Shown here: positions 1 through 64,000 of the stretch, piece by piece | Layout of the letters: every line of letters begins with the position of its first letter | Position numbering within the stretch: the stretch's first letter is position 1 | Assembly (NCBI GenBank): GCA_965140785.1 | Contig: OZ223496.1 | Location: 1-64,000 of the forward strand | Direction of reading: 5' to 3' | Source of the DNA: an uncultured Ruficoccus sp. | Lineage (GTDB): Bacteria; Verrucomicrobiota; Verrucomicrobiia; Opitutales; Cerasicoccaceae | Length of the DNA stretch: 64,000 nt | Program-made: the position numbers and the translations under genes | The notes under the pieces: model-generated | What the model was told of the DNA's origin: nothing | Databases searched by the model: none | What the model saw: the letters and a program-made list of their open reading frames with translations, nothing else

Positions 1-147
1 ATCCGCGACCTGCGCAAAAAGCTCGGGCCACTCTGCTCACTACTCACCCGGCTGCCCGGTATCGAGCGGCGCTACCGCCGCTACCGCAACCGCTACGCAA
101 ACGCGCCCGGACGACTGTATTCATTTGTCGGATACAAGCAATCCTGA
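1..147 (+). CDS. 3' end of a gene cut by the window edge (polysaccharide cluster; product unknown)
   Basis: Frame 1 is open from base 1 (IRDLRKKLGP...FVGYKQS) to TGA at 145-147, 5 nt before the next ATG. Confidence 0.55.
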   Translation: MRDLRKKLGPLCSLLTRLPGIERRYRRYRNRYANAPGRLYSFVGYKQS

Positions 148-152
148 CCCCC

Positions 153-968
153 ATGGCCCGCATCGGCATCATCCAACCCGCCCGCCTCGGCGATGTTCTC
201 ATCTGCCTGCCCATCGCGCGTTGGTATGCTCGCGAGGGCAACGAGGTGTATTGGCCGCTGGATACAGGCTTGCTTCCCCACTTCGAGGCCAGCGCCCCCG
301 CTGAAAACATCCACTACCTCCCCGTAAAAGGCCCGCCGGATCGTTGGCAGGTCAATGCCACCGAGGCACTTGAAGAGTACAACTGCGACCGTGTAATCGA
401 TCTATCCTTCGGGCTCGACGGCAATCTGGACTCTCACGCCTACCGGAAATTCCTCGCCGCCGGCCTTCACTTCGACGCGTATAAATATCAACTCGCTGGC
501 GTCCCGCTGGAGGAGAAATGGAACTTTCCGCTCCGACGCAACCCCGAAGCGGAAGCACGTGTACTGACCAAACTAAACCCAGCCCGGCCCTATATCGTCC
601 AACACCTGCAAGGCAGCAGCTTCCACGTCACCGCAGACCTTCCTTCCAGTTGGCGTCGCAGCTACGACATCATCGAGATCAAGCCGGGCCTGTGCGAAAA
701 CCCTTTTCATCTACTCAGCTTCCTGGAGCAGGCCGACCGGCTTATCATGGTGGACAGCGTCTTTGCCAATCTGGTGGACCAGGCCGGATTCCCCCAGCCC
801 AAAACCTTCATTGAGCGCGTACACTCTTCCGCGCTGAGTCCGACGCTGCGAGGAGATTGGCAGCGAGTCAAGCCGACCGAGCCCACCCGGCTTCGCCGTC
901 TCGCCCGCCTGCTCACCCGTCCCTTTTCCAGCGAGCCCGTCTTCTGGGGTTTCCAAATCCCGCTTTAA
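153..968 (+). CDS. GT-B glycosyltransferase, GT9/heptosyltransferase-like
   Basis: N-terminal RLGDVLICLP and C-terminal ADRLIMVDS motifs typical of GT9-like proteins; cluster context. Confidence 0.6.
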   Translation: MARIGIIQPARLGDVLICLPIARWYAREGNEVYWPLDTGLLPHFEASAPAENIHYLPVKGPPDRWQVNATEALEEYNCDRVIDLSFGLDGNLDSHAYRKFLAAGLHFDAYKYQLAGVPLEEKWNFPLRRNPEAEARVLTKLNPARPYIVQHLQGSSFHVTADLPSSWRRSYDIIEIKPGLCENPFHLLSFLEQADRLIMVDSVFANLVDQAGFPQPKTFIERVHSSALSPTLRGDWQRVKPTEPTRLRRLARLLTRPFSSEPVFWGFQIPL

Positions 969-974
969 TCCGCC

Positions 975-1730
975 ATGCCCACGGTCACCATCCTCGGTCT
1001 TCCTTTCTACACCGGCTCACTGGAGACGGTGATAGATGATGTCCTGAAGAAAGGCGGCCTGCTCGTGGCCCCTTCCGGCCCGGGACTGGCCGTGCTGGAC
1101 CGCTCACCCGCCTACCGGGAAGCACTGGGAAACAGCGATTACATTCTCACCGACAGCGGATTGCTCGTACTCCTATGGAACCTGACCCGCCGCCCACGCA
1201 TCCCCAAGATCTCCGGCTACCTGTTTTTCCGCGAACTGATCCAGCACCCGTCCCTGCGCGAGCCCGGGGCGACGTTCTGGATTATGCCCAGTGAGGAGGA
1301 AATGCAGACCAACCTGGCCTGGCTCAACGACGTGCAGGGCATTCCCGTCCGCGAAGAGGACTGCTATGTGGCACCATTTTATAGCGGTGACGGTTACATC
1401 GAAGACGAAAAACTCACCGCGCTGCTCGAAGCCCGACGCCCGCACGTCGTCTTTAACAACATCGGCGGCGGCACGCAGGAGCGACTCGGGCACACCCTGC
1501 GCCAACGACTGAGCTACCGTCCCGGCATCATCTGCACGGGGGCGGCCATCGCATTTTTCACCGGCCAGCAGGCCAGCATCCCCGGCTGGGTCGACCGGCT
1601 GCATCTGGGTTGGCTCGCCCGTATCATCGCTGATCCGGGCCGCTACCTGCCGCGTTACCTGAAGGCGCTCCGGCTAGTGACGGTGTTTTTCCGTTACGGC
1701 ACCCGAAGCCCTGCCAACACCCATGATTAA
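975..1730 (+). CDS. WecB/TagA/CpsF family glycosyltransferase (GT26)
   Basis: TDSG...KISG, IGGGTQE, ICTGAAIAF, LGWLARIIADPGRYLPRY motifs. Confidence 0.85.
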   Translation: MPTVTILGLPFYTGSLETVIDDVLKKGGLLVAPSGPGLAVLDRSPAYREALGNSDYILTDSGLLVLLWNLTRRPRIPKISGYLFFRELIQHPSLREPGATFWIMPSEEEMQTNLAWLNDVQGIPVREEDCYVAPFYSGDGYIEDEKLTALLEARRPHVVFNNIGGGTQERLGHTLRQRLSYRPGIICTGAAIAFFTGQQASIPGWVDRLHLGWLARIIADPGRYLPRYLKALRLVTVFFRYGTRSPANTHD

Positions 1731-1778
1731 CGTCGAATGCCAGCCGACCGCCAACATCGAACGCTGCCTCAACCCGGC

Positions 1779-2570
1779 ATGAACGACGCCCCCCTCATCA
1801 CCGTCATCACCCCCGTGCTCAACTGCGCGCGATTCATCACCGGCTGCCTGGAGAATGTCGCCGCACAGGAGTGCCCGCGGGCGATCCACCTCATCGTGGA
1901 CGGTCTCTCCACCGACGGCACCCAGGAGTGCGTCCGGGAGTTCGCGAGCTCGCACCCGCACGTAGCGCTGATTTCCGAAAAAGACAGCGGCCAGTCCGAC
2001 GCCATGAACCACGGCATCCGTGAGGCCCGCACACCGTTGGTCGGTTTTCTCAACGCCGACGACTACTACGAGCCCGGCACACTGAACCGCGTCGCCGCCC
2101 TGGCCGAGGGACTGGACGAGCCCGCCTTTCTGTATGGCAACCTCCAGATCTGGGGCGACAACGGAAAGGATCTCGGCCTGCACAAGCCCGCCCCGCTTAC
2201 CCTCTACAATCTGTGCTGCGGCAAGCCCTTTCCGCTCAACCCGGCCTCGTACTTCTACCACAAGAGCCTGCACGAGCGAGCCGGCCTCTATGACGTCAGC
2301 GACCACATGACGATGGACCTGGACTTCCTCTACCGGGCCAGTATGTATGCCAAGGCCCACTACTACGATGAGTGCTGGGGAAACTTCCGCCTCATTGAAG
2401 GTACAAAGACCCAAGGCGAGCTGGCCACCGGTGCGACCTTCGAGCGCCATCGCGTATTGAAGAATCGCTACATCCCCCAGCTCTCCTTCACCCAAAGGCT
2501 CCAGGCAAAATGCTCCAATAAACTTAAACCTTTCCGACGTAAAATTGCACGCCGCCTCAAACGGGGTTAG
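1779..2570 (+). CDS. GT2 glycosyltransferase
   Basis: ITVITPVLN, VDGLSTDGT, DSGQSDAMNHG, FLNADD; alternative start at 1737. Confidence 0.9.
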   Translation: MNDAPLITVITPVLNCARFITGCLENVAAQECPRAIHLIVDGLSTDGTQECVREFASSHPHVALISEKDSGQSDAMNHGIREARTPLVGFLNADDYYEPGTLNRVAALAEGLDEPAFLYGNLQIWGDNGKDLGLHKPAPLTLYNLCCGKPFPLNPASYFYHKSLHERAGLYDVSDHMTMDLDFLYRASMYAKAHYYDECWGNFRLIEGTKTQGELATGATFERHRVLKNRYIPQLSFTQRLQAKCSNKLKPFRRKIARRLKRG

Positions 2571-2578
2571 AGTATAGC

Positions 2579-3613
2579 ATGACTCAATCCGAGCCAACCG
2601 ACACCAGCATAAGTGTAGTGATCTGCTGTTACAACAGCATGTCGCGCCTGCCCGACACACTCCGGCACCTCCAGGCCCAGGAGGGCACGGCAGACATCGC
2701 CTGGGAAGTCATTGTGGTGGACAACGCCTCAACGGACGAGACCGCCGCCACCGCCCGAGAAGTCTGGGAGGAGAATCCCGTCGCCCCCCTGCGCGTCGTA
2801 CGCGAACCGCAGGCCGGTCTCAGCCACGCCCGCGCGCGCGGAGCCGCCGAAGCGGTCCATGCCATCATAGCCCTGGTGGACGACGACAACTGGACGCCAC
2901 CGCACTGGCTGGCCACGGTAGCCCATATTTTCGAGAGCCACCCCATGGTCGGCGTCGTTGGCGGGCCAACCACCGAGGCCTGCGAGGGCCAGCCGCCCGA
3001 CTGGTTCCAGCGGTTCAAGGGCAACTACGCCGTCTATGAACTGGATTCACAGGGCGGGATCGTGGAGCAGTACGTGTGCGGGGCGGGCCTGTGCTTTCGC
3101 AAAAAGGCCTGGGAGCGATTGCGGACAGAGGGCTTCGAAGGCGAGCTGACCGACCGCAAAGGCAAGGAACTTACCTCGGGCGGGGACAGCGAGATCTGCG
3201 CCGCCCTGCGCCTCTCCGGCTGGAAAATCTGGTATGAGCCCGCGCTGCTCATCCAACACTTTATTCCCGCCGGACGCATGAACTGGGACTACCTCTCGCG
3301 GCTCAACAGCGGCTTCGGCAAGCAGTCTGTTTACCTCGACGCCTACTACGCGCTGCTGCCGGGACTGACCCGCGGCAAACCCGCCCGTCCCTGCTGGCTG
3401 ACCGAATCGCTCAAGGCGCTACGGGCACTGGTCGGCCTACTGCCCCAGGTGGCCTTGCGTTCGCCCGATAAGCTCGAAGGCAACGCGGCCTGGCTGGTAT
3501 GGAAAAACCAAACCGCCCGCCTGAAAACACTCTGGCAGGAAAAGGGCAACTACGGCCGCCGCTTTCGCCGCATCGCCGAGGCCCGCTGGAACCACCTGCG
3601 TCAGTCCGACTAG
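2579..3613 (+). CDS. GT2 glycosyltransferase (resembles HpsE-type GT2)
   Basis: ISVVICCYN, VVDNASTD, GLSHAR, VDDDN, GWKIWYEP motifs. Confidence 0.9.
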   Translation: MTQSEPTDTSISVVICCYNSMSRLPDTLRHLQAQEGTADIAWEVIVVDNASTDETAATAREVWEENPVAPLRVVREPQAGLSHARARGAAEAVHAIIALVDDDNWTPPHWLATVAHIFESHPMVGVVGGPTTEACEGQPPDWFQRFKGNYAVYELDSQGGIVEQYVCGAGLCFRKKAWERLRTEGFEGELTDRKGKELTSGGDSEICAALRLSGWKIWYEPALLIQHFIPAGRMNWDYLSRLNSGFGKQSVYLDAYYALLPGLTRGKPARPCWLTESLKALRALVGLLPQVALRSPDKLEGNAAWLVWKNQTARLKTLWQEKGNYGRRFRRIAEARWNHLRQSD

Positions 3614-3729
3614 ACAGGTTGCGAAAACCCAGCCATTCGCCGGCCTCTCCCTTTTTACCCATTCGCTCTTTCCTTTAATTTCCGATCAAACGGGTTTAGA
3701 AAAACCCGTAAACCCAAAACACCACCGCT

Positions 3730-4419
3730 ATGCCCAGACCCAGTTGTATGGTATTCGCCGCCCGCTACCTCCCCCCCGAGGAGATCAAGGGCAAGGAAGT
3801 GCTCGAAGTCGGCGCCTGCGATTTCAACGGCTCCATCAAACCCTACGTCATGCACTGGGACCCCAAGTCCTATCTCGGCATCGATATGATCGAGGGCCCC
3901 TGTGTGGACAAGGTTATGAACGCCGACAACCTGGAGCAGGAGTTCGGCCCGGAGTCCTTCGACATCGTACTGTCCATCGAGATGATGGAGCACACCCGCT
4001 GGTGGCGCACCTCGTTGACCAACATGAAGCGCGTCTGCCGCCGCGGCGGCCTGCTGCTGATCACCTCGCCCGCCATCGGCTACCCCTACCACGGCTACCC
4101 GACGGACTTCTGGCGCTACGAGATCGACGACTTTAGAAAGATGCTGGCCGACTTCGACATCCTCGGGATCGAGCGCGACGAGAGCGGGCCGGGCACCTTT
4201 GTGGTGGCGCGCAAGCCGATGGATTACCAGGAGGCCGACCTGGAGCCGATCGAGCTGTTCAGCGTCGTCACCGGCGAGCGCACCCGCGAGCTGTCCGAGG
4301 AAGACTTCAAGTGTCCGTACTTCAAGCGTCAGACCCTCAAGGTTCGGATCAAGTCATTCGTCGAGAGCACCTATCGCTGGCTCGGGCGCTGCGTCACGAA
4401 AATCCTCCGCCTCAAGTAA
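3730..4419 (+). CDS. Class I SAM-dependent methyltransferase
   Basis: VLEVGA motif I, FDIVLSIEMMEH, YHGYPTDFWRY. Confidence 0.85.
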   Translation: MPRPSCMVFAARYLPPEEIKGKEVLEVGACDFNGSIKPYVMHWDPKSYLGIDMIEGPCVDKVMNADNLEQEFGPESFDIVLSIEMMEHTRWWRTSLTNMKRVCRRGGLLLITSPAIGYPYHGYPTDFWRYEIDDFRKMLADFDILGIERDESGPGTFVVARKPMDYQEADLEPIELFSVVTGERTRELSEEDFKCPYFKRQTLKVRIKSFVESTYRWLGRCVTKILRLK

Positions 4420-4423
4420 CTCC

Positions 4424-5281
4424 ATGAAGCTGGAAAAAATAATCACCCTGGGCAACGAGCCGGTAAAGATCCCCCTCTTGGCCATGATCCGCTCGCTCCG
4501 GGCGACCGGGTGCGAGCTGCCCGTCTGGGTCATCCCTTACGACGACCGCACCTTTGACCTGCCCGAGGGCTGCCGCTGGTGGAAGGACGAGGCGCTGTGC
4601 GGCTGGCTCGAAGAACAAGGCGGGCGCCCCGTCATGCGCAAGTACCAGTGCATGCTGGAGAGCAACTACCAGTTCGTGGACTCGGACATTGTCTTCCTGC
4701 GCGATCCAGCCCCCGTCCTCGCCCCGCACGAAGGCTGGGTGGCGAGTTGCTGCCACTGGAACAACCCCGCCCACACCTACACCGAGCATTCGCTGCCGCT
4801 CATCCGTGCCCGCTCGACCACCTGGCAGCGGCTGATTTTCAACACCGGACAGTTCGCCTGCGACCGCGCCCTTTACACTTTCGATTCTTTTAAGGAAACT
4901 GCCGCCCACCCCGACTACCGGCGCACGATCCTCGACGACCCCTACCATGAACAGCCGGGCATCAACCTGCTGGTCCACCTCTCCGGCGTGCCGATCTCAA
5001 ACCTGACCCTGCCGCCGGTCAACATGGAGTCCACCTGGGCCGGCGACTACGGCGCGGACTACGAACGCTTCTGGCAGGACGAGGCGCGCAAGCCCTTTCT
5101 CATCCACTGGGCCGGGGAAAAGATGAACCCGGACAAGCCCATCTCCGAGCTCTTCTTCCAACACCTCAGCCCGGAAGAAAAGGAGACCTTCCTCGCCACC
5201 GTCGGCGAGAGCACGCCCGACGCCACCCGGCGGTTCAAGAACAAGTTGCGCGCCGCCTGGCACGCCCTCAAAGCCACATGA
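4424..5281 (+). CDS. Putative GT-A (GT8-like) glycosyltransferase
   Basis: ATG 4 nt after the previous stop; FVDSD (DxD), FNTG, EQPGIN, IHWAG motifs. Confidence 0.65.
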   Translation: MKLEKIITLGNEPVKIPLLAMIRSLRATGCELPVWVIPYDDRTFDLPEGCRWWKDEALCGWLEEQGGRPVMRKYQCMLESNYQFVDSDIVFLRDPAPVLAPHEGWVASCCHWNNPAHTYTEHSLPLIRARSTTWQRLIFNTGQFACDRALYTFDSFKETAAHPDYRRTILDDPYHEQPGINLLVHLSGVPISNLTLPPVNMESTWAGDYGADYERFWQDEARKPFLIHWAGEKMNPDKPISELFFQHLSPEEKETFLATVGESTPDATRRFKNKLRAAWHALKAT

Positions 5282-6114
5282 GCGGCCCCCGCTTTTCCGT
5301 CGTTATTCCGACCTGCCAGCGCAACGACCTCCTGGCTAAATGCCTGGAGGCACTCGCGCCGGAGCGGCAGGCGCTGGACGAGCCTTTCGAGGTTATCGTG
5401 ACCGACGACGGCAGCCACGAAACCGCCGAGGCGATGATCCGGCAACGCTTCCCCTGGGCCACCTGGACGCAAGGGCCCCGCCGCGGACCCGCCGCCAACC
5501 GCAACCACGGCGCCGCGCAGGCGACCGGGCAATGGCTGGCCTTCACCGACGACGATTGTATTCCCACCCCCGGCTGGCTGGCCGCCTACGCCCGCGTTCT
5601 GCACCCGGAGATCCGCGTGTACGAGGGACGCACGACGACCGACCTGCCGCTCAAAGGGCCGCGCTATCACGCCCCCGTCAACGAACACGGCGGCTACCTG
5701 TGGTCCTGCAACCTGCTGCTGGCGCGGGAGGTCTTCGAACGGCTAGGTGGCTTTGACGAAGATTTCCCATACCCGCACCTGGAAGACGTGGACGTACGCC
5801 TGCGCCTGGAGGCGATGGGCGAGCAATGGGACTTTGTACCGGAGGCGGAGATTTTCCACCCGCAGCGGCCAGCCACCACCTGGCTCAAGCGCGCCCGCTC
5901 GCACAAGTCCAGCGTGTATCTGTGCCACAAATACAACAAGCCGCTGAGCTTCGCCAACATCGACCCTCTCTCCTTCCTGCGCACGATCAAGCACAGCATG
6001 GGCGGCCCCGGTCCCTGGGTGGACAAGCTGCGTTACCTGACTGGTTTCCTGGCCGAACAGGTTTATCTCCTGGCCATGGTTCCGTATTGGAAAAAGCACT
6101 ACCATAACCGGTGA
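5278..6114 (+). CDS. GT2 glycosyltransferase
   Basis: SVVIPT, TDDGS, GPAANRN, FTDDDC, GGFDEDF...EDVD; ATGA overlap with upstream gene. Confidence 0.9.
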   Translation: MSGPRFSVVIPTCQRNDLLAKCLEALAPERQALDEPFEVIVTDDGSHETAEAMIRQRFPWATWTQGPRRGPAANRNHGAAQATGQWLAFTDDDCIPTPGWLAAYARVLHPEIRVYEGRTTTDLPLKGPRYHAPVNEHGGYLWSCNLLLAREVFERLGGFDEDFPYPHLEDVDVRLRLEAMGEQWDFVPEAEIFHPQRPATTWLKRARSHKSSVYLCHKYNKPLSFANIDPLSFLRTIKHSMGGPGPWVDKLRYLTGFLAEQVYLLAMVPYWKKHYHNR

Positions 6115-7229
6115 AAATCTGCTTTCTCAGCAATTGTCTGGAACCCGGACGGGACGGTGTCGGCGACTACACACGCACACTGGCCGGAGCCTGCGAAGAC
6201 GCCGGACACTCGACCGCGTGCTTCGCCCTGCGCGACCCTTTCGCCCCCGAGGGCGACAGCCACCGTTTTACCCAGGCGCTGGATGACGCCAAGCAGCGGA
6301 AGCGTCTGATCGAAGAGATCCGGGGGTTCGCTCCGGACCGGATCAGCCTCCAGTTCGTCCCCTACGGCCTGCATCCGAAGGGCCTGCCTATGCGGTTGCC
6401 GGACTTTCTCGCCGCCTGCCGTGGCCCGTGGCGCTGGCAGATCATGTTTCACGAAATCTGGATCGGCTGCAAACTTGGAGCGCCGTTCAAGGAGCGGCTG
6501 ATCGGCTTCCTGCAAAAGCGCCTCATCGCCCGTGCGATGAAAGTTATCCAGCCCGTTGTCCATACGCATGCCGAACCGTATCGTGTACTACTGAACGGCC
6601 TCGGACTCGACGCACGCAGTCTTCCCTTATTCTGCAACCTGCCGATAGAGCCCGACACTGACCACGCAGGCGCGTATTCGTTTTTAAATACAAACGGAAT
6701 TTGCATCACCCCGGAGACGCGCGAGGATTTTTACCTCGGGGGGCTGTTCGGCACCCTGCATCCGGAGTGGCCGCCACAGCCATTGCTGGGGACGTTGCGC
6801 GAAGCTGCCAAAAAAGCGAGGCTGCGCATCGTTGTCATTCACTTTGGTGGAATCGGCCCCGGCAAGGCCCTGTGGGACTCACTCATGCGCGACAATGACG
6901 AACACCTCACCCTGCTGGAGCGGGGGCGGCTGGACGCGCCGCAGGCCTCTCGCCTGATGAACACACTCGACTTCGGCCTGACCTCCTCACCGCGCAGCCT
7001 GATCCAGAAAAGCAGCAGCGCCGTCACCCTGCTCGCGCACGGCCTGCCCATCCTCGTCAACCGCGACGAGGTGCATTACCCCGGTGTACCGCACGAGTTA
7101 CCACTCGACGACCCGCAACTCATCCGTTTCTCCGACGCGCTGCCGGATAACTTCTTCCAACTCCCCCGGCGTGCACCTGACGCCCGACTGGCCCCTGTGG
7201 CCGAGAAGTTTCTGAAAGACATCTCATAA
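6111..7229 (+). CDS. GT4-like glycosyltransferase
   Basis: GRDGVGDYT, MFHE, KSSSAVTLLAHGLP; GTGA overlap. Confidence 0.75.
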   Translation: MKICFLSNCLEPGRDGVGDYTRTLAGACEDAGHSTACFALRDPFAPEGDSHRFTQALDDAKQRKRLIEEIRGFAPDRISLQFVPYGLHPKGLPMRLPDFLAACRGPWRWQIMFHEIWIGCKLGAPFKERLIGFLQKRLIARAMKVIQPVVHTHAEPYRVLLNGLGLDARSLPLFCNLPIEPDTDHAGAYSFLNTNGICITPETREDFYLGGLFGTLHPEWPPQPLLGTLREAAKKARLRIVVIHFGGIGPGKALWDSLMRDNDEHLTLLERGRLDAPQASRLMNTLDFGLTSSPRSLIQKSSSAVTLLAHGLPILVNRDEVHYPGVPHELPLDDPQLIRFSDALPDNFFQLPRRAPDARLAPVAEKFLKDIS

Positions 7230-7265
7230 GAGCTGGGTACAGAGAAGATTCTAGATTTTTCAGGA

Positions 7266-8501
7266 ATGATTTTACTCAGCCATCCTACCGGAAATGAGAA
7301 CCTGCGCCAGGCCATGTGGGCCATGAGCGAGGCCGGGTTGTTGTATTCATTTTTCACGACAATCGGGCTGGCGGAGGATTGCGACCTCAAAAAGTTTCCC
7401 CTGCCGGAAGGAGTCAAGCGCCAGCTCTCCAAGCGCCGCTATGCCCTACCGGCCACGCAACTACACACCTCTCCCTGGCGCGAGTTCGTGCGCTTGTGCC
7501 TGCTCAACCGCGGGGAGAATTTTCTGACCGAGCACGAGAAGGGGCCGTGCAGCGTGGACGGCGTGTATCGTGCGCTCGACCACAAGGTGGCCCGTGCGGT
7601 GCGACGTGAGGCCCGGCACCTGCGAGCCGTGTACGGCTACGAGGACGGCTGTCGGGAGCACTTTTCGGTGGCCCGAAAATTGGGACTGACGACGATCTAT
7701 GAGCTCCCCATCGCCTACGGCCCCTATGCCCGCGCCATGCTGGAAGAGGAAGCAAGGCTGCGCCCCGAGTGGGAACCAACCCTGATCGCCACCCGCGACT
7801 CAGCGGCTAAATTGGAGCGCAAGCGGCGCGAGCTGGAACTGGCGGATGTGGTGGTCTGCCCGAGCACGTTCGTCGAAACATCAATCCCGCCTGAGCTGCG
7901 CGCCGACAAGCGCCTGCTGCGCATGCCCTACGGCATCGATCCGGTGCAAAATCTGCCACGCTACGAGCCGCCGGAGCAGCGGCCACTGAAATTCCTCTAT
8001 GCCGGGGCGCTCAGCCAGCGCAAAGGACTGGCCGATCTCTTCGAGGCGTGGAAACTCGCCGGGCTGCCCAACGCCGAACTGCATGTGATGGGCTCGCGAC
8101 TGATGCCGCAGTACTTTTATGAGGAGCGTTGCCCGAGCGCTATCTTTCACGGACCACGCCCTCGTCCGGAGGTGCTGGCGCTGATGGATGCGTGCGACGT
8201 ACTGGTGCTACCGTCCTTGATCGAGGGTCGTGCCCTGGTTCAGCTCGAAGCCATGGGCCGCGGGCTGCCGCTACTGATCACCCCCAACACCGGGGGCGAT
8301 GATTTAATCGAGCCCGGACAGACGGGATTCGTCGTGCCGATCCGCTCACCCGAAGCCTTGGCTGAACGCCTGGGCTGGTTCAGCGAACACCGGGACGAGC
8401 TTCCGGCCATGCGCGGGCACTGCCTGCACAAGGCCGCCGAAACCTCTTGGGCGCATTACCGGTCGCAATTAGCTGGCGAGTTGACCAAGATTATAGAATA
8501 A
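7266..8501 (+). CDS. GT4 glycosyltransferase
   Basis: YAGALSQRKG, LPSLIEGRALVQLEAMGRGLP (E-x7-E). Confidence 0.9.
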   Translation: MILLSHPTGNENLRQAMWAMSEAGLLYSFFTTIGLAEDCDLKKFPLPEGVKRQLSKRRYALPATQLHTSPWREFVRLCLLNRGENFLTEHEKGPCSVDGVYRALDHKVARAVRREARHLRAVYGYEDGCREHFSVARKLGLTTIYELPIAYGPYARAMLEEEARLRPEWEPTLIATRDSAAKLERKRRELELADVVVCPSTFVETSIPPELRADKRLLRMPYGIDPVQNLPRYEPPEQRPLKFLYAGALSQRKGLADLFEAWKLAGLPNAELHVMGSRLMPQYFYEERCPSAIFHGPRPRPEVLALMDACDVLVLPSLIEGRALVQLEAMGRGLPLLITPNTGGDDLIEPGQTGFVVPIRSPEALAERLGWFSEHRDELPAMRGHCLHKAAETSWAHYRSQLAGELTKIIE

Positions 8502-8508
8502 GGCGCGC

Positions 8509-9858
8509 ATGGCTAAAAAGATCGGAACCAAGGGCATCATCAAGCTGTTGCTGTGGCTGTACATCGGACTGCTACTGGCAGAGGGTGCGCTGCGCAAGTG
8601 GTTCCTCGTGCCGTTGTCGGAACCGTTGCTGATCGTTCGCGACCCGATCGTGGTACTGATCTACCTGATGGCATTCCGGGCCAAGCTTTTCCCCATCAAC
8701 GGCTTTGTCATGGCCACCGTCTTCATGGGCTTCCTCGCATTTGTCTTCGGGGCATTGTCGGGAGAGTCGAGCGTGATAGTCACTCTCTATGGGATGCGGA
8801 TCAACTTCCTGCAGATTCCATTGATCTTTGTCATCGGGCAGACGCTCGACTACAAGGACTGCGTCAAAATCGGCAAAGTACTGATCATTCTGGCCATACC
8901 GCAGATCATGATCATGGTGCTTCAGTTCAGTTCGGGGCAGGGGGCGTGGATAAACCGCCAGGTCGGTGGGGGCGAGGGCATCATGGGCGCGCTGGGCAAG
9001 TACCGCCCGCCGGGCACCTTTTCCTTTATCACCGGACCGGCGGCGTATTTTCCGCTAGTGCTGGCGTTCGTCATCGCGTTTTTGCTGCACGAGGGTAAAC
9101 GCTTCACGTGGCTGTGTTACATTGGGGCGGGCTGTGTGATGTTGGCCATCCCGGTCTCAATCAGCCGGCTCCTGGCCCTTACCTGCGCGCTGGTCATGGG
9201 CGCGGCCACCTATGCCTTTTACCGCCTGCCCAATCCGCCAAAGCTGATCATGCGCGCGATCGGGGCGGCCGCCCTGCTCCTGATCATTGTACCGATGCTG
9301 CCGGTCTTCGACGAGGCGACGGAGACCTTCACCGCGCGGTGGGTGAACTCGACCGGCGACGATGTGGAAGGCGTTAAGGAGGAGATCTTAGGGCGGCTGG
9401 TCTATGGCCTGGTCGGCCTGCCGGTGAATGCGATGGGTAAAAGCCCGATCACCGGACACGGGATCGGCGTGGGCTCCAATGTCGGCGCCAAGATGCTGAC
9501 CGGCACGGCCACCTTCTTGATGGGGGAAAGCGAATGGGAAAAAGCCATTATGGAGATGGGACCGATGCTTGGGCTGGGCTTCATCATTTTGCGCATCGCG
9601 CTCGTGATATTTCTGTTTCGCTTCGCCATGAGCGCGCTGGGCCGGGGCAATGCCATGCCACTGCTGATTTTCGCCGCCAACTTCATGCTCATCCTCAATG
9701 GCCAATGGGGGCCGCCCACGATCCTGGGTTTCGCCGTGCTCGGGGGCGGACTGACGCTCGCGGCGACCAAAACCTCGTCCCTCTCTCCCGATGACGCTCC
9801 CAAGCAGCTCCCGGTCGATCCTGATGAATCCGAAGTTGCACATCGTCCTGCTCACTAA
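8509..9858 (+). CDS. Polytopic membrane protein, putative polysaccharide polymerase/O-antigen ligase-like
   Basis: About 10-11 hydrophobic segments, EGALRKW and RPPGTFSF motifs, embedded in a GT cluster. Confidence 0.7.
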   Translation: MAKKIGTKGIIKLLLWLYIGLLLAEGALRKWFLVPLSEPLLIVRDPIVVLIYLMAFRAKLFPINGFVMATVFMGFLAFVFGALSGESSVIVTLYGMRINFLQIPLIFVIGQTLDYKDCVKIGKVLIILAIPQIMIMVLQFSSGQGAWINRQVGGGEGIMGALGKYRPPGTFSFITGPAAYFPLVLAFVIAFLLHEGKRFTWLCYIGAGCVMLAIPVSISRLLALTCALVMGAATYAFYRLPNPPKLIMRAIGAAALLLIIVPMLPVFDEATETFTARWVNSTGDDVEGVKEEILGRLVYGLVGLPVNAMGKSPITGHGIGVGSNVGAKMLTGTATFLMGESEWEKAIMEMGPMLGLGFIILRIALVIFLFRFAMSALGRGNAMPLLIFAANFMLILNGQWGPPTILGFAVLGGGLTLAATKTSSLSPDDAPKQLPVDPDESEVAHRPAH

Positions 9859-10966
9859 TTACCGCCCCGACGCTCAAACCAGCATGCTGCGCTTCGCGGA
9901 CCTGTTGGAGGAGGGCCTGCGGGCAAAGGGCTGCCGCGTCACCCGACTCGAACCCGCCCCGGTGATCGGCGGACGCGGGCCTGCCGTCAAGTGGCGGGGC
10001 TATGTGGACAAATTCCTCCTCGCTCCCAGGCGGATACGCCGCCGTCTCCAGGAGCTGGCCGCCGGGGACGAGCAAGTGCTCGTTCACCTTTGCGACCACT
10101 CCAATGCCCCCTATCTGCCGCTGACGCAGGGACTCCCCACGCTGATCACCTGCCACGACGTCATGGCCATCAAGTCCGGACTCGGCCTGGTGACGCAAAA
10201 CCGGACCCGCCTGAGCGGCCGCCTCCTGCAAAGGTGGATTTTCCGCCACCTTAAGCGCTCGCCCTTCACCGCCTGCGTTTCCCATAAGACCCGCCACGAC
10301 CTGCAAACACTGACCGGCCTGCCCGACGAGCGCGTGGCCGTCGTTGCCAACGGCCTGCCCTACCCCTTTCACCCTTTGCCCGAAGAGGAAGCCCGGCGGC
10401 TCACCCCGGACGTGGAGACGCCGTACTTCCTGCATGTGGGCTCCGGCGCGTGGTACAAAAACCGGCCCGGCGCCTTCGCCCTCTACCGGGCGCTGCTTAC
10501 CAGCCGGCCCACGGCCCGGATGATCTTCGTCGGGCCGACGGACAAGGAACTGGCAGCCGCCATCCGCCAGCACCACCTCGGCGCACGCGTCAGCTTTCTC
10601 ACCGGGCAGAGCAATGAGCAATTGATGGCGCTCTACAGCCGGGCCGAGTGCCTGCTCTTTCCCTCGTGGGAGGAGGGCTTCGGCTGGCCCATCGCTGAAG
10701 CCCAGGCCTGTGGCTGCCCGGTGGCGGTGCTTGACCGGGAGCCGATGAGCGAAGTCGGCGGCGATGCGGTGATCCGCCTGCCATCCGCTCCGGTCAACCC
10801 CGGCAAGACCGACGCGTGGGCCAGCCAGTGCACACCGCTTATCCTGAAGGCGCTCGAACAGCGTGAGGCACGCACCCAGGCCGGACTGGAAAATACCCAC
10901 CGCTTCGAGCCTGAACGGATGATTGAAGGCTACCTGGCCCTTTATCAGCATCTGACAGACAGGTAA
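9824..10966 (+). CDS. GT4 glycosyltransferase
   Basis: TCHD, FLHVG...YKNR, FPSWEEGFGWPIAEAQACGCP. Confidence 0.9.
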   Translation: MNPKLHIVLLTNYRPDAQTSMLRFADLLEEGLRAKGCRVTRLEPAPVIGGRGPAVKWRGYVDKFLLAPRRIRRRLQELAAGDEQVLVHLCDHSNAPYLPLTQGLPTLITCHDVMAIKSGLGLVTQNRTRLSGRLLQRWIFRHLKRSPFTACVSHKTRHDLQTLTGLPDERVAVVANGLPYPFHPLPEEEARRLTPDVETPYFLHVGSGAWYKNRPGAFALYRALLTSRPTARMIFVGPTDKELAAAIRQHHLGARVSFLTGQSNEQLMALYSRAECLLFPSWEEGFGWPIAEAQACGCPVAVLDREPMSEVGGDAVIRLPSAPVNPGKTDAWASQCTPLILKALEQREARTQAGLENTHRFEPERMIEGYLALYQHLTDR

Positions 10967-11060
10967 AAATGACCGTCACACAAGGGGGGATGGCAGGTCT
11001 GCTATTGCCACATAAAAAAAATCATCTTTCCTTCGTTAAGACCGCTATCGCTACCTACTT

Positions 11061-12203
11061 ATGAAAATCCTCCACGTTATCCACACCATGCGGCCCGAGG
11101 CCGGTGGAGTGGTTGAGGCTGTGCGCCTGATCGCCAATGCTCAGATCGAGCTCGGACACGAGGCCGAAGTCCTTTGCCTGGATGCCGCCGGCGCCAACTA
11201 CCGCCCTCTTTCCTTTCACGTTTACGAAATCGGTCCCGCCCGGCGCACCTACGGTTACTGCCCGTATCTGAAGCCCTGGCTGCGCATGCATCATCACGAG
11301 TTTGACGCAGTTATCGTCCACGGCCTGTGGCAGTATGCCGGCCTGGCTGTGCACAATACGCTGCGCCGCACGCGCACGCCGTATTTCGTGTTCCCCCATG
11401 GCATGCTGGACCCGTGGTTTAACCAAGCGTACCCGCGCAAGCGGCTGAAAAAGCAGTTGTACTGGCGCTGGGGCGAGTACCGCATCCTGCGCGACGCGCG
11501 CGCGGTGCTCTTCACCTGCGAGGCGGAGCGCGAACTGGCCCGCACGTCGTTCAGCCCCTATGAAGCGAACGAAGTCGTGGTCGGGTTGGGAATCGAGGAG
11601 CCGACTCAGGATACGGCCCTCGCCCGGGCCGCCTTCGGAAAGCAATTCCCGCAGATCAAGCGGGATTTTTTGCTCTTTCTCGGGCGCATTGACCCGAAAA
11701 AGGGGCTGGACCTGCTGGTGCTCGCCTACGACGAGCTTCTAAGCAACGGCGCGCACCTGCCGCCGCTCGTGCTGGCCGGTCCCGGCGAAAAAAGCGCCTA
11801 TGCCCAACGGTTGAGGAGCCTCAGCGACGCGCCGGGCATCCACTTCACCGGGATGCTGGCCGGCGATCTCAAGTGGGGAGCGCTCGCCAACTGCCAGGCG
11901 CTCATCCTGCCGTCCCACCAGGAGAACTTCGGGATCGTCGTGGCTGAAGCCCTCGCCATGGGCAAGCCCGCCCTCATCTCCAACAAGGTCAATATCTGGC
12001 AGGAAATCGTAGAGGATGGCGTCGGACTGGTGGAGGGCGACACCCTGGCCGGCACCCAGCAGCTACTGGCCAGCTGGCACAGCCTAAACACCGGGGAAAG
12101 GTACGCCATGTCGCAGGCCGCCCGACCAAGCTTTAAAAAGCGTTTCTCGATCCCGGAGGTCGCCAAGCGCCTGATGAACGTGCTCGAAGCTCAGACACTC
12201 TGA
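11061..12203 (+). CDS. GT4 glycosyltransferase
   Basis: PHGMLDPW, FLGRIDPKKG, LPSHQENFGIVVAEALAMG. Confidence 0.9.
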   Translation: MKILHVIHTMRPEAGGVVEAVRLIANAQIELGHEAEVLCLDAAGANYRPLSFHVYEIGPARRTYGYCPYLKPWLRMHHHEFDAVIVHGLWQYAGLAVHNTLRRTRTPYFVFPHGMLDPWFNQAYPRKRLKKQLYWRWGEYRILRDARAVLFTCEAERELARTSFSPYEANEVVVGLGIEEPTQDTALARAAFGKQFPQIKRDFLLFLGRIDPKKGLDLLVLAYDELLSNGAHLPPLVLAGPGEKSAYAQRLRSLSDAPGIHFTGMLAGDLKWGALANCQALILPSHQENFGIVVAEALAMGKPALISNKVNIWQEIVEDGVGLVEGDTLAGTQQLLASWHSLNTGERYAMSQAARPSFKKRFSIPEVAKRLMNVLEAQTL

Positions 12204-12325
12204 GTCATCAGCAAATATTGCATTTGGCATCACCTCCGTGAATACATCCAGTTGCCATCCAATAATGAGACGACACCGGGCAAACAAGCATCCATACTGA
12301 CGGCATTTACTTTTCCGTTTTATCG

Positions 12326-12973
12326 ATGAAAGACCGCCTCCTCTTTAGCCTGTCGATCGCCCTCACCCTCACCCTGCTGTCCGGTTGCGTCGTCGGGCGG
12401 CGCACGGTGGACGCCCCCGTCCCCAAAACCGCCGGAACGACCGGCAAAGGTGAATTCTACATCGGCAGTATCGAGGACGACCGCCAGTTTATGGACGATC
12501 CCGGGGAGCCCTCCACGCCTTCGGTCGATGGCGACGTCAGCGAAACCCCGGACTCGGTTCTGGAAACCCTGATCGGCCGCCAGCGCAACAGCTTCGGCAT
12601 GGCTATGGGCGATGTCGCGCTACCCGAGGGAGAAACCGTGATCACGCGGACCCGTAAACTCCTGGAGGAAGGACTGCGCCGCCGGGGCTTCACCCTCAGT
12701 GACAATCCCGATGCCCCGTACTCGGCCAAAGTGGAGATCGACAAGTACTGGGGCTGGGCAACACCCGGCTTTACAACGGTTTCCATCGAATCGGAAATCG
12801 AGTGTACCATCACCTTGAAAACACCTGAGGGCGACCACACCCTCGTCGTCACAGGCTATGGGATTAGCGAGTCCCTCATCGTTAATGATGCGCTGTGGCG
12901 AACCGGCTTCGGGAACGCCTACCTCGCGTTCCTGAATGATTTTACCCAGCAAATGGCCGCTCTCGGTTTATAA
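12326..12973 (+). CDS. Lipoprotein of unknown function (YajG-like)
   Basis: Lipobox LLSGC; IGRQRNSFGMAMGDV motif. Confidence 0.7.
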   Translation: MKDRLLFSLSIALTLTLLSGCVVGRRTVDAPVPKTAGTTGKGEFYIGSIEDDRQFMDDPGEPSTPSVDGDVSETPDSVLETLIGRQRNSFGMAMGDVALPEGETVITRTRKLLEEGLRRRGFTLSDNPDAPYSAKVEIDKYWGWATPGFTTVSIESEIECTITLKTPEGDHTLVVTGYGISESLIVNDALWRTGFGNAYLAFLNDFTQQMAALGL

Positions 12974-12978
12974 GCCGG

Positions 12979-13992
12979 TTAGCTGGCCTTGAGCAGGAGC
13001 AGGGTGATGAGCTTGAGGCGGCGTTCGGCCCAGCGGGCCTTGTAGTCGATATCCATGCCCAGGTCGTAGGTGTGCAGGCTCTCGGCTTCGGCCTGCCGGA
13101 TCAGCTCCCACTGGCAGAGATTGCCCGGCGCGAGCGCGGCATGATCCCGGTGATAGCTCATTTGCAGGCCGCGAAAAGCCCCGCCCAGGCTGGCGCCAAA
13201 GGCGTAGCCGATGTCCACGCCGTCCAATCGGGCAAAGGCCACCCGCAGCCGCCCTGCCGCGCAACTGCGCCGGATCAGGTCTTGGTAAAAGGCGCGGGTA
13301 TTCTCGGCCTGGAAAATACTCTCGCCCGCCTGCCATTTCCACGAGTGCTGCTCGGCGGTCACGATGCGGGCAAAGAGGACGTCTGCATCGGCCACCTCGC
13401 TCACGAGCTCGAAGCTCACACCCGCCGCCTGCGCCTTGCGCACTGAGCGGCGCAGTTCGGCCCGGAACTTCCCGCTGCGGCGAGAGAGGAAGCCCTCCGC
13501 CCCGCCCTCCAGGCTGGCCTGAAGACAGTCCGTGCCCGGCAGGGCATGGACCTGCCAGCGGCCACCGAAGCCACGCCGCAGGTACAGGTGCAAGTCGCTG
13601 TCCCAGGGGATGCCCCCGAGCAAGACCATCTGCGTGCCGGGCTTGTCGTTGACGAGAAAATCCTCCAACAGGTCCACGCAGGCGCGGGGATCGGGACCGA
13701 CCAGCGGGCAACTGAAGCACCACAGCGCATCCAGCGGCTGAAGCGCCCCCACGAACTGCATCAGCGGCCCCTCGGCCAGCGCCAGCCAGCTCTCGCCCTC
13801 CCGGCGCACATGCAGCTCGCGCTCCCCGCACAGGTGGCGGTGCGCGGGCAGCACCCAGTCCGAACAGGTGCAGAAACGGGCAACGGAGGGTGTCACCGCC
13901 ACGGCGGCGTCGTATTCATTTCCCAATACAGGGTCCGAGTCCGCCGGGCCTTTCGCTGATTTCACCGCCTTCACACTTGGGCAGTGATTCAA
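12979..13992 (-). CDS. GNAT family acetyltransferase (CelD/BcsL-like)
   Basis: SGKFRAELRR, SWK, APGNLCQWELI, YDLG...YKARWA; true start may be a GTG slightly downstream of 13992. Confidence 0.8.
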   Translation of the reverse strand: MNHCPSVKAVKSAKGPADSDPVLGNEYDAAVAVTPSVARFCTCSDWVLPAHRHLCGERELHVRREGESWLALAEGPLMQFVGALQPLDALWCFSCPLVGPDPRACVDLLEDFLVNDKPGTQMVLLGGIPWDSDLHLYLRRGFGGRWQVHALPGTDCLQASLEGGAEGFLSRRSGKFRAELRRSVRKAQAAGVSFELVSEVADADVLFARIVTAEQHSWKWQAGESIFQAENTRAFYQDLIRRSCAAGRLRVAFARLDGVDIGYAFGASLGGAFRGLQMSYHRDHAALAPGNLCQWELIRQAEAESLHTYDLGMDIDYKARWAERRLKLITLLLLKAS

Positions 13993-14004
13993 GTTTCATG
14001 CCAA
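13988..14004 (-). promoter_or_regulatory. Possible sigma-54 promoter for the GNAT gene
   Basis: Minus strand reads TTGGCATGAAACTTGAA: GG-N10-GA spacing, with a non-canonical -12 (GA instead of GC). Confidence 0.35.
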
Positions 14005-14154
14005 GTCGGCGGCAATGTCTTTCTGGGCTGATGTAGTGCGTGGCCGCACGGGGCATTTAGGGGAACAAGCTCCCTACGCCGCCAGACAGGCGGCTATCTC
14101 GTCAATGCGGATCCAGCCGGACCCGCATTTCCAATACGCATCCCGACCGCGTCC

Positions 14155-14206
14155 ATGGGGCGGAGCCCCATCACGGTGCGGAGCCCCATCACGGTGCGGA
14201 GCACCG
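14155..14206. repeat. 18-bp tandem repeat of GCGGAGC-core hairpins
   Basis: GCGGAGCCCCATCACGGT x2 plus a partial copy (14160-14202); outer units form ATGGGGCGGAGCCCCAT and CGGTGCGGAGCACCG hairpins. Confidence 0.85.
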
Positions 14207-14226
14207 AGGGTGCAGGGCATGCCCTG

Positions 14227-15933
14227 CTAGTTTTCGGCCCACCAGTCGGACTTGGAGACCTTGACTGCCTTGACGTAACCGGCGCGGATGGTGAAGTCGC
14301 CGAAGTGCTCACCCTCGTTGCGCTCCTTGGCGTAGCGCTCAATGATGGGCTTCAAGACCTCGGTAATTTCCTCCTGCCTGACGTTTTCCTGGTAGAGCTT
14401 GTTCAGGCGCGAGCCGTCGAAGCCGGCCCCGAGGTACAGGTTGTACTTGCCGGGGGAGCGACCGACCAGGCCGATCTCGCCCAGGTAGGGGCGGGCGCAG
14501 CCGTTGGGGCAGCCGGTCATGCGGATGACGATGTCCTCCTGCGCCAGGCCGGCCTCCTCGACCACGTTCTCCAGTTCGGTCACGAGGTCGGGCAGGTAGC
14601 GCTCGCTCTCGGAGAGAGCCAGGCCGCAGGTGGGCAGCGCCACGCAAGCCATGGAATTGAGCCGGATGCCGGGGCGGTCAAAGCACTGGTCGAGCTTGTA
14701 CTCGCTCAAAAGTTTTTCGATGGCGGGCTTCTTTTCCGGGCTGATGTTGCCGATGACGAGGTTCTGGTTCGCGGTCAGGCGGAAGTCCCCGTCGTGGACC
14801 TGAGCGATCTCGCGCAGGGCGGTCTTCATCTTCAGCTCGCGGTCGTCGCGGACACGGCCATTTTGGACGAAAAGGGTGAGGTTGAACTTGCCGTTGACGC
14901 CCTCGACCCAGCCGTAGCGGTCGCCGGTGCGTTCAAAGGTGTAGGGGCGCGCCTCCTCCAGCTTGATGCCACAGCGGGACTCGACCTCCCCGCGGAACCA
15001 GTCCAGGCCGCGGTCGTCGATGGTGTACTTGAGGCGGGCGTGCTTGCGGTCGGAGCGATCGCCGAAGTCGCGCTGGGTGGTGACGATGGCCTCGGCCACC
15101 GGGAGCACCTGATCGGGCGTGACGAAGCCCATGACCTCGGCTAGGCGCGGGTAGGTGGCCTTGTTGTTGTGGGTCATGCCCATGCCGCCGCCGACGGTGA
15201 GGTTGAACCCGACCAGCTTGCCGTCCTCGACGATGGCGATGAGGCCCAGGTCGTGGGCGAAGATGTCCACGTCGTTGCTCGGGGGCACGGCGATGACGAT
15301 CTTGAATTTGCGCGGCAGGTAGGTCTTGCCGTAGATGGGCTCCTCGTCCGGTTCGGAGGAAATAGTCTTCTCGCCGTCGAGCCAGATCTCGTGGTAGGCG
15401 CTGGTCTTGGGCGTGAGGTGGTCGCTGATCTTGTTCGCCCAATCGAGGACCTCGGCGTGGACCTCGGACTGCTCGGGGTTCGGGTTGCACATGACGTTGC
15501 GGTTGACGTCACCGCAGGCGGCGATGGTGTCCAGGAGCACGTCGTTGATGGCGCGGATGGAGCGCTTTAGGTTGCTCTTGATGATGCCGTGGAACTGGAA
15601 AGCCTGGCGGGTGGTGAGCTTGAGCGTGCGGTTGGCGTAGTCGTCGCTGAGCTTGTCCATGGCCAGCCACTGGGTCGGCGTGCAGACGCCGCCGGGGACG
15701 CGGACGCGGACCATGAACGAGTAGGCGCGCTCGAGCTTCTTGTTGCGGCGCTCGCTGCGCACGTCGCGGTCGTCCTGCATGTAGATGCCGTGGAACTTCG
15801 TCAACTGGGTATCAGCCTCGGAAATGGCCCCCGTGGACGCGTCGGCCAAGCCTTCGAGGATGGTTCCCCGCAGGAAATTACTGGCCTCTTTCAGGTCCTC
15901 GTTTTTGGAAAGTTTTTTCGCAGTTGTGCTCAT
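14227..15933 (-). CDS. cysI: Assimilatory sulfite reductase hemoprotein subunit
   Basis: [45 protein letters not shown]...MTGCPNGC siroheme/4Fe-4S motifs. Confidence 0.97.
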
Positions 15934-16035
15934 GACAGCGCAATTATTGGTTTATTGGGTAACTTACTTAACTTTACTTTCTCCCCTTGGCAAGCTCATT
16001 TCGCGCTTTTCGCGGGGCGCACGATCCGTTATCGG

Positions 16036-16821
16036 ATGAGAGCGAAGGGCCTTATGCCAAGTGAAGAGGAGCAGCATCGTGATTTTGACCGGCTGGATCA
16101 AGCGAAAGCGTTCGCCTGGGCGCCTGTTTCAGGATATCAGGTCGGGGCGGCGCTTGTCACTGAGGGCGGGCGGGTTTTCCTCGGGGCCAACCTGGAATTC
16201 CCCGGCCAGCCGCTGGCCAGCGCGGTCCACGCCGAGCAGGCCGCCGTCTCCCAGGCCCTGCTGGCGGGCTGCAACGACTTCGCCGAGCTGCTGGTGAGCG
16301 CCCCGCCCTGCGGCGTGTGCCGGCAGTTTCTGCGGGAGTTCAACGACGGCTCGCTGCGCATCCGCGTGGTGGACGAAACAGGCACCCGCCCCGCCGCTAT
16401 TCTCAGCGAGCTGCTTCCGCAAGCGTTTGGGCCGGAGTGCTTTTTAATCAAGGAGCCCGCCGAACATAAACCCTCAACGCCATTTGCCCGGCTCCCCGTC
16501 AGTAGCGAGCCCTGGATCGAGGCCGCCCGCGAGGCACTGGCCCGCAGCCATGCTCCCTACTCCGGCAATCCCGCCGCGGTCGTCCTGACGGGCGCTGGCC
16601 AGTCCACAGCGGGCGCCAGTCTCGAAAACGCGGCCTTTACCCCGACACTGGGGCCGATGCAGACGACGCTCTCCCGCTGGCGACTGGCGGGGTGGGAGTT
16701 TGACGCCATCGAACAGGCGTGGCTGATCCAGACCGATACCGCCCAGGTGGACTGGGAGGCGGCCTCTCGCGCCTTGTTGGCCAGCGTGACCTCCGCTCCC
16801 CTGCACTCTGTCGGTTTTTAA
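16036..16821 (+). CDS. cdd: Cytidine deaminase (two-domain, homodimeric type)
   Basis: GANLEF...HAEQ, PCGVCRQFLRE, second domain SHAPYS...ENAAF; start 16036 or 16054. Confidence 0.85.
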   Translation: MRAKGLMPSEEEQHRDFDRLDQAKAFAWAPVSGYQVGAALVTEGGRVFLGANLEFPGQPLASAVHAEQAAVSQALLAGCNDFAELLVSAPPCGVCRQFLREFNDGSLRIRVVDETGTRPAAILSELLPQAFGPECFLIKEPAEHKPSTPFARLPVSSEPWIEAAREALARSHAPYSGNPAAVVLTGAGQSTAGASLENAAFTPTLGPMQTTLSRWRLAGWEFDAIEQAWLIQTDTAQVDWEAASRALLASVTSAPLHSVGF

Positions 16822-16856
16822 CTGCTCAAAATTTATATCTCAACTAACTCAGCATC

Positions 16857-17969
16857 ATGACCCTCCTGACTCCCAAAGTCCGGCTTCTGCCGTTCCTGAT
16901 CGCCGCGCAAGCCCTCGTGCTCGCGGTGACCTCCGCCTCGGCCCTCACCGTACCCGCCAACAGCCCCGACATCCGCTATAGTGGCCGGATCGACGACTCG
17001 AACCCCGAGGCGGTCAAGCTCAGCTACTCGGGCGCAAGCATCCGGATGGCCTTCGAGGGCGACTCGGTCGCTCTGCTCATGGACAACCAGCGCCGGCAGA
17101 ACTGGGTCACGGTCTTCATCGACGGCAAACGCACGGACAAACTCGCGATCAAGGGCGAGGGCGGCACTTACCCGCTAGCCTCCGGTCTGGGCGCGGGCCC
17201 CCACACGGTTGAGGTCGTCAAGGCGACCGAGGGCATGATCGGCAACGTTGTTTTCAAGGGCTTCGTGCTGCCCGACGACGGTAAGCCCCTGCCCTGGCCC
17301 GCGCCGCAGACGCGCCGCATCGAGTTCATCGGGGACTCCATCACCTGCGGCTACGGGATTGAGGCCGATGGGCCGAACAATCCCTTCACGCCGGACGAGG
17401 AGAATTTCTCCGACACCTACGCCGCCCTCACCGCACGCGCGCTCGATGCCGACACTCTGGTCGTGGCCCGCTCCGGCATCGGCATGCTGCGCAACTACAA
17501 CGGCCCGGACGACGGCAGCCCCGACAACATACCCGCCATCTACGGGCGCACCCTCTTCCATGAGCCTTCGCCGCCGTGGGACTTCTCCCGCTTCACGCCG
17601 GATGTCGTCTGCATTAACCTCTGCACCAACGACTTCAGCAGCAAAACGATCAACGTCGAGAAGTTCGAAGCCAACTACGTCCAGTTCGTGCAGCGGCTCG
17701 AAAAGCAGTACCCCAAGGCAAAAATCGTCGTGCTGCAAGGGCCGATGAATGTCGATCCCAAGGTCCGCGCCATTCTGGAAGGGATCGTCCAGTCCTGCAA
17801 CGCGGACGGGGGTGACCGGGTCAGCTTTTTCCAAATGAGCGGACAGGGTGCGCACGGCTTCGGCGCGCACCACCATCCCTCCCGCGAACAGGCCCAGGTC
17901 AACGCGCAGGAACTCACGGCCTACCTGCGCAAGCTGATGGGCTGGGAGGCGTCAGAACAAGGAACCTGA
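16857..17969 (+). CDS. Secreted SGNH/GDSL esterase (CE2-like)
   Basis: Signal peptide, IEFIGDSITCGYG, ARSGIG, NLCTND, HHHP. Confidence 0.85.
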   Translation: MTLLTPKVRLLPFLIAAQALVLAVTSASALTVPANSPDIRYSGRIDDSNPEAVKLSYSGASIRMAFEGDSVALLMDNQRRQNWVTVFIDGKRTDKLAIKGEGGTYPLASGLGAGPHTVEVVKATEGMIGNVVFKGFVLPDDGKPLPWPAPQTRRIEFIGDSITCGYGIEADGPNNPFTPDEENFSDTYAALTARALDADTLVVARSGIGMLRNYNGPDDGSPDNIPAIYGRTLFHEPSPPWDFSRFTPDVVCINLCTNDFSSKTINVEKFEANYVQFVQRLEKQYPKAKIVVLQGPMNVDPKVRAILEGIVQSCNADGGDRVSFFQMSGQGAHGFGAHHHPSREQAQVNAQELTAYLRKLMGWEASEQGT

Positions 17970-18037
17970 GCCGGGGGCGAAACTTTCACCCATTCCCTTC
18001 ACCGCTCCTGCCCCGCAATTAAGACGGGGTTTCGCGG

Positions 18038-19072
18038 CTATTCTTCCCCCGTGAGAGTGAGCGCGGGGTGGAAACTCAGACGTTCGGCCGGGAGGCAGCC
18101 GGCAGGGTCGGCCCAGGCGGCGAAGGCGATCATGGCGGCGTTGTCGCCGGTATGGCGCTTGAGGGCGGGCAGCAGGGGGAGGCGCGCCGACTCGGCCAGG
18201 GTCTCCATGGCCTCGCGCAGGGGGGTGTTGTTGGCCACGCCACCGGAGAGGCCGAGACTGGCGTATTCCCCCGCCCGCAGCACGTGGCGGGTCTTGCGGA
18301 TCAGTTGGTGGATCACCGCCTGCTGATAGGAGGCGCACAGGTCGGCAAAGTCCCGCTCCAGCTCGGCGTCGTCCATCTTCTCCAGGCGGTAGCGCAGGGA
18401 GGTTTTCAGGCCGGAAAAGCTGAAGCGCCAGTCGCTTGAGGCGGAGATGCCGGCGGGAAAGTCGAAGCGCGCCGGATCGCCCGCGGCGGCGGCCTTCTCC
18501 ATCAGCGGCCCGCCGGGGTAGTCCATGCCCAAGAGCTTTGCGCCCTTGTCCAGGGCCTCACCCGCCGCATCGTCCACGGTCTGGGCAAGGATGTTGATTG
18601 TTAAGGCCTGATCGATGCTGAACAGGAGGGTGTTGCCACCGGAGGCCAGCAGGCCCAGGTGCGGCAGGCACTCGGCCAGCCGGGCACGGAAGCCCTCCGG
18701 GTCCTCGGCGTGGAGCGGGATAAAAGGGGAAAAGGCATGCCCGCGCAGGTGGTTGACGCCGACCAGCGGCAGGCCCCTGGCCAGAGCGAGGGATTTAGCC
18801 AGCGAAAGCCCGATAGCGAGGCAACCGGCCAGTCCGGGGCCGCCGGTGACGGCGATCTGCTCCACCCGCCCGAACGCCTCGGTGGTAGCGGCCTCCTTCA
18901 GCAGCCAACCGAAGTTGCCCAGGTGCTCACGGCTGGCCAGGTCGGGGACAACCCCGCCGTAGCGCTGGTGCAGGCTGACCTGGCTGTGCACCCACTCTCC
19001 GCACAAGCCGACCGCCGGATCAAACAGCGCCAGCGCCGACTCATCGCACGAACTTTCTACTCCCAGCCACAT
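18038..19072 (-). CDS. tsaD: tRNA N6-adenosine threonylcarbamoyltransferase
   Basis: ESSCDE, GGVVPDLASREH, NHLRGH, DDAAGEALDK, SFSGLKT, GGVANN, DNAAMIA. Confidence 0.95.
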   Translation of the reverse strand: MWLGVESSCDESALALFDPAVGLCGEWVHSQVSLHQRYGGVVPDLASREHLGNFGWLLKEAATTEAFGRVEQIAVTGGPGLAGCLAIGLSLAKSLALARGLPLVGVNHLRGHAFSPFIPLHAEDPEGFRARLAECLPHLGLLASGGNTLLFSIDQALTINILAQTVDDAAGEALDKGAKLLGMDYPGGPLMEKAAAAGDPARFDFPAGISASSDWRFSFSGLKTSLRYRLEKMDDAELERDFADLCASYQQAVIHQLIRKTRHVLRAGEYASLGLSGGVANNTPLREAMETLAESARLPLLPALKRHTGDNAAMIAFAAWADPAGCLPAERLSFHPALTLTGEE

Positions 19073-19136
19073 AGTCTTATCCGGGTATTAATCGCGAAAC
19101 CCCGGCGGCTTGAAAGCAAAAACCGGGCGCGGGGGC

Positions 19137-20414
19137 TTATCCCTCGTCGGCGTCCTCCCGGTAGGCGAGGACCCCGTGCAGAACCTCGCGCGCGCGCTCG
19201 AAGGGGAGGTCCGGGGCGGGCTCGAAACCGAAACGCGCCTCGAAGGCCGCCTCGCCCATCGTCCGCAGGTGCGAATGTTGGAGGCGCTGGCCGAGGGCCT
19301 CGCGCGGCGTGAGTGGGACGAGAATATCCGGGACGACTCCGGCCTTGTGAATGGTGCGCCCGCTGGGCAGGTAGTACATGGCGGCGGTCAGGCGCAGCCC
19401 GTCGCCGTTGGCAAACTCATAGACGCGCTGGACGGAGCCTTTTCCATAGGAAGTCTCGCCGATGATGACCGCCTTGCCCAGGTCCTGCAAGGCACCGGAA
19501 ACAATCTCCGAGGCGCTGGCGCTGGCCCCGTCGATCAGGATGGCTACCGGGTAATGGGCCTTGCGCGGCGTGCCCGCCGTCCGCTCCTCCTGGATGACGG
19601 TCTCGTCCCGCCCACGGGTCGTCACGACCAGGGTCCGCGCGGGGAGGAATTCGCCCGCCACGGCGACCGCCTCGGAGAGCAGCCCCCCGGGATTGCCGCG
19701 CAGATCGATAATGAGCGCCCGCATGCCCCGGGCCTCCAGCTCGTCGAGGGCGGCCTTGAATTCCGCCCCGGTGTTGCGGCCAAAAGCCGAGATCCGCAGC
19801 GAGCCGATGCCGTCGGGCCCAAGCTCGATCTCGCGCACGGAGGGGAAATCAATCGCAGCGCGGTTAAAGGTAAACGCCAACTCCCGCCCCTCGGAGGGGC
19901 GGTAAACGCCCAGCTCGACCGGTTCGCCCGCCGGGCCGCGCAGGTGCTCCACCATCTCGGTCACGCTCCAGCCGCTGGCGTCCTCCCCGCCGACGCGGAC
20001 AATCTCGTCGCCCACGCGGACACCGGCGGCCAGCGCGGGGCTGTCGTCAAAGAGCCCGGCGATGGTCACCCGCGAGTCGATGCGCTCGACCTCGGCCCCG
20101 ATCCCGGCGTAGTGCTGGTCGGTTTTGACGGAAAACTCCTCGTAGTCGTCATGATCCATGTAGCCGGAATACTCGTCCAGCCCGTGGATCATCTGCTTGA
20201 GCGCGGAGGAGCTGAGATCGCCGTAATCGACTTTGTCGGTCTCGACGTAGTCCTCATTGGTCAGGAGCATGACCTGGCCAACGTGAATAATATTGCGCCA
20301 GAAACCGAGGGTGAAAAGATCGCGCTGATGCGGCCGCAGCCAGTACAACAGAAAGAGCCCGATTCCGAAAAAAACCAGGAGATAGGTCAGCCACTGCCGC
20401 GTACGCTTGATCAT
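19137..20414 (-). CDS. S41 C-terminal processing protease with PDZ domain
   Basis: GIGA, IIDLRGNPGGLL, SASASEI, GKGSVQ; start set at MIKRT. Confidence 0.93.
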   Translation of the reverse strand: MIKRTRQWLTYLLVFFGIGLFLLYWLRPHQRDLFTLGFWRNIIHVGQVMLLTNEDYVETDKVDYGDLSSSALKQMIHGLDEYSGYMDHDDYEEFSVKTDQHYAGIGAEVERIDSRVTIAGLFDDSPALAAGVRVGDEIVRVGGEDASGWSVTEMVEHLRGPAGEPVELGVYRPSEGRELAFTFNRAAIDFPSVREIELGPDGIGSLRISAFGRNTGAEFKAALDELEARGMRALIIDLRGNPGGLLSEAVAVAGEFLPARTLVVTTRGRDETVIQEERTAGTPRKAHYPVAILIDGASASASEIVSGALQDLGKAVIIGETSYGKGSVQRVYEFANGDGLRLTAAMYYLPSGRTIHKAGVVPDILVPLTPREALGQRLQHSHLRTMGEAAFEARFGFEPAPDLPFERAREVLHGVLAYREDADEG

Positions 20415-20466
20415 GGGTTCACCGAGTGCGCAGCCTAGACAGCCTATCGCTCCCCACCAGACAAAA

Positions 20467-21447
20467 ATGACCGACCCCCTGATTGACGCCCTGCGCGAAG
20501 CCGCCGACAACGGCGAACTTCTGTCCTACGCCGACTTCACGCGGCTGGCCCTTTATCACCCCGAGCACGGCTACTACTGCCAGCAACGCCAGCGGGTGGG
20601 CCGCACAGCGGAGGCTGATTTTTACACCGCCGCCAGCCTGGGAGGTGTCTTCGCTGACCTGCTGATGGAGGCCCTCGGCACACTCGCTCCCACGCCGCTG
20701 GAGAGCTACGCGCTGGTCGAGCTGGGGGTGGAGCCCGGACGGGGAACGCTGGCCGCGCAGGCCGGGCGCTTCGCCGGTTATACCGAGATCGGAGCCGGGC
20801 AGGAGCTGGACTTGCCGGCCCGCGCCGTGGTCTTCGCCAACGAACTGCTGGACGCCCAGCCCTTTCACCGCTTCGGATTTCACGGCGGGAAGTGGCGCGA
20901 ATATGGCGTCCGGGTCGGCCCCGACGGCCTGAGCGAAACGCTGCTTGAGAGTCCCGGCGAGGAGGCGGCGGAGTTTCTGGCCACGCTGCCCCCTTCCGGC
21001 GAAGGTTACCGGCTGGATATTTCGCTGGCGGCGGAGGCACTGCTGGCCCGAATCGCCCGCCAGGTGCGAGAGGGACTGCTTGTCTTCTTCGATTATGGCA
21101 AAAGCTGGCCCGAGCTGCTGGAGGCCACGCCAAAGGGGAGCGCCCGGGCCTACTATCGCCACGAGGCCGTCTCCGACCTACTCGCCCGCCCGGGGCAGCA
21201 GGACCTGACCTGCCATGTCTGCTGGGACCGCCTGGGCGGAGCCCTCAGTGCGCACGGCTGGCCCGGCTCCCGGCTGGAGAGCCAGGAGGCGTTTTTCGTC
21301 AAGCACGCGGCCCCGGAAATCGAGCGTATCATCACCGCCTCAGCGGCGGCCTTTGACCCGAAAAAACAAACGCTCAAAGAGCTGATCTACCCCGGCCACA
21401 TGGGCCGGAAATTCCAGGTTTTGTTCGCCTCACAGACCTCCGCTTGA
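20467..21447 (+). CDS. SAM-dependent methyltransferase, MidA/NDUFAF7 family
   Basis: ALYHPEHGYY, DFYTA, FANELLDAQP, FDYG, PGQQDLTCHV. Confidence 0.88.
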   Translation: MTDPLIDALREAADNGELLSYADFTRLALYHPEHGYYCQQRQRVGRTAEADFYTAASLGGVFADLLMEALGTLAPTPLESYALVELGVEPGRGTLAAQAGRFAGYTEIGAGQELDLPARAVVFANELLDAQPFHRFGFHGGKWREYGVRVGPDGLSETLLESPGEEAAEFLATLPPSGEGYRLDISLAAEALLARIARQVREGLLVFFDYGKSWPELLEATPKGSARAYYRHEAVSDLLARPGQQDLTCHVCWDRLGGALSAHGWPGSRLESQEAFFVKHAAPEIERIITASAAAFDPKKQTLKELIYPGHMGRKFQVLFASQTSA

Positions 21448-21648
21448 GTTTTTCGTCATAAAACTTTTCCATGCTTCCTCACAAGGCTTCGGCATTCCGC
21501 TTCCCTTTCTCTACAGAAATCCCTGTATAATCGGGGGTTAGGGTCCCTTATTGGCGGTAAATTTCCTTTCAAAATGGGTGCTAAAGGCCGTTGCCCATTG
21601 CATATCATCGCAAATTGAGGCTTACTATGGTGGCCTCAGAAAGGAAAA

Positions 21649-22296
21649 ATGGACCAAGGCCATCAGACTCAACTCCCGCTCCGTGCCCAAGGCTACTCCC
21701 TGGTGGAGTTAATGATTGGCATGGCCATTCTGGTGATCATCGCCGCCGGCACGACCTCAGCGATCTTCGTCAGCCGGATGCTGGCCGAAAGCAGCATTTA
21801 TCAGAATACGTCTTTCAGCGTCGCCCAGGGCTACGTCGAGCAGGTCAAAAGCATCGAGTACATCCTTCTGACCAACGCACTGGAGAACTATGAAAACCAC
21901 AAGGGCACGGTCAGCGGCTGGGGAGTGCTCAGCAACGACGCCTACCTCACCAACTCCATCGCCGAAAAGGTCATGCTCGAAACCAAGAGCATCGACGCCT
22001 CCGAGTCCGGCGTGGCCTCCACCATCGATGTGGAGACGGCCTCCCCGCTCTACATCGGAGCCTGGGTCGAACGCAACGTCCTGATCGACATCCGCAACCC
22101 CGGGCAGGAAAACCAGCACGAGCTACTCATGCCGATGCGCTTCAAAATCGAAATGAAAGACCTCTCCGATACTTCGGAGAAGGTGGAAGCGCTCGAGATC
22201 ACGCTGTTCTACCGTTACCAGATGCACCTCCGCGGCAACACTAAATGGTACGACGGAGAACTCCGCCTGGTCAAATGCAACGCCCCCACCTTTTAG
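21649..22296 (+). CDS. Type IV pilin-like protein (PilV-like)
   Basis: Class III signal G|YSLVELMIGMAIL. Confidence 0.8.
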   Translation: MDQGHQTQLPLRAQGYSLVELMIGMAILVIIAAGTTSAIFVSRMLAESSIYQNTSFSVAQGYVEQVKSIEYILLTNALENYENHKGTVSGWGVLSNDAYLTNSIAEKVMLETKSIDASESGVASTIDVETASPLYIGAWVERNVLIDIRNPGQENQHELLMPMRFKIEMKDLSDTSEKVEALEITLFYRYQMHLRGNTKWYDGELRLVKCNAPTF

Positions 22297-22305
22297 CCGC
22301 TCCTC

Positions 22306-23136
22306 ATGAAATACATCCTTCCAGTTTCCCACCGACACCGCGCTGCCTTCACGCTGGTGGAAATGATGTACACGGTGGGCATCATCGGTCTGCTCATGGC
22401 GGGCCTGCTGAGTTTTTACAAGGACTCCACGATCGCGATGTATGAAAGCGAGAAGAAATCGATGATCAACTACGACATGCGCAAGATCACCGAGGAGATG
22501 ACGAAAGAGGCGCGCAATGCGAACCACTTCATCATGTATGAGTCCTTCAATCAGGACTTCCGCAATGTTCCCCCCGATGCCCTGCAAAACGACGAGCACT
22601 TTTACGACCCCAATGGCTGGTCAACGGGTTATCTCACCGGCACCTCTCCCACCGACGCCTCCGTCCCGGAAGAAAACGTCGACTCTGACTTCAACCCGGC
22701 CAGCTACTTCCGCAAGCGCGACGGCGAATCCGGCGACTTTTTGCTCCTGATCAGCTACGGGGACGACCTTGCGCCCTATGACAGCGGTTCGGGCACCAAG
22801 TACCCTGACGACATCGACTACACCAAGCCCATCACCAAACTGGTTGGTTATTTCCGCTCCGTCGAAGATGCCACCGCCCAGACCGGCCCCGTTCGCAAGT
22901 TCGTCATCTATCCGACCGGGAACAATCAGTACAAACCGGTCGAGGAACTGATCCCCGACCCGTCGCAGGCCAACGGTTTCCCGGTGGTAATCGAACTCTC
23001 CAAGGGCTTGGCCAACCAGCGACTTTTCTACAACTACCGCGACACCAGCATCATGGTGAACGGTCAGATCATCCACGGCACGAGCGCCAAGCGCGTGACC
23101 GACACCTATAACTTCACCATATCACCCAGGGGCTAA
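22306..23136 (+). CDS. Type IV pilin-like protein (PilW-like)
   Basis: Class III signal A|FTLVEMMYTVGI. Confidence 0.8.
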   Translation: MKYILPVSHRHRAAFTLVEMMYTVGIIGLLMAGLLSFYKDSTIAMYESEKKSMINYDMRKITEEMTKEARNANHFIMYESFNQDFRNVPPDALQNDEHFYDPNGWSTGYLTGTSPTDASVPEENVDSDFNPASYFRKRDGESGDFLLLISYGDDLAPYDSGSGTKYPDDIDYTKPITKLVGYFRSVEDATAQTGPVRKFVIYPTGNNQYKPVEELIPDPSQANGFPVVIELSKGLANQRLFYNYRDTSIMVNGQIIHGTSAKRVTDTYNFTISPRG

Positions 23137-23137
23137 T

Positions 23138-25747
23138 ATGAAAACACTACCTCCACGTTCCGAAGACGTCCACGCCGGGCAGGCCAAGGCACTTCGCTGG
23201 CTGCGCTCGCGCCAGGGCTCCATGATCATGCTCGTATTACTGCTGACAGCCGGCGTTTCCATGGTGTTGGGCTCGGTCCTGAATTTTGGCATGACCGAGA
23301 AGAAGAACAATAGCCGACACATTCTTCATCAGGAGGCCAAGAACGCCGCCGAGTCCTTTGTCGAATACGGATTCGCGGACCTGATCGACCGCTTCCGCAC
23401 CCAGAGCGCCGTCGGCCTGGTCAGAAACTCCCTCTCCGCGGACCCGATCGCCATCCCCAATTCGGCGAGCAGCTTCTACAACGGTTCCAACATCGACCTG
23501 TCCGAGTGCGAACTGGTGGTGGGTGAAATCCCCGACGCGGCGACCGAAGTTTACATCGACCCCACCGACCCCAGCAATGAGTTCGACCCCCTGAAGGGTA
23601 AACGGGCCTATGTGCGCCGGATCGAGGTCCTGGCCAAGGCTGTCGCCAAGTCCAGCCTCAACGGTGGCATGACCATGGACGCCTATGCCCGCGAGGTGCT
23701 GGAAGTCCGCGACTCTCCCCTCTTCGCCCACGCCATTTTCTACAACATGGACCTGGAACTGCACCCGGGGCCGAACATGTACGTTTACGGCCCGGTCCAT
23801 ACCAATAAAGACTTCTGGATCGAGGCCAGCAACGGCCTGAAATTCTACGAAACGATCAGCTCGGCCGGCCGCATTCTTCACGGCTACAAGCTCACCAGCA
23901 TGTACCCGAACGGCACCCTCAAGTCCCAGAACGACCACACCCAGCAGGCCTCGGTGCAGATCGTTAATTCCCAGGGGGCGTTCAAGGATATGTACATCGG
24001 TGGCAACAAAAGCACCGACGCCGCTTGGCTCGACTACCGAGACAAGGACTGGCGCGCGGCCTCTTCGCAGCGTTGGGACGGCTTCCTTCAGGACACCGCC
24101 CACGGCGTGCCCGTTCTCAATCCGGTCGGGATCTCTGACTACATCCCGCTCGACCAGTCCATCACCGAAGGCGCCCGGCTCAATCCCTCCGACCCCGACA
24201 GTAAGATCAACGTGATCTACAACCACGCCTACGCCCTGATCGAGCCAGTCCTGGCCACCGGCCACCCCAACTACAAGGGAGCCGCCGTCCGTCAGGAGAA
24301 ATACGCCTTCAAGGCAGGCCTGGTTTTCAAACTCGAACAGGTCGATACGATCCACCCGCACCCCTACTACGCGCATGGCTACTCCAATACCAGCGCGAAC
24401 CAGAGCTTCGCCGCGGACCGGCACGTCTATCAGGTCAAGGCCTATAAGTATGAGCGCGACAGCGACGGCGATCCCATCATCGATAGCGGCACCGGTTATC
24501 CGAAGATGATCCAGGTCAAGCTCCCGCAGGGGCTCATCGGGGCCGCTGACGATACCATGCGCGTGATCGCCAAAGACGGCGAACTGGAGCTCTACAAAAC
24601 CAGCGATGAAGAGACTGATGACGCCAAGGTGGGCACCACCACCTGGGAATGGAAAAAGGTCAACGGGAGATGGGTTCAAGTTGAATCCGATCCCTACGAA
24701 AAATCCAACGACTACAATCCACAGTCGGGCGATGTCGTAGCCGGGATGTACGACCACCGCGAAGACAAGGCGCTGGACATGCTCACGCTCAATGTCGAGC
24801 GCCTGTGCGAACTGGTGGACAACACCGATTCCGGTTACGCCCCCACCGACTGGGACCACCACTACGGACCCGGCCCCGCCCCCACTGGCGTCTTTAATCC
24901 GTCCACCGACTGGAACGGTATTATCTATGTGGATTTTCCCGTCAACACGGATGTGAAGTCGAGCAGTTCTTCCCAGGACGTCAACAAGACCTCCAGTGGC
25001 AGCCCGCGTCGCTATGACAACATCGTCACCGGCACGGACAAATTCATCGCCTTGCAGGTCGTCAACGCTTCCCGCTTCCCCCGCCCCACCTTCGCCGAAG
25101 AAAAGGGGCTGACCGTCGCCACCAACGCCCCCCTGTACACCATCGGAAACGTCAACGCCAACGGCCGCTCGCACACCAATGACGCCAACATGCCCGACAA
25201 CAGCAGCGAGCCTCCCGGCTCCTTCGCCTCGGACACCGTGACGGTCCTGTCCAACCGCTGGTACCCGGACGGCGCCAACAACCGCAAGTACAGCAACCGC
25301 AGTAACACCAACAATCGGAAGGCTGCCTACACGGAGTTCTCCGCCGCCATCCTGACCGGCCTCAAGCCGACCATCCCCAACAACTCGCCCAACATCCCTC
25401 CCCGCGGTGCCATCAGTGGCGGGGCGCACAACTTCCCGCGCTTCCTGGAATACTGGAATAGCGAGCTGACCATCCGCGGCTCACTGGTCGCCCTCTTCGA
25501 GAGCGAGGTCCACGACCTGGCCATGCCGACGAGCTCCGGCCACTACTACAACCCGCCCACCCGTGACTGGGGCTTCAATGAGAACTTCCGAAATGGCAAC
25601 TACCCCCCGGGCACTCCCAACACGCGCACCTACCGCCGTGTGTCCCTGGAAGACATTCCTGCAAACTCCAAGGGCAACAGCAGTGATCCGGATTTCCAGG
25701 AAGGCTACGTACAGGCCAAGTCCCGCATCCAGGGAAGCTCCAGCTAA
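23138..25747 (+). CDS. Large PilX-like pilus-associated protein (869 aa)
   Basis: RQG|SMIMLVLLL N-terminus lacking E5, AKNAAES, GPVHTN, C-terminal GGAHNFPRFLEYW and YYNPPTRDWGF. Confidence 0.75.
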   Translation: MKTLPPRSEDVHAGQAKALRWLRSRQGSMIMLVLLLTAGVSMVLGSVLNFGMTEKKNNSRHILHQEAKNAAESFVEYGFADLIDRFRTQSAVGLVRNSLSADPIAIPNSASSFYNGSNIDLSECELVVGEIPDAATEVYIDPTDPSNEFDPLKGKRAYVRRIEVLAKAVAKSSLNGGMTMDAYAREVLEVRDSPLFAHAIFYNMDLELHPGPNMYVYGPVHTNKDFWIEASNGLKFYETISSAGRILHGYKLTSMYPNGTLKSQNDHTQQASVQIVNSQGAFKDMYIGGNKSTDAAWLDYRDKDWRAASSQRWDGFLQDTAHGVPVLNPVGISDYIPLDQSITEGARLNPSDPDSKINVIYNHAYALIEPVLATGHPNYKGAAVRQEKYAFKAGLVFKLEQVDTIHPHPYYAHGYSNTSANQSFAADRHVYQVKAYKYERDSDGDPIIDSGTGYPKMIQVKLPQGLIGAADDTMRVIAKDGELELYKTSDEETDDAKVGTTTWEWKKVNGRWVQVESDPYEKSNDYNPQSGDVVAGMYDHREDKALDMLTLNVERLCELVDNTDSGYAPTDWDHHYGPGPAPTGVFNPSTDWNGIIYVDFPVNTDVKSSSSSQDVNKTSSGSPRRYDNIVTGTDKFIALQVVNASRFPRPTFAEEKGLTVATNAPLYTIGNVNANGRSHTNDANMPDNSSEPPGSFASDTVTVLSNRWYPDGANNRKYSNRSNTNNRKAAYTEFSAAILTGLKPTIPNNSPNIPPRGAISGGAHNFPRFLEYWNSELTIRGSLVALFESEVHDLAMPTSSGHYYNPPTRDWGFNENFRNGNYPPGTPNTRTYRRVSLEDIPANSKGNSSDPDFQEGYVQAKSRIQGSSS

Positions 25748-25756
25748 CCTTCACCC

Positions 25757-26527
25757 ATGCGGGCCATTTTCAAAACGCTTAGCTTAACGGTCATAGCCCT
25801 GGGTCTGGCACTCGGCTGCCGGGCCCAGGGAACTGCCGACGACGAGGAGAAGCCCTTCGACGGGCCGGTCTATCCGCGGCCTGCGGCCTCCCCGGGCGCG
25901 ATCAACTTCCAGGTCGTCCCCTTCATGGCGGATGGCTTCCGCAGCACCCGGTCCGAGCTCAGTTGCCACCTCTTCGCCGCTAACACACTCCCGCCCCAGA
26001 ACTGGGTACGGGTTTCCCTGCCGGGGACGTCGCTGTCGTCCCAGGGCGCCTACTATCCGAAGGTGAAATGGGCGATGTACCTGTGGCCACCCGACAGCTT
26101 CCTGCCCAACCTGAGCGACCTCACCCTGACCGGCTACGCCGAGGGCATTAAGCAAACCTATCCCGAGCAGGTCGAAATCCTCAACTACGACTCCGGCTAC
26201 CGCTCGCAGGTCATCCCGGTTATCTTCAACCGCGACCCGCGTATGCTGGCCTACAAGATCACCGATCCGGCCACCGGCGCCGTCACCCTGCGCTACGATA
26301 CCTTTGTCTTGTTCGATGAGTCCCTGCTCGAGTTCTCCATCTGGGGCCCTCCCGACGAGGTGAAAAACATGCTCGGCTGGTTCTCCGTCATCCCGGAAAA
26401 TCTTTCCCTGACCACCCCCGACAAAAGCTACGAGGAAGATACCCAAAGCGCTTACACCAATCCGCCGCCCCCCGAAGCAGAAACCGGCGACCCCCAAAAC
26501 CAAAAGCCCCCGCGTGGCGGCTTGTAA
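25757..26527 (+). CDS. Secreted or lipoprotein hypothetical protein
   Basis: Signal peptide with LGC, 9 nt after the PilX-like gene; host-like codon usage. Confidence 0.7.
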   Translation: MRAIFKTLSLTVIALGLALGCRAQGTADDEEKPFDGPVYPRPAASPGAINFQVVPFMADGFRSTRSELSCHLFAANTLPPQNWVRVSLPGTSLSSQGAYYPKVKWAMYLWPPDSFLPNLSDLTLTGYAEGIKQTYPEQVEILNYDSGYRSQVIPVIFNRDPRMLAYKITDPATGAVTLRYDTFVLFDESLLEFSIWGPPDEVKNMLGWFSVIPENLSLTTPDKSYEEDTQSAYTNPPPPEAETGDPQNQKPPRGGL

Positions 26528-26608
26528 GCTCGATTCAAATAGAAGCCCCGGCGAAGAGTGATCTATTTTTAACAGGAAGGCCGGAGTGACCCAAAGGGAT
26601 AAGCGCCG

Positions 26609-27481
26609 TCACTCCACGTTCTGCGCCTGCTCGCGGATGCGCTCCAGTTCGTTTTTGCAGTCGATCACGATCCGGGTCAGCTCGAGTTGGTTGGCCTTGC
26701 TGCCGGAGGTGTTGACCTCGCGGTGGATTTCCTGGCACAGGAAATCCATCTTGCGGCCAATGGCGCCGTCCTCCTCCAGGGTGGCGCGGAACTGCTCAAT
26801 GTGGCTGGCCAGCCGGGTCAGCTCCTCGGCGATGTCTGCCCGGTCGGCGAAGAGCGAGATCTCCTTGAGCACGCGCTCGTCGTCGAGCTCGAGTTCGAGC
26901 CCGGCCTTTTGCAGGCGGGCGAAAAGTTGCTCCCGGTAAGTGGGAACCACTTCTGCGGCGGTCTCGCGCATCTTCACCACCTGCTCCTCCAGAAAAGCCA
27001 GCCGCTCCAGCAAGTCCTTCTTCAAGGTCTCGCCCTCGCTCGCCTTCATGGCCTTAAAACCTTCCAGTGCCGGCGTCAGCGCCTCCATGACGAGGGGCTT
27101 CGCCGCGTCGGCCTCGGGCAGCTCGGAGCCGGTGTCGAGGCTGTTGATGACGCGCAGCAGCAGGTCGCCGTCAGGGGCGATAGTCATGCCGTGCTCGTGG
27201 GCAAAGGCTTCCAGTCGCCGGACGGTGGAGAGGACTTTCTCGTCGTCCCAGTCCAGCCCGGCCCCCTGCCCGACCCGCCGCACCTGCACATAGACCGAGA
27301 CCTTGCCCCGCAGCACGCAACCGCGAACCGCCTCGCTCAGATCGCGCTCAAGCGACTGCCACTCGCGCGGCATGGAGACCCCGACTTCGAGCGACTTGCG
27401 GTTAACGGAGGACACCTCCACGGTGATCTCCAACTGCTCACTGCGCGCTTCTCCGCGCCCGAATCCGGTCATCGACTGCAT
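26609..27481 (-). CDS. yicC: YicC/YloC family endoribonuclease
   Basis: MQSMTGFG, EELTRLASH, GRKMDFLCQEIHREVNT...SK, EQAQNVE. Confidence 0.95.
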   Translation of the reverse strand: MQSMTGFGRGEARSEQLEITVEVSSVNRKSLEVGVSMPREWQSLERDLSEAVRGCVLRGKVSVYVQVRRVGQGAGLDWDDEKVLSTVRRLEAFAHEHGMTIAPDGDLLLRVINSLDTGSELPEADAAKPLVMEALTPALEGFKAMKASEGETLKKDLLERLAFLEEQVVKMRETAAEVVPTYREQLFARLQKAGLELELDDERVLKEISLFADRADIAEELTRLASHIEQFRATLEEDGAIGRKMDFLCQEIHREVNTSGSKANQLELTRIVIDCKNELERIREQAQNVE

Positions 27482-27534
27482 GGCGGGAGCGTAGTGCAAG
27501 GGCAGGCACGGGTGGAAGCAAAAACAGGCGCCCC

Positions 27535-27750
27535 TTATTCCGTCAGGAAGGCATACAAAATCACGATTAACAGGGTTATGCCAAAACAGAGCGCGCCCAA
27601 GGCGATCTCGCTGAACCAATTCTTTAAAACGGCATCCGTACGCTCCTGCGTAGAGGCGATGACATTCAGTTTGCCCACGAGCAGATTAAAGTCCGGAAAT
27701 CCATCGGGGATCCAAATTTTAAAATCCCTGCCTATTATGTTTATGTTCAA
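27535..27750 (-). CDS. Small membrane hypothetical protein or gene remnant (AT-rich)
   Basis: 71 aa with a C-terminal hydrophobic helix; overlaps the upstream stop. Confidence 0.35.
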   Translation of the reverse strand: MNINIIGRDFKIWIPDGFPDFNLLVGKLNVIASTQERTDAVLKNWFSEIALGALCFGITLLIVILYAFLTE

Positions 27751-28022
27751 TCAAACCCAACTAACCATAACGACACCATCGAAAAAACAACCCCGATAGC
27801 CATAATAATTAAAACAAACAAAAATCTAAACGGTCTTTTTCCGTATTCTAGCAATCCATCTTGCTTTGTGTACACCCTTCCAGTGGTCAAACCCTCGAAT
27901 AACGCCATCGCCAACACAACAGCAATTGCCGTCGACAGCAACGCAGTAATATACTCACACCCTAATGCCAATGCAATAATTGTGTTTAGCGATATAAACA
28001 AAAGTAACAAATAAAAAAGCAT
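27747..28022 (-). CDS. Small 3-TM membrane protein (AT-rich)
   Basis: 91 aa with three hydrophobic stretches. Confidence 0.55.
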   Translation of the reverse strand: MLFYLLLLFISLNTIIALALGCEYITALLSTAIAVVLAMALFEGLTTGRVYTKQDGLLEYGKRPFRFLFVLIIMAIGVVFSMVSLWLVGFD

Positions 28023-28032
28023 GAGCCTAAAT

Positions 28033-28431
28033 TCATGGAATTATCTCTGCCCCACCATTCTTTCTGGCCCGGTAATTCGAATGTGGATAAATTTCGCAGG
28101 CGAGAATATCACTGAACATGACTTCCCGGTACTCGGGCTGCGGCAGTTTTAGAAAAGACCCTCGACCCAGAGCCCAGCCGTCAAATACGACAGTCCGATT
28201 TTCATAATCAATAATAACCCGGTACGCGCGTTCTTTTTGTCCGTTTTTTCTTTCAAACAGGCAGAACGTCAGGGCAGCACAAAACGCAACCGCCGTGATA
28301 ATAATATTATAGGCCGGGCTCCCGAGCAGCAGCAGAGCAAGCAATATCGCCAACGGGAATGCCGCGATAAGCCAACGCATATTCTTCTTCGCTAAAGAGC
28401 GCGATTCGAAGACATGCTTGTTCGAAGGCAT
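28033..28431 (-). CDS. Membrane hypothetical protein, possibly 3'-truncated
   Basis: ATG 1 nt after the trpB stop; two TM helices, then a soluble domain that ends abruptly. Confidence 0.55.
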   Translation of the reverse strand: MPSNKHVFESRSLAKKNMRWLIAAFPLAILLALLLLGSPAYNIIITAVAFCAALTFCLFERKNGQKERAYRVIIDYENRTVVFDGWALGRGSFLKLPQPEYREVMFSDILACEIYPHSNYRARKNGGAEIIP

Positions 28432-28432
28432 C

Positions 28433-29653
28433 TTACATCTCCATCAAGCGCATGACTTCCTGCACGTCCTTGTCGCCGCGGCCGGAGAGGTTGACGACGA
28501 GGATCTGGTCGGAGGACATCTGCGGGGCGCGCTTGAGGGCGTAGGCGACGGCGTGGGTGCTCTCCAGCGCAGGGATGATACCCTCGGTGCGGCTCAGCAC
28601 CTCGAAGGCGCTCATCACGTCCTTGTCCGTGGCGTAGCCGTAGTGGATGCGCCCGCGGTCGTGGTAAAAGGCGTGCTCGGGGCCGATGGCGGCGTAGTCG
28701 AGGCCCGCCGAGACCGAGTGGGTGAGGTTGATCTGGCCGTCGTCGTTTTGCAGGATATAGGTCTTGCTGCCTTGGAGGACGCCGATGCGCCCGCCCTCGA
28801 AACGCGCGGCGTGCTGGCCGTCCGAAATGCCGTGACCGCCGGCTTCCACGCCCACCAGGCGCACGTCGAGGTCTTCCAGAAACTCGTAAAAGAGGCCGAT
28901 GCAGTTGCTGCCCCCGCCGACGCAGGCGGCCAGCTCATCGGGCAGGCGGCCCTCGGCCTCCAGTATCTGGCGGCGCACTTCCTCGCCGATCACCTTATGG
29001 AAATCGCGTACCATCATCGGGAAGGGGTGCGAGCCGAGCGCCGAGCCCAGAATGTAGTGGGTGTCGCCGACACTGGCCACCCAGTCGCGCATGGCCTCGT
29101 TGACGGCATCCTTGAGGGTCTTCTGTCCCGAATCCACAGAGCGGACCTCGGCCCCCATCAGGCGCATGCGAAAGACGTTGAGCGCCTGGCGGCGCATGTC
29201 CTCGGCTCCCATGTAAATAACGCACTCCAGGCCGAAGCGCGCGCAGACCGCTGCGGTGGCAACCCCGTGCTGCCCGGCCCCGGTCTCAGCGATGATGCGC
29301 TTCTTGCCCATGCGGCGAGCGAGCAGGGCCTGGCCGATGCAGTTGTTGACCTTGTGCGCGCCGGTGTGGAGGCCGTCTTCGCGCTTGAGGTAAATCTTCG
29401 CTCCGCCGCAGGCCTCGGTCAGGCGCTCGGCGAAGTACAGCTCGGTAGGACGACCGGCGTACTGGCGCAGAAAGTAATCCAGGTCGGCCTGGAAAGCAGG
29501 GTCGTTTTTGGCCTGCTGGTAGGCTTCGGTCAGCTCGAAGAGCGCGGTCATGAGCGTCTCGGGCACGTACATGCCGCCGTATTCGCCGAAGTGGCCGGCG
29601 GCATCGGGCAGCGTGGTACGGTCAAGCGTCTCGGGAAGGGTGTCTTTGGCCAT
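28433..29653 (-). CDS. trpB: Tryptophan synthase beta chain
   Basis: [47 protein letters not shown]. Confidence 0.98.
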
Positions 29654-29715
29654 GGGAGGGAAAAGTCTTTGCGTGAAAAACCGCCACGCTACGCATTCTC
29701 CGTCAATTTGGCAAG

Positions 29716-29838
29716 CGGGTTACACCCGGCAGGACAGAGTCCTGCACGGGGTGGTCGAACTGTCAAACATCCCTCAGGGGTAGGAGCCTTCCTGGCTCGG
29801 TAGGGGCAGAGCCCCTCAAGACCACCGGGTGTAACCCG
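29716..29838. repeat. 123-bp multi-branched inverted-repeat element
   Basis: Perfect 14-bp terminal IR CGGGTTACACCCGG/CCGGGTGTAACCCG enclosing several hairpins. Confidence 0.75.
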
Positions 29839-29839
29839 G

Positions 29840-31291
29840 TTACGTGTGCCGCACGGTGATGAGGGTCAGGTCGTCGGCGAATGTGTCCTGCCCGGTGTAG
29901 CGCTCGACGGTGGAGACGATGCCGGTGTTGATCTCGCGGGCGGGACGGTCACGTAAGACGCGGACGCACTCGGCCAAGCGCTTGGAGGCGAACTCCGTGC
30001 CCTCCTCATCGGCGGCCTCAGTCACCCCATCGGTGTAGAAGACGGCGATGTCCCCGTGCTTGAAAGGCACGGTGCAGTCCTCGATCACATAGTCGAAGAT
30101 TTCCGACGGCACCATCCCCAGGCCCATTCCCTCCGAGCCGACGAAGTTCAGCTCGGGCTTGGCCTGGCCCTCGGGGTGCACGCACAGCAGCGGCAGCTCG
30201 TGCCCGGCACGGGCGAGGGTCAGCGTTTCGTTGGTCGTGTCGATGATGGCGTAAATGACCGTGATAAACATGTCGCGCCGGATTTCCTCGGACATTTCGC
30301 GGTTCATGGCCTTGAGCACCTCGGAAGGGCTGCGGAAGGACTGGGCGAAGTGGCGCAGGTTGGTCTGGCAGATGGTCATCAGCAGCGAGGCGGGCACGCC
30401 CTTGCCGGAGACGTCGGCGATGGCCAGGCCGACCCGGCTCTCGTCGAGCTTGATCACGTTGTAGAGGTCGCCGCCTATCTTCTGGGCGGGGCGGTAAAAG
30501 GCGTCGATGTCCAGGGCGTGGTTGTCGGGGAACGTCTGCGGCAGGATCATGCCCTGGATGCTGCTGGCCACGGAGATGTCGAGATCGAGCTTACTCTTCT
30601 CGATCTGCATTTCCATCAGGTCGGAGTTGTGAATGGCCATGGCGGCCTGCTCGGCCAGCGACTGCACGAGCGAAAAGTCCGCGTCGTTGAAAGCCATGCC
30701 GTCGGCGGGGTTGGCCACCGCGAGCACGCCGAGAATTTTTGAGCGAAAGGCGATGGGCGCGACGACGAGTGAGCGGACCTTGAGCGCCGGGTCCTCGTGC
30801 TGGATCACACGCGGATCCCCGGAGGCGTCCTCGATCAGCACGGCCTTGCCCGTGCGGGCGACCGAGCCGATCAGGCCCTCGCCCATCTCGAAAACCTCGG
30901 ACTTGAGAATCTGCTCAATGAACTTCGAGCGAGTCGAGAGCTTGTCGCGCGACTTCTCGGGCAGGAGGTGCTGGGGCGGGAACAGACCCTCCACCGCGAT
31001 GCCGCGGAGCTTGTTCTTACCGGTGCGCTCAAAGATGCAGGCGCTGAGCGCGCCGGTGCTCAGGATGGAGGCATGCACGATATGGTGAAAGAGTTCCTCG
31101 CGCCCCACCCCGGCGCCAATCGCCTCCACGAGATTGTGCATGAACTCGACCACGATCTGTTTCTCCTGATAGAGGAGCTGCTTTTCCTCGTCGATCTGGA
31201 CATTTTTACGCCGCTGGCGGATGTAGAAGAGCCAGCCCACGCACACTCCCACAAACAGGCCCAGAATAAAGCAACCGATCAACCAGATCAT
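29840..31291 (-). CDS. Membrane-anchored GAF + PP2C (SpoIIE/RsbU-like) phosphatase
   Basis: N-terminal TM, GAF (GEGLIG), IGGDLY, IADVSGKG, RAGH, YTDGVTEA, DDLT. Confidence 0.93.
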   Translation of the reverse strand: MIWLIGCFILGLFVGVCVGWLFYIRQRRKNVQIDEEKQLLYQEKQIVVEFMHNLVEAIGAGVGREELFHHIVHASILSTGALSACIFERTGKNKLRGIAVEGLFPPQHLLPEKSRDKLSTRSKFIEQILKSEVFEMGEGLIGSVARTGKAVLIEDASGDPRVIQHEDPALKVRSLVVAPIAFRSKILGVLAVANPADGMAFNDADFSLVQSLAEQAAMAIHNSDLMEMQIEKSKLDLDISVASSIQGMILPQTFPDNHALDIDAFYRPAQKIGGDLYNVIKLDESRVGLAIADVSGKGVPASLLMTICQTNLRHFAQSFRSPSEVLKAMNREMSEEIRRDMFITVIYAIIDTTNETLTLARAGHELPLLCVHPEGQAKPELNFVGSEGMGLGMVPSEIFDYVIEDCTVPFKHGDIAVFYTDGVTEAADEEGTEFASKRLAECVRVLRDRPAREINTGIVSTVERYTGQDTFADDLTLITVRHT

Positions 31292-31408
31292 AACCGTCTT
31301 ACCATGAACGGTAATACCGACTGCTGCAATCCCAGGCTTGGGAGAATTTCATACCGTCAGAATTCGTAACGTTTCCCCGACGAACCCCATTTTTGGGGAA
31401 GCCTGGAA

Positions 31409-31740
31409 TTTTAACCACGGATTTCGCGGATAGCACGGATACTTCTCGCTCGGTGCCATCTGTGGCTCTGGGGTATGCCCCGATAGAGAGAAGATATTTA
31501 ACAAGAAGGCCGGGAAGAACGGGAGACCCCCGCGCGTGCTGAAGCTATGTTAGAAATATTATAGCCACAAAAAACGCAAAGAAGCGCGAAAATGGCAGGA
31601 GTGTTCCTTTTTAAAATCCTCTGTGTGCTCTGTGTTCTTCGTGGTTAAAAACAAAAGCCGTCCGGCCCCGCCAAGAGCGGGCGGCAGCGCCATTACTTAA
31701 GCTGCCCGGGCTCGCGTCCTTCCCGGTCTTCCTGTTAAAT
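31409..31740. repeat. Nested imperfect inverted repeats with 9-nt periodicity
   Basis: 31496-31525 vs reverse complement of 31711-31740 match at 26/30; related units at 31409, 31562, 31618-31650 and 26567. Confidence 0.75.
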
Positions 31741-31756
31741 TCCTAAATCCCTCCAC

Positions 31757-31788
31757 AAAAAAGAGCCGCTCCGCCGGGAGTGGCTCTT
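31757..31788 (-). terminator. Rho-independent terminator after the STAS gene
   Basis: AAGAGCCGCTCC-loop-GGAGTGGCTCTT stem with a U-run on the minus strand. Confidence 0.75.
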
Positions 31789-31815
31789 GCAATTGGCTGA
31801 CAGAATACGACCGCC

Positions 31816-32352
31816 TCAGGAATCTTCGTCGGCTTCCTTGTCTTTCTCGACCTGAAGCCGCAAGTAGGCGAGCACGTCCTGAAACTTCTTCAGGTTACCC
31901 TTGTCGGCCTCGACCAGGTGCTCGTGCGCCCGCAGCATGCTCTCGGCGGAAGCATGGGCGGGGCCGTCAGCCGTGGTCGCCACGGTCTGCGCTTTGTCCA
32001 CGTCGAAGCTGAGGTTGCGCCCGTCGGTGTCCACCTCCAGGATGCGGTGCAGGCCCAGATTGCGGACCAGTTCGAGGTTGCGCTCACTCAGACGGACCAG
32101 GGTGAGCTTGCCCGGGGGCTTCTGCTTGCGGAAGTCCATCGCGGCCCCGGCTAGGATGCCGAGGAAGGTGCTGTCCATCGCCGTGCACCCCGCGAAGTCC
32201 ACCACCACATGCGTCCGGCCTTCGGCCAGCATGTGCTTGAAGAAGTCGCTCACGGGTGCGCAATTGAGGTAACTGGCGCGGCCCTGAATACGCAGGAGCG
32301 CCGGATCGGAATATCCGTCGACGAGGAAAACGGGTGTGTCGTTATCTGCCAT
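31816..32352 (-). CDS. STAS-domain anti-sigma factor antagonist
   Basis: VDFAGCTAMDSTFLG phosphorylatable Ser motif. Confidence 0.9.
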   Translation of the reverse strand: MADNDTPVFLVDGYSDPALLRIQGRASYLNCAPVSDFFKHMLAEGRTHVVVDFAGCTAMDSTFLGILAGAAMDFRKQKPPGKLTLVRLSERNLELVRNLGLHRILEVDTDGRNLSFDVDKAQTVATTADGPAHASAESMLRAHEHLVEADKGNLKKFQDVLAYLRLQVEKDKEADEDS

Positions 32353-32394
32353 AACGCCTAGGTTACGCAGGGAGTACATACTCCCTTATCGGCA

Positions 32395-35151
<2,757 letters not shown>

Positions 35152-35212
35152 TTTCCAGAATTCAAGTCATGTTAATCCAGCCCACCGGCGAAGTCGGAAA
35201 CCATGGACGCCC

Positions 35213-35683
35213 CTATTGCAGGGCGGCCTGGACCTCGTCGAAGGGGGGCAAATCGTGCGGGTCTTCGCTGGACCAGCTGTAGGCGATGGTGCCGTCCTTA
35301 TCGACGACGAAGGCGGAGCGCTTGGCCACGCCCTTGAGCCCGAGTAGGTCCTCGTAGAGCACGTCGTAGGCGGCGGCGACTTCCTTGTTAAAGTCGCTCA
35401 GCAGCGGGACGGTGATCTTGTTGGCCTTGGCCCAGCCTTCCTGGGCGAAGGGACTGTCCACGCTGATGCCGTAAACGGCGGCTTCGAGCTTTTCATAGGC
35501 GTCGATACCGGAGGAGATGCTGCACATCTCGTTCTGGCAGACACTGGTGAAAGCGAAGGGGAAAAAGAGCAGAACGGTCTTCTTTTTGCCGAAATTGTCG
35601 CTGAGGGTAACTTCCTCCAGGCCTTCGGACGTTTTCGTATTCAGCTTAAAATCAGGCGCTTGGGTGCCTTTTTCGAGTGCCAT
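35213..35683 (-). CDS. Peroxiredoxin (AhpC/TSA, AhpE-like)
   Basis: FFPFAFTSVC, GISVDS, LLSDFN, KRSAFVVD. Confidence 0.9.
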   Translation of the reverse strand: MALEKGTQAPDFKLNTKTSEGLEEVTLSDNFGKKKTVLLFFPFAFTSVCQNEMCSISSGIDAYEKLEAAVYGISVDSPFAQEGWAKANKITVPLLSDFNKEVAAAYDVLYEDLLGLKGVAKRSAFVVDKDGTIAYSWSSEDPHDLPPFDEVQAALQ

Positions 35684-35923
35684 AAAGTTCGGGTGTTGAC
35701 GTTAGAAAAGTGTGAACGGGCAAGCTACGCCGCCCCTAGGAGCAGTGCAAGCACAACCTCGATTATTCTGGCCGGTTTCGACAGGGGGAAAAGTCTGGTG
35801 GTGAGAAAGTTGCGCCAGCCTCGGAGCAAGTCCAATGCCGTCTGGCCACCAAAATTGCCCGCCGCCCCAACCAAGTTTAAAAATCGGATTCATCCGGATT
35901 TAATTGGACCATCCTTTTATATC

Positions 35924-36130
35924 TTAACGCTTTCTTTTCTGAATTTGGTCATAGAGCACCCCGCCCAAACAACAAAGCGCCGGCGCAGCCAAAAAGAATA
36001 TGAGCGTCAAGACGTCTTCATATAACTCATGGGCCCTCAATAAATCAGCAAAGAGAAGAGAGATGACCGAGAGCACAAATATACCAATAACAGTATAGGC
36101 CAAGGCACTTCCTAACGCTTCAACCTTCAT
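35924..36130 (-). CDS. Small 2-TM membrane protein (AT-rich)
   Basis: 68 aa, two hydrophobic helices, basic tail. Confidence 0.5.
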   Translation of the reverse strand: MKVEALGSALAYTVIGIFVLSVISLLFADLLRAHELYEDVLTLIFFLAAPALCCLGGVLYDQIQKRKR

Positions 36131-36193
36131 GACTTTTATCGATTCTAAGTATAAATAGGCATACTTTGCAACCGCGGGCAGGATTTCTCCTCA

Positions 36194-37546
36194 TCACCCA
36201 CCCGCCGGAGCCAGTCGACGCTGGGGGTTGTCCGCAAAAATCGCGGCTACGAAAAGCGCCACACAGCAGGCCGCGTACAGCCAGCTCGCCGGGGCGTAGC
36301 TGCCTGTAAAGTCCTCGGAGAGGCTCCAGATCAGCGGTGCCACCGCGCTACAGATGACCAGCGAGAGCATGGCCCAGCCGCTGATCGCCCCCAGATGGAC
36401 CCGTCCGAAAAAGCGCGGATAAACCACCGCCATCAGCGTCCCGAAAAAGGCCGCGGAGAACCCGCCCGTAATCACGTACAGCACCACTCCCCACGCGGTG
36501 GACAGGTAAACCATCCCCACGGCGGTCAGGGTCATCCCCGCCGCCATTGCCATCAGCAGGGGCTTGAGGCGCATGCGCCCACTGAGCCAGCCGATGAGCA
36601 GCCCGGTCGGGATATTCACACAGACCGTCCAGAGATAAAGTTGGTAAAAAGCCTCCGTCGAACGCCCGGCCTCGCGGGCAATATCCACCGCATGAAATCC
36701 GATCGCCGTCATAAAAATACCCATCAGGCTGAAAGCCGCGGTAAAAACCCAAAAGGAGTAGGTCCGGATCGCCTCGGGCGCGGTAAACTCCTTGCGCACA
36801 TTGAACTCCGGGTCAGTTGGACCGGTCGGCTCCGGGGGCGGCGGCTCGCCGTCCATCATCAGCCCGCACTCTTCGGGATTGTCGCGGTACAGCAACCAGC
36901 ACAGCGAAGAAACCCCGAGCATCAGCGCCAGCCCCATGGCCAGCCAGGCCTCCCGCCAGCCCAGCGCATCCACCAGCATATAGAGAACAAGCGGGGCCGC
37001 TGAGAAGAACAGACCACAGATGCTGCCGGAGACCGCGCTGGCCAGCCCGCGCTTGCGATTGAACCACTTCCCCAGCATGGCACGTGCGGTCATGGCGATC
37101 ACCCCCTGCCCCAGGAAGCGGATGAGGAAAAAACCGAACATGACCAGCCCCAAAGCCAGGTAGGGCAAGGGCTTGTCCCCCGGCGTCAGCCAGTGATAAA
37201 TCGTTGAACAGGCGGCCATGTAAAACAGGCTCAGCCCGAAGGCCACCTCGACCAGCGTCCCGGTCAGGCGCGCCCCGAAGCGGTCGAAAAACCGCCCGAT
37301 GCGCGGCAGAATCAGTCCGCTCAGCGCCGTGCCGCCGAAGTAGGCGAAGCTCAACTGCAAGCGCGAAAGGTCCAGGTTGGCCATCAGGTCCTCGGCAAAG
37401 GGCCCCACCCCGGCCGTCTGCCCCGGCATACTGGAGACGATGCCCATGACCGAAGCCCCAGCCACTACCCAGCCGTAAAAGAACGGCGACCGGTCCGGCC
37501 GAAACGGCACATCCGATTGCATCCACTTACCCCTGGCATTGCCCAT
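36194..37546 (-). CDS. MFS transporter
   Basis: FFYGWVV, GRFFDRFGAR motif A, WFNRKRGLA, about 12 TM. Confidence 0.92.
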   Translation of the reverse strand: MGNARGKWMQSDVPFRPDRSPFFYGWVVAGASVMGIVSSMPGQTAGVGPFAEDLMANLDLSRLQLSFAYFGGTALSGLILPRIGRFFDRFGARLTGTLVEVAFGLSLFYMAACSTIYHWLTPGDKPLPYLALGLVMFGFFLIRFLGQGVIAMTARAMLGKWFNRKRGLASAVSGSICGLFFSAAPLVLYMLVDALGWREAWLAMGLALMLGVSSLCWLLYRDNPEECGLMMDGEPPPPEPTGPTDPEFNVRKEFTAPEAIRTYSFWVFTAAFSLMGIFMTAIGFHAVDIAREAGRSTEAFYQLYLWTVCVNIPTGLLIGWLSGRMRLKPLLMAMAAGMTLTAVGMVYLSTAWGVVLYVITGGFSAAFFGTLMAVVYPRFFGRVHLGAISGWAMLSLVICSAVAPLIWSLSEDFTGSYAPASWLYAACCVALFVAAIFADNPQRRLAPAGG

Positions 37547-37696
37547 AAGCAGCCGAGTTTGCGTCCGCGCCCCGCCCGCGCCAAGCGTCGAATGCATTTT
37601 TCCCATTCTTGACCCCGTTCGTCCCTTATGGAAAAATCCCGAACACGTTCGGACAGGAAGCACGCCTTCCAAGCCGCTTCAAAAAAAGCCCCCTCC

Positions 37697-37954
37697 ATGA
37701 AACTCCCCCGTCAACCCAAAACCTACCCGATCGACGAGCTGTTGCAGGCACTGGCCGAGGACGGGGAGAGCCGACGGGTGGTGGCGTGGATCTGCCGTCA
37801 GAACGACTTCCAGCGGCGCTCACTCATCCGCACGCAGTTGGACACGATGCGCCTGAAGGGCGCGCCCGCCGAGTTGATGGCCCTGCTGAAAGCGTTGGAA
37901 GACCCGGCGTTGGCAGCGCGGACCGCGCGTTTTCTCGACGGCGAAGAAACCTGA
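37697..37954 (+). CDS. Small hypothetical protein
   Basis: 85-aa helical ORF with host-like codon usage upstream of tyrS. Confidence 0.55.
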   Translation: MKLPRQPKTYPIDELLQALAEDGESRRVVAWICRQNDFQRRSLIRTQLDTMRLKGAPAELMALLKALEDPALAARTARFLDGEET

Positions 37955-38053
37955 GCGAGCGCTAACGACGTGTGCGCGTTTTCCCCTTGTCGGGAGGGCC
38001 CGCGGTGGCCTTAATCCCCGCAGACACCTTTTATCATCAAGACACCTACCCAC

Positions 38054-39235
38054 ATGAGCAGGCTGGACATTCTGAAAGCAAATGCCGAAAGCATCATCGG
38101 CGACGAGAACATGATGGAGCGCATCCGCGCCGGCAAGAAACTCAAGATCAAGCTGGGCGTCGATCCGACACGGCCCGACCTGACCTTTGGCCACATGGTC
38201 GTCTTCAACAAGATGAAGCAGTTCCAGGTCATGGGGCACGAGTGTATCCTGCTTATCGGCGACTACACCGCCACCATCGGCGACCCCTCCGGCCGCTCCG
38301 AGACCCGCCCCGTCCTGACCGACGAGGAAGTCGCGGCCAACGCCGACACTTACCTCGACCAGGCCTTTAAGATCCTCGACCCCCACCTCACCACCGTGCG
38401 CTACAACAGCGAGTGGTTCCGTGAGATGGACTTCTCCGAGGCGCTCAACCTGACCCGGCAGATGACCGTCGCCCGCATGCTCGAGCGCGACGACTTCGCC
38501 AAGCGCTACGCCTCGCAGACGCCGATCTCCATTGTCGAGTTTCTCTACCCGCTGATCCAGGGCCACGACTCGGTTATGCTGGAGGCCGATGTCGAGCTGG
38601 GCGGCTCCGATCAGCTCTTTAACATGCTGGTGGGCCGCGCGCTCCAGAAAAACGCCGGGCAGCCCGAGCAGACCGTCATCACCATGCCGCTGCTGGTCGG
38701 CCTCGACGGGGCAAAAAAAATGTCCAAGAGCGCGGACAACTACATCTCTTTCAACGACGCGCCCAAGGACATGTTCGGCAAGATCATGTCGATCAACGAC
38801 GAGACCATGTGGGACTACTACCGGCTGCTGCTGGAGGTGGACGGCGAGGCCCTCGCCCGTCACAAGCAGGAGCACCCCATGGAGGCCAAAAAGCACCTGG
38901 CCGTGTCGCTGACGGCGATGTTCCACTCGCTCGACTCGGCCAACCGCGAACGTCAGCAGTTCGAGCAGGTCTTTTCCAAAAACAAGCTGCCCGACGACAT
39001 GCCGGTCTTCTCCTGGCGCGAAATCGCCGGCGACGAACACCAGCTCGCCCTGGCCGAAGTCCTCTCCCGCACCAAGCTCTTCCCCAGCAAAAAGGAAATC
39101 CGCCGCCTGATCGAGCAGGGCGCGGTCAAGCTCAACGAGGAAAAAGCCGCCGACCCCTTCCAGCCGATCGAAAAGCCCGAGGACCAGCACATCCTCCAGT
39201 CCGGCAAACGCACCTTCGTCAAGATCGTGGGGTGA
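38054..39235 (+). CDS. tyrS: Tyrosine--tRNA ligase
   Basis: KLGVDPT..DLTFGH, YPLIQGHDS, GGSDQLFN, KMSKS, C-terminal S4 domain. Confidence 0.97.
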   Translation: MSRLDILKANAESIIGDENMMERIRAGKKLKIKLGVDPTRPDLTFGHMVVFNKMKQFQVMGHECILLIGDYTATIGDPSGRSETRPVLTDEEVAANADTYLDQAFKILDPHLTTVRYNSEWFREMDFSEALNLTRQMTVARMLERDDFAKRYASQTPISIVEFLYPLIQGHDSVMLEADVELGGSDQLFNMLVGRALQKNAGQPEQTVITMPLLVGLDGAKKMSKSADNYISFNDAPKDMFGKIMSINDETMWDYYRLLLEVDGEALARHKQEHPMEAKKHLAVSLTAMFHSLDSANRERQQFEQVFSKNKLPDDMPVFSWREIAGDEHQLALAEVLSRTKLFPSKKEIRRLIEQGAVKLNEEKAADPFQPIEKPEDQHILQSGKRTFVKIVG

Positions 39236-39529
39236 GCCAGCGCATGCCCAGGCCCCTGGATACTCCGCATCTGGATGGAGCTCTGGACCAGTGGCGTGAG
39301 GGCTCGCACAGCGATGCCAGGGGCACTTATCCACGCCAAACGCCACCGGCTATTCCGCCCGAAAATCCCCTGACCTCCTCACCCAACAAAAAGGTGGCGA
39401 CCCAGTTTTGATGATTTCGCTCTGCGATGCTGCAAGCATCGAAAGTGCAGGCTAAAAGGCTGGTCCAGCCGGACCTGCTGCGGGTCTGGGCTGCATAAGC
39501 CCAGAAAAAACGTCCTCCCCTACGCCTCC

Positions 39530-40261
39530 CTACAGGAGCGCGGCGGCGGCTTCGTCCACGAGCCAGACGGTCTTGTCGGCGTGGGCGCGGAGGAGTTGGA
39601 TCGGTTTGTGGGTGGGGTCGAAGTCGCCTTTCAGGGCGGCCTTGAGGGCCTCGGCCTTGCCCGCGCCGGGGCAGGAGACAACGATCCGCTTGCACTGGGA
39701 GAGGCCGTGCGGGGTCAGGGTGACGCGCCAGCCGCGTTCGGGCCAGAGGGTGGCCGCGAAGTTCTCGATCAGCCCCGCGCCGATCAGCGGGCACTGCGGA
39801 AAGAGCGACAGGGTGTGGTTGTCCCCGCCCATGCCGACGAAGCACACGTCATAGGCACGGTCTTTGCCCACGCGCTCGTCCCAAGCCTTGGTGTAGGCGT
39901 CGGCACAGGCGGCGGGCTCCAATTCGGTCGGCCAGGGGAGCTTGTTCGCGTCCGGCACACCGAGGGGGGCGAGCATCTCGCGGTCGGCGTGGCCGAAGTT
40001 GCTGTCGTCGTCGTCGAGGGGGACGCAGCGCTCGTCGCTGGTGGTCCAGAGAATCTTTTTCGCCGTTTCCAGTGAGAGGGCCTTATGAGCCGTCACCCAT
40101 TGATAAAAAGCCTTCGGGGTGGAGCCGCCGGTCAGGCCGATGGGGGCGAGCCCCTCGCCCGCGGCCTCGGCGGCCTGCTTGATGTAGCGGAGGGTTTCGG
40201 CGTAGAGTTCTTCTTCGCCCACGATGTGGACTTGGCCGTAGTCGGTGGGGATGCTCTTCAT
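39530..40261 (-). CDS. pgl: 6-phosphogluconolactonase
   Basis: LTGGSTP, DERCVP...SNF, GMGGDNHTLSLFP, RVTLT. Confidence 0.92.
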   Translation of the reverse strand: MKSIPTDYGQVHIVGEEELYAETLRYIKQAAEAAGEGLAPIGLTGGSTPKAFYQWVTAHKALSLETAKKILWTTSDERCVPLDDDDSNFGHADREMLAPLGVPDANKLPWPTELEPAACADAYTKAWDERVGKDRAYDVCFVGMGGDNHTLSLFPQCPLIGAGLIENFAATLWPERGWRVTLTPHGLSQCKRIVVSCPGAGKAEALKAALKGDFDPTHKPIQLLRAHADKTVWLVDEAAAALL

Positions 40262-40268
40262 GAAAACA

Positions 40269-40302
40269 GTTTGAGAGTTTCGGGTTTGAGAGTTTGAGAG
40301 TT
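40269..40302. repeat. Short 8-nt-period tandem repeat (GTTTGAGA)n
   Basis: GTTTGAGAGTTTCGGGTTTGAGAGTTTGAGAGTT just upstream of the pgl start. Confidence 0.75.
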
Positions 40303-40347
40303 CGATGCGAATGGGGGGGCGGAACACCGCCTCAAGCCCTCCGTCGC

Positions 40348-41346
40348 TCAGCTGAAAAACAGCGCCTCGGCGAGGGCGTTGACCGGTTCGAGGAAGCCGA
40401 CCTGCATGGGTGTGCTGACGCGGCCCGAGCCAAAGTCGGCCGTGACCTTGGCGTCGAGCCCCTTGACCTCGTGGGTCCAGAGAAAATGACGGTCGTCGTC
40501 GTACTTCCACTCGATCTCCAGGCAGTGGCCGCAGTCGATCTTATGGCAGGTGAACCCGGCGTTGAGGTCGAGCTTGGCGTCCTGGGCGCAAGCCTTCAAA
40601 CAGGACTCGGTCCACTTGAGCAAGTTGCGGGCCTCGCCCTCGCGCCCGTCGGTGTAGCGGACCTGCACCGAGAGCAGCCCGCCGGCGAGCTTGGCCGTCT
40701 CGTAGCGGCTGAGGAACTGCCCGAGCGACTGGCGGATGGGCAGGATGCGCGCGTGCGCCAGGTCGATGGCGGCCTCCGGACGCGGCCACTTCACCTTTAA
40801 AATGTCCTCCTCCTCGATGTCCGAGTCGTAGATGACGCGGCGGCAGCGCTTGACGAATTCCAGGTGCATGCCGGTGATGCGCTCAGCCGGGATGCGGTTG
40901 AACCAGTGATAGGTGGGCAGGTCGTTCTCCAGCCAGATCGAGACCTGGTTGACGAGGAAGCCCGCCTCGCGCGTCGGATACCCGAGGATGAGCGCCTCGC
41001 AGCAGCACATCTCGCGGATGCTCGAGCCGACGTAGCACTGGGCAAAGAGCTTGCCCTGGAGCAGGCGGTCGCTGGGCTCACGCCCCATCGGGCAGAGCAC
41101 GACGATGCGGCACGGGTAGCGCTGGGCAAAGGCGATCGCGGTGTTGAACCGGTCAAAAGCCTCGTCGGGCGAGGTTTTCAGGCCGAAGTGCAGCACGATA
41201 TTCATCTGCGAGGCCCGGAACTCGGAGGGTGCCGTCTGATCGGGACTGGGGGTGCCCGTCCACATCTGCGTGAGCGAATGGGTCACCTCCGAGACATCCA
41301 TGAGCTGGCCCGGCAGCGCGTCGAAAATGGTCATATCTTCTGTCAT
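40348..41346 (-). CDS. opcA: Glucose-6-phosphate dehydrogenase assembly protein OpcA
   Basis: RASQMNIV, YPCRIVVL, CCEALIL, DLPTYHW, RVIYDS, DLAHARILPIRQ; lies between zwf and pgl. Confidence 0.8.
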   Translation of the reverse strand: MTEDMTIFDALPGQLMDVSEVTHSLTQMWTGTPSPDQTAPSEFRASQMNIVLHFGLKTSPDEAFDRFNTAIAFAQRYPCRIVVLCPMGREPSDRLLQGKLFAQCYVGSSIREMCCCEALILGYPTREAGFLVNQVSIWLENDLPTYHWFNRIPAERITGMHLEFVKRCRRVIYDSDIEEEDILKVKWPRPEAAIDLAHARILPIRQSLGQFLSRYETAKLAGGLLSVQVRYTDGREGEARNLLKWTESCLKACAQDAKLDLNAGFTCHKIDCGHCLEIEWKYDDDRHFLWTHEVKGLDAKVTADFGSGRVSTPMQVGFLEPVNALAEALFFS

Positions 41347-41356
41347 GGCAGGTTCC

Positions 41357-41662
41357 TTATTGGACAGTGGTAGTGATGGTGTAGTTTCCCAAACCATATA
41401 ACATCAAGAGGTGCAAAGCCACGAGGCCGACAGCGAGTACCAAGCCCAAGATGGACAGGACCAGACCGGCGGTGGCCATCTCGCGAGCAGCGGAGGTGCG
41501 CCCTTTCACGCCCAGCACCAGGCCGACCACCGTCACCGGCAACGCCACTAACGGCATCACCCAGACGAGTATCAGGCCGACAATCCCGAGTACGAGCGAG
41601 GCGACGGTTTTCCCGTCAACCGGCGTTGCCGCTTTGTCGATGGTTACGGTTGGGTTGTTCAT
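41357..41662 (-). CDS. DUF4190-like small membrane protein
   Basis: ASLVLGIVG...GLVLG...MATAGLVLSILG pattern. Confidence 0.7.
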   Translation of the reverse strand: MNNPTVTIDKAATPVDGKTVASLVLGIVGLILVWVMPLVALPVTVVGLVLGVKGRTSAAREMATAGLVLSILGLVLAVGLVALHLLMLYGLGNYTITTTVQ

Positions 41663-41676
41663 ACTGAAGCTCCATA

Positions 41677-43221
41677 TCAGGGGCCGGCGCGGCGCCATTC
41701 ATGATTGCTCTCCCACAGCAGGCGGTCCGCCGAGAGCGGGCCCCAGGAGCCGCAGGCGTAGGAGTCGAGCCCCTTGCGCCCGCACTTTTCCCAGTACTCG
41801 AGCAGCGGGGTGTAGAGCTTCCACGAGGTCTCGGTCTCGTCACCGCGGATGAAGAGCGTGGAGTCGCCCACCATGGCGTCGAGGATGAGTCGCTCGTAGG
41901 CCTCGGGCGTGTTCGAGCCGAAGGTCGTGGCGTAGCGGAAGTGCATCTTGACCGGCTGGGTGCGTGTTTCCAGGCCGGGGATTTTCGAGTTCATGAGCAG
42001 GGTGATGCCCTCGTCCGGCTGGATCTGGATGACCAGCGTGTTCGCGGCCATGTCGAAGCGCGACGGATCGGTGAAGAGGCTGCCCGAGGGCTGCTTGAAC
42101 TGGATCGCGATCTCGGAAACGCGCCGCGCCAGGCGCTTGCCCGAGCGCAGGTAGAAGGGCACGCCCTGCCAGCGCCAGTTGTTGATGTGGAAGCGCAGCG
42201 CGGCAAAGGTCTCGGTCGAGGAATCCTGCGGGATGTCCTTCTCCTGAAGGTAGCCGGGCACCTTTTCGCCACCGATCAGGCCCTCGGCGTACTGGGCGCG
42301 AACGGCGTCGCCGTCTTTCGGGTCGAGCTTGAGGGGCTGAATGGACTTGAGCAGCTTGACCTTCTCGTCGCGGATGTCCTCGGCCCCGAGCGAAACAGGG
42401 GCCTCCATCGCGGTCAGGGCGAGCAGCTGCATGGTGTGGTTCTGGAGCATGTCGCGGGTGGCGCCACTGGTGTCATAGTAGCCGCCGCGCGTGCCCACGC
42501 CGAGGTCCTCGGCCACGGTGATCTGCACGCAGTCCACGTAGTTGCGGTTCCAGATCGGCTCGAAGATGGTGTTGGCGAAGCGCAGCACCATGAGGTCCTG
42601 CACGGTTTCCTTGCCCAGGTAGTGGTCGATGCGGAAGACCTGATGCTCGTCAAACTGGTTGGCGATGATCCGGTTAAGCTCCTGGGCGGTGGCCAGGTCC
42701 CGCCCGAAGGGCTTCTCGATGATCATCTTGGAGGCCAGCGGCGTGCCCTTGCCGTGGGCGGCCAAGCCACTGGAACCGAGGTTTTCCAGGATCGGCTTAA
42801 ACACCGACGGCGGGGTGGAAATATAAAAGACGAACTGGAGGTCGCGCCCGGACTTTTTCTCGATCTCCAGGCACTTCTCGCGCAGGGACTCGAAGGCCTT
42901 GGGGTCGTCGTAGCCGCCGGCGTGGTAGTGGATGTTGCTCTTGAGCTGCGGCCAGATGTCGGGATTAAGCGGACGGCGCGAGAACTCCTTGATGTCCTTT
43001 TCGGCGTCCGCCTGAAAGTCATCGTCGGGAATTTCCTTGCGCCCGTAGCCGATCAGGTGGAAGTCGCCCGGCAGCAGGTTGTCCAGGCCGAGGTTATAGA
43101 GGGCGGGGATGAGCTTGCGGGCGGTCAAATCGCCGGAAGCCCCGAAGATCACAACGATCGTGGGCGGCGCACCGCGGTGCTTACTCAGTCCCTGCAGGAA
43201 CGGGTGACGGTCTTCGCTCAT
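41677..43221 (-). CDS. zwf: Glucose-6-phosphate dehydrogenase
   Basis: IFGASGDL, EKPFG, RIDHYLGKETVQ, RDMLQNH, WQGVPFYLRSGK. Confidence 0.98.
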   Translation of the reverse strand: MSEDRHPFLQGLSKHRGAPPTIVVIFGASGDLTARKLIPALYNLGLDNLLPGDFHLIGYGRKEIPDDDFQADAEKDIKEFSRRPLNPDIWPQLKSNIHYHAGGYDDPKAFESLREKCLEIEKKSGRDLQFVFYISTPPSVFKPILENLGSSGLAAHGKGTPLASKMIIEKPFGRDLATAQELNRIIANQFDEHQVFRIDHYLGKETVQDLMVLRFANTIFEPIWNRNYVDCVQITVAEDLGVGTRGGYYDTSGATRDMLQNHTMQLLALTAMEAPVSLGAEDIRDEKVKLLKSIQPLKLDPKDGDAVRAQYAEGLIGGEKVPGYLQEKDIPQDSSTETFAALRFHINNWRWQGVPFYLRSGKRLARRVSEIAIQFKQPSGSLFTDPSRFDMAANTLVIQIQPDEGITLLMNSKIPGLETRTQPVKMHFRYATTFGSNTPEAYERLILDAMVGDSTLFIRGDETETSWKLYTPLLEYWEKCGRKGLDSYACGSWGPLSADRLLWESNHEWRRAGP

Positions 43222-43322
43222 AAAGTCAGTGCTGAGGTTGGTCCGCAAACAGGCCACATCTCTACCCCTGCGGACACAGCCGGGTGGAGCAGTAGAGGCA
43301 ACCTTGCGAACATGTGAGAGAG

Positions 43323-43739
43323 TTAGGTCTGATTAAACAGAGATACGTTCGGGTGATGGTATAAAGCGAAATCCCCGTCCTGGCCAAGCCTAAGTTCGAC
43401 AATATCGAAACGCGTGTGGGCCGGGGGCCGCCGCAGCTGCTTCAAATACGCCCGGCAGGCCCGGCGCAGGCGCGTCTTTTTTTCCTCCGTAACCGAATGG
43501 AAGCCGCCCACCAGTGCCTCCTCCCCCCGTGAGCGCACCTCGACAAAGACCAGCACTTCGCCATCCTGACAGACCAGATCGATCTCGTCGTGGCCGGCCC
43601 GCCAGTTGCGCGCCAGCACGCGATAACCCTGCTTGCGCAAATGCGCCGCAGCCCGCCGCTCACCGAAGCGCCCCCGCCCGGCCCGGTCCTCCGGCGCCCG
43701 ACGACCGAGCTTTTCCATCAAAATGCGCCGCCAGTCCAT
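43323..43739 (-). CDS. yraN: YraN family nuclease-like protein
   Basis: GERRAAAHL..QGYRVLARNWR...EIDLV...LVFVEVRSR, RFDIV. Confidence 0.9.
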   Translation of the reverse strand: MDWRRILMEKLGRRAPEDRAGRGRFGERRAAAHLRKQGYRVLARNWRAGHDEIDLVCQDGEVLVFVEVRSRGEEALVGGFHSVTEEKKTRLRRACRAYLKQLRRPPAHTRFDIVELRLGQDGDFALYHHPNVSLFNQT

Positions 43740-43810
43740 GGGTGGGATAAATGCTAGTTGATTTCCGGCCTGCACAGCCAGGGGCGGGCCGAACACGGTG
43801 GAGACTCTCC

Positions 43811-43846
43811 CAACGCTCAAACCCTCAAACTTTCAAACCTGAAACT
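43811..43846. repeat. Short 8-nt-period repeat, inverted relative to 40269-40302
   Basis: CAACGCTCAAACCCTCAAACTTTCAAACCTGAAAC right after the rsfS stop. Confidence 0.7.
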
Positions 43847-43849
43847 GCC

Positions 43850-44224
43850 CTACACCTCGACCTCGACGGCGTCCTTCCAGAGGGATTCGAGGCGATAGTT
43901 GCCGCGCTGCTCGGCGGTGAAGAGATGGACCATGATGTCGTAGGCGTCCACCACGAGCCAGCCGCTTTCGGGGACATTGTCCGTCCCGAGCACGTCGGTG
44001 CCCTGCTCTTTGAAGGCCTTTTCGGCCGCAGTGCGCAGGGCGCGCAGGTGGGGGGCGGAGTTCGCCGTGGCCAGGATCAGGTAGTCGGTGACGGTGGACT
44101 GACCGCGCACGTCCAGTACCTTCAGGGACTCCGCCTTGCGGTCTTCGAGCGCTTCCAGGCATTGCCGGATGCGCGTTTTGTCCTGTGTGGGAATCGAGGA
44201 GGTGTCGGAGATGGATTCAGTCAC
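43850..44224 (-). CDS. rsfS: Ribosome silencing factor
   Basis: DRKAE...LDV...TDYLILAT, WLVVDAYDIMVHLF...YRLESLW; GTG start overlaps nadD. Confidence 0.93.
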   Translation of the reverse strand: MTESISDTSSIPTQDKTRIRQCLEALEDRKAESLKVLDVRGQSTVTDYLILATANSAPHLRALRTAAEKAFKEQGTDVLGTDNVPESGWLVVDAYDIMVHLFTAEQRGNYRLESLWKDAVEVEV

Positions 44225-44825
44225 AATAAAGTCTATGGGTTTCGATATAGGCCTCAACCGCCGGCGGCAAGAAAAACCGCGCGCCCCTGCCCTCGGCAAA
44301 ACGCTGGCGTAATTCGCTCGAACTGACCGCGAAGGGATGCCCGCTGACCAGGTGGAAGCGCTCGGGCGGAAAACCGGCGGGCACGGTCAGGGACTTCCCC
44401 GGTCGCCCGACGACGATGAGTTCGGCCAGTTCCAGCAGCCGCCGGGGCTGGTGCCAGCGGGAAAACTTCGCCACATGATCGGCCCCCACGATCCAGAACA
44501 GGCGGGCCGAGGGGTGCTTGCGGCGCAGGCGCTCCAGGGTATCGACGGTGTAGGCGGGCTCGGCCTTGCGCATTTCGCAATCCTCCACCCGCATCTCATC
44601 GTCGCCCTCCAGGGCCAAGTCGAGCATGGCCAGGCGATGAACGCCGTCCACGCTCGGCGCTTCCTCCCGCAGGGGGGTGTGTGGCGAGGGCACAAAGTAA
44701 ACCGTGTCCAGTTCCAGTTGTTCCCGCGCGTCCTGGGCAATCAACAGATGCCCATAATGCACGGGGTCGAAACTGCCACCGAGAAAACCGAGCCGGGGAG
44801 ATGCGGGGGCTTGCGCCTCAATCAT
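44217..44825 (-). CDS. nadD: Nicotinate-nucleotide adenylyltransferase
   Basis: GGSFDPVHYGH, YTVDT, IVGAD, VSSSELR. Confidence 0.95.
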   Translation of the reverse strand: MIEAQAPASPRLGFLGGSFDPVHYGHLLIAQDAREQLELDTVYFVPSPHTPLREEAPSVDGVHRLAMLDLALEGDDEMRVEDCEMRKAEPAYTVDTLERLRRKHPSARLFWIVGADHVAKFSRWHQPRRLLELAELIVVGRPGKSLTVPAGFPPERFHLVSGHPFAVSSSELRQRFAEGRGARFFLPPAVEAYIETHRLYCD

Positions 44826-45936
44826 AGATCTCCTGATAGACCGGCTTGAGGGCGGATTCAAGCTTCTGGAGTGCCCGTTTTTCGCGCATGCTCACCTGCT
44901 GGTGCGAGATCCCGACCTCGGAGGCGATGCTGGCCAGCGTGCGCGGGTCCGTCCCCGGTTCCAGCCCAAAGCGCAGGGCGAGCACTTCGCGCTGCTTGTC
45001 GGTCAGTCCGTCGAGTACCTCCAGCAGCGTGCGGTAGAGATCCTTTTCGGTCAGCGAATCCGAGGGGGGCACGGCCTCCTCGTCGCTCAGGTGGCGGGGC
45101 GCGTTGCCGTCCGAGTCATCCGCCATATCGTCCAGCGAAAGCCGCGGCTTGAGCAGGCCCTCGTACTTGGAGGGCTCCTTCTGCTTGTTCTGCCCGGGGG
45201 CGGTCTCGCCCTTGCTGGATTCGGTGAGGATGCGGGAGGCCAGATTGATCGGCACGTGTACCGGGAAATGCTCCTCCATCAAATAGTTACGAATGTGCCG
45301 GGAAATCCAGGTGCGGGCGTAGCTACCAAAGGAAGCCTTATTGTCCTCGACCTTGTCGATGGCGTGAATGAGGCCGATGCTCGCCTCCTGAAAGGCGTCG
45401 GGCCGTAGGTTCGGGTCGAACACCTGGCGGTTGACCAGCTTGTGAGTCAGCGACTGGTAGCGGCGGTACAGCACCGTCTGCGCCCGCTTATAGCGGCGGT
45501 GGCGCATGGCCATGGCGAAGGCGATCTTGTCCTTGAACTCCACCCAGTGGTCCTGGCTCAAGTTGATGTCCAACTCCCGGCTGCTCCACAGGTCCAGCCC
45601 GAAGCGGTCCCCAAAGGCGAGCGCGGTCTTCGACGGAAAACGTCCCTCGAAATGCTCCAGCAGCCAGACGATCAGTCCGTTCTTGTTCTCCAGCAGCAGC
45701 GAATCCACCACCGAACGCAGGTTGATGCCCCGGCGCGGCTGGGGCAGCCCCAGCTCCCGAAGGCCTTCTTCATCAAGCCCTTCCCACATGGAAAGGTGTA
45801 AAACCCAATCAAGGCTGCGCCGATAAGCCGCGATAATCCCCCGGCAGGCTCTTTCGCTCAGCACACGATCTTTCCCCGTGATTCGAGGCATGGCCGAATC
45901 ATGCGGTGGGGAAGAAACTGGGGTGGCCCGAGCCAT
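44818..45936 (-). CDS. Alternative sigma-70 family RNA polymerase sigma factor
   Basis: Region 2 DAFQEASIGLIHAIDK...FGSYARTWI; region 4 REVLALRFGL...TLASIASEVGISHQQVSMREKRALQKL; start 45936 or 45891. Confidence 0.88.
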   Translation of the reverse strand: MARATPVSSPPHDSAMPRITGKDRVLSERACRGIIAAYRRSLDWVLHLSMWEGLDEEGLRELGLPQPRRGINLRSVVDSLLLENKNGLIVWLLEHFEGRFPSKTALAFGDRFGLDLWSSRELDINLSQDHWVEFKDKIAFAMAMRHRRYKRAQTVLYRRYQSLTHKLVNRQVFDPNLRPDAFQEASIGLIHAIDKVEDNKASFGSYARTWISRHIRNYLMEEHFPVHVPINLASRILTESSKGETAPGQNKQKEPSKYEGLLKPRLSLDDMADDSDGNAPRHLSDEEAVPPSDSLTEKDLYRTLLEVLDGLTDKQREVLALRFGLEPGTDPRTLASIASEVGISHQQVSMREKRALQKLESALKPVYQEIYD

Positions 45937-46147
45937 AAAAAATTTTTATGCCATTTGAGGATTAAGACATAAAACGTTAAGGTTTTTTTGCGTCTGCGCA
46001 AAGAAAAAGTTAAGCCTATTGGCACAAATATGCACGCAAAAGCTCTTCCATGCGCTCGTATCATGGAGTTTAGCGCCTTTTTTACGGGGGTAGAACGCCA
46101 CTGTCTTGTAATTATCCCTTTTTTCGGCATTTTTCAACGCCATCACT

Positions 46148-46810
46148 ATGCCTCCCCCCCATGCCGAACGCCACAGCCTCTCTGAAAACCTCCAGTCTAT
46201 CGTCGCTGGTCAGAGCGAGAAGGTCACGCTGGGCGAAATCGTGGATGCGATTAACGACAAGCAGTTCGGTATGTTGCTGGTCCTTCTATCCATCCCCAGC
46301 GCCCTGCCCATCCCCGCCGCCGGCTACAGCACGCCTTTCGGGGTCGCCATCCTCATCCTGGGCCTGCAGATGCTCAAAGGCCGCCGCACCCCCTGGCTGC
46401 CCCGCAAGATGCGCCAGAAGACCTTCACCCGCCAGAAACTGGTCGGCATGGTCAACAAGACCGGCGGCTTTTTCCGCTGGGTGGAAAAGTTCGTGCGCCC
46501 GCGCCTGCACTGGATCAACAGCCGCGGCGGCTACCGCCTGATGGCACTGCTGGTCATCTTCATGAGCCTGCTCATGTGCCTGCCCATTCCCAGCACCAAT
46601 ACCGCTCCGGCCATGGTCATCTTTCTGATCGGAATCGGCCTGTGCGAGGACGACGGCCTCTTCGCCCTCGGAGCCTGCGCCCTGGGCATCGTGGCCGCGC
46701 TGGTCTATGTCGTGGTCATCTACTTCGCCGTGCAGCTTATCCGTGAGCACGGCTGGGACGGCGTCCACCAGCTCACCAGCTTTATCAAGCAGCAGCTCGG
46801 TCTGGAGTAG
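46148..46810 (+). CDS. exoD: Exopolysaccharide synthesis ExoD family membrane protein
   Basis: VTLGEI, PSALPIP..GYSTPFG, PWLP, LPIPSTNTAPA, EDDG. Confidence 0.88.
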   Translation: MPPPHAERHSLSENLQSIVAGQSEKVTLGEIVDAINDKQFGMLLVLLSIPSALPIPAAGYSTPFGVAILILGLQMLKGRRTPWLPRKMRQKTFTRQKLVGMVNKTGGFFRWVEKFVRPRLHWINSRGGYRLMALLVIFMSLLMCLPIPSTNTAPAMVIFLIGIGLCEDDGLFALGACALGIVAALVYVVVIYFAVQLIREHGWDGVHQLTSFIKQQLGLE

Positions 46811-46895
46811 CACCCCGCCAAAAAAGGAAAAATCGCGGGCGAAGCTAACCTCTGCCCTCCCCACCTACGAAATCCTCCGCAGCTATTTTTAAGGA

Positions 46896-46923
46896 TTGCC
46901 CGCCGCCCGCAAAGACCTAGGCT
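46896..46923 (+). promoter_or_regulatory. Putative sigma-70 promoter of the tRNA locus
   Basis: TTGCCC-N16-TAGGCT, 17 nt before the tRNA 5' end. Confidence 0.4.
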
Positions 46924-46940
46924 CCCTTGCTTTCGCACGT

Positions 46941-46982
<42 letters not shown>

Positions 46983-47106
46983 AAATAAAGCATTTTTGCC
47001 CGAATTTCCCTGAGTCATCCTGAGCTCCCTAGACTTTGACGGCCAACAATTTACAAAACAGGACGTTCGTCTCGAGTTTTCCCGAATATTCCCATTTCAC
47101 AAACTC

Positions 47107-47128
47107 GGGTTACAAATTGGGTTACAAA
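47107..47128 (+). repeat. Tandem direct repeat GGGTTACAAA x2 (integrase arm-type site candidate)
   Basis: Copies at 47107-47116 and 47119-47128, about 125 bp inside the att core. Confidence 0.65.
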
Positions 47129-47338
47129 AATAGGACGAATTAAGATTTCCTCATACACCCATTGGACCGCCAAGACCTCAGCTCGTTTTCCTCTTTTTCA
47201 CGGAACAGATTCAGAGTTTCGACGAAACGTTTCAGGCATTCAACCGGATCAGCGTCACCCCACATTTTGACAGAACTGGCTTAACTTCCTGAACATTCAA
47301 CGAGAGCCCGGCTAAACAATCTGAGATGGGCCTCTCGC

Positions 47339-47497
47339 TTACCAACAGGATTGTTCACACTGCCTAGCCTCATTCAAGCTGGCCTGAAGATCGCGCAGGA
47401 ATTCGCTGGGCGTGGAATATAGCCCACTATCACCAGAATTACCGTTGATAAACGAGCGAAGCTCGTCTGTCAGAGAAAGATTAATCGAGCTAGCCAT
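47339..47497 (-). pseudogene. Truncated ParD-like ribbon-helix-helix antitoxin
   Basis: MASSINLSLTDELRSFI...SGLYSTPSEFLRDL, then loses similarity; no toxin gene follows. Confidence 0.6.
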
Positions 47498-47504
47498 CGG
47501 TCTG

Positions 47505-48873
47505 TCACACTTCCGACTTAGGCTTAAGCCGGAAGACTTCAGCGGACTGAGTGCGATTGATCTCGATCTCGACAAGAAGAGTCTGATTCGGAAAAAAGAA
47601 GCTTTTATTTTTTTGACTCAGGACGGGAACCCCTCCTGTTTCCGGCACATCCGGCGGGTTGGCATAGCCGATAAGTTCTGAAACACGGGCCGCCACCAAG
47701 CTCAGACTCACTTCACCTGCGTGCGTCTCAATCAAGTCCTTCATGTCGTCCATGTCGAAGTACAGGCTTCTCCATGCGCCACTGCTTCGGTTGACATGCA
47801 CATCCTCCAGTATCTCGCGGTTGATCTTTTCAAACACCGTATCCTCATCATCGTCCTCCTGATAGAGCTCAATGAAATAATCGTCCACAGGGTTACCGAA
47901 CTGATCATGGACATAAAACACGACATTCATGTACTGGTGGAATTTCTCTTTATCGCTATTACTCCTCGACTTCAGACCGGCGGCATAAGTCTCCGCCGTA
48001 AGTTCCCTGCAATATTCACGATGCTCTGGATAACCGCTCTTCGTCACGCGAAGGGCCTTGAGCAACAGCTCTCCAACTTGATCATCAATGGCAGTCGGTT
48101 CGGTGATGTTGCCATGGTTCCGCTTGAACACAGCGAAGGGAATTTCCGGACAATTGGCAGAAACCACTTTCATGTCTGGCGTCAACTCAGGGTCTCGGAA
48201 ATAGGCTTTCACATACTTGGCGTTAAGGTTAGCCGTGGATACGCGCACTGTTCCGTCTGAACCGTTTTCATGAAGTATGCGTTTGAAGCGATCGTCATAA
48301 CCCACCGTCCCCACCATCACCGTGGCCAGCGTATTGCAGGGATCAAAGATCGGGAAGCCAGGGTCGAACAAATCCGTCATGGCCAACTGCGCACTGTAGG
48401 GCGAAGCCAGTTCCAGCGCATTGAGCACCCCTGTCCCGGTCTCCATAAATCCGTCCCATTTCCAGCCCTTGAATAATCGTCCGAACATGGACTTGCCAAC
48501 ATGCGCCAAAGGGGAACCAAAGTTCGCTGGGGCCAAGAACACAAAATGACGAACTGGAGTCAGTGAAGCATCCAAATGACCTTCCTCGCTATAACAGACT
48601 TGGCGCAAATACTCACGCCCAACGAGCCCCCCTGTGCTATGTACAATCAGGTCAAACGAATGCCTCTCTTGAGGGATGTCAGCATCGTTAAGAGCAACGA
48701 TCATCGCATTGCCCAAGTCGGGCAGTGTGATCTCGTCCTGCATCGAAATGTAATCCCCCAGGGAAAATACTCTTGGTTTCGAAATTATTATCTTCCAGGA
48801 ATTGCGCGAGGGGCTCGAAGCTGGAGGAGTTGTCGCTCCATCCGTGCAGGATAACAACTGGTAGTTTAGACAT
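47505..48873 (-). pseudogene. Alpha/beta hydrolase (lipase-like), frameshifted near 48762
   Basis: PVVILHGWSD N-terminus in one frame joins LGDYISM...VHSTGG...APANFGS in another if one C is removed. Confidence 0.8.
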
Positions 48874-49191
48874 CGGTTGTAGGTTAGGAATAGATTTTAA
48901 CTAATAAAATAACCTATGATTTGTCCAGTTAAACAAAACATGGGCGGCCGAAGACACGAAATGCCGTAGTGTTATCCTAGATCAGTTGCTTCGCGCCACA
49001 ACCCAAACAAACTGCACGATCAGCGCCGATTTTGAACGAACCCAATGCAGTCCTAGTGATTTCATCCCGACATCCTTCTTGCTTCGGCAGAGTAATGTGG
49101 TCAGCTTGCTCGGCCCTTTGTTATTGCATGCGGAACGGACGCGCCATATCTGGATACAGTATATTCAGTTGGCTCCCCCTACCCGTCCGCC

Positions 49192-51236
49192 ATGAAAGCC
49201 ATCACCCTGCCGCTCTTAGCTGCCGCACTGCCCCTAACCCTCCAGGCTGAATCCGAAACAGACTCAGTCTGCGCAACAGAACCCACTGCCGATGAGTCCT
49301 ATTATGAGGACCACTCCTCGCTCGGGTACACGCTGCCGAACCTTCCACTTGAGTGGTACAGTGAACCCTTTGACCTAAAAGGCAAATGGCTCCTGCTGGC
49401 CTATACCTCGGAGTGCTGCGGCGGGCTCCATTACCCAGACACACAGGACATCGAACGGCTCAGTGAGATTTACACGCACTACGGGAAGCAGATCAACGTT
49501 CTCGCCCTCACCTGGGCAAGTGCCGAGCGGTTAAAGATCGTCACCCAAGGCATTGAGATGACTTATCCGCTCGCCTACGACCCCGATCACCGCTGGGGCA
49601 AAGTGTTGGGCAACGCCTACGAGCCGAGCTATCTGCTGTTCAATCCAGAGGGCCAATGCGTCTGGGAAGGAAATCTAGCTCAGATCAGCGATGCGTTGTT
49701 GGCTGCGCTGCCCCAAGGAAGAACCGCTCTGTACGAAATGGGGTTTTATCTGGCGAACGACGATGGCAATCAACTTTTGCTGCCAATCCTTACTGACAAC
49801 CCGATGGCCGGTTCCTTCTGGAGTATAGATTCCGTGGAAAATGCTCATTACCTATACGACGCCGGAGTTTTTGATGAGGCCGAGAGCGGCAAAGATGCCA
49901 CGCTCAAAAGGTTTCTGGAGGCCTTTCCGCCTTCGCTCTACAATGTGTATATTGATGACTCTTGGATCAACACCGTCGGAACAGAAGGGGAAGACACGCT
50001 CCGCATGCGTGCCCGGTATTTCCCAATCAGCCGCACCGATAAATCCATTACTCTGCTTTTACGTAGCGACAAACTTTCCGGAAAACCGGGGAAAACTCAA
50101 ATACGGTTATTGGACATTTTATCCGGAAGCTGAAAAGGCGATTATTTATAGTAAAAAATTTATGGCATGCGCCGGAAACCCTTCCCAGCATCTGGCACCG
50201 CACCCCCAGCGACGCCTATACGGAGGCAGAGGAACGACTGGATTTAGCGGAAGGGTACGACGGGCCCTTCGACGAGTATTCACGCCTGGGGCACACACTG
50301 CCGGACGCATCGTTGGAGTGGCTCAGCGAACCGACTGAGTTGAAAAACAAATGGCTGCTGCTGGAGTTCTGGGGCACCTATTGCGGCCCCTGCATCCGGC
50401 AGATTCCCCGTCTCAACGAAATCCACCAGATGGTTGGGCCAGACCTCGTCGTGGTCGGCATCACTTCAGAGGCTCCGGCCAAAGTCGTCGCCCGCATGCG
50501 CAAATCCCACATCGCCTATCCCGTGGCCAACGATCCCAACGGAAAGTGGCAGGAGCATTTCAACATTTTCGGCGTCCCCTCCACCATTCTCGTCAATCCT
50601 CAAGGTCAATGCGTGTGGGAGGGCGAGCTGGATGCATTACCCGATGTCCTGCTGAACGCGTTCGGTAAAGGCGACGATGCGCTCAAGGCCGCCGGTTACC
50701 GTCTCGTCACCAACAAGGACGACGGCCTCCAGCTCATGCTCCCCATCATCGAAGCTGATCCGCTGGAGGGCACCTGCTGGCGTTTCAACAGCCATGAATC
50801 CATTCGCTTCGCCGACAAGATGGGCTGGCTTAAGCAGATGGGCTGCGACGACACCTTTGTCGAACGCTTCTGCCAACACCCCGAAAGCATCCTGTACTGG
50901 CGCTTCGCGAACGGACGTGTCCAGAGATTGGGCGAGGGTTCCGGCCTTGGCTACACCATCGACAGCGAATACTTTCTGTTCGAGAGAAATGGCAATACCT
51001 TTACCATCGTTTTCCGGGGCCCGACAAACGAACGCGACAGCCTGCGCTACAAGTATCTGACCATCACGCAAACGCCGGAGTACACGGCCACCTATCCCCA
51101 ATGGGTACGCCGCGACGGCCCTCCCCGCGCACTTTGGCACTCCATCGCCCCCGAAGAATATACCGCCGCCGAAGAACGATTAGCCTCGGCGACCTCCACC
51201 GTGGACAATGAACGAACGTTGCCCCCATCCCGATAA
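49192..51236 (+). pseudogene. Tandem two-repeat TlpA/thioredoxin-like secreted protein, split by two frameshifts
   Basis: ORFs 49192-50133 and 50313-51236 are homologous (LEWYSEPFDLKGKWLLL / LEWLSEPTELKNKWLLL); they join into one frame if one A is removed at about 50072 and one at about 50155; WGTYCGPC in repeat 2. Confidence 0.75.
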
Positions 51237-51330
51237 TGCCCCAATGGTAAATCGCAGTACAAATACATCGAGATGAAACCACACCGGCAGCAGCGCATAC
51301 TCTGGCTCGCGGCTTGGGGGCTATCCGTAG

Positions 51331-52699
51331 TGTCTGAGCCTCCCGAAATTGGTCCATTGCTGATGAGATGATTTTCTGTCAAATGACAGATAATCGAGTA
51401 TGAAACGAGGAAGACGAAGCACCGAAGAGATCATCCGCATCCTTCGCGCGAGCGAAGGTCTAAACGTCGAGGATGCCTGCCGCGAGCACGGTATCAGCCC
51501 GGCGACGTACCATCGCTACAAGCGCCAGTATGGGGGGGTTGGATGTGAAGGAGGCACAGCGGCTACGGGACTTGGAGAAGGAGTTCACGAGCGTAGCGAG
51601 AAGGCCTGACACTCCGAGCTAAAGAAGCTGCTTGCCGACCATTTGCTCAAGACCAAAGCCCTTGAGATTGCGTTGGAAAAAAACGCCTGAGCCCGGATCA
51701 CCAGCGCGGGGCGGCCGCCAAGGTCGTCGCCGCGCTTCGGTGCTCCGGGAGACAAGTGTGCCGGTGGCTGGGCATTCATCGCTCAACCTATCGTTACCAA
51801 CCCAAGCCGCTACCCGAGAAGAAGCGGCTGCTGGAAGCCGAGATCGTGAAGATGAGCCAGCGTCATCCGACCTTGGGCTATCGCAAGATCACGCGCAAGC
51901 TTCGCGAGGCCGGTTGGAATGTGGGCAAGAAACTGGTGCAACGCGTACGTCGGCAGGAGGGCCTGCAAGTGCCTGCTCCTAAACCACGCACACGTCGTCA
52001 GGGCTTGTCGACAGGATTGCCGCAGCAGGCCACGCCCCGTAACCACGTCTGGGCCTGGGACTTGTTTTCTTGTGATCATGTCGCGCTTCGCGCTCGGTAG
52101 TCTCCGACCATACTCAGCGTGGCGGCGCCCTGCGCTGTTTTAACCTCATTGATGAGTTTACGCGTGAGTGTCATTGCATCCATGCGGATCGCTCCATCAA
52201 GGCCGATGATGTGCTCGCCGTGCTCAAGCAGGCGATCACCACCCACGGAGTTCCCGCGTATATCCGCTCCGATAACGGGCCCGAGTTTATCGCCAGACCG
52301 ATCAAGCGCTGGCTGGCCGACAATCAGATCAAGACCCTCTACATTGATCCGGGTTGCCCCTGGCACAATGGCGGACGGTGCGACCAGCCCGCCCGGCTAC
52401 GTCGAGTCCTTCAACAGCCGCTTCAGGCAGGAGTGCCTGGATCGTGAACTGCTCTACACCCTCAGCGAATCACGCGTCGTCTTTAATGATTGGCGCAGCT
52501 ACTACAACAACGAACGCCCTCATCGCTCTCTGGGCTTGCTCACACCGACCCAGTTTGCCAAACAACTAAACTCAGGTTCCGGCTCCGTTCGGCCTACGGC
52601 CTCTCTACGCCAGAACCTCCAAAAACAAACAAACCAACAACACAACCACCAGACCGGAAATCTCTCATAACATCCGGACCAAAACGTGGGACTCAGACA
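51331..52699 (+). mobile_element. IS3-family insertion sequence, inactivated
   Basis: IRs TGTCTGAGCCTCCCGAAATTGGTCC / TGTCTGAGTCCCACGTTTTGGTCC; orfA HTH from 51400; A7 -1 slippage site at 51677-51683; orfB WAWD, IRSDNGPEFI, VESFN, YNNERPHRSLG; no clear target duplication. Confidence 0.92.
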
Positions 52700-52704
52700 C
52701 AAGC

Positions 52705-52884
52705 TCAACCTGGCTCAGGTATAGCGTGGCCGCCGGACGGGAAATCCCTAAAATTTTCCTTGAACAGGATGGCGTCCCTCGTGTTGGCCAGTCGGTCGAT
52801 ACTGGGCGTTCGCACGGCCGGATTTTCGCAGCAGCCGACAAAGCTATCGTGCATTATATCGGGGTTGACGAAAATGAAGTTCAT
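52705..52884 (-). pseudogene. N-terminal remnant of a sulfatase
   Basis: MNFIFVNPD...VGCCENPAVRTPSIDRLA resembles a sulfatase N-terminus; ATGA-coupled to the PL8 stop; ends next to the IS. Confidence 0.6.
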
Positions 52885-55109
52885 TGTTGTTTCTCCGCTG
52901 TGAAAAAGGAGCCGACTTGCACCGTTGATCCGGCGTACGGAGCCTGCGGCAGTTCGACCGTTCGCTTGAGTGTCTCGTTCTGCCATGTCATTTCAAGAAT
53001 CAGTCGCTTTTGCCGCTGCGAGGGATCGGCAACCCAGAGGTGAACGTTCTCGTTTTCATCAATCCTGGCGATGATCGCGCAAGCGATATCGGTTTTAATC
53101 CTGAGCGGAAAATCAGCCGCTTCCAGCTCCCCAGGCTCGTAGAAGGCGGCACCCACCCACCGCTTCTGGGAGAGCCATACCGCCTGCAAGGCGGGTGTGT
53201 TAGCGATGATGTCCACTTGCTCGTCAAAAAGGTTTTCGGCTGCGGTGCCCGGCCCCGAGGGACGGACGGCGTAGGCATACTGACTGTTACCAGGGTGGGA
53301 GCCGTGATCGATCCAGAGCGTGAATATTTCGCCCGAAACAGGTGTATCGCTCTGGACCTGGGAAATCTCCCGCCAACTCGAGGAGCGCTGCTCACTGAAA
53401 TAACGAACCGGGTCATTCTCCGGTAACAAGCTATAGCTCAAGGCACCCTGCTCGATGACACCGCCTTGCGGCAGAGTCACTGGCTCTGCGGCCTCCACCG
53501 TTTCCGTGTCGACGGTTACGTCCCCGTTGGCGTAGCACTGGTTGATCGTCGTGTAGACGGGATCATCTCCGGTATAGTTGATACCGGTGCCGAGTGCAAC
53601 CATGAGCCCGTCCGGAAAAAACCAGCCTTTGCGGGCGGACAGATCTCCGCGCTTGAAATCCGCTGCGAAGAGGCCGCTCTCGCCAGTGCTAACACCCCCG
53701 ACGAAGCGGGTTTTGCCCTTGCGTGAGATCACTTTGTTATCCAGCGGAAGTTTCCCGTCCTGAACAATCGTTGTGCCCGGCAACTGCTGCCAGTTCCAAA
53801 GGGGGGCGATACTGACGCTGTTCGTGAAGTACTCCGTGCCGTCGCGCATAAGCATTGTCATGCCGTCTCCCAGGTGGTGTCCCTTGGTGCTCTCCCCGTT
53901 GTGAGCCTTGTCGGTGCTCAGGGTACGGCTGGAGTTCAGGCGGACGGAGGCGTACCAGTCCTGCTCGCGGTTCACCATGATATCGCTGACCCAAAACATG
54001 CGGTTGCCGACCAGCGCGGGCTCGTTGGGCGAGGCTTCGTTGTTCATGCGTTTCCTAAAGTCCACCAGCTCGCCGTGCCGGGGAGTCTCCACCTGGAGCA
54101 TGAAGTTCAGGGGGGCGTCCATCAGGGCCGCTCCGGTATTGCGAGCGATGGAACGTCCCCGCGCATTCAGGTCCACCGCGCCGCCCCAGATCAGCCATTG
54201 CTGGTGGTTGAGCATATAGTCCTCGATCAGGCTCACGCTGGCGTCTGGAAAAGCGTACCTCGTCCCCTGCGTCCAGACGAACCACATCCCGGACCATCGC
54301 GGAAGGCCCTGTCCATAGGAAAGGGTCGCGAGCAGAGGGCCGTGCATCTGGAAACTGTAATCGTGTTGCACCCCTTCCCTGGTCGTCATCCGCATTTCCT
54401 GACTAAAAGTTCGTAGCATGTAGTTAACCAGATCCAGATCATCAAGGAGCAGGCCGAGCATAATCATCGCCTCACACCGCCATATCTTGTTCTGGGAGGT
54501 GTTCATGACCCTTTCCACCCGGAAGTCGGCGGGCCGAACCATCTCCTCGACCAGGCGGATGTCCTCGGCAGTCAGGCCGTCCTGTAGAATAAGTGCCACC
54601 GCCGCCGTATCCCGGGGCTGCTTGATTAGCTTCACATACTTATGCTGGATATCGGGGTGTTTGCGAATCCAGTACCGCAGAGCGCGCAGGCTGGCCTCCC
54701 GTAGCGCGCGTGCTTTTTCCTCGTCCCCCTGCCGACGTGCTGCCAGGGAGGAGACGGCCATCTTGCGCACGCGCTCCATGTGCACGGCTGATTGGCGGAC
54801 GGCTGTGGGGGAAAATGTGTAGTCATTCCAGTTACCTTGCTCGTCCAGGCGGGAGGCCAGGTCCACCGCAGTTGCGATGTCGGCTTCCCGCTCGACCAAG
54901 GTGTTCAGGATGCGATTGATAACCACCTGCTCGTCGTCGAGGTTTTTGCCTGAACCCCGTATCGAATAATTCGGTACAGGGGCGGAATTTTCCGTTGGTG
55001 GTGATGTCGTCTCCGTGACTGAGCGCTCCTGCTTGCATCCGAACAGAAGGCAAAAAGCGAGTAAGATCAGAATTCCTGGCACGTTTGCGCCTATGGTATG
55101 TTTATTCAT
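52881..55109 (-). CDS. Polysaccharide lyase family 8 (chondroitin AC/hyaluronate lyase-like) lipoprotein
   Basis: Lipobox LLFGC; EGVQHDYSFQMHG...SYG, NGES..GHHLGDG, WNWQQLPGTT, FVGGVS, IDHG. Confidence 0.88.
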   Translation of the reverse strand: MNKHTIGANVPGILILLAFCLLFGCKQERSVTETTSPPTENSAPVPNYSIRGSGKNLDDEQVVINRILNTLVEREADIATAVDLASRLDEQGNWNDYTFSPTAVRQSAVHMERVRKMAVSSLAARRQGDEEKARALREASLRALRYWIRKHPDIQHKYVKLIKQPRDTAAVALILQDGLTAEDIRLVEEMVRPADFRVERVMNTSQNKIWRCEAMIMLGLLLDDLDLVNYMLRTFSQEMRMTTREGVQHDYSFQMHGPLLATLSYGQGLPRWSGMWFVWTQGTRYAFPDASVSLIEDYMLNHQQWLIWGGAVDLNARGRSIARNTGAALMDAPLNFMLQVETPRHGELVDFRKRMNNEASPNEPALVGNRMFWVSDIMVNREQDWYASVRLNSSRTLSTDKAHNGESTKGHHLGDGMTMLMRDGTEYFTNSVSIAPLWNWQQLPGTTIVQDGKLPLDNKVISRKGKTRFVGGVSTGESGLFAADFKRGDLSARKGWFFPDGLMVALGTGINYTGDDPVYTTINQCYANGDVTVDTETVEAAEPVTLPQGGVIEQGALSYSLLPENDPVRYFSEQRSSSWREISQVQSDTPVSGEIFTLWIDHGSHPGNSQYAYAVRPSGPGTAAENLFDEQVDIIANTPALQAVWLSQKRWVGAAFYEPGELEAADFPLRIKTDIACAIIARIDENENVHLWVADPSQRQKRLILEMTWQNETLKRTVELPQAPYAGSTVQVGSFFTAEKQQ

Positions 55110-56842
55110 GATCGGTCCCTTTTTCTTTTTTCAACCCCCAAGAGAACAAGCCCCCGCAGATACCCGCGACTAAAACGATGAGTACGCTAAGGGATATGAT
55201 TGAACGGGCGTCTTTGCAGATAAAAAAGAGCGGCGTCATGCAAAGCCCCAGTGCCAGTCCGAAGCCACCAATGACTCGGGCCTGTTGTCTGTCGTTGCCC
55301 TGCCCGACCTCCCGAGCGAAATCAATCGGTGTTCGCAGCATCGTGAAGAAAGCGTTGATACGTGCGCGCTCCTTGTCGGGACTTTTATTCCAGAATATCC
55401 GCCCCACGAAAAATCCTGTCACACTCATAACGCTGACCCCCAACGCACGCTCTTGGTAGTTCAAGGATTCCTGGCCGAGAAAGGGTGCCAACAGCGAATA
55501 GAGACTGACGGCAAAGCCCAGGCCCATACTGCTGAAAGCCGCCCAGCTTGGTGTCTTGCGATAGATCATCCCCAGCAGCAAGGGGATCGCCAGTGGGAGA
55601 TGAAGCAAAGTAGAGATGATCAAAAGCAGTTCGAAAACGCCGAACGTCCCGAGATTATGATAAAGGAGTGCCAGCAGAATAGAGAAGATCCCGAACAGCA
55701 GGGAAAATATCCGTCCGACACGAACCTCCTCATGGGCACCCAGGCGTTTTTTTTCCGCGCAGGTCGATGATGAAGGGAATGATATTTCTCACGACGATCC
55801 CCGCCGAACGATTGATGCCCGTGTCCATCGAGCTCATGGTAGCTGCCAGCATAGCGACACCCATCAGGCCAAGAAGCTGTGGCGGCAGCCAATGTCTGGC
55901 TGCGACGGCATAGGCGGACTCGGCCGGCGTCACACCGCCGGCGGCTTGCACTTCGTTCCCCAACGCCAGGGCCGACCCCCAGGCCGGGATAAAGATGATG
56001 ACCGGAAAGAGCAGCATCAGCACCAATACCAGACAAGCTGATTTGACCGCTGTCCTGTCGTCCTTCACGGCCAGGAAGCGGACAGACCCTTCGACCGAAC
56101 ATAGCATAATCACCGTGATGGTCATCTGGGCCATCGCCCAGCCAAGGGTGAATTTATCGTCCACGAACGCGCCTGCCGGTTTAAAAAAAGAGTAATCGCT
56201 GGTCGCCGAATGCGTGCTCAGTTCATGGAAAAAACTGGAGGGCCCACCGAAATCGATAAGCACCAGGCTCGAGAGTAGAATCACAATGGAGAAAATGATC
56301 AGGCTCTGGACAAAGTCACTCGCCATGACAGCCCAACTCCCCCCCGAGCAGGCCATCAGCGTGACCACCGCCCCCACCACGACGATGACCAGATTGATGT
56401 CCAGGTCGAAAGCCGATGCGGTAAAGATCCCCATCCCCCACAGCCAGATCCCGGCATGCAGGACGGCGGAGGGTACTTTTATCCATGAATAGACCTGTTG
56501 TGCACCCGTGCCGAATCGCTCTTGAATAATTTCCGGAAGCGTAGCTTTGCGGGTACGCCGGTAACGCTTGGCAAAGTAGATAATCTGACAAAAGGCCCCC
56601 AGCGCGCCAGCCCAGTACACCAGCAGCACAGTCCAGCCCGCGCGGTAGGCCACTCCGCCATTAGCGGTGAAGGTATTGGCACTGAGTCCGGCCATGAAAA
56701 CGCTCATGCCCACCAGCCACCAACTACCCTTGGCCCCGCTTTTGAAAAAATCGTCACCACTTTTGTTCAGGCGAGAGAACGCCAGGCCGATGGCAACCAT
56801 GATGATGAGATAAGCAAGTACGATGAAGATTTCTATGCGCAT
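55102..56842 (-). pseudogene. Sodium:solute symporter (SSS), frameshifted at the A8 run 55747-55754
   Basis: DDFFKSG..GSWWLVGMS, GGSWAVMASDFVQ, AATMSSMD; continues as RLGAHEEVRVGR...IISTLLHLP into ORF 55102-55623 if one A is removed. Confidence 0.85.
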
Positions 56843-56942
56843 GAACGAACTGTGAGATTAAAAGGGTGGATGTTGAAATGACCGGCTGCGCAGATGCTCC
56901 GCCTGAGCGGATGGCGTATGAGAACCAGGACCGGAAACGCTA

Positions 56943-57104
56943 AGTCGTGTACGCAAACCTCGGAGCGAGTCGCTGACGCTGAATTTGAAGCGATCATTTC
57001 GGGCTCTGAGCCGAGGCAATCTTGAGAATTGTCGAGGTGAAGACACGAAATTAGCGCCCAAATCGCAGCGAAGAGACGACGTGAGTAGGTTTGCGTACAC
57101 GACC
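56943..57104. mobile_element. 162-bp MITE
   Basis: 18-bp TIRs (17/18) RGTCGTGTACGCAAACCT, flanked by TA on both sides within C-TA...TA-G. Confidence 0.8.
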
Positions 57105-57125
57105 TAGAGCCTAAATGGGCATTCA

Positions 57126-58124
57126 TCAGGCGAGGATCAGGGATGCTTCGTGGTTGATCGACCAGCGTAGCCTTTCCCCGGCGACGTAACGCTGTAATTC
57201 CTCACTCATATACTGTCCCAAGCGGCGGCGCTCCCCGTGCTTGGCACCGGCGATATGCGGGGTCAGAAAGACGTTCGGAAGATGGAAAAGGGCTGAATGC
57301 GGATCCGGGGGTTCCGGGTCAACGACATCCAGCACAACCGTCAAATCGGGACGGCCTTTCAAAACCTCGATCATTTCATCCTGTTGCACGATCGCCCCGC
57401 GCGCCGTGTTAATAAAGCTGGCGCCGTGCTTCATCATGGCGAAGTGTTCACCGCGGATCATTCCTGTTGTTTGCGACAATAAGGGGGCATGAAGGGAAAC
57501 GCAATCGCAAGTGCGGAAGATCGTCTCGACCGAGGCCGGAGTGACGCCCTGCTCCTGTTCGACCGCTGTAAAAGGACGAATGTCGTAGGCCAGGACCTCC
57601 AGATCAAAGCCCCGCAGCAGATGGCAAACCCGCCGACCAATCATCCCGAGCGAGATGAGCCCCACCTTACTGCCGTAGGCACCGATGCCCTGCCGTTTGC
57701 CTCGCCACAGACCGACATCCCCAGTCATGCATTGGCGTGAGAGCTGCCAGCCGTTTTTCAGGCAAAACAATATCTGTGAGAGCGTGAATTCGGCCACCGG
57801 GATGGCATTGGCCGCGTAGGCGCTGGATACGCCGATGCCACGCTGCCAGGCGGCATCCGTCATCATATCTTTCACTGATCCGGCTGCGTGAAAAATGTAC
57901 TTCAGGCGCGGGGCCGCCGCGAGAAATTCCTCGTCGAGATACGGCGGTCCCCAACTGGAGAAGATGACTTCCACCTCAGCCAGTCGGTCTTTATGCTGTC
58001 GCCAGGTATTGCGTTCCAACCGCTCACCGGTCAACTCCACGTATCGGGTGATTGCTTCGATTTCGACTTCGCCGTAAACAAGCCCCTCCACTTTGGAAGT
58101 ATAAAAAAACAGTCCTTTCAGCAT
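57126..58124 (-). CDS. D-isomer specific 2-hydroxyacid dehydrogenase
   Basis: HAAGSVK, NAIPVAEF, SLGMIG, SLHAP, FINTARG, LDV..PEP, LTPHIAG. Confidence 0.93.
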   Translation of the reverse strand: MLKGLFFYTSKVEGLVYGEVEIEAITRYVELTGERLERNTWRQHKDRLAEVEVIFSSWGPPYLDEEFLAAAPRLKYIFHAAGSVKDMMTDAAWQRGIGVSSAYAANAIPVAEFTLSQILFCLKNGWQLSRQCMTGDVGLWRGKRQGIGAYGSKVGLISLGMIGRRVCHLLRGFDLEVLAYDIRPFTAVEQEQGVTPASVETIFRTCDCVSLHAPLLSQTTGMIRGEHFAMMKHGASFINTARGAIVQQDEMIEVLKGRPDLTVVLDVVDPEPPDPHSALFHLPNVFLTPHIAGAKHGERRRLGQYMSEELQRYVAGERLRWSINHEASLILA

Positions 58125-58259
58125 TTTCTAAATTCTTAATTCTCTGTTCCGTAAAAATTCGACCAGGTGATGCTTATCCTATCCGCCAATCCCAGAAAGC
58201 ATTGCAACCTGGACGAGTGGCATGACGGTAACATAGGGGTGCTCACTGCGGTCCGCTCC

Positions 58260-58985
58260 TTATTCATTTCCATCCACCGTCCAGTTTTTGCGATCAGGAA
58301 AAACGTCGGAGCTGAAGGCGGAGCCATCGAAGCGGATGAAGTTCGCGCTCCCGTCATAGGAAGCCCTGATCGGTATACCCGGATAACCTTCCCCGAGCAT
58401 TGGTTGGCCGCCGAAATCGGCGACGCTTGTGCCGAGGTGCCAGTTGGTTCCATCGGCGCTGGCAAAGACGATGGAAGTGCTGGTGATGTCGCTTAGTTTG
58501 GGGTTACCTATGCGGCTGCCATCCCCTTTCAGGGGGCCCCGGTAGCCGCTGGAGAAATAGGTACCAGCCACCAGATAGTTGATGGCGTAGCCAATCTTTT
58601 TTCTGTCCTCGACATAGACATCATAGCTGGGTCCGGGTGACAGCACCGTATTTTCTGGAAGTGTATCGTAGTCCAGAAACATTGAATACTGATTCTCCGG
58701 AAAAGTGAGCGAAAGATATTTCGAAAGCTTGCCAGGCCAATGGCGTTGATAACGCTGGCCCTCATTGGTCGAGCCCGGCACCGGTTCGTTGTTGTTGTCT
58801 TGAGAGGCGAGCATCCAGGCCGAGTGAATTTGACGAAGATTGGCGACGTCGCGGGAGGAGGCGAGCCGAACGCGCACACCGCTCAAGGCGGGTATAACTA
58901 TCGCAAGCAGTATCGCGATGACGGCAACAACAACAAGCAATTCAGTAAGACTGAATGCCGGTTTGCGGGGAGGGCTTGGCAACAT
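58260..58985 (-). CDS. Prepilin-type N-terminal cleavage/methylation protein with C-terminal X9-DG motif
   Basis: A|FSLTELLVVVAVIAIL..IPAL, NLRQI, YAIN, Y-DGSANFIRF-DG. Confidence 0.88.
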   Translation of the reverse strand: MLPSPPRKPAFSLTELLVVVAVIAILLAIVIPALSGVRVRLASSRDVANLRQIHSAWMLASQDNNNEPVPGSTNEGQRYQRHWPGKLSKYLSLTFPENQYSMFLDYDTLPENTVLSPGPSYDVYVEDRKKIGYAINYLVAGTYFSSGYRGPLKGDGSRIGNPKLSDITSTSIVFASADGTNWHLGTSVADFGGQPMLGEGYPGIPIRASYDGSANFIRFDGSAFSSDVFPDRKNWTVDGNE

Positions 58986-59030
58986 GAACAGCAATCTGAT
59001 TTATAGCTTTCAGACCTGCAATCCCGGTGG

Positions 59031-59160
59031 CGTGCAAAGGTTGCGCAGAAACGTACGTGCCTGCTTTTCAATCCGTTTTATTACCAGGTTTTCTGAGGCA
59101 GCGATGCGAAAGACCTTAGCGGCCACGACTTTACGCATTGCGACGTGCAACCTTTGCGCA
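59031..59160. promoter_or_regulatory. Two palindromic operator-like sites in the divergent promoter
   Basis: CGTGCAAAGGTTGCGCA (59031-59047) and CGTGCAACCTTTGCGCA (59144-59160). Confidence 0.6.
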
Positions 59161-59257
59161 CCGGCACTCTTGATGGTACTATCGCCCTGACCTACCGTTT
59201 CGATTGGATGCAACTTATCCGCTCACCCTCGAACACAATCATTACTAATAATCATTA

Positions 59258-60148
59258 ATGACAATGAGAACCACTACCCTCACCGCTATCGTATTTACCG
59301 TGGCCTGTGCCACACAGGCTGACACCGTTACTCAAATTGGTGATAACGATACAACCGGCCAGAATTGGAACGACACCGGAGCCGACTGGAGTAATGAAGA
59401 GCCAGCCAGCCCTGGCAACGACTATATCTCCTCCGGAGGCTTCATCCTGCGTACGACCTATCTGGTCAACTCAACCTTCGCCGGCGATTCCCTGACTGTC
59501 GAGAATGGAAGCACGTTGCAGTTGCGTCAGGGCGTGGGTAACACTTCCACCGTTTCAAATCTCATTCTTAACGACGGAGCGATAATTGCCCAGGCCAGCG
59601 GCAACGGTGTCCTCACCCTGGATGGAGGAACCCTCACCGTTGGTACCGGAACCGCAGATCTCACCGTCGACAACAACCGTGGCATCATGCTTGAGTTCGA
59701 CTCACTCGCGGGGGACGGATTACTAAAATTCAACCGCAGCGGCACAGGCGCAGACATCTCCGACAATTCAATCAGTATCGATGACGCTTCCTCTTTTACC
59801 GGCACGATACAAGTTTCCTTCGGAGATCTCGAGTTTTCCGCTTCGGGCACGGGCGATTACAACCAGGCGGAATTTATTATTAATAATAGCGCCTATGCAA
59901 CAGCCACGATAACGCTCAGTCGTAGCATTACTGTCAGTTCACTGTATTTCACCGACACCGAAACATACGTGGACCCGGGAACATATACCACGACCGAGTT
60001 GAATGCTATTTCCGGCGAAAGCACTTTCAGCGGAGTGGGAACCCTGACGCTCATTCCTGAACCGCGTGAGATGTCTCTTTGGTGCGGCGGGCTGGTTTTG
60101 GGAATGATCGTGCTTCAGGTGCGCCGCCGCATGCATCCGAAGGGATAG
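59258..60148 (+). CDS. PEP-CTERM sorting-domain surface protein
   Basis: Signal peptide, Thr/Gly/Asn-rich beta-strand body, IPEP + TM + RRR tail. Confidence 0.9.
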   Translation: MTMRTTTLTAIVFTVACATQADTVTQIGDNDTTGQNWNDTGADWSNEEPASPGNDYISSGGFILRTTYLVNSTFAGDSLTVENGSTLQLRQGVGNTSTVSNLILNDGAIIAQASGNGVLTLDGGTLTVGTGTADLTVDNNRGIMLEFDSLAGDGLLKFNRSGTGADISDNSISIDDASSFTGTIQVSFGDLEFSASGTGDYNQAEFIINNSAYATATITLSRSITVSSLYFTDTETYVDPGTYTTTELNAISGESTFSGVGTLTLIPEPREMSLWCGGLVLGMIVLQVRRRMHPKG

Positions 60149-60173
60149 CCCGGCTTGCATCCGGTATTTAACG

Positions 60174-60200
60174 AGCCTGCCCGTTTGGGCGGGCTTTTTT
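60174..60200 (+). terminator. Rho-independent terminator
   Basis: AGCCTGCCC-GTTT-GGGCGGGCT followed by a T-run. Confidence 0.8.
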
Positions 60201-61269
60201 ATTTTCCGGATTTCCTCGAAGACGTTTTTCTCCCGGATAGGGCAGGCATCGTATCCCCTTCCTTCCAAACGGGCTTGATCCGGACGACTTTCTCGGAAGA
60301 CAAAGTCGGTTTGATGCCCTCAATTTGATCGATCACTGCCAGTACGGATTCATAGGCGATCCTTTCGACATCGATCTGGGGAGCAGTGATGCGCTTCTCC
60401 AAAAAAGTGAAGTTTGTTCCGACGTAGGCGATGTCCGCGGGGATTTTCAGACCGAGATTTTCTTTCAGTACCCACAGAATCCTGTGGTACGGCGAAATAA
60501 TGATATCTGGTTTGTAGCGCCTGATCCATTGCTGGAGTTTTCGGGCCAGATAGGTGCTGTCCATGCTGTCGGGTTCCAGCATCGGGATTTTGTCAAAGGC
60601 CTTCAGGTATGACATGTAGTAGTAGTAGCATCCGATGTAGCGGGGCTCATAATGGCTTTCACGGTCGACACGGACGATTACGCCGGGTCGCTTGTACCCC
60701 CGGTTTTTGGCTTGCTCGAAAATTTGGTGATAAGCGCTGGAGTAGTCGGAGTCGATGACTGTCACCGCATTGTCCAACGGTGTGGCCCGAACGCTGACAA
60801 GGGGGAATGAAAAGAGGCTCTGAGGGATGGCGTAGGGGATATGAGCCATATCACCCGCTCCCAGCATCAAACCGCTGACTCCCCGGGCCTTGAGAACCCG
60901 TATGAGCGCGGGAATGCTGTCAGGCAAGCGGTCGGTGTGCTTGAAGAGGCAGGATATATGCATCTCCTTGCAGATACGGGAAATCGCCTGCACTAGGCAG
61001 TCCCCTTCGGGGTTTTCAAAACGGCTTCCGGATATACCGAGTTCGCCGGGCCACCAGTAGGCGATGTTGTAGTGGATGGAGTTTGCACCGCTACGGAGGC
61101 TGCGCATGGCCTGGGAGAGCAGATGGTCGGGTCGGTAGCCGATCTTGCGGGCCTCGGCCAAGACCTTCTCCCTCATGGCCAAGCTGATCCGGGGATTGTT
61201 TTTGAGCGCGCGCGACACCGTAGAAACGGAAACCGCAAGCGTCGTGGCAATTTGCTGAATCTTGCTCAT
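60199..61269 (-). CDS. LacI family transcriptional regulator
   Basis: IQQIA..LAVSVSTVSRALKNNPRIS...GYRPD, IPADIA. Confidence 0.92.
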   Translation of the reverse strand: MSKIQQIATTLAVSVSTVSRALKNNPRISLAMREKVLAEARKIGYRPDHLLSQAMRSLRSGANSIHYNIAYWWPGELGISGSRFENPEGDCLVQAISRICKEMHISCLFKHTDRLPDSIPALIRVLKARGVSGLMLGAGDMAHIPYAIPQSLFSFPLVSVRATPLDNAVTVIDSDYSSAYHQIFEQAKNRGYKRPGVIVRVDRESHYEPRYIGCYYYYMSYLKAFDKIPMLEPDSMDSTYLARKLQQWIRRYKPDIIISPYHRILWVLKENLGLKIPADIAYVGTNFTFLEKRITAPQIDVERIAYESVLAVIDQIEGIKPTLSSEKVVRIKPVWKEGDTMPALSGRKTSSRKSGK

Positions 61270-61362
61270 GTGCTGGGCAGGGAATTATCTACTGCAATCC
61301 CCTTGAAATCAATGGCCTTTCCGAGGATAGCACACGAGAGCCGTCTCGTTTTAACTTCCCTG

Positions 61363-62655
61363 TTATTGCTCCTCGATCTCTTCTGGATTCAGGCCCCATA
61401 AAAGCATCGTGTGGGGTATGAGCTTAACGGGTTCGTAGGGGCGCTCCCGGATCTCGCGCACACAGGCCAGAAGCTTCTCGTTATCAGGATAACGGTAGGC
61501 GGCTAACTCAAAGATGCCCGGTGAGTCGCCAGCCTTGCCGATGCGCTCGTCTTCCCCGATATAATAACCACCTTGGATAGAACTGTCTCCGGTGCGGTAG
61601 AATTCGCAATAAAAGGCATGCGAGAGCTCAAGGTTTTCTCCGCCCGGAGCCGTGTAATGATAGAGATCGATGCCGTTATTATAAAGCGCCTCGGCCGCAA
61701 TAGTCAAGAGCTTGAGGCTGAGATTCGTGTATTGGAGTCCTTTTCCTCCCGGATGGGGGGGATTTGTTCGGGCCGTATCGTGACGATAGCGATCATAAAT
61801 TTCACCGGGGCTGACCGGGTAATTACCCCTCTCCCGGTGATGTCGCTCATCCCCCGGCATGAGAATAGTGCCGCTATAGAGTTCCATGATGTCCCGGTCA
61901 TTATCCGGATGGTCGAGGGCGTATTGCGCCATCTCCCGGTCACCGATAGCGAGGCCGGCGATGAGTATCCCCATGCTTTTGGCGACCTCATGATTTTGGT
62001 AGTCCTGCTGATTGAAATAGTCATTGTCCTTCCAGACTTGCTGGCTGGCCTTAATTTCCTCGACGATCTCACGCGTCCATTCCTCAAAGCGTTCCCGATC
62101 CCCCTCGGTCATCATCTCGTGATTGTACAGTAAATCATAGCCGATGGCGACCGGCACATAGCCACGTGCCAGAACCATGCCCTGACCGGGGCCGTTAATG
62201 GTCCCACGCAGGTCCAGTGCAATCATTTCGCGCAGCAACTCGATTGCCTGACGCGCATAGGCATCATTGCCATCGAGCTGATAACCGAGCGCCAAACTAT
62301 AGATCAAGTGCCCATCGGCACTCATTGGCTTGAAGAGCTTTTCATTGTTCGCCAGCGGCTTCGTTTGAACATCCAGCACGATACCGTCGCGCTTCATGCC
62401 ATTTGCGATGAAAATATCGAGGCGAGTTTTCGCTGCCTGCCAGGCAGGATCACCGGATTGATAACGTTGCCGGGCGCGCTCCAGTGTTTCCGAGGTAATC
62501 AACAGGCGCGGGTGTGGTGTGTCGATCGGCCCGATTAGAACCGGACGCGTCTCGGGCACCACGGGCGTTTCGGCCGGGGCTGCCAAGAGTGCAGAGCAAT
62601 TAAAAGCAAAAATCAGGCATGTGCTGAGCACGGTTTTACGGATTGGGTTTCTCAT
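61363..62655 (-). CDS. Secreted alginate-lyase-fold (alpha/alpha toroid) protein
   Basis: Signal peptide from MRNPIRK, HPRLL, LALGYQL.G...YA..A, QNH and LQY motifs. Confidence 0.65.
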   Translation of the reverse strand: MRNPIRKTVLSTCLIFAFNCSALLAAPAETPVVPETRPVLIGPIDTPHPRLLITSETLERARQRYQSGDPAWQAAKTRLDIFIANGMKRDGIVLDVQTKPLANNEKLFKPMSADGHLIYSLALGYQLDGNDAYARQAIELLREMIALDLRGTINGPGQGMVLARGYVPVAIGYDLLYNHEMMTEGDRERFEEWTREIVEEIKASQQVWKDNDYFNQQDYQNHEVAKSMGILIAGLAIGDREMAQYALDHPDNDRDIMELYSGTILMPGDERHHRERGNYPVSPGEIYDRYRHDTARTNPPHPGGKGLQYTNLSLKLLTIAAEALYNNGIDLYHYTAPGGENLELSHAFYCEFYRTGDSSIQGGYYIGEDERIGKAGDSPGIFELAAYRYPDNEKLLACVREIRERPYEPVKLIPHTMLLWGLNPEEIEEQ

Positions 62656-62684
62656 GTGGGCAAAGGATTTTATGGATGCAGCTT

Positions 62685-64000
62685 CTATGGGTTCGTAATC
62701 GTCAGCTCGCGGGCACTCAGCAGCCTGACAGGCCCCAGCAAGCCAGCTGGTTGCAATGGACTTCGGGCAGACCAATGCTTCCAGGTTGTGAGTGTTTGCC
62801 GGTCTGTGGGGCGTTTTATAGATGGATTCGTGAGCCATTCCGGCCATTGTGTAATATCCTTGTCACGGTTGCGCGGAAGATCGTCCGGGTAGAGGCGCTC
62901 ATCGCCAATCATACGGTTCGGCAGCGTATTGGTTACGTCGACTTCCAGCTCATTCAGGCCGGGCCTTGCAAAATCTGTGATATCCAAACGATACGGAGGC
63001 ATCCACACGAGCCCGGCGTCCTGGCCGTTGACGCGTACTCTGCCCATCACTGCGAGGTCGCCCAAATCCAGCCACAGCCGCTGACCCGGCGCCAGTCTTT
63101 CGGCGGGAATTTCTATGTTGGCTTGATAGGTAGCCGTCCCCGAGAAATACCGAACCGCATCATCCGGATGGTCGGATAGGGAAATCAGTTGGTCCAACTC
63201 AATGCTATGCGCATCGTCTTCATGGGTGGGTAAGATAACTGTCCAGCCTCCTTCATGGCTGATGGGCTCGGGAACGCGGATATCTGCGACGCGCACTTCG
63301 TCACTGCCCAAGAATTGCAGCTGGTACTTTCCCGATTGGAAGAGCGTCGCGAGCGCATTGCCGTCGACCGCACGCTCAAGACTGAACGGTGGCAAGTCAA
63401 AGCCTGTCGTGACAGATGGACCATCAGCCAGTTGCAATGGCCCCCCAACGAGACCGAAGGTTTCAAGAACCGGAGCCGAAACCTCGGCCTCGGTCTGAGG
63501 ACGGAAAACAATGAAAGTGGATTCCCCCGGCCCAAGCGAAAGTGGCAAATGCGTCACTCCGCCAGCACTATGATACTGAACCAACTTGACTCGCTCCCCA
63601 GTGACCGGATTCCATTGCTCCGGAGTACCATTGGCCCGAAAGCCAACCTGCGCCGTCAGTTCCTGGTCGGCTGTATTCGCCAGGAAATAAACGTCCAGTC
63701 CGGGCTCCTCAACGAATACATGCCGCCAGAGCACTCTGCGCGCATCCTTCAGCCCTTCGGCTTCGATCTGGAAATCAGGAACCACGCCCTCATCCTCAAG
63801 GATTTTTGCCATGTTATCCGCCACGGTCACAGGCGCATTCACCGATTGATCCTCCAGCAGGTAGACGCGCCCCTTTCCATAGTGATGCGGTTTTTCCAGA
63901 GTAGCCTCTCCCCACAATTCTTTTGCCATTTCGGCGACGCGTTCGTTGGCCGCGGGGCCTCCGCTGAGGCTCGGCGTCGCCAGAGGTGGAACTCCCATAA
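62685..64000 (-). CDS. C-terminal part of a GH106-like (alpha-L-rhamnosidase-type) glycoside hydrolase
   Basis: YFLAN, PEQWNPVTG, YFSGTATY, LDLG...VRVNG...WMPPYRLDIT, VTNTLPNRMIGD, AGLLGPV; start lies beyond the window. Confidence 0.8.
   Translation of the reverse strand, partial: MGVPPLATPSLSGGPAANERVAEMAKELWGEATLEKPHHYGKGRVYLLEDQSVNAPVTVADNMAKILEDEGVVPDFQIEAEGLKDARRVLWRHVFVEEPGLDVYFLANTADQELTAQVGFRANGTPEQWNPVTGERVKLVQYHSAGGVTHLPLSLGPGESTFIVFRPQTEAEVSAPVLETFGLVGGPLQLADGPSVTTGFDLPPFSLERAVDGNALATLFQSGKYQLQFLGSDEVRVADIRVPEPISHEGGWTVILPTHEDDAHSIELDQLISLSDHPDDAVRYFSGTATYQANIEIPAERLAPGQRLWLDLGDLAVMGRVRVNGQDAGLVWMPPYRLDITDFARPGLNELEVDVTNTLPNRMIGDERLYPDDLPRNRDKDITQWPEWLTNPSIKRPTDRQTLTTWKHWSARSPLQPAGLLGPVRLLSARELTITNP

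Follow-up and report, generated by a model that had tools for sequence, protein, structure and literature searches.

One IS3-family insertion sequence (IS) lies in the last quarter of the window, by which we mean the whole stretch of 64,000 nucleotides that was analysed. Its two open reading frames are interrupted by three short inserts, and a fourth lesion, an extra G, lies in the first of these frames. The features are listed here in window coordinates; the X3 contig is a lesion-free relative that is described below.

51331-52700, plus strand: IS3-family insertion sequence, inverted repeats at 51331-51355 and 52676-52700, TG...CA ends
51400-51690, plus strand: OrfA, with HTH_Tnp_1 and a leucine-zipper region, stop codon TGA at 51688-51690
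51532-51538, plus strand: fourth lesion, a run of 7 G, one more than in the X3 contig and in paralogues C10 and C26 (6 G each), a +1 frameshift
51584-51611, plus strand: insert 1, element T8, 28 nt, starts TTCACGA, holds GCGTAGC, ends CA
51691-52062, plus strand: OrfB part 1 in frame 0, HTH_21 region as far as WAWD
52063-52099, minus strand: insert 2, element T3, 37 nt, antisense to the transposase, starts TACCGAGC, ends CA
52100-52369, plus strand: OrfB part 2 in frame 2, rve core (rve E-value 8.5e-17) with IRSDNGPEF, as far as PWHNG
52370-52394 to 52373-52397, plus strand: insert 3, element T5, 25 nt, a pure insertion (net +25)
52395-52670, plus strand: OrfB part 3, the rve_3 C-terminal part, frame 0, stop codon at 52668-52670

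The IS has the architecture of its family: an OrfA with a helix-turn-helix, an OrfB that carries the rve DDE core, lies in the -1 frame and follows a run of seven A, and TG..CA ends. A domain search with the pieces of its ORFs gave HTH_Tnp_1, HTH_21, rve and rve_3. The A7 run (51677-51683) is likely the -1 frameshift site into OrfB, an assumption that we base on the usual IS3 A6G/A7 motif. The genome holds three near-identical copies of this IS, the other two at C25:73206-74575 (plus strand) and C49:932-2304 (minus strand). All three carry the same inserts in different flanks. None of the three has a target duplication; the duplication is also absent at nine of ten copies of F1, the active IS3 family of this genome (about 10 near-identical full copies), therefore its absence is not special to the insert-bearing IS. 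An empty-site search with the left flank gave no DNA match in any of four congeners, and the RNA run X10 matched only relatives at 85-95% and so does not show transcription of this IS.

The copies also differ at a native hairpin of the coding sequence (51441-51458, plus strand; 7-nt arms and a 4-nt loop). The loop, at 51448-51451, is replaced by its reverse complement in the C25:73206 copy and has one extra nucleotide in the C49 copy. Judged by its sequence, the loop inversion bears the mark of a template switch or a flip.

The boundaries of the inserts were set against paralogues that lack them and against the X3 contig, a 4029-nt contig from a wastewater metagenome of another, unrelated study that spans window positions 51331-52598. 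It differs from the window IS at 26 positions in about 1230 nt, an identity of about 98%, and has none of the four lesions. Paralogues in the genome lack from one to all of the inserts, with C10, C48 and C26 missing one to three lesions. Since the X3 contig is free of all four and these three paralogues of some, the lesions are, on this comparison, derived and recent. The IS would thus have been disabled recently and would have spread to its three sites only afterwards, possibly helped by transposase acting in trans or by recombination.

A preliminary description of this DNA, made from the letters alone, had reported that three inserts interrupt conserved IS3 motifs, and the paralogues and the X3 contig bear this out; the contig, as a homologue, could have shown the inserts to be normal sequence and instead lacks them. 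The description placed insert 1 correctly, yet its 27 nt (51584-51610) should read as a 28-nt element that replaces the AA of ...GAG/AA/CTCC (LEKE-N-SEL), a net gain of 26. Insert 2 stands where it was placed (52064-52099), immediately past the D of WAWD. It can be read as 36 nt in place of one C of the X3 contig, or as a 37-nt minus-strand element in place of 2 nt; both give a net gain of 35. Insert 3 (52373-52397) was likewise correctly given as 25 nt, between NG and YVES, with a placement that is ambiguous by 3 nt owing to a GGC on both sides. From the motif positions (W..D and N..ES) and the usual layout of IS3 transposases, we take inserts 2 and 3 to adjoin the catalytic D (D1) and E. The count of three lesions fell one short, as it missed the extra G in the run at 51532-51538; OrfA is thus disrupted twice, by this G and by insert 1.

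Might the inserts be an artefact of assembly or sequencing? Only the general risk attached to repeats speaks for this, and the three extra single bases of the C49 copy may be errors. However, the inserts recur letter for letter in the X1 contig (51429-51771 and 52075-52458) and the X2 contig (51429-51826), both from the same organism and made independently, although one of the runs may be the source of the assembly itself. The flank of the second copy is also in X1, and homologous elements are present in the genomes of two other species. We therefore regard the chance of an artefact as practically nil.

The motifs that had been described are present, GCGTAGC in insert 1 and GCTTCGC in insert 2, the latter within the hairpin GCGC-GAA-GCGC; insert 3 is a GC-rich imperfect palindrome with 7-nt arms, one mismatch and a variable loop. 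The further claim that the inserts form hairpins carries a caveat. With a standard DNA nearest-neighbour model, which has no bonus for C-GNA-G mini-hairpins, inserts 1, 2 and 3 fold no better than their shuffles (z of +0.99, -1.16 and -0.36), as 165, 23 and 60 of 200 shuffles, respectively, fold equally well. GCGNAGC DNA mini-hairpins are described as unusually stable in PMC13037366 and PMC3201870.

A search of the genome with each insert, as the preliminary description had proposed, showed that every one belongs to a small dispersed family. The census comprises 38 copies of what we call the TACCGA class (types T1-T4 and T7-T9, with inserts 1 and 2 as T8 and T3), seven copies of T5 (insert 3) and six of T6; T8 and T3 have five copies each. 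All 51 lie inside IS3- or IS481-like (rve) transposase DNA, which amounts to about 1% of the genome (the IS families account for about 1.2%), and the genome census found no copy in other genes or in intergenic DNA. An nhmmer search of the genome added no significant copy, the matches outside ISs all having E > 1. In an unbiased scan for gaps of 15-70 nt in all paralogue alignments of the genome, such inserts appeared in three IS families only, which answers the suggestion that other ISs be surveyed. The rest of the scan consisted of short indels in a known 240-bp repeat and some twelve small indels unrelated to it. Repeat families other than the ISs are ordinary genes and carry no inserts of this kind.

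Copies of an element are 84-100% identical (92-100% in the TACCGA class) in flanks that are just 50-66% alike. A good example is C48, where a different IS3 carries T8 (C48:103738) with 28 of 28 positions identical, against 58 and 59 of 90 in the flanks, and T3 (C48:103423) with 35 of 37 identical and a different loop N, against 45 and 60 of 90. The earlier remark that this does not look like ordinary decay holds up, as a 28-nt and a 37-nt insert recur at 100% and 95% identity in another IS3. These two recur at homologous sites, while other related elements sit at unrelated ones. T1 is alike at 40-41 of 43 positions between ISx, an IS481-like family unrelated to the window IS, and two IS3 lineages (flanks 50-55 of 90), and T2 copies are alike at 46 of 50 (flanks 53-59 of 90). 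Three of the seven T5 copies belong to the window IS family and four to the equivalent NG/Y site of ISx. Taken on this sequence evidence, the elements are discrete units with fixed ends that recur in diverged and non-homologous contexts.

Elements of the TACCGA class follow a common insertion rule. They begin with (G/C)TACCGA or TTCACGA, have a T at the start and CA at the finish, and replace two target purines (AG, AA or GA, preceded by G or C) with no target duplication. Pairs of filled and empty sites show the same replacement of two purines at eight combinations of element and site. Their mini-hairpins have GNA loops on one strand always; the stems are preserved, and both the loop N and the stem sequences are swapped between types. 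T8 holds GCGNAGC, T3 has it on the minus strand as part of a longer stem, and T1, T2, T4 and T7 have one or two occurrences each, in every case on the TACCGA strand. Almost every site type is sense-oriented; T3, though antisense, keeps to the rule as well. Orientation relative to GC skew is 22:11, a ratio confounded by later moves of the host ISs and hence uninformative. Two elements in one gene can recombine and delete the DNA between them, as seen in the hybrid junctions YLVE-T1/T4-CLNKMIFF and FHRWKR-T2-CLNREWFYTL.

These properties bear on the proposal that each insert arose de novo, through snap-back or template-switch synthesis or as end-joining filler at breaks in the IS. Template-switch-type events do happen here, as the inverted hairpin loop (51448-51451 against C25:73206) suggests, and a small loss of target (2 nt) is typical of break repair. 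But identical sequences with identical ends are found at many loci, and the inserts are not reverse-complement copies of the adjacent DNA. The inserts, which had been described as partly copying or complementing their flanks, do not copy neighbouring sequence but are shared units with fixed ends, and the assembly, which is 90.85% complete, gave no match to Ku. We allow this origin a very slight chance. The other idea of the preliminary description, a 'tiny mobile hairpin', fits the related elements at unrelated sites.

Could the elements instead have spread without any transposition, as one-off insertions that were passed among IS copies by gene conversion or homologous recombination only? ISs are the sole abundant homologous repeats here, so under conversion one would expect elements in ISs only and preferably at conserved motif sites. 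T8, T3 and T5 are repeatedly found at homologous motif sites, elements recombine among themselves, and C10 looks mosaic: its 5' third, which holds insert 1, matches the window IS at about 98%, the remainder at about 85%. The ISx tree is star-like, with a p-AU of 0.058 for the element-bearing ISx copies as one clade, so the gains of elements need not have been independent. However, several types occupy unrelated sites: T1 in ISx (YLVE-E-NR) and in IS3 (FTR-E-C), T2 at RWKR-E-LG and FR.-E-CLN, and T7 at WRW-K-YNN and after IRSD. The flanks of identical elements, 50-66% alike and differing within 6 nt of the element, offer too little homology for conversion of the RecA type. The look-alikes in two metagenome contigs, within a partial copy of a tRNA-Ser 3' end, also speak against it. 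We consider conversion unlikely as the whole explanation, although it could partly account for the recurrence at homologous sites.

A further possibility is that the elements are recoding or regulatory cassettes, either gaps bypassed by the ribosome in the manner of 'byp' elements or in-frame peptides, tolerated or selected in ISs that still make transposase. The insert-laden window IS has, after all, reached three near-identical copies. The ISx copy at C26:132516 has no stops and no frameshifts in 362 codons outside its elements, and laden ISx copies have a dN/dS of 0.08 at a dS of 0.44 while their T1 is identical at 43 of 43 positions. The reading frame runs on without a stop through T4 (+36), T5 in ISx (+24) and T2 in the C26 IS (+48), the site types are nearly all sense-oriented, and the lengths of the window lesions sum in pairs to multiples of three (1+26 and 35+25). 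Against this, the antisense T3 follows the common insertion rule, T1, T7 and T8 hold in-frame stops, and a reading of the sequence showed no take-off codon with a matching landing codon in T8 or T2. Between its paired lesions the window IS departs from the conserved protein frame, and indels in the loops alter the length of elements among copies. Intact, element-free copies of ISx and F1 coexist with the laden ones and could supply transposase in trans. On balance, recoding has a slim chance of being right.

The elements are confined to this Verrucomicrobiota genus, plus the two metagenome look-alikes. A pattern for the element gives 17 matches in this genome (none for the reversed control), one match in one of four congeners and none in 36 other relatives searched. 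Seven scattered matches in the species collection are likely due to chance, as are 11 of the 13 matches in metagenomes. Decayed IS3 relics hold T3 in G003 (G003:C5:3363, 2 mismatches) and an element similar to T8 in G001. A synteny test for the age of the insert-bearing ISx in G003 returned IS-derived matches only, and a protein search with peptides from in-frame T5 and T4 returned 13 candidates, none of which scored.

We also searched for an enzyme that could move or target the elements. The preliminary description had advised looking for reverse transcriptase and HUH genes, and the genome does have one retron-like RT and two Y1/HUH genes, neither with a sequence link to the elements. The Y1_Tnp ORFs are identical (308 aa) and are themselves a 1-kb two-copy element, flanked by unrelated terminal hairpins and inverted repeats without any element motif; the hairpin upstream of the RT is unrelated as well. 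Searches of the same assembly gave no match to Piwi or TnpB-type domains, and no CRISPR-like array turned up in a simple scan for 20-mers present three times. As the assembly is 90.85% complete, it may lack a master copy or the gene of the enzyme. A link of T5 and T6 to the genome's 240-bp REPIN-like repeat was rejected: of 1000 shuffles, 43-58 equal the score of T5 and more than 700 that of T6.

The ends of the elements weakly resemble those of F1. The first 16 nt of T1 match the left end of one F1 variant as only 2 of 1000 shuffles do, T2 matches the other variant (8 of 1000) and the last 16 nt of T7 match the F1 right end (7-9 of 1000), all nominal values for three of 48 comparisons that are lost after correction for all 48. 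The ends of the other two IS families gave nothing at or below 20 of 1000 shuffles.

We propose that the inserts are probably copies of ultra-small (24-50 nt), non-coding and non-autonomous mobile elements, specific to the genus, that break rve-type transposase genes at the DNA level. They can be read as miniature mobile DNA that sabotages insertion sequences. The strand-specific C-GNA-G loops suggest that a folded single-stranded DNA form may take part in movement. The elements would be moved in trans, most likely by the F1 transposase family, given the weak resemblance of the ends, and otherwise by another enzyme. To our knowledge, replacing two target nucleotides is not an act of any DDE, HUH, serine or tyrosine enzyme. 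Nor does the very weak target motif account for the restriction of all copies to IS genes, and an essential piece of the mechanism is therefore missing.

That all 51 copies lie in transposase DNA fits an action against transposons, but the searches above found nothing that would guide or insert the elements. It is conceivable, if rather doubtful, that a dedicated process aimed at ISs, whether a host anti-transposon device or an IS 'hyperparasite', writes cassettes that fold as single-stranded DNA into rve-type transposase genes, in many cases next to the catalytic D or E, and replaces two bases as it does so. Given a target motif that is nearly free of information and 51 of 51 copies in IS genes, such a process would need recognition beyond the local sequence, for which a transposition intermediate, a transposase near its own gene or a guide would be candidates. 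If true, its insertion chemistry and its targeting principle would be new among transposase and recombinase families.

If the elements are indeed mobile units, few known ones are as small (28-50 nt), and we know of no earlier element that has the transposase genes of other mobile elements as its sole habitat. They disable ISs, often near catalytic residues, and seed internal deletions that leave short relics, so as mobile units they would offer a way of IS decay and control that has escaped notice until now. Their signature of insertion (a purine dinucleotide replaced, no duplication, a CA 3' end and strand-specific GNA mini-hairpins) provides a handle on a possibly new mode of strand transfer. 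Such inserts also make gene callers split or mis-frame transposases, which matters for annotation. The paralogue-gap scan can be applied across genomes to see how frequent they are. A full-text literature search found no description of such inserts in transposase genes.

Several known systems share some of these features. Quasi-palindrome and template-switch mutations differ in that the inserts here are common to distant loci; only the loop inversion at 51448-51451 fits them. Miniature inverted-repeat transposable elements (MITEs) are alike in being non-autonomous, in presumably being mobilised in trans and in promoting deletions; the resemblance of the element ends to those of a resident active IS3 family is weak and nominal. 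MITEs measure about 80-400 bp, whereas the elements here (28-50 nt) are several-fold smaller, their two ends do not form an inverted repeat, and they make no target-site duplication. The 'PATE' elements of the IS200/IS605 group resemble them in having two small hairpins near the ends, strand-specific loops that suggest a single-stranded DNA form, and no target duplication. In contrast to that group, there is no conserved 4-5-nt target upstream, only G or C, a purine dinucleotide is lost, and no cognate TnpA with matching ends was found in the genome.

Short GC-rich hairpin inserts in coding sequences, some of them in frame, are known from phage T4 gene 60, the Magnusiomyces mitochondrial byps (27-55 nt), yeast mitochondrial GC clusters and the Rickettsia palindromic elements. 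The size range is similar and some inserts here are in frame too. However, T8 and T2 have no take-off and landing pair, a CCG/CCA pair being possible only in T1 and T4; one type is antisense, and the hosts are broken transposase genes, not functional housekeeping genes. Like homing group I introns and inteins, T8, T3 and T5 each return to one conserved motif in homologues that have diverged; unlike these, they come with no ribozyme, endonuclease ORF or splicing, and some types use unrelated sites. The cyanobacterial small dispersed repeats (SDR; Elhai et al. 2008, Genome Res 18:1484) are reportedly mobile hairpin repeats of 21-27 nt that also insert into other mobile elements. They belong to another phylum and have other sequences, and they are not known to be restricted to transposase genes.

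The REP, BIME and REPIN-RAYT systems, as described in PMC3333891 and PMC3116915, share with our elements a size of 20-50 nt, a non-coding and imperfectly palindromic sequence, lineage-specific dispersal, stems that are exchangeable yet paired, and strand-specific features, and a Y1_Tnp gene is present here as well. They differ in the GTAG head, which is absent from the elements, and in number and location: there are about 50 copies here, not hundreds, with none extragenic. The Y1 gene of this genome is two-copy and bounded by unrelated repeats, instead of single-copy with the same repeats, and two target nucleotides are replaced when our elements insert.

The three inserts interrupt a single element of the window:

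51331-52700, IS3-family insertion sequence (IS) with TG...CA inverted repeats

Its ORF pieces match the domains HTH_Tnp_1, HTH_21, rve and rve_3, and an A7 run precedes OrfB, which lies in the -1 frame. The single, incomplete assembly that underlies this analysis (G000; 4.36 Mb, 50 contigs, 90.85% complete) contains three full, near-identical copies with different flanks, in the window, at C25:73206-74575 and at C49:932-2304 (C-numbers denote contigs), and diverged paralogues at C10:628114 (87%), C48:54672 (85%) and C26:99531 (72%). The neighbouring genes, a 307-aa thioredoxin-fold-like ORF (50313-51236) and a convergent 742-aa ORF (52881-55109) that is possibly a polysaccharide lyase, are not interrupted.

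An alignment of the six copies shows that insert 1 is missing from the C26 paralogue, insert 2 from those on C10 and C26, and insert 3 from all three. The decisive control for the insert boundaries is a 4029-nt contig from run X3, a wastewater metagenome from a different study. It spans 51331-52598 with only 26 other letters, yet lacks the 26 nt at 51584-51610 (insert 1), has a single C instead of the 36 nt at 52064-52099 (insert 2) and lacks 25 nt at 52370 (insert 3). It also lacks one G of the G-run at 51532, a fourth lesion that the preliminary description had not listed. The inserts are reproduced exactly in contigs from X1 and X2, which share one organism label and one study; this read evidence is at the contig level, and either run may be the assembly's own source. 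Because they are absent from the X3 contig and exact in X1 and X2, the three inserts are genuine and derived, and they are young when set against about 2% substitution. They were thus correctly recognized from the window, with coordinates right to within 1-3 nt of the edges fixed by X3 and the paralogues. GNA-loop mini-hairpins are present in inserts 1 and 2, but under a standard DNA energy model, which has no bonus for C-GNA-G mini-hairpins, the inserts fold no better than shuffled sequences (z = +0.99, -1.16 and -0.36). Such mini-hairpins are described as unusually stable (PMC13037366, PMC3201870).

Between the lesions the conserved frame of the window IS is lost and stops arise. The element is nevertheless present, inserts included, in three copies, so it moved or was copied after being hit. 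A native coding hairpin at 51441-51458 (7-nt arms, 4-nt loop) also differs among these copies. Its loop is 1 nt longer in the C49 copy and is the reverse complement in the otherwise identical C25:73206 copy, differences that bear the mark of a template switch or flip that happened very recently.

Further inserts of 41 and 48 nt occur at other sites of the diverged paralogues, and a genome search with all five inserts found these two at many loci. Motif and profile searches, together with a scan for 15-70-nt gaps over all paralogue alignments, gave the following census.

Types of micro-element and their copies in G000
T1, 9 copies and 1 partial, TACCGA class
T2, 6 copies, TACCGA class
T3, 5 copies, TACCGA class (window insert 2)
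T4, 5 copies, TACCGA class
T7, 5 copies, TACCGA class
T8, 5 copies, TACCGA class (window insert 1)
T9, 2 copies, TACCGA class
T5, 7 copies, outside the TACCGA class (window insert 3)
T6, 6 copies, outside the TACCGA class

The TACCGA class (T1-T4 and T7-T9, 38 copies) begins with a 5′ head, T(A)CCGA(G/A). This is followed by a hairpin whose stem varies by type with pairing kept and whose loop is usually GNA, and further parts are a (C/T)GACA box, a GCGNAGC mini-hairpin and a 3′-terminal CA. The GNA loops occur only on the TACCGA strand, and their N varies freely among copies.

Copies of an element are 92-100% identical, against 50-66% for their 90-nt flanks. Between the window IS and a different IS3 at C48:103738, T8 matches at 28/28 positions and T3 at 35/37, the loop N being among the differences. 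One type may occupy several sites: T1 lies in YLVE-E-NR of the IS481-like family ISx and in FTR-E-C of two IS3 lineages, T2 in RWKR-E-LG and FR.-E-CLN, and T7 in WRW-K-YNN and after IRSD, while T5 occupies the NG|Y motif of the window IS and ISx alike. These comparisons point to discrete units that move. The preliminary description had offered a repair scar and a tiny mobile hairpin as options; fixed units at loci with diverged flanks favour the latter, and membership of dispersed families speaks against the former.

Filled and empty sites were compared for ISx (three element-free copies, one in the congener genome G003), for relics related to F1, the active IS3 family (9-12 element-free paralogues), and for the window IS (X3). 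In every TACCGA-class pair a G or C stands before the element, which takes the place of a purine dinucleotide (AG, AA or GA), and the target is not duplicated. T3 is antisense to the transposase yet follows the same rule, which argues for insertion at the DNA level and not for a coding device. For T5 and T6 the change is a simple insertion.

A recoding function is unlikely. No bypass signals were found for T8. Among the ISx copies, one free of elements retains an intact ORF of 372 aa, and the element-bearing copy C26:132516 has no other defect over 362 codons. For all pairs of ISx copies dN/dS is 0.035-0.109 at dS 0.40-0.80, so their elements are either conserved or the outcome of recent, repeated gains at identical sites. 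The ISx tree is star-like and compatible with either, with four changes on the ML tree and a single clade of element-bearing copies not rejected (p-AU 0.058).

A survey of other ISs for similar inserts placed all copies (51/51) in transposase DNA, in F1 (14 loci), ISx (12), the window family (6) or single IS3 relics. The three families make up about 1.2% of G000. Other repeat families (ordinary genes such as transporters and hydrolases) had no such inserts in the gap scan, and that scan and the profile search found no intergenic copies in G000. So weak a target motif falls far short of accounting for this restriction. A relic at C48:103170-103850 is peppered with five elements; most F1 copies have none. 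In IS 'graveyards' (C48:99.7-104 kb, C4:165-170 kb and C39:118-123 kb) active F1 copies lie 0.5-3 kb from multi-element relics. Five short IS derivatives (C26:99297, C26:178767, C10:469905, C39:139356 and C48:103207) join N- and C-terminal transposase parts via one micro-element; they result from recombination between two elements of one gene, which deleted the stretch between them.

A pattern search gave 17 matches in G000 (none in a reversed control), one match, in one of four congeners, and none in 36 other relatives. T3 occurs in G003 and a T8-like copy in the congener G001, both within decayed remnants of IS3 elements; none of the four congeners yielded T5. Seven scattered matches in a species collection are likely due to chance. 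Of 13 matches in metagenomes, two are convincing look-alikes:

L073 1501-1538, minus strand, metagenome contig
L062 273-310, plus strand, metagenome contig

Both have the head and 3′ box of the TACCGA class with a different paired stem. They are inserted into the T-loop portion of an incomplete second copy of a tRNA-Ser 3′ end, and the tRNA-Ser gene itself lies about 190 nt upstream; such an arrangement is typical of an integration-site remnant.

What might mobilize these elements? The strand-specific GNA loops suggest a folded single-stranded DNA stage. Reverse transcriptase (RT) and HUH/RAYT genes do exist in G000, but their hairpins are unrelated to the micro-elements. Two identical 308-aa Y1/HUH ORFs, whose product is an IS200/RAYT-like Y1_Tnp protein, sit in their own two-copy, 1-kb element with terminal hairpins (C10:480074-481079, L048; C43:224653-225658, L049). 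Its edges are inverted repeats with short direct repeats alongside, and the C10 copy is apparently inserted beside a tyrosine-integrase gene fragment. The one retron-like RT (331 aa, C39:273644-274639; L075 1270-2265), probably a retron, has a long perfect hairpin in its 170-nt upstream spacer. Searches of the 90.85%-complete assembly for Ku, Piwi and TnpB-type domains and for CRISPR-like arrays gave no match.

Our preferred guess is that an IS3-type transposase mobilizes the micro-elements. F1 has about ten full copies, 98-100% identical (e.g. C10:74251-75565 and C4:136605-137919), with two left-end variants. With a 10-nt gap allowed, the initial 16 nt of T1 and of T2 can be aligned to these left ends (2/1000 and 8/1000 shuffles, respectively, score as well), and the last 16 nt of T7 to the right end (7-9/1000); two other IS families gave no comparable resemblance. 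Given 48 comparisons, this is a lead and not a result. Target duplication is missing from 9 of 10 F1 copies, an unusual state for IS3-family elements. We know of no familiar enzyme family that matches the replacement of two target bases. A 240-bp REPIN/MITE-like repeat (C25:192850-193120 and about 10 other loci) has copies that differ by a 16-nt piece holding the reverse complement of a GCGNAGC motif.

We file the micro-elements as miniature non-autonomous mobile DNA. The closest known kinds are REP/REPIN sequences, MITEs, IS200/IS605 PATEs and cyanobacterial SDRs. The micro-elements lack the tested hallmarks of the first three, save that their ends may resemble those of an IS, as in a MITE. 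Three traits set them apart as unusual: their size, their exclusive residence in transposase genes and their insertion signature.
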